A stretch of 64,000 bases of DNA from positions 5,152,001 through 5,216,000 of the forward strand of contig CM000153.2 in NCBI GenBank assembly GCA_000004695.1. The letters run 5' to 3'. Positions 1 through 64,000 of the stretch are shown here, one piece after another. The position numbers and the translations under genes are program-made. Origin of the DNA: Dictyostelium discoideum. Lineage: Eukaryota. The notes under the pieces are model-generated. The model had not been told where the DNA came from. It ran no database searches and worked only from the letters and a program-made list of their open reading frames with translations. How positions within the stretch are numbered: the first letter of the stretch is position 1; each line of letters begins with the position of its first letter.

Positions 1-456
1 AAAAATACCCGATGATAATGCAAACATACCAACTAATATACCTCCAATCTAAAATAAATAAATAAAATAAAATACAAATAAATTGATTAATATTTTATTA
101 TTATAATAATAATAAATAATAATAAATAATAAATAATAAATAATAATTACCTTTCCTCTATGTTTAATTGTATAATTATGAACATTTGGAACGATTGAAG
201 CTGTAAATGTTGCATGTGAAGCTTGACCAACTAAAAATAAAAAGAATGATAACAAGTATACATTGTTAATTATTGTACCCTTTAAAATACCCCAAACACC
301 CATATATCCAATGATATATAATACTGTTGCTAACAATGATGTATAAAATGGTCCGAATAAATCAAAGAAATACCCAACTGTTAATCCAATGTATCTATAT
401 TTAAATTAATAATATGAGTTAGGAATTTGGAGAGAGAGAGAGAGAAGAGAGAAGAG

Positions 457-493
<37 letters not shown>

Positions 494-907
494 GGAAAAA
501 ACTTACATTCCAACATCACCAAGTGAAATTGCTAAACCAATATCAGTTTGACTATAATCTAATCTATCTCTAACTTCATTAGAAATAACACTAAAACCAT
601 ATAGAGTACCAGATATTAAAATTGTTAAAACACCCCAAACGAATGAAATGGTTCGTTGTGTTCTTTTATTTTTAATAATATGAGGAGGTTTATAAAATCT
701 ATGTAAACCTTTTTCTTTTTCAATTTTTTTTTTATTTCTTTTCTTTAAGTATCTTGTATTATCATCATCCTGATCATCATTTATATTAATATTTACATTG
801 TCAATACTATTCTTTAATGAATCTTCTTCTTCCTTTGTTATTGAATAATTAGAATCGGTTAATTCATTATTATTATTGCCATTACTACTATTTATAGTAT
901 CAGACAT
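1..907 (-). CDS. Major-facilitator/nodulin-like membrane transporter, 3'-partial (runs off the window start). Exons on the minus strand: 907..507, 394..151, 48..<1.
   Basis: ORF 503..907 starts with MSDTINSS and ends at a GTAAGT donor (reverse complement of plus 501-506). A TTTTAG acceptor restores the frame into hydrophobic TM segments (IYIGLTVGYFFDLFGPFYTSLLATVLYIIGYMGVWGILK...). A second GTAATT donor lies at 150-149 and a third exon begins at 48 (IGGILVGMFALSSGIF). The family call comes from the TM pattern only. Confidence 0.5.
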
Positions 908-1540
908 TATTAAAGGTTTTGTTTGTTTTGTTTTGTTTTTTTTTTTTTTTTTTTTTTGGGAAAAGAATAATAGTTTTTATTATTTTTTTATTTGTTTTTT
1001 TTATTTTTATTTTTATTTTTATATTAAAAAGTTTAATTTAATCAAAGAGATTAGGTTGACTAGAATACAGAGTTGGAATATAAATTTTAACCAACAAAGT
1101 TTTGAAATAATAAATTTTTTTTATTACTATTTTATTATTTTTTTTTTTTTATATTTTCTATTTGGTGTCTGTTTTATTCTTTTTTTTTAAAAAAAATTCA
1201 GTAATACCAGAGTTTCAGCGGGTTTATGTGGGATGGAGTGAATGTGTGATTTTATTTTTATTGGTGAAAAGATATCGTTTTATCTTTTTACTATTGTATT
1301 AATGTGTGGTAGTGTGGTAGTGTGGTAGTATTATTGTAGTAAAATTGGTAGTGTGCGTGTGTGTGAGTGTGGTAGTAAATTATAAAAATATTTAATAATA
1401 AAATATAAATATATATGTATATATTTTATTTTATATTTTGTAGAGAATAATTTAGTAGTGATATTTTTTATTTTTGAATAAATAGCATGCAAAAAAAAAA
1501 AAAAAAAAAAGGAGAGACTTTTTAACAAAAATAATATTAA

Positions 1541-1804
<264 letters not shown>

Positions 1805-2260
1805 TATTATAAGGTTATGTTTTTTGGTTTTATTTATTAATTTTTAATTTCATTAATGATGATTAATTTTGATAATAATTTGTCATTTACGATGAGAAGT
1901 TAATAAATATTTGATAAAAAAAAAAAAAAAAAAATAATAATAAAAAAAATAGTATCAGTTTTGATTTATCAAAAAAAAAAAATAAAAAAATAAAATTAAA
2001 AAATAATAAAAAAAAAAATTTATAAAATATTTAAAAAAATAATATTTTGAATGGGAAATTTCAAAAAAAAAAAAAAAAAAAAAAGATATTTTTCTTTTTT
2101 TTTAGACTAAAAATAGTTTTAAATTTAATTTATGTTTAAATTATTATTATTATTATAATTTCTTTTATTTTTTTTTTATTATTTTTTTTTTTATTATTTT
2201 TTTTTTTCAAATAAATATTATTTGTATATATATTTTTTAAATTATTTATTTCTTTTTTTT

Positions 2261-2291
<31 letters not shown>

Positions 2292-2309
2292 TTTTATAAA
2301 TTTTTTAAT

Positions 2310-3960
2310 TTAATTTAAATCAAAATATTTTCTAAAAAGAGGACAATATTTACTTTCTACAGTAACAAATTCTTTAAAGAATAAACTCTTTGAGTCTTTA
2401 GTTGTACAAGTTTGAGATTTTAATAATAAGAATTGATCAAAGAGTTTATCGATAGTTTCTTTGTCAGAATCTTTATAGTCATTGTAAAGACCACCATATT
2501 GACCCTCCTCTTTGGAATCCTCAAACAAGATGACGAAATAAGAGGAAAGATGATTTTGAATGGAAAACATGAAATGTTGTTGACATTCTTTTGGTGCCAA
2601 TGTCATCAATTGTAAATAGAATTCCATTGGTGTTAAGATATCATCCAAATCACCACTTTCTAAACAATAGATAACATCATTCGAGATTGCTCTTTCATGG
2701 CATGATAAAAGTTTGATACACTGTTCTTTACTCTCAACGGATGGTAATGATTGATAGATTTCAAATAAACCTTGAGTCTCCTCCAATGTAAGATGTTCCT
2801 CCTTCCATGTATTTAAATATTCAACCAAGATTGAATAAAACTTTTCAATGAATAATTTTGAATCGGTATTCTTTAAAATTGAATGGAAAACAGAAATGAA
2901 TTCACTATTAATCTCACCTTCCTCTTCATCAACGCCATCATCACCACCACCACCATTTACCAATATGAATCTATTCAAATATTCAATAATCTTTTCAACA
3001 TTATCTCTTATAAATAATCCAACAACTTTATTCTCACGTAATAAAAATGTTGATTCATTCTTTTCTAATGATTCACAACCAGCATTACTTTATTTTTTTG
3101 GAAAAAAAAAAATAAAAAATTAATAAATTTTGTTTTTTTTTTTTTTTTTTTTTAATATATTAATTAATATTTTACATACGTTATTTTTTCAATATTTTTT
3201 AAATAATATTGTTCTTGATCAGAGTCAGTTAAATAACAACAAATACTCATGAAATAAGTTGCTCTTTGTTTTTTATCAGCCAACATTGGTAATTGATATT
3301 CAAGATTTTTTAAAAGATGTGAAGATAATTCCTGTTTCTTTTCAGAGGTTAATAATTGTTGACCATTGAAAATACCCAATGATAATGAAACTAAACCTGA
3401 TAATGACTCTTTGGTTTTTTGCATTAATTCAATTGATGAAACTTTTAATAATAAATCAAATGGTGTTTTCTCTGATGATGCTTGATCAATGAATGCTTGA
3501 TCATTCTCTTCAATTTGTGTACCTAATACTAAACCAACTCTTGATAAAAAGAATTTAATTGTTTTAATTGCAATATGGCCATCTCCTGAATCTAAATCTT
3601 TATATAAATCCAAATACTAATTTTTTAAAAATAAAAAAAATAAAAAAAAAAAAAAAAAAATTAGTAAATAAATAAAAAAATAAAAAAAAATTAATAAAAA
3701 AAAAAAAAAAATTAAAATTATATAATTACATTAACTAAAATTTCAAATAATTCGAATCTCCAATTTATAATAATATCTAAAGATGAAAGTGCTTGAATGG
3801 CAAAGAATTTAACTTGATCTGATGATTCTAATGTAATTAAGGTTTCATATAATTCTATTACTTTTTTATCATCTTTATTTTCCATATAATATTTAATAAA
3901 TAAACAAGTTGATAATGCTCTTAAAATGTAATTATTACTTTTAACCCATTCTTCTAATTC

Positions 3961-4010
<50 letters not shown>

Positions 4011-4466
4011 CGTTTTATAAAATTGAAAAAAGAGAAGTCAGCGACTGGCAAATTTTTTTTTTTTATTTTTTTTTTTTATTTCCACTCCGACATTTTTTTT
4101 TAATTTTTTTTTAATTTTTTTTTTTTATTTTTGGCACACGATAAAAATAGATAAAAATAAATCCAAAAAAAAAAAAATAATAAAAAATAATAATGACTTA
4201 CGATTAATTTTTAATTTTTTTGAGATCATAAAAATGACAACAGAATTAATTGTACTTAAAATTTGACATGATTTTAATGTAGTGGTTGTAATGAATTCTT
4301 CAACTGCTTTTTTAAAATCTTCAACACTCCATTTTGAACATTGTTTTAATAAATCTTCTGAAACCATTTCTTCTAAATCGCTATCACTTTTATTTACACT
4401 TGATAATATAAAAACATTATCTGATTTTGCAATACCTTCATTTAAAAATTTTATTATTTCTTGCAT
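2310..4466 (-). CDS. Hypothetical conserved protein with a helical-repeat look, ~570 aa. Four exons on the minus strand: 4466..4202, 3959..3730, 3616..3180, 3087..2310.
   Basis: ORF segments MQEIIKFLNEGIAK..., (Q)LEEWVKSNNYILRALSTCL..., YLDLYKDLDSGDGH... and NAGCESLEKNESTFLLRENKVVGLF...YFDLN* are joined by GTAAGT/GTAATT/GTATGT donors and AT-rich-tract AG acceptors with consistent phases 1/0/2. I cannot assign a function from the sequence. Confidence 0.45.
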
Positions 4467-4715
4467 TTTTTATTTATTTTTATTATTATTATTTAAATTG
4501 TTTGTGTGTTTTGTGTGTGCGTGTGTGTTTATGTGTGAGAAAAAAATCCTATTTATTTATTTATATATATGTACAAATTTTTTTTTTTTTTTATATTTTA
4601 TTATTTTTTTATTTTTATTTTTGCTTTTTTTTTTTTTTTCTATCCTCTCAAAATAATTTTATTTTTCATGAAAAAAAAAAAAAAATAAAAAAATAAAAAT
4701 AAAAAAAAAACAATT

Positions 4716-4747
<32 letters not shown>

Positions 4748-5951
4748 TCAATAAAAAATCAGATAAAATTGGTTTTTTTTCTTTTTTTTTTTTTTATTTT
4801 TCTTTTTTTTTTTAAATAAAAACCTTTTTTTTTTTTTTTTTTTTTGTGCAATAATATTTTTAGAAATTAAAAATATCTTTCGCGCTGAACATTTGTCCAT
4901 ATTATAATAATAAACCAAACTTCACTCCGATTATATTGAAAATTAAAAAAAAAAAAAAAAAAAAAAAATAGAAAAATTCAAATTAATTTCGAATTGATTG
5001 GTGCAAGGTATTTTCTTGGCATTATCACAAGTTCAAGCCGATAGTATGAAATAAAAAAAAAATAAAAAAAAAAAAAAAAAAAAAATAAATAAATAAATAA
5101 GTAAATAAATAAATAAAAAATAAACAAATAAAAAAAATAAAAATTTAAAACTAAACAAATAAAGTTTAAAAAAAAAAAAAAAAACAATAAATTATTTTAT
5201 CATTATAATAAAATTATTTGAAAGTTTTTAAACTAAAAATAAACCAAATTCTTTTTTTTGATTTTTTTTTTTTTTTTTAAAAAAATTGATTAATTAAATA
5301 ATTCTAGTAAAGGAATAATAAAATAAAAAGTTAATTTGGAAATGATTAAAATAATCATAAGATTAAAATAATTATTATTCACAGAATATTATGTATTTTT
5401 TTTTTTTTTTTTTTTTAATAATTTAAAAATAGTTTTTGGTTAAAAAAAAAAGTGATAATGAATAACACTGAAATATTAATTATTTTTTTTTTTATTATTT
5501 TGAACTTTAACAATTTAATCTATTCCAGAAACACCGAAACGCTTTGAATTAAAAAAAGACCTTTCAGACTTTTTGACATTAATAGTTTTCTTAAAAATAA
5601 AGATTACTTTTTTTTTTTTTGATTTTTTAAATTTCGTTTTTTTATTTTCACTTTTTTTTTTTTAGTCAATTTTTTTTTTTTTTTTTTTTTTTCGAACATT
5701 TTTTTTTGTTATAAAAAAAAAAAAAATAAAAATAAAATAAAAAAAAAAAAATTTTAAATATATATACTTACATTAACTAAAATTTTGAATAGTTCAAATG
5801 AAACATATTTACATTTTTTTATTACAAACTACTGAAAATTAAAATAATCACTCAAATTATTTTTTTTTTTTTTTTTATTTTTTTGAACCAATTTCCCTAC
5901 TCAATTTTTTGAAATAATTTATTTTTTCAACTTTTTTTTTAGTTACAGCCA

Positions 5952-5986
<35 letters not shown>

Positions 5987-6044
5987 CAATAATAATGATT
6001 CAAAAAATATAAAAAAATTAAAATTAAAATTATTAAATAAAATA

Positions 6045-11167
<5,123 letters not shown>

Positions 11168-11321
11168 AGGTTGTTGTAAAAATTATAATAGTAATATAAT
11201 TCTATTTTTTATTCTTTTCTTTTCTTTTTTTTTTTTTTTATAAAAAAAATATTATTATCATTATTAGTTCTTTATTTATTTTTTTTTGTATTTTAAATAA
11301 TATCCATTTAGAAACTTAAAA

Positions 11322-11364
<43 letters not shown>

Positions 11365-11424
11365 TTTTATATAATTTATAATTTATTTTTCTATTATAAC
11401 AATATATTAAAAATTTTAATTTAT

Positions 11425-12927
11425 TTAATAATGGCCATGATGATGATGATCATTTATTCTTGAATAATTATGACGTTTTGTTTTAATGTATTTAGCTATA
11501 ATGAAAATAATTACAATACCGATGAATACAGAGAAACCTACAATTAGACCAAGAGCCCATTTTGGAAGTTTAGAATGAGATGATGTATCAATATCATAAA
11601 CATTGATATTCAATTGAATTGTATATGGATTTTGATTGTTTGTACTATAGATTGATGGTATATTAACTGAAACATATAAAGAATCTGAATCATAATTGCT
11701 TATTAAAGAAGAACCTGGATTTGGTAGCAATGAAAGATAAGCATGATTTGGTGCGGTTGTTTGATTAAAACTATAGATATCAGATAAACTAATAACCATT
11801 AAAGAGTTTTTACCATCTCCACTTGATAATGTGATTGAATTTGAAGTTTCAGAGAAAACATTTGAATATCCACTCATTGAGTCATGTTGATTCGATATTT
11901 TAAATATCATTGAATAAGTTGCACCACCACTAGTTGTATAATAAACAGTTGGTAAATAGTTGATATTAATAGTTGGAGTTAAAGTAATTGTGGCTGCTGA
12001 TGATGATAATGGTAAATAGGCACCTTTGTAATTTTCATAGCTAAATGATGGTTCCTCAACTGAAGTGAAGCCAACATCATATTGCAATTGGTTAAGCCAT
12101 GGTTTTGAAGATGGTTTACCATTTGTATAGGTTGTACCATCCAATGTAAAAGATAAACCAACTTTGCTTGATGAATTACCACTGACTGCATATTGTGATA
12201 ATTGACTAACCATGGAAATATCTGATGTTGAACCAGCAGGATTTGCAATGATATGTGATAGAACAACACTGAATTGCTCATTTGATGAACTCATTGAAAA
12301 TGTGTTAAATGCTTGGACTATTGGTGATGGTAATGAAGTTTGGTTATAAACTCTGACACTACAATCAAATGATGCTTGGTTTTGGTTACATCTACATGTA
12401 TTTCCAACATCACAGAAACCATTTTCTGAACAACCACTTGGACAACTACTGTTTGTGAATATATATTTACTAGTTCCTAATACTGGTACTGGTCCAACAG
12501 CAATTTGTTTTGTTGGAGTTTTTGATGGTGTTGGTGTTGGTACTGGAATTGGTGTATAAACCATTACAATTGCCAATGTTGTAAAGTTTACTGCATTTTT
12601 ACCACTATAATTATCTGATAATCTACATGTAATGGTTTCACCAATTGAATCAATTGTTAAACTATCATCACAATCTAATCCATATGAAATATTTGATCCT
12701 TCTTCTGGTACATTGAGTGAAACTTTAATTCCTTCTGTACTATTTAAACAAAAAATACCTTGAATAACAACTAAACTATTAATATTGTATGGGTTAACTT
12801 CTGAAACGCTAAAAATCTTTTGATGGCATTCACTTGATGATGATGATGACGATGATGTTGATGAGACAAAATAATTATTAAATGAAATGGATAGAATTAA
12901 AAGAAATAAAAGTATCTTTTTTTCCAT
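11425..12927 (-). CDS. Type I transmembrane glycoprotein, single exon. Signal peptide, Ser-rich N-terminus, PTPTPSKTPT linker, one EGF-like Cys module, one TM helix, short His-rich cytoplasmic tail.
   Basis: MEKKILLFLLILSISFNNYFVSSTSSSSSSSSE... The EGF-like module is CPSGCSENGFCDVGNTCRCNQNQASFDCS. The TM helix is LGLIVGFSVFIGIVIIFIIA followed by KYIKTKRHNYSRINDHHHHGHY*. Confidence 0.6.
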   Translation of the reverse strand: MEKKILLFLLILSISFNNYFVSSTSSSSSSSSECHQKIFSVSEVNPYNINSLVVIQGIFCLNSTEGIKVSLNVPEEGSNISYGLDCDDSLTIDSIGETITCRLSDNYSGKNAVNFTTLAIVMVYTPIPVPTPTPSKTPTKQIAVGPVPVLGTSKYIFTNSSCPSGCSENGFCDVGNTCRCNQNQASFDCSVRVYNQTSLPSPIVQAFNTFSMSSSNEQFSVVLSHIIANPAGSTSDISMVSQLSQYAVSGNSSSKVGLSFTLDGTTYTNGKPSSKPWLNQLQYDVGFTSVEEPSFSYENYKGAYLPLSSSAATITLTPTININYLPTVYYTTSGGATYSMIFKISNQHDSMSGYSNVFSETSNSITLSSGDGKNSLMVISLSDIYSFNQTTAPNHAYLSLLPNPGSSLISNYDSDSLYVSVNIPSIYSTNNQNPYTIQLNINVYDIDTSSHSKLPKWALGLIVGFSVFIGIVIIFIIAKYIKTKRHNYSRINDHHHHGHY

Positions 12928-13213
12928 TTTTTTAATTTATTTTACACTAAAAAAATAAATAATTGAAAAAAAAAAATTAAAAATATAAATGTTAAAAAAA
13001 AAAAAAAAAAAAAAGATATTTTAGAAAAATCACTGGTATCACGTATTTTTTTGGGTTGAAAATTTTGGAAATTTAGGTATGAAAAATTCCGATAAAAAAA
13101 AAAAAAAAAAAATTGTTTAGTGGAGATTTTTTTTTTTTTTTTTTTCATAACTTTATGCCATCCTGTTATATTTTATTTAAATTAAGAATTTTTTTTTTTT
13201 TGGCCATTATTAG

Positions 13214-13285
13214 TTTTTTTTGAATTGGATAGTTGTAGTCTGCTTCTCTTTGAGATTTTTTTTTTTTTTTTACAGACCTTGAATT
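13214..13285 (-). mobile_element. Solo, heavily 5'-truncated 3'-end fragment of the same retroelement family, with its poly(A) on the minus strand.
   Basis: The minus strand reads AAGGTCTGT-A16-ATCTCAAAGAGAAGCAGACTACAACTATCCAATTC-A8. This parallels the 3' terminus at 13471-13570, which reads AAAGACCCTGT-A15-...ATCTCAAGGAGAAGCAAATAATAATTGCGTTATCCAATTC-A~30. Confidence 0.35.
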
Positions 13286-13454
13286 AAAAGTGTTTGGAAA
13301 GGGTTTGAAAAGGGATTATCAATTTTTATTTCTTTTTTAATAGAATAATAGAAATAGTGTTTATTAAAAAAAATAATAAAAATAATTATTTTATTTTTAA
13401 ACAATAATTTGGATACTTCAGTGTGCACCATAGTTTAATTAAAAATAATCGATT

Positions 13455-13489
<35 letters not shown>

Positions 13490-13558
13490 AATTGGATAAC
13501 GCAATTATTATTTGCTTCTCCTTGAGATGCTAGATCTCATTTTATTTTTTTTTTTTTT

Positions 13559-13759
13559 TTACAGGGTCTTTTTGATTAAAACATCTTTTTTGTCCAAACT
13601 TTTTTCTAAATCTTTTTTTATTTTATCGTCTGGTTCGTGATTGATGTTTATGACGTATTTGAATTGTTTTTTTTTTAATTGAGTTTTATCCACAATTTCG
13701 CTTATTTTTTGTAGGCATTTGTGTTGCTTAATATTTGTGGTGTTGTTTGTGATTTTCAT
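13559..13759 (-). pseudogene. Truncated copy (first 66 codons) of the retroelement ORF1. It is fused directly to a 3'-terminal motif plus poly(A), so it looks like an internally deleted element copy.
   Basis: The peptide MKITNNTTNIKQHKCLQKISEIVDKTQLKKKQFKYVININHEPDDKIKKDLEKSLDKKDVLIK is identical to the N-terminus of ORF 14703..16037. Homology stops at 13562, where the 3'-end motif AAAGACCCTGT-A15 begins. Confidence 0.55.
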
Positions 13760-13800
13760 TTTATTTTCTTTCTATCTTTTTTATTTTTCTGATTAACTTG

Positions 13801-13842
<42 letters not shown>

Positions 13843-13855
13843 TTATAGAAAGTAC

Positions 13856-14319
13856 TGAGTGAATTATTGTATTTTTTGAGATGTTTAGGAAGTTCTATTG
13901 CGGGTGTTGATGATGATTTGTGACACCCCTTGTCCTGTTTTATCAATTGGTGCGTGGTGTGTTATTTTGTTTTTATATTGTTGATTTATTGAGTAAATTT
14001 TATTTGTTTTTATATTTGTTTCAGTTAGAAGTGCTGCGTCCAGCTTGTTGTTGTCTAAAACGGTGTTTATTATGCTGGCAGATTGGATGGTATTGGATCC
14101 TTGGACGTTCCAAACACCTATTCTTATTGTGTTTTTCTTTATAGTTTTATTTGGGGTAGATTTTTATCTACCTTTTGAAGTTTCTGGTTTATTTTGTCTT
14201 CTAACTGATCTTTACTTTGTTCATTGTGTTGTTGGTCTTGTGTGTTTGTGGGGTTTTTTGATTTATTGATTTGTTTTAGAATTTCCTTGTTGAAGTTGTC
14301 TATATCTTCATCCATTTTT
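13856..14319 (-). repeat. Second copy of the ORF1 C-terminal part plus ~290 bp of 3' region of the retroelement, truncated by the assembly gap.
   Basis: Near-identity of 13856-14299 with 14420-14880, with identical spurious ORFs on both strands in the track. It ends in GTACTTTCTATAAAT + A38 (plus 13841-13803, reverse complement). Confidence 0.7.
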
Positions 14320-14419
14320 NNNNNNNNNNNNNNNNNNNNNNNNNNNNNNNNNNNNNNNNNNNNNNNNNNNNNNNNNNNNNNNNNNNNNNNNNNNNNNNNN
14401 NNNNNNNNNNNNNNNNNNN
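14320..14419. other. Assembly gap (100 N) inside the retroelement tandem array.
   Basis: Run of exactly 100 N. Identical sequence on both flanks implies a collapsed or unresolved repeat. Confidence 0.95.
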
Positions 14420-14702
14420 TGAGTGAATTATTGTATTTTTTGAGATGTTTAGGAAGTTCTATTGCGGGTGTTGATGATGATTTGTGACACCCCTTGTCCT
14501 GTTTTATCAATTGGTGCGTGGTGTGTTATTTTGTTTTTATATTGTTGATTTATTGAGTAAATTTTATTTGTTTTTATATTTGTTTCAGTTAGAAGTGCTG
14601 CGTCCAGCTTGTTGTTGTCTAAAACGGTGTTTATTATGCTGGCAGATTGGATGGTATTGGATCCTTGGACGTTCCAAACACCTATTCTTATTGTGTTTTT
14701 CT

Positions 14703-16037
14703 TTATAGTTTTATTTGGGGTAGATTTTTATCTACCTTTTGAAGTTTCTGGTTTATTTTGTCTTCTAACTGATCTTTACTTTGTTCATTGTGTTGTTGGT
14801 CTTGTGTGTTTGTGGGGTTTTTTGATTTATTGATTTGTTTTAGAATTTCCTTGTTGAAGTTGTCTATATCTTCATCCATTTTTGTTTTTATGCTTTTTTG
14901 TCCATATTCACCCAATTTTGGTTTGACTGGTGTTTTGTTGGTCTTGTTTGTTTTGTCTTGTTGTTTCTTTTTTGGTGTGTTTAACAATTTACTTGGTGAA
15001 TCGATAATTTTCGATGGTGTACCATAGGTTGGGCTGAAACTCATGATATGTTTTATTGGAGAGGAGAAGAACCATTGATTTGAAGGGATTGAAAGTGGGA
15101 ATTCTATTTTTCTTATTGCATCAGTGTTTGGGCTGGTGAAGTCGAAGATATCATTTGCCTCTCTAAGTTTTTCTTCCGTTGTTAGTCCCTTTGTTTCGCC
15201 GTGTTGTTTTATTGGTGTATTGTATGGAGATGGTGGTTCGATAGGTTTTTCTGATTTTGTTTTAATTTCTTGATTGTTTATCGATTGTGTATTGATCTCA
15301 TTCTCTATTCTTGTTAGTTCATCTACGTTTTCTAGTGATGCTTCTATTACCTTTTGAGCTGTATCATCTAGGGCCATAAATGTTTTATCATTAGATGAGG
15401 ATGTGATTGGTGGGATAATGATTGTTCTTTTTCCTTGTTTTGGTATTTGTTCTGATGTAGATTGTGGTTGTTGTTCATCTGATTGTTTTTTATTTTTGTT
15501 TTCTTCTTGATTTTCTGGTAATGAGGTTTGATCTCTCCATCCTTTGTTGGAGTGTCCAATTAATGTTAGATTGTCTAGTTCAATGATAGTGTCAAATTCT
15601 TCTACGACTCTTTTCACTGTTTTGATAATTAGAGTTTCGCCTTTAATTTCTGATTTAATTAGTTTACATCCTTCATTTTCTATTACCCATTCTATTTCTG
15701 TGAGTGATTTATACCAATCAAAATCTGTATACATATTTTTTGGTCTTATAGTGGTTATAAATTGTCCTTTTAATTCTGCATCAAACATATTTACAAAATA
15801 GATTACTGTACTAATACTGTCTGTGAGAATTTTGAATGTATTATTACTTTTGATTAAAACATCTTTTTTGTCCAAACTTTTTTCTAAATCTTTTTTTATT
15901 TTATCGTCTGGTTCGTGATTGATGTTTATGACGTATTTGAATTGTTTTTTTTTTAATTGAGTTTTATCCACAATTTCGCTTATTTTTTGTAGGCATTTGT
16001 GTTGCTTAATATTTGTGGTGTTGTTTGTGATTTTCAT
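14703..16037 (-). CDS. Retroelement ORF1-like protein of 444 aa, no RT domain. It is the main ORF of the TRE5-like unit nearest the tRNA.
   Basis: Uninterrupted ORF MKITNNTTNIKQHKCLQKISEIVDK...LPQIKL* inside the repeated element. Its N-terminus is duplicated at 13559..13759 and its C-terminus at 14139..14299. ~51 kDa is consistent with a TRE5-A ORF1-sized product, a figure I recall from memory and have not checked. Confidence 0.45.
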   Translation of the reverse strand: MKITNNTTNIKQHKCLQKISEIVDKTQLKKKQFKYVININHEPDDKIKKDLEKSLDKKDVLIKSNNTFKILTDSISTVIYFVNMFDAELKGQFITTIRPKNMYTDFDWYKSLTEIEWVIENEGCKLIKSEIKGETLIIKTVKRVVEEFDTIIELDNLTLIGHSNKGWRDQTSLPENQEENKNKKQSDEQQPQSTSEQIPKQGKRTIIIPPITSSSNDKTFMALDDTAQKVIEASLENVDELTRIENEINTQSINNQEIKTKSEKPIEPPSPYNTPIKQHGETKGLTTEEKLREANDIFDFTSPNTDAIRKIEFPLSIPSNQWFFSSPIKHIMSFSPTYGTPSKIIDSPSKLLNTPKKKQQDKTNKTNKTPVKPKLGEYGQKSIKTKMDEDIDNFNKEILKQINKSKNPTNTQDQQHNEQSKDQLEDKINQKLQKVDKNLPQIKL

Positions 16038-16112
16038 TTTATTTTCTTTCTATCTTTTTTATTTTTCTTTAAAAAGTTAAAAATCTGGAAATTTTCTAAT
16101 TAACTTGGTTCC

Positions 16113-16156
<44 letters not shown>

Positions 16157-16272
16157 TCTTTTTTATATGAAAAATGAAATAATCAAAAAAAGAGATTGTT
16201 GTTGTTGTTTGTTTTTTTCGATCTCCAAAATAATCGATTTATTTTGCTATTAAAATTTTTATTTCATCCAAA

Positions 16273-16355
16273 GCAAGGGTAGGAAAGTCTGGTTAAATCC
16301 GTGTGACTTAAGATCTCATCCATTCGGTTCGCGAGTTCGAATCTCGCCTCTTGCA
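16273..16355 (+). tRNA. tRNA-Leu, anticodon UAA, type II tRNA with a long variable arm.
   Basis: The acceptor stem GCAAGGG pairs with CTCTTGC, with discriminator A. The anticodon loop is CTTAAGA, so the anticodon is TAA. A long variable arm TCCATTCGGTTC is present. The T-arm is GCGAG-TTCGAAT-CTCGC, and its internal B box reads GAGTTCGAATCTC. Confidence 0.85.
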
Positions 16356-16385
16356 ATGTTTTCTTAATTTCAATTATTCGATTAT

Positions 16386-16398
16386 TGGTTCAATTCTT
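16386..16398 (+). promoter_or_regulatory. Candidate external B box (exB-like motif TGGTTCAATTCTT) ~31 bp downstream of the tRNA.
   Basis: 8 of 11 positions match the B-box consensus GGTTCGAATCC. Dictyostelium tRNA genes are known to carry downstream exB boxes. This is only a resemblance. Confidence 0.3.
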
Positions 16399-16402
16399 TA
16401 AT

Positions 16403-16656
16403 GAAACAATATACAAATTAAATAACAGAGACCAATTAATAATCAACTTCAACACATCATGGCATAACCCGAACACTCCAAACCCAATTCCATTATAATA
16501 AAAAAAAAAAAAAAAAAAAAAAACAAGTAGTAGTAATCATAATATAACCAAAAATATCAACATATAACAATATAAAAATTTAAAAATTTAAAAATCTAAA
16601 AATTTAAAAATGTAATAAAATATAACAATACACCGCTTTTAGGTAAAAAAAAAAAA
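16403..16656 (+). mobile_element. ~254-bp poly(A)-terminated insertion flanked by a perfect 16-bp target-site duplication GGTTCAATTCTTTAAT (16387-16402 and 16657-16672). Candidate 5'-truncated TRE3-type (tRNA-downstream) retroelement 3' fragment.
   Basis: Perfect 16-bp direct repeats. The insert ends in A12 immediately before the second repeat copy and also has an internal A23 run at 16498-16520. The insert is A/C-rich on the plus strand. The insertion point is ~45 bp past the tRNA 3' end. Family identity is inferred from position. Confidence 0.4.
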
Positions 16657-17135
16657 GGTTCAATTCTTTAATTTTAAATCCAAGGTTTCATAGGTTTTTG
16701 TTACATAGTTGCACATGTTAACCACTATGCTGTGCCCATTTTTATGAGCTTAAAGATTACCCGTAGTCTAGAATCAAATCAAAAAAACCGCCAAAACCAA
16801 CCAAACACCCAAAAAAAAAAACTGGCGAACCTATTGGATGGATACAAAATTAACATAAAAAAAAATTCTCCCTCAAACAAATCAATAGAACCCGACTAAA
16901 CCACGATTAGCATTATTTTTAAAAATATAATCCATAAATAAACTTTTAGCTATTGTAAATTTATTCACTTAAATGGATAAACTCTAAAAAAAAAAATTAA
17001 AAAATAAAAGATAAAAAATTTGTATTACTTGAATTAATACTGTTACAGAAGAAATGTTTTATTAATTTTTATTTTTTATTTATTTTTATTTTTTTAATAA
17101 TTTTTTATCTTTTTATTATTTTTATAATTATTTCA

Positions 17136-17177
<42 letters not shown>

Positions 17178-17197
17178 AGGGCATTGGATAATTATTT

Positions 17198-18721
17198 TTA
17201 AGAACAATAATTATCCCAATTAAAATTAATAACATTTGAAAAGAGAGATTTAAAAAGTTGATAATTACAAAAGATATCATTACAGCCTGGTATTAAAATT
17301 GGTGATTCATTGTGTTCAACCAAAATTTTAAAATCATTTTCTCCACCACAATCATATAAAAACATTACTAAATTTGTAGAGTAAGGAACTATAACACTTG
17401 TTTTAAAATTTCTATTAATAATTTGATTTGAAGTTAAATTTGCAAATAAATGGTATTCATCTTTAAATAAACCCAATAAAGACATTAATGGTATTACAGT
17501 TTCTGAATGAGCAAATCTTAATATATTTTTTGGATATTTATTATTATCAATTGAAAATTCATCATTATTTTCTTCATCTTTATTATCATTATCACTATTA
17601 CTATTATTATTACTATTATTATTTAAATTAATTATTGAATCAAAATGATTAAAAATATCTTTTAATAATGGTGAAGAAATTTCATAATTAATTTTATTAC
17701 CATAACTACTTAACCAATAATCATCCAAATCTTTTGAATATTCTAAATCCAAAATATTTTGTTTATTTAATAGACTACACCAATGATTTGTAATATTTCC
17801 AATGGCAACATCATAAACACATGATAAAAATATTGTATTAATTATTGAATTTGAAAGTTCCCAATCATTGAGATTTGAATTTGGTATACCTAATCTTTTT
17901 TTAATTTCAATTCCAATTGATGGATATTTCATTTGTTTCCAAATTTCTCTTTCATTGTCATTAATTGATTGATCTCGTAAAGCATTGTTATATTTATCAC
18001 AATTTAAAAAGAAACTTAGTAAAATATCTTTATCAAGTGTTGAAGTTTCAATATGAACCGGTTGAAAATTATCACCCAAAACTCCAGTTCCTTCAAATAA
18101 TCCATAGGCGAAAGATGAAGCACTAACTCCAGTACGAGAAATAATAGTTGATGAAATCTTTGTAGTTTGTGGTTTATAATTTCCAAAATAATTTGGAAAT
18201 CTTTTTAAAAATCTTTTTGAGAGATGGTAATGTTCCAATTGGCCTTGAGTTAATAAATTTCCTGCGATTTCAATTTTATAAGGAACAGTGTAATTTTTTA
18301 ACCAACCAAATTCTCCATCATTTTCAATGTATTTATTAATTTTTAAAATTTCATTTTGTAATTTTTTCATTTTTTTAATAACAGATGCTTCTGGCATTCT
18401 TGAACCATGACGACCAATAAAATCAATTGAAATTAATTTACATTGTTGTTGTTGTTGTTTAAAATTATTATTATTATTTTCATCTTTTTTTATAAAATGA
18501 TTTGATTTATAATATGGTGTTTTAGTTGTTAAATGTTTAATTAAAAAATTAAAATCATAATTTTGATATTCTCCAAATGTTATTTCTTTTTGTTTTTGGA
18601 AAATATCATTATTAATTTTAATTTGATTAAAAACTTTTAAATTATTTTTTTCAATTTGGCACCATATTAAATTAAAATTTATTAATAAATAAATAAATAT
18701 TATTAAAAAAATAATTTTCAT
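17198..18721 (-). CDS. Secreted histidine acid phosphatase, MINPP (multiple inositol polyphosphate phosphatase)-like, single exon.
   Basis: Signal peptide MKIIFLIIFIYLLINFNLIWCQ. Catalytic RHGxRxP motif in IGRHGSRMPEASV. The C-terminal proton-donor motif reads HSETV, an HAE-type variant typical of the MINPP branch rather than the HD of classical acid phosphatases. Confidence 0.7.
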   Translation of the reverse strand: MKIIFLIIFIYLLINFNLIWCQIEKNNLKVFNQIKINNDIFQKQKEITFGEYQNYDFNFLIKHLTTKTPYYKSNHFIKKDENNNNNFKQQQQQCKLISIDFIGRHGSRMPEASVIKKMKKLQNEILKINKYIENDGEFGWLKNYTVPYKIEIAGNLLTQGQLEHYHLSKRFLKRFPNYFGNYKPQTTKISSTIISRTGVSASSFAYGLFEGTGVLGDNFQPVHIETSTLDKDILLSFFLNCDKYNNALRDQSINDNEREIWKQMKYPSIGIEIKKRLGIPNSNLNDWELSNSIINTIFLSCVYDVAIGNITNHWCSLLNKQNILDLEYSKDLDDYWLSSYGNKINYEISSPLLKDIFNHFDSIINLNNNSNNNSNSDNDNKDEENNDEFSIDNNKYPKNILRFAHSETVIPLMSLLGLFKDEYHLFANLTSNQIINRNFKTSVIVPYSTNLVMFLYDCGGENDFKILVEHNESPILIPGCNDIFCNYQLFKSLFSNVINFNWDNYCS

Positions 18722-18725
18722 TGTT

Positions 18726-18764
<39 letters not shown>

Positions 18765-19000
18765 ATATAATTTAAATAAATTAATAATTTAAAAAATTAT
18801 AAGATTCCAAAATTTTTTAAAAAAAAATTATTTAGAATTTTTTATTATATATTTTAAAATAGATATTTAAATGTAAAGTTATTTTTAAAAAATAAAATGG
18901 ACCACCATAAAAATTTTCAAGATATTAGTTTTAAATTAAAAAACAGGCATTTTTTTTTTTTTTTCCCTTTTAAAGTTACTAGATTTTTTATCTAAAAAAG

Positions 19001-19047
<47 letters not shown>

Positions 19048-19362
19048 AAAAATTAAAAAATAAAAACAATTCTCCATTTCCAAAGTTATTTTAATAAAAG
19101 CATGATGTAAAAAAAAAATTATCCGTTTTCAAAGATTTGTTTTTATTTTTATTGTGAATATATAATAAAAAAAAATAAAAAAAAATAAATAAAAAATTAA
19201 TAGTGACAATTTATAAAACAATTATATCTTTTTATCTTTTTTATTTTTTTTATTTTATTTATTTTATTTATTTATTTATTTATTTTATTACTTTCTTTTT
19301 TATTTTATTTATGTTTTTTTTTTTTTTTTTTTTTTATTTTTTATTATTTATTATTGTTATTA

Positions 19363-19593
19363 TTATTTTTGTTCTCTTAATTGTTTATATAAATTTGTAG
19401 TTATATCCAAACGTTTTTGAGCATTTTCGAATTTGGTATTAGCTTCGGCAAGGGAGGCTTGTAATTGTTTATTTTGATTTGAGATGACATCATAACGAGC
19501 TTTACCTTCATCGATTTGATCTTGAAGAGATTGAATATCATCAGCTTTAATTTCACCATTACCATTAGCATTACCATTTTCAGTGTTACTGTT

Positions 19594-19624
<31 letters not shown>

Positions 19625-22437
19625 TTAATAATATTATTTAAATCTTGAATTTGAGTTTTTAATTGATCGATTTCAGTTTGTTTTTCAAAAGTAACAGATA
19701 AGAACTCAGCGTTTTTATTTTCTAAATCTTGTTGTATTTGAGAAACCTTTGAATCTTGTTCAGATTGTTTAGAGGTAATTTGTTGTAACTCTTGATCCTT
19801 TGAAGTTAATTCATCTTTAACAGATTGTAACTCTTGATCTTTTGAAGATAATTGATCTTTAGTTGATTGTAAATCTGAATCTTTTGAGGATAATTGATCT
19901 TTAACTGATTGTAAATCTGAATCTTTGCTTGATAATTGATCTTTAATTGATTGTAATTCTGAATCTTTTGAAGATAATTGATCTTTAGATGATTGTAACT
20001 CTGAATCTTTAGTTGATAATTGATCTTTAATTGATTGTAATTCAGAATCTTTGCTTGATAATTGATCCTTAGTTGATTGTAACTCTGTATCTTTAGCGGA
20101 TAATTGATCAGTGGTTGAAGATTGACAAGATAATTGATCTTTAGCAGATTGTAACTCTTGATCTTTAGTTGATAATTGATCTTTGGTTGATTGTAACTCT
20201 TGATCTTTTGAAGATAATTGATCTTTAGTTGATTGTAATTCTTGATCTTTTGAAGATAATTGATCTTTAACAGATTGTAAATCAGATTCAATTGATTTAA
20301 TTTGAGTGTCTTTATTTGATAATTGTTCATCTTTTGAAGATAATTGATCTTTGGTTGATTGTAATTCTTGATCCTTTGAAGATAATTGATCCTTAACAGA
20401 TTGTAAATCAGATTCAATTGATTTAATTTGAGAGTCTTTATTTGATAATTGTTCATCCTTTGATTTTAATTCTGAATCCTTGGATAAAAGTTGATCTTTT
20501 ACACTTGATAATTCTGAATCAGTGTTTGATGATTGTGATGAGAGTTGTTCCTTAACACTTGATAACTCTGACTCTAAGCATTTCAATTGTTCATCTTTTG
20601 AAGATAACTCTGAATCTTTTGATTGTAATTGTTGTTGTAAATTGAGTTCAATAGATTTCAATTTTTCATCTTTTGACTCGTTATGTTCTGATTGTTGTTC
20701 AAGTTGAGATTTAACATCTTGTAATTGTTGAAGAGTTTGTTGTAAAGTGAGTTCAACAGATTTCAATTTTTGATCTTTTGATTCACTATCTTCAGATTGT
20801 TGTTCAAGTTGAGATTTAACATTTTGTAACTCTTGATCTTTTGATTGTAATTGTTGGAGGGTTTGTTGTAAATTGAGTTCAACAGATTTCAATTTTTCAT
20901 CTTTTGATTGACTATCTTCAGATTGTTGTTCAAGTAAAGCAGATTGTTTCTTTGAAGTCTCAAGTAACTCTGAATCCTTTGATTGTAATTGATTTTGGAG
21001 TTTTTCAAATTCAGATTGTAATTGGCTCAACTCGGTGATCTTTGATTGTAATGCTTGAGATTCAGTGGATTGATTAGAGGCGAGTTGTTGCTTCAATTGA
21101 CTGATTTCATTTTGTAAATTATTGGTGGTGGTTTGTTGTTCAGATTGTTTTGCCTCTAATTGGTCAACGAGTTTTTCAATTTGGAAATCTTTTTCATCAG
21201 TGATATTTTTATTCATTTTCTCGTACATCTCTAAACGTTCAAGCAATTCAGCTGTACGTTTCTTTTCGTCTTCGTAGGAACGAATCAATTCGGTCTCTTT
21301 GGTGGTGAAACCATTGGTGGCTCTGGTTAACTCTCCAATCTTGGTTTCTTTTTGTGATAATACATTGGTTAAATCATCGACTTTCTCTGTGAATGATGAT
21401 ACTTGTTGTTGAAGTATTACAATTTGTTGTTGATATTTTTGTACCATTATCTCCTTCTCTGCTGAAATATTTGAAAGTTCACTTTGTAATTCAGTGATCT
21501 CTTTCTTTAAATTGGTAGTAGTAGTAGTATTATTACCACCATTTAATGTATAATTATATTGTTGTAAATCATTAGTTGATTGATTAATTGGTGAATTTGA
21601 TTCTGGTGTTTTTTGTTGTGTGGTGGTTGATTTATTTAATTCGATTTGTTGTTCTAATCTCTTTATTTTCTCTAATAAAGTAGTTTCAATATTTTCTTTA
21701 TTGGTGATTTCTTTTTTGTGAGAATCATTCAATAAATTGATTCTAATACTTGATTGTTCTCTTTCTTTTTCAAGTTGATTCTTAATTTCATTGATACTGG
21801 ATTTAAGATTTGAAATTTTTTCAAATTCTGTTGGTGCTGTTTTAACTGTTTTCCAAGTACCATCATTAAAATTGGTTGGTTCTTCTTCTATAATGACATT
21901 TGTAGTGGTGGTGGTAGTATTTTTGATTGGTTGTTTTACTGGTGGTTGTTCAACTTTAGTTGCTTGTTTCTTTGGTGGTGGTTGTTCAACAACTTTCTTT
22001 GGTTCTGCTACTTTCTTTGGTTCCTCTACTTTCTTTGGTTGTTCGACAACTTTCTTTGGTTCTGCTGCTTTCTTTGGTGGTTGTTGTTTTTCAACAACTT
22101 TCTTTGGTTCCTCTACTTTCTTTGGTTGTTGTTCAGTGACAGCTGGTTTAACGACTACTGGTTCAACTACTTTTGGTGATTCAACCTTTACAGTTTCTGA
22201 TTTAACCTCAACTGGTTTGGATGGTTGTTCTTTCTTTTTCTTTTGAGTGGTTGTTTGTTTGGTTGGTTGTTGTTGTTGTTTTTTATTAGTTTTTGATTGT
22301 TTTGGTGTGTTGTTATTAATTGTTTGTTGTTTGGCTAATGCTCCATCAAATATACGTTTTGGTTTGACAACGAAAAATTGATAGAAAAAGTAACCTGCAA
22401 CACAAGCCACAACTGTTAAAACTAATGCTCCTATCAT
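19363..22437 (-). CDS. Membrane-anchored long coiled-coil protein. N-terminal TM helix, PKK/PKKVEEP repeat region, and ~25 tandem 14-aa (42-nt) repeats of the type LSSKDQELQSTKDQ. The start is probably the internal Met (MIGALVLTVV...), not the AT-rich upstream Met.
   Basis: ORF 19363..22521. The hydrophobic stretch MIGALVLTVVACVAGYFFYQFFVV is followed by KPKR. The heptad-rich sequence carries SKDSELQS/SKDQELQS tandem repeats, conserved at nucleotide level across 19800-20500. Confidence 0.6.
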
Positions 22438-22833
22438 CACTTTTTTTTTTTTTTTTTGGTGAATAAAAAAAAAATAAATAAAAAAAATAAAAAAATAAAA
22501 AAAAAGTAAAAATATTAACATTTGAATGAATTCTTTTTTAAAATATAAAAATTAACAAACCTACCTTTTTTTTTTTTTTTTAATTGTTATACTATATTTT
22601 ATTACTATTAATATTTGTCTATATTGTTTTTTTTTTTTTGTTTTTTTTTTTGTTTTTTTTTTTTTAATATTTTCAGTTCCCTCACAAATATTTATAAAAC
22701 TTTTTTTTTAAAAAAAAAAAAAAAAAAAAAAATTGGTTAGTGATTTAATTTAATTTAACCCAAATTAAAAATAAAAAAAAAAAAATAAAAATAAAAAAAA
22801 CAATTTTATAAAAAAAAAAAAAAAAAAAAAAAA

Positions 22834-22879
<46 letters not shown>

Positions 22880-23349
22880 TGTATCCTTTTTAAGGAGGAA
22901 AGTAAATTTCAATTTAAAGGAAAAAATTTATATTAAAAACAATTTTTTAAAATACACATAGGCCCTAGGGTTTTGAAAAAAATTATTATTGGGGTTTTTG
23001 TTTTTGGAAAAAAATAATCCCCTTTTTTCCCAAGATTTGTAAAACAAAGGGGTTTTTTTTTTTATTTTTTTTTTATTTTTAAAAAAAATAATAATAATAA
23101 TAATAATAAAATGGGGGAGGTAAAAAGGGTTTTTTTTTTTTTTTATTGGTTTTTTTTTTTTTTTTTTTTTTTTCCTTCCTAAAAAAAAAAAATTAAAATT
23201 AAAAATAAAAATAAAGATAAAATAAATAATGATTTAAAATACCTTACAATACCAATATCGAGTTGATAAACTTATGAATCCAATATATAAATATGAACAA
23301 TCAAAAATAATAACAAAAAAAAAAATAAAAAAAAAAAAAAATTTTAAAA

Positions 23350-23385
<36 letters not shown>

Positions 23386-23621
23386 CACATTTTTTTCATT
23401 TTTTTTTTTTTTTCATGTTTTTTTTTTATTTTTATAAAATTCCATCAATTTTTGAACTTCATAAAAAAAAAAAAAAAAAAAAAACACAAAACACAATTTA
23501 TTTAGATCATCAATATTTTAAAATTAGTTGAAAATTTGGTTTTTTAATATAACATGATTTAATAATTAAATAGAAAATCTAAAAACCTCGCAGTAAGTTA
23601 TTCTATAGTGGAGTTAATAGA

Positions 23622-23677
<56 letters not shown>

Positions 23678-23728
23678 TCTGTTAAATCTTATCTTTAATT
23701 TATATATATAGCTAAATAAATATAAAAC

Positions 23729-24130
23729 ATGGACAAACAAATAAGTAAAATAACAATAGAAAATGACTTTTATTCTGTTGAAAATGTAAGAGCAAATCCA
23801 CATAAACTATTTGTTTTTGGTGATAATAATGCCTCGCGTGGTAAAAAGGGTCAATCTATAATACGTGATTGTCCAAATTCACATGGAATACCAACAAAGA
23901 AGCATCCATCACTTCATCGATCATCGTTCTATACAGATAAAGAATTGAAAGATAATATCAAAAGAATTGATGAATCTATAGCCAAACTTAAAGAACGTTC
24001 ATCAGAATACCAAGAAATAGTGTTACCTGCTGCTGGTCTTGGAACTGGTCTTGCGCGTCTTCAAGAAAGTGCACCAAAAACTTTTGAACATTTACAAAAA
24101 GAATTAAATAAATTAAAACAAACAATTTAA
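23729..24130 (+). CDS. Small conserved hypothetical protein (133 aa) with a bacterial/phage-type motif.
   Basis: The motif reads [FV]FGDN-x-R-x-G-x-G-Q-x-RD-x-GIPTK in MDKQISKITIENDFYSVENVRANPHKLFVFGDNNASRGKKGQSIIRDCPNSHGIPTKKHP... It matches the pattern of a widespread prokaryotic family of unknown function, which I recall but cannot name with certainty. GC content is noticeably higher than in neighbouring genes, with cgt/gcg codons. Confidence 0.5.
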   Translation: MDKQISKITIENDFYSVENVRANPHKLFVFGDNNASRGKKGQSIIRDCPNSHGIPTKKHPSLHRSSFYTDKELKDNIKRIDESIAKLKERSSEYQEIVLPAAGLGTGLARLQESAPKTFEHLQKELNKLKQTI

Positions 24131-24657
24131 AAAATTAATTGCGTACACATTTATTAAAAATAGAATTATTTTATTTGTATTCTCATTGTGTATTAATACA
24201 CATTCTTCACCCCCTCGTAACTATTTCAAGAATTCTTTGTGAGTGTTTAAAATACGAGTAAACTCAAGACGTTCATTACCTTCAAATACATTAAGAAGAC
24301 AGGAAGTTTAAATTTTATATTTCTAATAGTTGATAATTTCTTTAATACACCCGAGATGTTGTTACAAATGTATGTTTTTTATGTGTGTTGGTTTTTGTGA
24401 AACATTTTTTTTTTTTTTCTTTTTTTTTTTTTTATTTTTTATTGGATTTAATTAAATTAATTCTTTTTTGGGGAAATGAAAAAAAAATAAAAATAAAAAA
24501 AAAAAAACTGAAAAATTAAAAATAAAAAATTAAAAATAAAAAATAAAAAATAAAAAATTAATGTTGCTTAGATAATCAAAAATATCATTTATTAATAAAC
24601 GGTTTATCGATTATCATATTTAAGGTGGGTTAATTTTGTAATGTAAACCATTTTTTT

Positions 24658-24712
<55 letters not shown>

Positions 24713-25437
24713 TACTTCTTTAATTTTTTTTTTATTTTTATTTTTTATTTTATTTTTTTATTTATTTTATTTTTTTAAACCATTAAAAAATTATTAGATA
24801 TAATTTTAAAAACAAATTATTATAAAATTTGTGCTGACCTTTATAAACCCAAATTTTTAATTATTTAATTTTTATTTTTTTTTATTTTTATTTTATTTTT
24901 TATAATTTTTTTTTATTTTTTTTTTTCAATATTGGAAAATTTTTTTTTTTTTTTTTCTTTTTTTCTCAAATTTCCACCACCTTATAAAACTCATTGTAAT
25001 TAATTAAATAACACTAAACCAGAATAATCTATTTTCATTTATTTTTTTCTATTTTTTTTTTTATTTTTTTTTATTTTTTTTATTTTTTTTATTTTTTTTT
25101 TTGTGTGCAATATACATTTTTTTTTTTATTGTTTTGAATTTTTTTTTTTTTTTCATCACCACAATACAACACAACTCACCAAATAAACACACCTTTTCTT
25201 TTTAATGCACATAATAATATCACTTTTTTAAATAACATTAAATCATTAACACATCAAAAATCAAACAAATCATTATTGAAAAAACTCAATTCATAATAAT
25301 ACTTGGTGGTATCCCTCACCTCATTTTCAAAATTTAAAAAAAAAAAAAAAAAAAAAATAAAAAAATAGTATTAAAGGAGATAAACTCCGCTTTGTAAATA
25401 TTGTAAATAAACTCAATTGTATATTAAGAACAAACCC

Positions 25438-25471
<34 letters not shown>

Positions 25472-25492
25472 GAAAAAGAAGAAGAAAAAAAA

Positions 25493-26949
25493 ATGATAGA
25501 CTCAGATACACAATCATCGTTATCGATTTTAATGATGTTAAAAACCAATACTGGTGGAAATACATCAATTATAAAGAATAGAAAGGATTCAGATATTAGT
25601 GATAGTAGTGGTGATGAAGATTATAGATCAAGTTCAAAATCACTTCAAAAACTTTTTATTGGTTTATCAGAAGATTTCACAGTAAGTTATAAATTAGTTT
25701 TTTTTTTTTTTTTTTTTTTTTAATAAAAAAATAATAATATTAATTTTATAATTTTTAGTGCTCAATTTGTTATGAATTATTTGAAAGACCAATTATATTA
25801 CCATGTAATCATAATTTTTGTAAGTCATGTATTGAGGATATGGTAATTGGACAAAAACAAATATTTCATTGTCCATTTTGTAGAACAGAGGTAAAGTTAA
25901 CTGAGAAAGGTGTTGATGGATTACCAGTAAATTCATTTTTATTTACAGCAGTGGAAAAAATGAAAAACGCCAATGCATTTTGTCCAAAGTTTTGTGATAA
26001 TTGTACATCTAAAAAGGTGACAAGAAAATGTGAGACCTGTTCGATATCCTTATGTAAGGCATGTGAGAGTAGCCATGTCGCAAAGAATGGGGGTCACAAA
26101 ACCATCTATTCCGATAGTCACATTGCAAGTGATTTCGATATTGAGACTCATATTAACAAGGATAGCGATATCGATCCACCAACCTATTTACCATTCACCA
26201 TCTCAAGATCACAATGTGTTCAATTATTCCAAAATTGGATTTCATCACTTTGGTTTGCTCCATCCGATCTCAAGGTTAATAAATCGGTGCGTTATATAAA
26301 GCCAATCTACATTCCCTATTGGATATACGAAGCACATACCACCACAAAATATAGCGCAAATGTTTCAACCGGTGGTTCGGGTGTTGTTGGTAGCATCCTC
26401 ACCACTAATCATCATCAACAACAACCAATCTATCATCATCAATTGGCTGGTAAGTTTGATTCTACCAATTGGACTCACAAGGTAAACACAGTTTCAAACA
26501 GATATAGACATGCAACAATTGCAAACACTAAACTAATCGATAAGGATCTATTAACTCAAGTTCAAACTTGGGAAATCAATAACATTCCATCCGTTGATCA
26601 ATCTCAACCTCCCAATCCAAAAATTCAACCTTTGGCCTTTCTCACTGATGAAGCCACTGCTTGGAAAAAGATTGTAGAGGCTAAAATCCTTCAAAAAGAT
26701 AGAGAAGTATGTGAAAATCGTATAAAACTTGGTTGTGGTGTTGGTGGTGTTGCAAAAGATATAGTCATTGAAACTAATCTTACTCGTGTCGCCTCTCAAA
26801 AGGTTTTCCTTCCAGTTTATTTCATTAAATATATCTATGATTCTAAATCTTATACTGTCATTGTAAATGCTCAAAACTCAAAAATCGTTGGTCATAGACC
26901 CTATGCTCAAGGTTTAAGTACAATGTTTAGAATGTTTAAACCAACTTAA
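25493..26949 (+). CDS. RING finger plus B-box zinc-finger (TRIM-like) protein. Two exons: 25493..25681 and 25759..26949.
   Basis: Exon 1 MIDSDTQSSL...SEDFT, then a GTAAGT donor at 25682 and a TTTTTAG acceptor at 25758. Exon 2 begins with the RING C3HC4 pattern CSICYELFERPIILPCNHNFCKSCIEDMVIGQKQIFHCPFCRT. The B-box-like module is CPKFCDNCTSKKVTRKCETCSISLCKACESSH. Confidence 0.6.
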
Positions 26950-27443
26950 AAAAAAAAAAATCAAAAAAAAAAAAAAAAATCAAAAAAAATCAAAATATTG
27001 GATTACTTAATCTTAAAATGTTATAAATTATAAATTATAAATATTAAATAATTACTAAAAAAAAAAAAAATAAAAAAAATAAAAAAAAAAATAATAATAA
27101 TAATAATAATAAAAATAATAATAATAATAAAAATAGCAATAAATCAATTGTATACTAACTAAACAATGTAAATAAGAAAAAATAAAACACAAATAGAAAA
27201 ATTACCAAAAATGGATTTTGTTTTTATTTTTATTTTTTTTTTTTTTTTTAATTTTATTTTATTTTTTTAATTTTTTATATTTTTACATATTTTAATAATT
27301 TTTTTTTTTTTTTTTTTTTTTTCCTTTTTTTCTCTTTATACATTTTTTTTTTATTTTTATTTTTATTTTTATTTTTTTTCCTTTGTTCACTAAAATATAA
27401 ATATAAACAACAAATGAATCAATGAATTACAGAAAAGCAAAAA

Positions 27444-28557
27444 ATGATGAGTTCAAAATTCTCAATATTTAATAATAGTTTCATTGGTAGTAGTGAAAAC
27501 AGTAGTAATAAAAATGGTCTTTATATTAATAAAAAAGCAGTTCTTTCACCCTCAACAAAAATTCTTTTATCAAAATCTACACCATCTCTTTCAAAAATAG
27601 TGCCTGCATTTTCATCAACAACAATACAACCAACAACAACATCAACAACAACAAATTTAACCAATGAAAAAGATAAAAGAAAATTAAATGAACTTAAAGA
27701 ATATGTAAAGGTAGCTTTGGATATTTTCTATCAACTTGGATATAATAATTCATTCAAAGTGTATGTATTTCAAAAATTAATATATTAGAATTTCAAAATC
27801 CAACTAATAAAAAAAAAAAAAAAATAAATAAATAAATAAATAAATTTTAGATTATCAAGAGAATCTGGTTTTTATTTTGATTTAAAATTATTTAAAAAAT
27901 ATATTGAAGTTGGTAATTTTGAGGAGAGTGAAAAATATTTATTATCATATTTTTATAGTGGGAATAATAATAATAAAGATAACATTTTCAACATTAAAAA
28001 TGATGATACAGTTAATGAAGATTCAATAAATTATATATTATTTCAATTGTATTTGCATCATTTCATTGAACAATTAGAATCAAAAAACCTTTCAGAAGCC
28101 GAAAAAATATTGAATGAAAAATTAAGAAAGGTTTTAAAAAGTTACAAACATATAAATAATTTGGTTAAATTATTACATGTCGAGGATTTTAGAAAAGAAA
28201 AACAATATAAATTCTTTGATGGTATATATTCAAAAAACAGAGAGAATCTGTATAATAATTTAATACAATCACTTAAGGAATTACCCGATTTCTCTTTTGA
28301 AGATAAAATTTATTTAACAAAACAGTATGTATTATTAATACTTATTTTATACTAATTTTATACTAATCTAATAATAATTTTAATAAGTGAATAATATATT
28401 AATAGCTATTTTTTTTTTTTTTTTCATTCTCACTAGAAATACAATCCCAAAAAGTTTTTGTTGTAATTGTAGTTGCAATAAATGCATATCATTAAAATTT
28501 GGAAGTAATAATAATAATAATAGTAATAATAATAACAATAACAAAAGTGGTAGTAGT

Positions 28558-28634
<77 letters not shown>

Positions 28635-28795
28635 CGACAACAAAACAGAATTGAGAGTCCCTGGCTCAACAGTCAAATCTTCAGCCTTTAGGCGTCCAAC
28701 ACCGACATTCTCTCAAACCAAACATCAAAATTCACAAGAAAACCAAATAAACAAACCTTTTGAACGTGATTTAAAAAATGGACTTGATAATAATG

Positions 28796-28874
<79 letters not shown>

Positions 28875-28905
28875 TAATAACAATAATAATAACAATAATA
28901 ATAAC

Positions 28906-28945
<40 letters not shown>

Positions 28946-57926: not shown

Positions 57927-60900
57927 TTATAAAGTAAAAGATGGATTTGAAATACAATCTACAACTAAAATAGGTGGATAATTTTCATCTTTGATTATTA
58001 AATTTTGAGGAGGTGGTGAAGAAATACCAATAAATTTAATAGTTTTACCAATAAGATTATTTAATTGATTTTCATAATCTTGAGCATTTTCATATCCGAA
58101 TGGAAATGTAAAAATATTTTTACAATTATTACTTCCGATCTAAAAAAAAAAAAAAAAAAAAAAAAATTGAATTAGTAAATCTATTTTTAGAAAATAAATA
58201 ATTTTAAATATATATATATATATGTAAATATAATTTACCTTTAAATATATTATAGAATTTGTTAAATTTGATTCAGTATCAATTAATTGAATTATTAAAT
58301 TTAATTCAATTAAAATTGTACTTTCAACAATTGATCTACATTTTGTACAAAAGAAATGTTCATCTTCATCTAAACCATCAATATTTGAGAGTAGATATTC
58401 ATTTGGAAATTGGATGACTGGAGTTTGACATTTATAACAACCACGATAAATAAATTCATTACTATTATTCTCAATGATTTTACCATTGAAACCAGATAAA
58501 AATTGATATTGATAATAGAGTTTAAATGGTGACTCATTTTGAACTTCCACATTTATTATTGGATCGAAATTAATTAAATGATTTTTTAAAATTTCACCAT
58601 CACCACCAATATTTTCATCTTGAATCTTTTCTTTTTGAAATATTTGAATTTGTTGTAAATTATTATTGTTATTATTACTATTGTTATTGTTATTGTTAAT
58701 ATTATTATTATTATCGATATTAGTTTTAATTTCATGATCAATCATTGAAAATTCATCAGCCAATAAAAGAGTTGTAAATTCAATATTTGGTAATTGAATT
58801 GTACAATGTTGAATTGTAATAAAATCACCAATATTTAATTTTCCAAAAAGGTGACTTTGATTTTCAATTTTAATACCAATACAATGTTGACGTTGTTGTT
58901 GTTGTTGTTCAAATGATTTTGAATCATCAATTAAGAATAATGTAAATTGTTGATCATTATTTCTTTTAATAAATGATATCATACCTTTAACAGAAAATCT
59001 TTGATAAAAATAAGTATCATTTTCAAAAGTTGGAATAGTTTCATTCAATATGGTAAATGCTTCTAAAACTGTACAAGGTATGATTGGTTTATAGGATTGA
59101 ATGAATAAATTATTTGGAGATGATTTAATAAAGAATTGACTCTCAGAAGAAACTCTAAATATACTAATATTGATTTGTTGTTGTTGTTGTTGTTTCTGTT
59201 GTTGTTGAAATTGATTTGGTATATAATGATTTAAAAAAGAACCAAAATTACTTGACCTACTCTTATTCTTATTACCAATGAAAAGAAGATTTGTGAAAAG
59301 AACCTCTTTGAATATGTTTTCTCTCTCTAAAATTAGTTTCCATTCTTCATAGTATTTCAATGGTACTTGAATCTCTGCAACTGATCCATTTAAATTTGCA
59401 ACATAAATTGAAATACAATTTGTTTTTTCTAATTGACTCTTATAAAAACATTGAAATAAAATAACATGTATATTTATATGTACAGAGTTTTGGGTTATAT
59501 TCTCTAATTCTAAAATTTCACTATTCTCAATAACATTTAAAATTTGATCATCTGTTTTATTGGTTGATAATAAAGAATTATTTGTTGTGGATAAAAACTG
59601 ATCACTTTTTTGTTTTTGAATTGACTTTAATAAATCTACTTGTGGATTTGATATTTGAATAGTTTCAAAGCTATCAATAACTTGATCAATATTATCAGTT
59701 GTAGAAGTTGAATTGGTGGTAGTAGTAGTAGAGGTTGTACCACTTTTATCTAAATGAGATATATGAGAGAAAATAATATTTGTATCATCGTATTGAATAT
59801 TTTGCCAATATTCTACAACTACTTGACTGCCAATTGTTAATTTTAACTCTGTTTTTGCTAACATTTGAAAAACAACTGTAATTATTTTAGTTTTACCTTG
59901 ATCTGGATTAATAATATATTGATTATTTGAATCTATACCAATACTATTATCTAAATTATTATTATTATTATTATCATTTAAAATTAAGAATTGATTTGGA
60001 TCTAACCAATTTGAACATTTACAAATTGTAACATAAACATGAGGTTGAAGTAATGAGGGTATTTGAATGATTGTAACATTTAGATCACGTTTATAATGTG
60101 AAGGTACACCAGAAGGTACTAATAATCTTGTTTGAACTAAATTATTCTTTCTTGAAACCAATTCATAGTTATGTTTTTGTTTACTTAATACCTTTACCAA
60201 TTTTTCAGCTAAACCACCTCTTTCAAATTTAAAATTAATTTTCAATTGTTTCATTGGTGTTGTTTGATTACCTACACCATTATTTGAATTACTGCCACCA
60301 CTACCACCACTACTACCACTACTACTTCCTCCTCCTCCACTACTACCACTAGTTTTTATAATTGAATCAGATAATTCACCCAACCATTTATTCTTTGATT
60401 TTGAATTTGTTTGGAATTGACCATCCTTTCCTGTAAATGTACTTGTATTTGATGATTGTATGTTATTTTGATCATTAGCATCATTAAAAATTAAATCATT
60501 ATTATCAGTATCACCATATCTATTATTATCATTATCATCATCGTCAACCATTATATCATCCATAATTTTTCTTGGTAATTTAAATATATTATTATTTACA
60601 CTATTTGGTTTTTTAAATAGTTGTTCATCTGAACTAGTTTGTAAATTGGTAATAGTATTGGTATCTTCAATATCATCCTCTTCATTAACATATATATATC
60701 TTTTTGAATTTGGTGATCTCTTTATTCTATCTTTAAATGATGGTGGAGGTGGTGAAAGTGATTGTTCTTCTTGTTCTTCTTGTTCTTGTCTTTGTTGTTG
60801 TTGTTGTTGTTGTTGACTATTATTACCATTGTCCTCAATATCCTCAACACTATCACTTCTAAAAACATCAGTTGTATCAATTGGTACCATTTTTTTAATA

Positions 60901-60943
60901 TTAAAATTATTAAAATTATTATTATTATTATTATTATTTTTAC

Positions 60944-60986
<43 letters not shown>

Positions 60987-61040
60987 TGCAACAGAATCCA
61001 AAACATCTTCAATTGGTTCTTCATTTTGGTTTCCGCCCAT
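57927..61040 (-). CDS. Large Asn/Gln-rich protein with OB-fold-like segments and a C-terminal C-x2-C...C-x2-C zinc ribbon, possibly an RPA70-like or ssDNA-binding relative. Exons on the minus strand: 61040..58239 and 58139..57927. It may continue upstream across the gap at 61075-61174.
   Basis: ORF MGGNQNEEPIEDV... The zinc ribbon is YRGCYKCQTPVIQFPNEYLLSNIDGLDEDEHFFCTKCRSIVES. GTAAAT donor after ...NSIIYLK, then TTTTTTAG acceptor. The last exon ends IGSNNCKNIFTFPFGYENAQDY...NPSFTL*. The OB/RPA comparison is a weak impression. Confidence 0.45.
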
Positions 61041-61074
61041 TATATTGTTATCATCTTCATTAAATTGATTGTTT

Positions 61075-61174
61075 NNNNNNNNNNNNNNNNNNNNNNNNNN
61101 NNNNNNNNNNNNNNNNNNNNNNNNNNNNNNNNNNNNNNNNNNNNNNNNNNNNNNNNNNNNNNNNNNNNNNNNNN
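61075..61174. other. Assembly gap (100 N) lying 35 nt upstream of the MGGNQ start and inside a longer open frame.
   Basis: Exactly 100 N. Poly-Asn coding (AAT/ATT repeats) on both sides. Confidence 0.95.
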
Positions 61175-62563
61175 ATTGTTGTTGTTGTTGTTCGAGTAAT
61201 ATTGAGAAGAATCTCTCAACATTGCACCAAAGTGCTTTTTATCTTCTTTAAAACTATCTGATCTCTTTGAAAAATTAAATACATTATCATTATATGGGTT
61301 TGATTGATTATTTACAATTAATATTTGTTTTTCTTTTTGTTTGTTTGTTTGATTTTGTTTATTCTGTGCTGGCTTCTGATGATTATCTATTATAATAGGA
61401 CTATCAATGGTATTGACATCATTATTTTTGTTATTATTTAAGTAATATCTATTTGCATCTTGAGTTGGTGTTAATGAAATACTAGATTGGGTCGGGTTTA
61501 TATAATCATCATAACTACTACTAATATAATTATTATTTTTATTATAGCCATTATCATTATTATTACTATAATTATTGGTTTGCATAATACCAATTGGTCT
61601 TTTGTTATTTTGTTGCTGTTGACTATGTTGTTGCTGTTGACTATGTTGTTGCTGTTGATTATTTCGTTGTTGTTGTTGAATGGATCTATTAAAATTGTTG
61701 ATATTATTATTTGATTCATTGAATATATCATCATCTTCGAATACTAAACCTTTAGCTTGAGGAAAAGCTTTCTTTGGGGTATCTAAATAATAATAGGTCA
61801 GTATTGAGGAAACAAAAGTTTTAAAAAAAAAAAAAAAAAACCTACATTTTGATTTTATTGGAGACTGATTGCTGTTTAAAGATTGTTTAAATGGTGAGGT
61901 TAATTTTGATTTAAAATCTTGAAATGTTGCACCACTACCACCATTAAAACTACTAGAAGAATGATTATCATTCAATATATTTTGATTAAATTGTTGTTTT
62001 TCATATTGATCCCATTGAAATGAATCGATATCTTTTTTATTATAATCAGTTTTTAAAGGTGATTTAAATATATTACTACCTCCTCCTCCTACAATATGTT
62101 TAGGTTGTTGGGGTGATTGTTGTTGTTGTAGTGGTTGTAGTGGTTGTAGTGGTTGTATTGGTTGTATTGGTTTTGGTTTTATTTTTGACCAATAATTATC
62201 ATTAAAACTACTACTAGTTGTATTGTTATCACCAATTTGATTATCAGATTCAATTGATTCATCAGAGGTATTGACATTTCCTCCTCTCATTTCATCATCT
62301 TCACCATTTTTAAAATTTTCAAATGAATTATTATTATTTATTTTATTTTTATTGATATATGATAAATTACTTATTTTTATTTTTTGGTTATTATTATTAC
62401 TATTATTATTATTATTGCTTTTATTGTTTTTATTAACAGATTGTTGTTGTGAATCACTTATTTCATAATCTAAATCTCTATAATTTGCATCAAAGTTTGG
62501 TAAATCAAAGTCTTGATTTTGATTATTATTATTAAAATATTTCTTTTTATCACTGTTCATCAT
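61175..62563 (-). CDS. Asn/Gln-rich low-complexity coding region (MMNSDKKKYFNNNNQNQDFDLPNFDANYRDLDYEISDSQQQ...). It is most likely the N-terminal part of the same gene as 57927..61040. The gap prevents checking the frame join.
   Basis: The open frame runs from 62563 into the gap. The downstream ORF start overlaps its apparent stop only because the gap length is arbitrary. (CAACCACTA)n-type repeats encode PLQPLQPIQ. Confidence 0.35.
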
Positions 62564-63180
62564 TAAAATTAAAAATTAAAAAATAAAAAAAAATAAAAAA
62601 TAAAAAATAAAAAAAAAAAATTGTAAATGAAAAAAATTAAAAAAAATTTCAAAGAAATATCAAAATTCTTTTTTTTATGAGAATTAATGATAATTTTTAT
62701 AATTATTTTTTTTAATAAAATTTTTAATTAATAAATTCATATTTCTTTTTTATTTATTTTATAATCAAATATAGATCTTAGAAGAGTTTTAAAATAGATC
62801 TATTAAATTTCATATTATAATTATTTTAATTTTATTTTTTTATTTTTAATTTTTTTAATTTTTTTTTTTATAATTTTTTGTTTTTTATTTTATTTTTTAT
62901 TTTTTATTTTTTTTATTTTTAATTTTAATTTTTTTCCTTTTTTTTTTTTTCTAAATTAAAATTTGGAAATTTCTAAATTGAGTAATTTTTTTATTTTATT
63001 TATTTTTATTTTATTTTATTTTTTTTTTTTAAAAATGTTTTACAAATTTAAAGTTTTATTTTTTTTTTTTTATATTTTTTTTTCCTTAAAGTGTAAATAA
63101 TAAATAAATATCCTAGTCCAAAAAAAAAAACAAAAAATAAAAAAAATAAAATAATAAATAAATAAATAAATAAATAGAAA

Positions 63181-63926
63181 ATGGCATTCAATTTATTATC
63201 AAATATTACAGTAGATGAATTAAGAAATTCACCAAAATCTAAAGATATGATTACTGTTAGAAATACAGATTCAATTCCAACAGTATTTAAAGTAGGTTTT
63301 TTTTTTTTGTTTTTATTATCTTTTTTTTTTCATTCCTAAAAAAAAAAAAAAAATACTAACTTCATTTTTTTTTTTTTTTTTATAATATTATTAGACATTA
63401 TCAAAGAATGGAATTTTATCAGTGCCAGTATTAAATGAACAAAATAGACCAATTGGACTTGTAGATTATGTTGATATTGTTAATTGTGTTGTTCAAATTA
63501 TAAATCATACAGATTTATTAGGTAATGATTATTATTCATTCTTGGAAAGGGAAGATTTATTCAATCACACATATGCATCCTATGTAACGGATCTATCACA
63601 ACGTAATCCTTTCATACCAGTTGTAAAAGGTGCATCATTATTAGAAGCAATCACTGTTATGACCAAGAATCAAATTAATAGAGTACCAGTAATTGAAAAC
63701 AATGTTAATGGTGAAGGTGCTCAAATCGTTAATCTAATCACTCAATCTGCCATCCTCTCTTATCTTGGAAAAAACATTGAACAACTTGGTAAATGGTCTT
63801 TAAAATCAATTAAAGATTTAGGTTTTAAAGAAAAAAAAGTAATTTCAATTGATTTCAATAAAAGAGCTTTAGAAGCTTTTGAATTAATGGCAAATAATGT
63901 AAGTTTTTTAATAATTATAATTATAT

Positions 63927-63957
<31 letters not shown>

Positions 63958-63999
63958 GTATTAAGTAATAATAATAATTTTTTTTTTTTTTTTTTTTTT
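63181..63999 (+). CDS. CBS-domain protein (AMPK-gamma/Sds23-like architecture), 3'-partial. Exons 63181..63291 and 63395..63898, then a GTAAGT intron running off the window.
   Basis: MAFNLLSNITVDELRNSPKSKDMITVRNTDSIPTVFK|TLSKNGILSVPVLNEQNRPIGLVDYVDIVNCVV... and ...ITVMTKNQINRVPVIENNVNGEGAQIVNLITQSAILSYL are two CBS-like beta-alpha-beta-beta-alpha units. GTAGGT donor at 63292 and TTATTAG acceptor at 63394. Confidence 0.55.
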
Positions 64000-64000
64000 A

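Follow-up and report, generated by a model that had tools for sequence, protein, structure and literature searches.

In the Dictyostelium discoideum window analysed here (the whole stretch of 64,000 nucleotides), two identical copies of a 19-mer lie just upstream of a tRNA-Leu(UAA) gene, which raises the question of what occupies the DNA between them and how it arrived there. The initial annotation read the pair as the 19-bp target-site duplication of a TRE5-like retroelement array of ~2.75 kb. Our analysis retains the insertion but not the array, and the inserted DNA is almost certainly one recent copy of TRE5-A.2, a non-autonomous non-LTR retrotransposon (Table 1).

The initial annotation had the tRNA-side copy of the 19-mer in the right place, whilst the distal copy is at 13442-13460 rather than 13452-13470. 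No other copies occur in the window, even with two mismatches allowed, and shuffled controls gave a mean of 0.18 matches, with two matches reached in 0 of 100 shuffles. The 19-mer is not frequent elsewhere either, as ~216 kb of related loci held one further copy only, at the orthologous site of another D. discoideum assembly (L010). Comparison with such an orthologous site, proposed in the initial annotation, revealed a perfect empty site in which the 19-mer occurs once (L010 7470-7488): window 22000..16227 aligns to L010 1743..7488 and window 13460..9000 to L010 7470..11919, at 99.5-99.8% identity, the overlap between these alignments is precisely the 19-mer, and the same tRNA-Leu(taa) is found in L010. 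This establishes a true insertion with a target-site duplication, and the insertion is polymorphic between the two assemblies. In a genome of very high AT content, where low-complexity repeats abound, a chance repeat unconnected with any insertion might be considered; the shuffles, and above all an empty site with one 19-mer copy exactly at the junction, refute this and leave it a negligible probability. The 19 bp are a maximum, the duplication measuring 15-19 bp because its first four A's (in element orientation) are indistinguishable from the poly(A) tail. Duplications of 10-16 bp, and extra 5′ nucleotides, have been reported for tagged TRE5-A elements, and we found 14-16 bp in six other copies checked; the window copy may therefore slightly exceed the reported range at 19 bp, or fall within it at 15 bp, should the AAAA be part of the tail.

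Table 1 Features of the insertion and its target. Merged positions refer to the collapsed 2202-bp sequence (see text).
Feature	Position	Strand	Basis
Distal copy of target-site duplication, AAAATAATCGATTTATTTT (+ strand reading)	13442-13460		Exact match
Poly(A) tail, 28 nt, element 3′ end	13461-13488	-	A-run, merged 2175-2202
C-module remnant (3′ UTR end) with hairpin	13489-13569	-	99% identical to L003 5357-5455
B/C deletion junction	within 13561-13569	-	
3′ B-module	13570-13802	-	221-nt exact repeat; matches L003 5052-5272
66-aa pseudo-ORF from second ORF1-start copy in 3′ B-module	13759..13559	-	
Internal 38-nt A-run upstream of 3′ B-module	13803-13840	-	Merged 1823-1860
Identical copy of 14420-14883, with ORF1 3′ end, inter-ORF segment and ORF2-deletion junction	13856-14319	-	464/464 identical
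100-N assembly gap	14320-14419		
Post-ORF1 segment: 237 nt common to full-length TRE5-A.1, deletion junction, last part of ORF2	14420-14702	-	
ORF2-deletion junction	14466	-	Alignment with full-length L003
ORF1, 444 aa, intact	16037..14703	-	
5′ B-module (leader and ORF1 start)	15848-16116	-	Repeat family D6; alignment with other copies
Internal 37-nt A-run between partial A-module and B-module	16117-16153	-	Merged 74-110
Partial A-module, first 71 nt (AGATCGAAAAAAAC...GACTT)	16154-16224	-	Alignment with L002, L004, L005
Two extra G residues at 5′ junction	16225-16226	-	Absent from internal A/A junctions
tRNA-side copy of target-site duplication	16227-16245		Exact match
Target gene tRNA-Leu(UAA)	16273-16355	+	ARAGORN; Rfam tRNA 49.1 bits
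Internal B box GTTCGAATC of tRNA-Leu(UAA)	16335-16343	+	

The span between the 19-mers (13461-16226) is 2766 nt, close to the length first given, but 100 N and an exact 464-bp duplicate make up part of it, and the real insert is 2202 bp once duplicate and gap are collapsed (on the minus strand, window 16226..14420 followed directly by 13855..13461, hereafter the merged sequence). Among the four gaps of the window this is the only one with duplicated flanks. Positions 3-2184/2201 of the merged sequence align at 99.3-99.7% identity with nine contiguous copies elsewhere, all without the 464-bp duplication, which we accordingly read as an unmerged contig overlap, contributing no real extra sequence; the N gap within the element can be closed as a 464-bp overlap. 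The array reading, a nested cluster of several TRE5 elements with extra sequence hidden in the gap, draws on the composite look of a sequence with four long A-runs, in which blocks of 221 nt and 464 nt each recur. That impression stems from the duplicated B-module of TRE5-A together with the unmerged overlap: the 221-nt repeat (13570-13790 = 15848-16068, repeat family D6) is the element's own B-module duplication, the two 464-nt copies are 100% identical and border the gap on either side, and the collapsed form reproduces the contiguous structure found nine times elsewhere. One duplication pair, moreover, corresponds to one insertion event, and we regard an array as very improbable.

The single element has the layout (GG), partial A, B, ORF1, deleted ORF2, B, C and poly(A), with B-modules at its 5′ and its 3′ end. 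It shows the hallmarks of a non-LTR element (a 3′ poly(A), a target-site duplication of variable size and no terminal repeats), and the 444-aa ORF, minus-strand poly(A) and distinct composition described initially all hold, the AT skew being -0.43 to -0.57 over 13450-15550 versus about +/-0.2 in the flanks. Compared with the full-length copy L003, 3133 bp of ORF2 are missing (L003 1764-4896): merged 3-1761 matches L003 6-1763, and merged 1761-1878 matches L003 4897-5028. At the B/C junction, 9 nt stand in place of 84 nt of L003 (5273-5356), so that ~75 nt net are lost and 81-87 nt of the C-module remain. A large ORF2 deletion and a 72-bp BC deletion define TRE5-A.2 (PMC3159450), and both are present here, with the expected ~87 nt of C-module kept. 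The autonomous TRE5-A.1 (~5.65 kb) has two things that the window copy lacks, a complete B/C junction and an ORF2 of 1047 aa that includes a reverse-transcriptase domain; the full-length copy used for comparison comprises ORF1 and ORF2, the latter carrying RVT_1 (E = 2.4e-33). In its B-ORF1-BC order, duplicated B-module, deleted ORF2, B/C deletion and C-module length, as in its poly(A) tail, variable duplication, 5′-junction G's, intact ORF1 and head-to-head placement 46 nt upstream of a tRNA gene, the copy is like TRE5-A.2 (formerly DRE b).

We base the TRE5-A name itself on structural descriptions and five residue positions from the literature, with the 99.3-99.7% identity to multicopy elements of published TRE5-A architecture standing in for a consensus alignment. 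Four of these residues lie in the C-module, whose hairpin is required for TRE5-A retrotransposition and in which T15, C26, A35 and C38 have been mutated (PMC3159450). Counted from the 3′ end, all four match in the window copy, falling in two predicted stems of a 3′ hairpin (fold -11.3 kcal/mol, z = -3.0). The fifth is ORF1 residue 10, which is Ile as expected from the published TRE5-A I10* mutant. ORF1 shares 99-100% identity with a multicopy D. discoideum ORF that precedes a reverse-transcriptase ORF in full-length copies, in keeping with the TRE5-family, tRNA-targeting non-LTR element proposed initially. The identical protein is annotated at multiple AX4 sites, is on record for 14 contigs of the collection and was retrieved at 9 places in GCA_054883475.1. 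A Pfam scan of ORF1 returned no family, which is consistent with the reported absence of homology between TRE5-A ORF1 and other ORF1 proteins. Every annotation name in the ORF1 cluster is ‘hypothetical protein’, with no direct family label, a literature search by DDB_G gene identifiers gave no matches, and PMC4559204 held no usable TRE5-A primer sequences.

Other elements share this target, and TRE5-B, TRE5-C and the LTR element DGLT-A all insert upstream of tRNA genes, TRE5-B and TRE5-C in the same region, with TRE5-C likewise ending in a C-module. The 3′ B-module of the window copy is, however, exclusive to TRE5-A and lacking in TRE5-B and TRE5-C (PMC3159450), whilst DGLT-A has LTRs and a single gag-pol ORF and lies 13-33 bp upstream; against this stand a poly(A) tail, no LTRs, a 46-bp distance and the TRE5-A C-module residues, so that a different element is barely conceivable here. 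Nor does it seem at all likely that the element is ancestral and the empty allele a precise loss through recombination between the 19-bp repeats. The comparison covers one other strain, and deletion can be mediated by direct repeats, but recombination over 19 bp is rare, laboratory strains are known to harbour active TRE5-A, and an ORF1 protein identical to that of many copies, together with DNA 99.3-99.7% identical, indicates a young copy.

As a recent TRE5-A.2 insertion, the copy conforms to the family's target preference. Exactly 46 nt (16227-16272) separate its 5′ edge (16226) from the tRNA-Leu +1 (16273), the distance originally noted, and this lies within the ~47 +/- 3 bp upstream of tRNA genes at which TRE5-A integrates (PMC5391098). 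The element is on the minus strand with its tail distal, head-to-head with the plus-strand tRNA gene, and so has the invariant orientation of TRE5-A, element 5′ end towards tRNA 5′ end (PMC3159450). Approximately 17 other copies similarly lie 45-50 nt from a tRNA gene on the opposite strand, head-to-head.

The 5′ end is where the copy departs from the canonical AB-ORF1-BC formula of TRE5-A.2. In place of the full 199-bp A-module, the ~200-bp promoter, only 71 nt are present, whilst 24 of 24 other copies sampled carry 1-21 A units. Its absence is compatible with TRE5-A membership since 5′-shortened copies are a known outcome in TRE5-A, and without a promoter module the copy is probably no source of further copies. 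Two extra G's precede the partial A; internal A/A junctions read AATAATC/AGATCG without them, G or GG is also found at the 5′ junction of L005, L006, L021 and L023, and the residues are probably untemplated, judging from these junctions. Because the copy begins at nucleotide 1 of the partial A, after a cap-like GG and with no full A-module, we tentatively suggest, as a minority possibility, that it derived from an RNA initiated at the partial A repeat beside the B-module and driven by an upstream A unit. If so, tandem A-modules would act as upstream promoters for the start site of the next unit, and the element would be able to shed its own promoter during transposition. Alternatively, the A and partial-A repeats may have recombined once the element was in place, removing 199 bp. 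It appears unlikely that the assembler collapsed tandem A-modules, as unique flank, partial A, A-run and B-module fall within ~300 nt, which a single read could span.

The insertion and its limits, its placement and orientation, its family and its A.2 deletions are shown by the data, and we infer the protein interactions, order of nicks and mobilisation in trans from the published TRE5-A model. TRE5-A ORF1 is a targeting protein that binds TFIIIB subunits (PMC3159450), and here it would recognise TFIIIB/TFIIIC bound at the tRNA gene. The ORF2 protein (endonuclease and reverse transcriptase) would come in trans from a full-length TRE5-A.1 and nick the + strand ~27-31 nt upstream of tRNA +1, at ...ATTTATTTT/GCTAT, after which the T-rich 3′ end would prime on the poly(A) tail and the RNA would be copied by target-primed reverse transcription. 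A second-strand cut at -46 would leave the 15-19-bp duplication and the two extra G's, the latter probably from the RNA cap.

The window copy is an ordinary TRE5-A.2 with nothing new about it, and tRNA targeting, the A.2 derivative, the duplications and the extra 5′ nucleotides of TRE5-A are all published. The finding therefore matters little beyond annotation, although the insertion polymorphism is usable as a strain marker and agrees with TRE5-A being known to remain active. Work on TRE5-A/DRE goes back to the late 1980s.

Older fragments flank the insertion. BLAST of 13150-13441, 16404-16656 and 16673-17010 against the window and L001-L019 gave self and L010 matches only. When the surroundings of the older upstream fragment were searched for a target-site duplication, the longest match was a 10-nt AT word. 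At ~13200-13290, just outside the duplication, lies a C-module-like fragment, which may be of the TRE5-C or TRE5-B kind.

An empty site in a second D. discoideum assembly demonstrates the insertion next to tRNA-Leu. We fetched the orthologous locus (L010) from GCA_054883475.1 via the adjacent 500-aa gene; window positions 22000..16227 align with L010 1743..7488 (99.5% identity), and 13460..9000 with L010 7470..11919 (99.8% identity). In L010 the two flank alignments share exactly 19 nt (7470-7488), the 19-mer AAAATAATCGATTTATTTT, and a three-way alignment places this single copy between the tRNA spacer and the distal flank, in a locus with the same tRNA-Leu(taa). The comparison with another strain, which the initial annotation had proposed, thus reveals a target-site duplication footprint and rules out a chance repeat as the origin of the 19-mer pair. 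Exactly two copies are present in the 64-kb window, with no third even when two mismatches are allowed, and dinucleotide-preserving shuffles yielded a mean of 0.18 matches (two matches in 0/100). The two copies had been correctly described as identical, although the first had been placed ten nucleotides off, at 13452-13470. As the duplicated word in element orientation starts with AAAA, immediately past the poly(A) tail, the target-site duplication measures 15-19 bp.

The tRNA-Leu(taa) is the sole tRNA gene detected by ARAGORN across the whole window. Between its position +1 and the inner edge of the proximal 19-mer lie 46 nt (16227-16272), the distance originally estimated, and other parts of the description of the insert also held: between the 19-mers the + strand has a strong excess of T (AT skew -0.43 to -0.57) and G+C above that of the flanks, and the 444-aa ORF and poly(A) are on the minus strand. 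The 500-aa gene shares the element's strand and starts 534 nt past its poly(A) end, and sense read-through out of the element would enter its upstream region. Its translation is Ser/Thr-rich and appears to contain hydrophobic segments close to both ends, and the protein is identical in the empty-site strain.

Coordinates of features at the tRNA-Leu locus and of A-module arrays in TRE5-A copies elsewhere
Feature	Position	Strand	Source
tRNA-Leu(taa)	16273-16355	+	ARAGORN; Rfam 49.1 bits
19-mer, distal copy	13442-13460		
19-mer, proximal copy	16227-16245		
ORF, intact, 444 aa	16037..14703	minus	
Poly(A) run, 28 nt, element end	13461-13488	minus	
N run inside element	14320-14419		
500-aa gene	11425-12927	minus	
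16-mer downstream of tRNA-Leu, first copy	16387-16402		
16-mer downstream of tRNA-Leu, second copy	16657-16672		
A-module array, L006	1627-5808		
A-module array, L036	2036-5816		
A-module array, L030	3824-5813		
A-module arrays, L001, L007, L034			

The insert had been read as an array of ~2.75 kb, which our analysis contradicts. The 464 nt on either side of the internal N run are identical (13856-14319 and 14420-14883), and this is the only one of the four N gaps in the window with duplicated flanks. Joining 16226..14420 to 13855..13461 collapses the apparent 2.77 kb to 2202 nt, which matches nine separate contiguous copies in GCA_054883475.1 at 99.3-99.7% identity over positions 3 to 2184-2201; the composite is therefore a single 2.2-kb element plus a contig overlap left unmerged. 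The upper contig stops 15 nt short of a 38-nt homopolymer, a plausible cause of the assembly break. A 221-nt exact internal repeat (13570-13790 and 15848-16068) is found in every copy elsewhere and is part of the element's own architecture. The other 100-N gaps (29760-29859, 34835-34934 and 61075-61174) do not represent simple unmerged overlaps, since each flanking 40-mer occurs only once in the window.

The element belongs to TRE5-A.2. Full-length copies at other loci carry, downstream of the same ORF1, a 1047-aa ORF2 that encodes a reverse-transcriptase domain (RVT_1, E = 2.4e-33). Against one such full-length copy (L003 1-5480), the window element matches 6-1763 at 98.5%, then jumps to 4897 at window 14466, a 3133-bp deletion which removes ORF2, continues into the 3' B-module (L003 5052-5272), lacks ~75 nt beyond it (5273-5356 replaced by 9 nt) and closes with a terminal 99 nt matching 5357-5455. 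In TRE5-A.1 the modules are ordered AB-ORF1/ORF2-BC: the A-module spans 200 bp, the 290-bp B-module is repeated in the 3' UTR, and a C-module completes the element; TRE5-A.2 has a large ORF2 deletion and a 72-bp BC deletion that keeps the terminal 87 bp of C (PMC3159450). Our copy shows all of these defining features, though without any full A-module. TRE5-B and TRE5-C, which have no 3' B-module (PMC3159450), were ruled out, as was DGLT-A, which has LTRs and a position 13-33 bp upstream. Published mutants agree in numbering: residue 10 of the window ORF is Ile, as in the ORF1 stop mutant I10*, and the sense strand counted from 13489 reads T, C, A and C at positions 15, 26, 35 and 38, as in the C-module mutants T15C, C26A, A35C and C38A, numbered from the 3' end (PMC3159450). 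In the predicted fold of the terminal 54 nt (-11.3 kcal/mol, z = -3.0), 15/26 fall in one stem and 35/38 in a second. Counted from its partial A, the L003 copy is 5450 nt long, and a single 199-nt A unit added to it would give ~5649 nt, against the 5647 nt implied for TRE5-A.1 by PMC3159450. ORF1 matched no Pfam family, as in the literature on TRE5-A, and its database entries, which come from AX4 and further assemblies of D. discoideum, are all 'hypothetical protein'.

TRE5-A.2 has been described in depth and the position here is the family's standing one, a correct but ordinary case. TRE5-A is published at 47 +/- 3 bp, always head-to-head (PMC3159450, PMC5391098), and in 17 other copies, fetched via three ORF1 variants, the tRNA gene is on the opposite strand and the element or its extra nucleotides start 45-50 nt from tRNA +1, so the TRE5 upstream rule first invoked for this locus applies. 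Duplications in six copies checked were 14-16 bp, ending 45-48 nt from +1; published lengths are 10-16 bp. Untemplated 5' nucleotides, often G, are frequent (PMC5391098, PMC3159450); GG precedes AGATCG in the window copy and at locus L021, and G at L005, L006 and L023. Under target-primed reverse transcription, the primer would be the + strand ending ...ATTTATTTT-3' (13460), its T's pairing with the poly(A) tail; the first nick would fall 27-31 nt ahead of tRNA +1 and that on the second strand at -46. ORF2 protein would have to be supplied in trans by TRE5-A.1. TFIIIB subunits are reported binding partners of the ORF1 protein (PMC3159450).

The sole unusual detail relative to other TRE5-A copies is the lack of a full A-module. 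Elsewhere, 1-21 full 199-bp A-modules precede the partial A (71 nt plus A-run) and B-module; here the element opens precisely with the first nucleotide of the partial A. The source RNA may have begun at the partial repeat, or one unit may have been lost after insertion through recombination between repeats; collapse by the assembler seems unlikely, as the unique flank and the B-module are within ~300 nt of each other. Since the A-module is the TRE5-A promoter (PMC3159450), the window element is probably an ineffective donor for further insertions. TRE5-A is usually described with one A-module, yet 24 copies here range from 1 to 21 units, with long tandem arrays of 21, 19, 10 and 7-8 units in GCA_054883475.1, at L006, L036, L030, and L001, L007 and L034. 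At L032 and L033 (about 1100-13335), ORF1-ORF2 pairs run head-to-tail, the ORF2 stop only 121 nt before the next ORF1 start; these look like arrays joined via the B-module, not independent insertions.

At L034 (4261-4426) a solo C-module and poly(A) with its own duplication (TCGCAATTTTAA) is inserted 45 nt from tRNA-Val, between it and an older full-length TRE5-A, so the newest element is closest to the tRNA, as published for TRE-TRE tandems (PMC5391098). At L005 (7994-8045) the element tail is followed by the target word (A)TGGTTTCGTACATTC, a 21-nt A-run and the near-same word CATGGTTTCGTACAT, which suggests that an earlier insertion here was truncated almost completely and left only poly(A).

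Older fragments flank the window element on both sides. In a second insertion footprint, downstream of tRNA-Leu, two copies of the 16-mer GGTTCAATTCTTTAAT enclose a 254-nt + strand fragment that begins 47 nt past the tRNA 3' end and closes in a 12-nt A-run. A 5'-truncated element of TRE3 type is one possible identity for this fragment, which L010 shares; a search of the window and 19 loci (L001-L019) gave no other copy. The duplicated 16-mer contains the B-box-like GTTCAATTC, and the box is consequently now present twice (16388 and 16658). The adjoining 16673-17010 is A- and C-rich and strand-asymmetric (GC skew about -0.3, AT skew about +0.3), matches only itself and L010 among the window and the same 19 loci, and may derive from an older element downstream of the tRNA. 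Directly beyond the distal duplication, 13190-13441 is an older fragment, oriented like the element, for which a target-site duplication was looked for and not found. Towards its end it is similar to the TRE5-A C-module (...TCTGT-A15-ATCTCAAAGAGAAGCAGAC...TATCCAATTC-A8), possibly marking the 3' end of an old TRE5 or a TRE5-C-like element in tandem with the new insertion, and this fragment too is present in L010.

Follow-up and report, generated by a model that had tools for sequence, protein, structure and literature searches.

Why does one 16-bp sequence occur twice just downstream of a tRNA gene of Dictyostelium discoideum AX4, and what is the DNA that separates the two copies? The locus lies in the window analysed here, a 64-kb stretch of ~20% G+C that carries the genes DDB_G0286993 and DDB_G0286983 and, according to both ARAGORN and Rfam, a single tRNA gene: a tRNA-Leu(UAA) on the plus strand at 16273-16355 (Rfam tRNA, 49.1 bits), with an internal B box, GTTCGAATC, located by motif scan at 16335-16343 (+) and a TTTT run at 16359-16362 (+) as its Pol III terminator. 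A tRNA-like stretch on the minus strand at ~16700-16745 was rejected for want of ARAGORN or Rfam support. Published surveys place a TRE element at 61% of D. discoideum tRNA genes, and TRE5 and TRE3 together at 13%. We find at this locus a feature of a known kind, an ordinary and well-understood insertion of a well-catalogued repeat family, and set out below the evidence for its identity, its age and its mode of insertion.

The 16-bp target-site duplication and its empty site

A search for GGTTCAATTCTTTAAT that tolerated up to two mismatches returned exactly two copies in the 64-kb window, against 0.52 expected by chance at that looseness, and both copies are exact: a proximal one at 16387-16402 and a distal one at 16657-16672, each on the plus strand. 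Between them lie 254 bp (16403-16656) consisting of 58% A, 15% C and 5% G and closing with A12 at the 3' end, precisely the arrangement of an A/C-rich insert between direct repeats that an initial annotation of this DNA had described. That annotation was also right to place the insert downstream of the tRNA gene, but the distance it gave, 45 bp, needs correcting: the left 16-mer begins 31 nt past the final base of tRNA-Leu(UAA), and the insert itself begins at +48. The tRNA gene and its terminator are intact, as is the proximal external B box (exB) discussed below.

The initial annotation had itself named the possibility that the 16-mer is a common simple repeat. In a genome of ~78% A+T with many low-complexity repeats, such a pair might arise by chance around native intergenic DNA, and the window does hold 1,211 direct 16-mer pairs less than 1 kb apart. 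However, every other 16-bp direct pair of high complexity in the window sits inside a longer repeat (the TRE5-A duplication at an assembly gap, and repeat-containing genes), so the GGTTCAATTCTTTAAT pair, exact and not of low complexity, stands isolated and is no simple repeat. Moreover, the interior is a repeated element present at at least six other tRNA loci. The closely related D. cf. discoideum supplies the unoccupied state directly. The histidine-phosphatase gene that neighbours the locus has an 88%-identical orthologue there, and contig L023 carries the orthologous tRNA-Leu(UAA) followed by one GGTTCGATTCTTTAGT at +36 with no insert, that is, an empty site. With a single 16-mer and no interior in the sister species, the repeat in D. 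discoideum is shown to be a true target-site duplication; the chance-repeat reading is refuted by this empty site together with the five-copy alignment described below, and we give it virtually no weight.

The same comparison dates the event. A second D. discoideum assembly (GCA_054883475.1, L001) contains the same 254-bp insert and both 16-mers. Because D. cf. discoideum has the empty site while both D. discoideum assemblies have the insert, the insertion is younger than the split from D. cf. discoideum and common to both D. discoideum assemblies. In the Logan data, contigs with the neighbouring gene ended before the tRNA gene.

A second length difference between the species lies a little further downstream. 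Both D. discoideum assemblies have a 214-bp segment with TG...CA ends (16699-16912 in the window) that D. cf. discoideum lacks, and removal of the segment restores collinearity between the two species (55 versus 54 nt). BLASTN, BLASTX and Rfam searches found no match for it among the fetched loci, TRE proteins and Rfam families. It is close in length to the 208-bp LTR reported for Dd_Skipper-2 (DGLT-P), which targets the 3' side of tRNA genes.

The insert and its parent element

The first 96 nt of the insert (16403-16498, +) translate to ETIYKLNNRDQLIINFNTSWHNPNTPNPIPL*, which translation, BLAST and alignment assign to the last 31 codons and TAA stop of a TRE3 ORF2, probably that of TRE3-C; the same C-terminus is found in P0015 (DDB_G0269266), P0131 and P0126. 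The 3' UTR follows (16499-16644, +), with a layout like that of the longer sibling copies at loci L013, L014, L024 and L025. It comprises an internal A24 run (16500-16523, +), an 8-bp AAAAATNT tandem array detected by TRF (16550-16630, +) and a terminal motif, ACACCGCTTTTAGGT, delimited by alignment (16630-16644, +), after which comes the poly(A) tail of A12 (16645-16656, +). The internal A24 run and the tandem array are parts of the insert that the initial annotation had not described. Sibling copies carry poly(A) tails of A11-A35 at the same point. At the 5' junction the insert shares a 3-nt AAT microhomology with the target at 16400-16402, and its BLAST alignment to the L014 copy begins at 16400. 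Lacking a promoter and any complete ORF, the 254-bp fragment is, on the face of its sequence, inert.

The parent was reached through the far 3' end of the insert. We collected TRE-rich loci through exact matches to the ORF1 of the neighbouring TRE5-A and compared the insert by BLASTN with TRE5-A and with these loci (~155 kb); the first pass gave poly(A) noise only. With A-runs masked, the sole match was a 16-nt terminal match in L010, where ACACCGCTTTTAGGT-A11 lies between 13-bp duplications, GAAGTTCGGTTTT, 55 nt downstream of a tRNA-Ser gene, and this match led to the element family. A homology search with the TRE3-like ORF2 of L010 recovered several D. discoideum ORF2 families, P0015 (DDB_G0269266) among them. 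The AX4 proteins P0009 and P0015 were not placed on contigs, and members from another D. discoideum assembly were used instead.

Among these, L014 contains a full-length copy at 2919-7597, 4,679 bp long including an A35 tail and free of terminal repeats, which encodes a 236-aa ORF1 and an APE/RT ORF2 in two pieces of 663 and 472 aa (Pfam Exo_endo_phos and RVT_1). A tRNA-Ser(UGA) gene of the same orientation ends 42 nt upstream of this copy, which has the duplication ACAGTTCCGGTCTG on both flanks. The window insert corresponds to positions 4400-4658 of this copy at 98.8% identity over all 254 bp. It aligns over its full length with all four longer copies, the terminal ...CACCGCTTTTAGGT-poly(A) being common to all; in the five-copy alignment it shows no private substitutions, and homology extends from the duplication boundary to the poly(A) tail. 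These results, together with the ORF2 C-terminus, bear out the proposal of the initial annotation that the insert represents the 3' end of a retroelement of the TRE3 type.

The internal A24 resembles a second poly(A) tail, and the insert could on this account be two poly(A) retro-insertions or a template-switch chimera, in which a 96-nt piece plus A24 was joined to a 121-nt piece plus A12. However, all four longer copies (L013, L014, L024 and L025) also contain this run, as A26-A28 in the corresponding position right behind the ORF2 stop, so the A-run belongs to the 3' UTR and marks no second insertion; there is, moreover, a single pair of target duplications. The five-copy alignment thus refutes a chimera of two poly(A) RNAs, which we regard as extremely improbable.

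By its length and integration behaviour the parent element is a TRE3, in agreement with every TRE3 property that we tested. Like its siblings, the insert ends in an oligo- or poly(A) stretch (here A12) without LTR. It lies 3' of a tRNA gene, and the sibling copies begin +20 to +76 after tRNA-Ser, tRNA-Lys and tRNA-Thr genes. TRE3 elements are inserted in the orientation of the tRNA gene (PMC5911963); insert and tRNA are both on the plus strand here, and orientation likewise agrees at six of six sibling loci. The published distance range for TRE3 in general is 40-150 bp downstream of tRNA genes, a span that includes the +48 of the window insert, and reviews give ~100 bp as typical, whereas the window copy and its siblings lie closer, at +20 to +76. 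The parent ORF2 has the APE, RT and zinc-finger domains of an ORF2 akin to those of other TREs, with a C-terminal CxxC...H...C motif visible in its sequence.

The assignment to a subfamily is most probably TRE3-C, judging from length, full-length ORFs and ORF2 distances. The copy in L014, at 4,679 bp, is ~4.7 kb long and so falls short of TRE3-A and TRE3-B: the consensus sequences in the literature measure 5,229 bp (TRE3-A), 5,279 bp (TRE3-B) and 4,734 bp (TRE3-C), with 29 copies of TRE3-C (2/29 full length) 14-305 bp 3' of tRNA genes, and for TRE3-D a partial consensus only, of 1,559 bp (PMC5006619 Table 1). The database names of the relevant proteins all read 'hypothetical protein', which leaves some room for another subfamily, such as TRE3-D or a variant TRE3-A or TRE3-B, with the same mechanism under a different name. 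We consider this unlikely. The L014 copy differs by ~55 bp from the TRE3-C consensus and is 550-600 bp below TRE3-A and TRE3-B, TRE3-D has no full-length consensus, and the two more abundant TRE3-like ORF2 families, P0001 and P0008/P0009, whose 3' ends are different, fit TRE3-A and TRE3-B. In addition, the parent ORF2 (P0131, 1,149 aa; P0015) is, over ~1,000 aa, 32% identical to the TRE5-A ORF2 and ~33% identical to each of the two other TRE3-like ORF2 families; this equal distance agrees with the published remark that the phylogenetic grouping of TRE3-C is ambiguous.

The element behind the insert resembles TRE3-C in its poly(A) end, the absence of an LTR, two ORFs with APE and RT in ORF2 (L014), target duplications of variable length, a size of 4.68 kb against 4,734 bp and a distance within 14-305 bp; the window copy differs in being the last 254 nt only, and hence inert. 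TRE3-A (Tdd-3) and TRE3-B share the integration niche and orientation of the TRE3-C-type copies, and in L010, L011 and L024 copies of the two other TRE3-like families are found at the same sites, in tandem with TRE3-C-type tails. By contrast, their ORF2 sequences are distant from that of the parent, their 3' ends read ...CAATAGTTTATTTATATC-An and ...CTTGTTAATCCAATATT-An, and their lengths are 5.2-5.3 kb. Taken together, we hold it very likely that the 254-bp insert is a dead-on-arrival, 5'-truncated TRE3, most probably TRE3-C, and thus a non-LTR retrotransposon of the L1 clade, inserted by target-primed reverse transcription in the orientation of tRNA-Leu(UAA).

The external B box and the choice of target

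The duplicated target contains a B-box-like motif, and the initial annotation had suggested that a putative exB was copied along with it. In D. discoideum the B-box core is GTTCRAnYC, and an exB lies ~41 bp downstream of 66% of tRNA genes (PMC3159450). The motif GTTCAATTC inside the proximal 16-mer (16388-16396, +) matches this core and lies at +33 from the tRNA 3' end, within the expected tens of base pairs; the D. cf. discoideum orthologue has an exB, GTTCGATTC, at +37. The suggestion is thus upheld by core match, position and conservation in the sister species. In our sample, the motif class occurs at +30 to +50 at 10 of 17 distinct tRNA loci (background, 0.005 per 56-nt window), with a modal position of +30 to +32 and a normal range of +30 to +42 across the 17 loci. 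The window's proximal exB agrees with the published type in core, position and conservation, and the locus departs from the usual arrangement in having two copies through the target duplication, the distal one (16658-16666, +, found by motif scan and matching the same core) lying ~300 bp from the tRNA gene, at about +303.

Whether the element seeks out this box is a separate question. TRE3-C could recognise an exB bound by TFIIIC and cut on either side of it, which would make the duplication of the box a designed outcome, and among the six informative TRE3-C-type duplications three do include either an exB or a degenerate motif resembling one (GTTCAATTC for the window, GTTCCGGTC for L014, GTTCGGTTT for L010). 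However, we found no B-box-like sequence in the duplications of L011 (GTATTACCAAAA), L013 (TAATCAAAAAATAG) and L025 (ATCAAGATATTGTT), which lie at +34 to +67, and in L025 one 14-bp target was reused at least four times. With six informative duplications the comparison is a small one. Because exB boxes normally occur at +30 to +42, any insertion in the integration window overlaps them, and exB-directed cleavage is judged very unlikely in view of sibling copies at the same distance without exB. The sampled TRE3-C-type target duplications fall at +29 to +67 from the tRNA 3' end, and copies insert at ~+30 to +65 with or without an exB, which argues that the copying of the box is probably a positional coincidence and not exB-directed targeting. 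As a mildly useful point, the stretch in which TRE3-C-type copies integrate (+30 to +65) is also where exB boxes usually lie, so that target duplications may copy them.

The distal copy at 16658-16666, now an orphan B box detached from the tRNA gene, could conceivably still be bound by TFIIIC and provide an additional TFIIIC site or a new TRE landing pad, a possibility that we consider quite doubtful; if it held, TRE3 insertions would spread B boxes.

The insertion is well accommodated by standard target-primed reverse transcription of the L1 type in tRNA-Leu(UAA) orientation. The site would be chosen by distance from the tRNA gene bound by Pol III and TFIIIC, not by exB sequence, and the copied exB would be a by-product. 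The element's endonuclease would cut the bottom strand at 16386/16387, a point ~51 bp beyond the internal B box and at ~+31 relative to the end of the tRNA gene; copying of the RNA, primed on the poly(A) tail, would stop, be interrupted or switch after ~240 nt. A second nick, in the top strand 16 bp away, would then allow the 5' end to be joined through the AAT microhomology, and fill-in of the stagger would yield the 16-bp duplication. The junctions, the poly(A) tail, the target duplication and the empty site are read directly, and it is from the junctions that we infer the nick positions and the joining by microhomology. Mammalian 5'-truncated L1 (LINE-1) insertions look much the same: they too end in poly(A), have lost their 5' part, lie between duplications of 12-16 bp and show microhomology where the 5' end was joined. 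L1, however, uses a TTTT/AA cleavage consensus, whereas the TRE3 target is set by position relative to a Pol III gene, and the inferred bottom-strand nick sites of the TRE3-C-type copies have no common sequence.

The upstream TRE5-A and other insertions at tRNA genes

The other flank of the same tRNA gene is occupied by a TRE5-A copy on the minus strand (13461-16226), recognised by ORF1 identity and including a 100-N gap. Its 444-aa ORF1 (14703-16037, -) is identical in sequence at at least nine other TRE5-A loci, and equals the copies in L003 and L004, where it is followed by a 1,047-aa RVT_1 ORF2. A string check finds the flanking duplication AAAATAATCGATTTATTTT at 13442-13460 and 16227-16245. 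The 5' end of the element faces tRNA-Leu(UAA) head to head, 46 nt from the first tRNA base; TRE5-A ORF1, the head-to-head arrangement and a position ~50 bp upstream are together those of a TRE5-A. With TRE3 downstream, the proposal that one tRNA gene was struck from both sides by two retroelement classes is confirmed.

The TRE5-A site is exactly empty in the D. discoideum assembly L001 (8449-8500). Because the element is absent there with an exact empty site, its insertion is recent and strain-polymorphic, and it is younger than the TRE3 insertion. A single tRNA gene thus has a young polymorphic TRE5-A on its upstream side and, downstream, the tail of an older, 5'-truncated TRE3, with an empty site in the sister species. 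The locus carries little weight beyond annotation, as a clean, fully readable textbook case in the AX4 reference genome.

Two further observations concern the TRE5-A and its surroundings. The 100-N assembly gap (14321-14420) is surrounded by a perfect duplication (13876-14852) with 564-bp spacing that covers the 3' region of ORF1, probably an assembly artefact. Beyond the element, at ~13200-13275 (also at ~8660-8730 of L001), both assemblies contain a second sequence resembling a TRE5-A 3' end, with C-module-like ...GAATTGGATAGTTGTAGTCTGCTTCTCTTTGAGA..., apparently what is left of an earlier TRE5 insertion.

Among the sibling loci, L025 (GCA_054883475.1, JBTAPE010000033.1) holds at 2507-3471, downstream of a tRNA-Ser(AGA), a 13/14-bp target, (A)TCAAGATATTGTT, five times. 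The target copies separate five TRE3-C-type tails, one of 732 bp and four ultra-short ones that each consist of 14-17 nt (...ACCGCTTTTAGGT) and A11-A33, so that exactly the same nick sites were reused at least four times. Single ultra-short TRE3-C-type insertions of 15-17 nt plus poly(A) occur, between duplications of their own, at L010:10447-10480 on the minus strand (GAAGTTCGGTTTT) and at L011:10157-10218 (GTATTACCAAAA). Tail-only scars of at most 17 nt plus poly(A) account for six of the 11 sampled TRE3-C-type events, counting L025, L010 and L011 together. An RNA hairpin was rejected as the cause of the ultra-short truncations, the predicted fold of the 3' UTR being no stabler than that of shuffled sequence (z = -0.12). 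Very short tail-only copies seem common, and repeat annotation may miss them; if such scars are unannotated, published counts of TRE3-hit tRNA genes are too low.

A full-length copy of another TRE3-like family in L011 starts, at 4829-4842, with an exB-like GGTTCAAATCCCAG that is missing in the adjacent sister copy, and which may be a 5' transduction of the exB of its source locus. Finally, L013 contains at 4027-4124 an intron-containing tRNA-Thr(CGU), missed by default ARAGORN and found with the intron option only, which is the target of a 2.4-kb TRE3-C-type copy.
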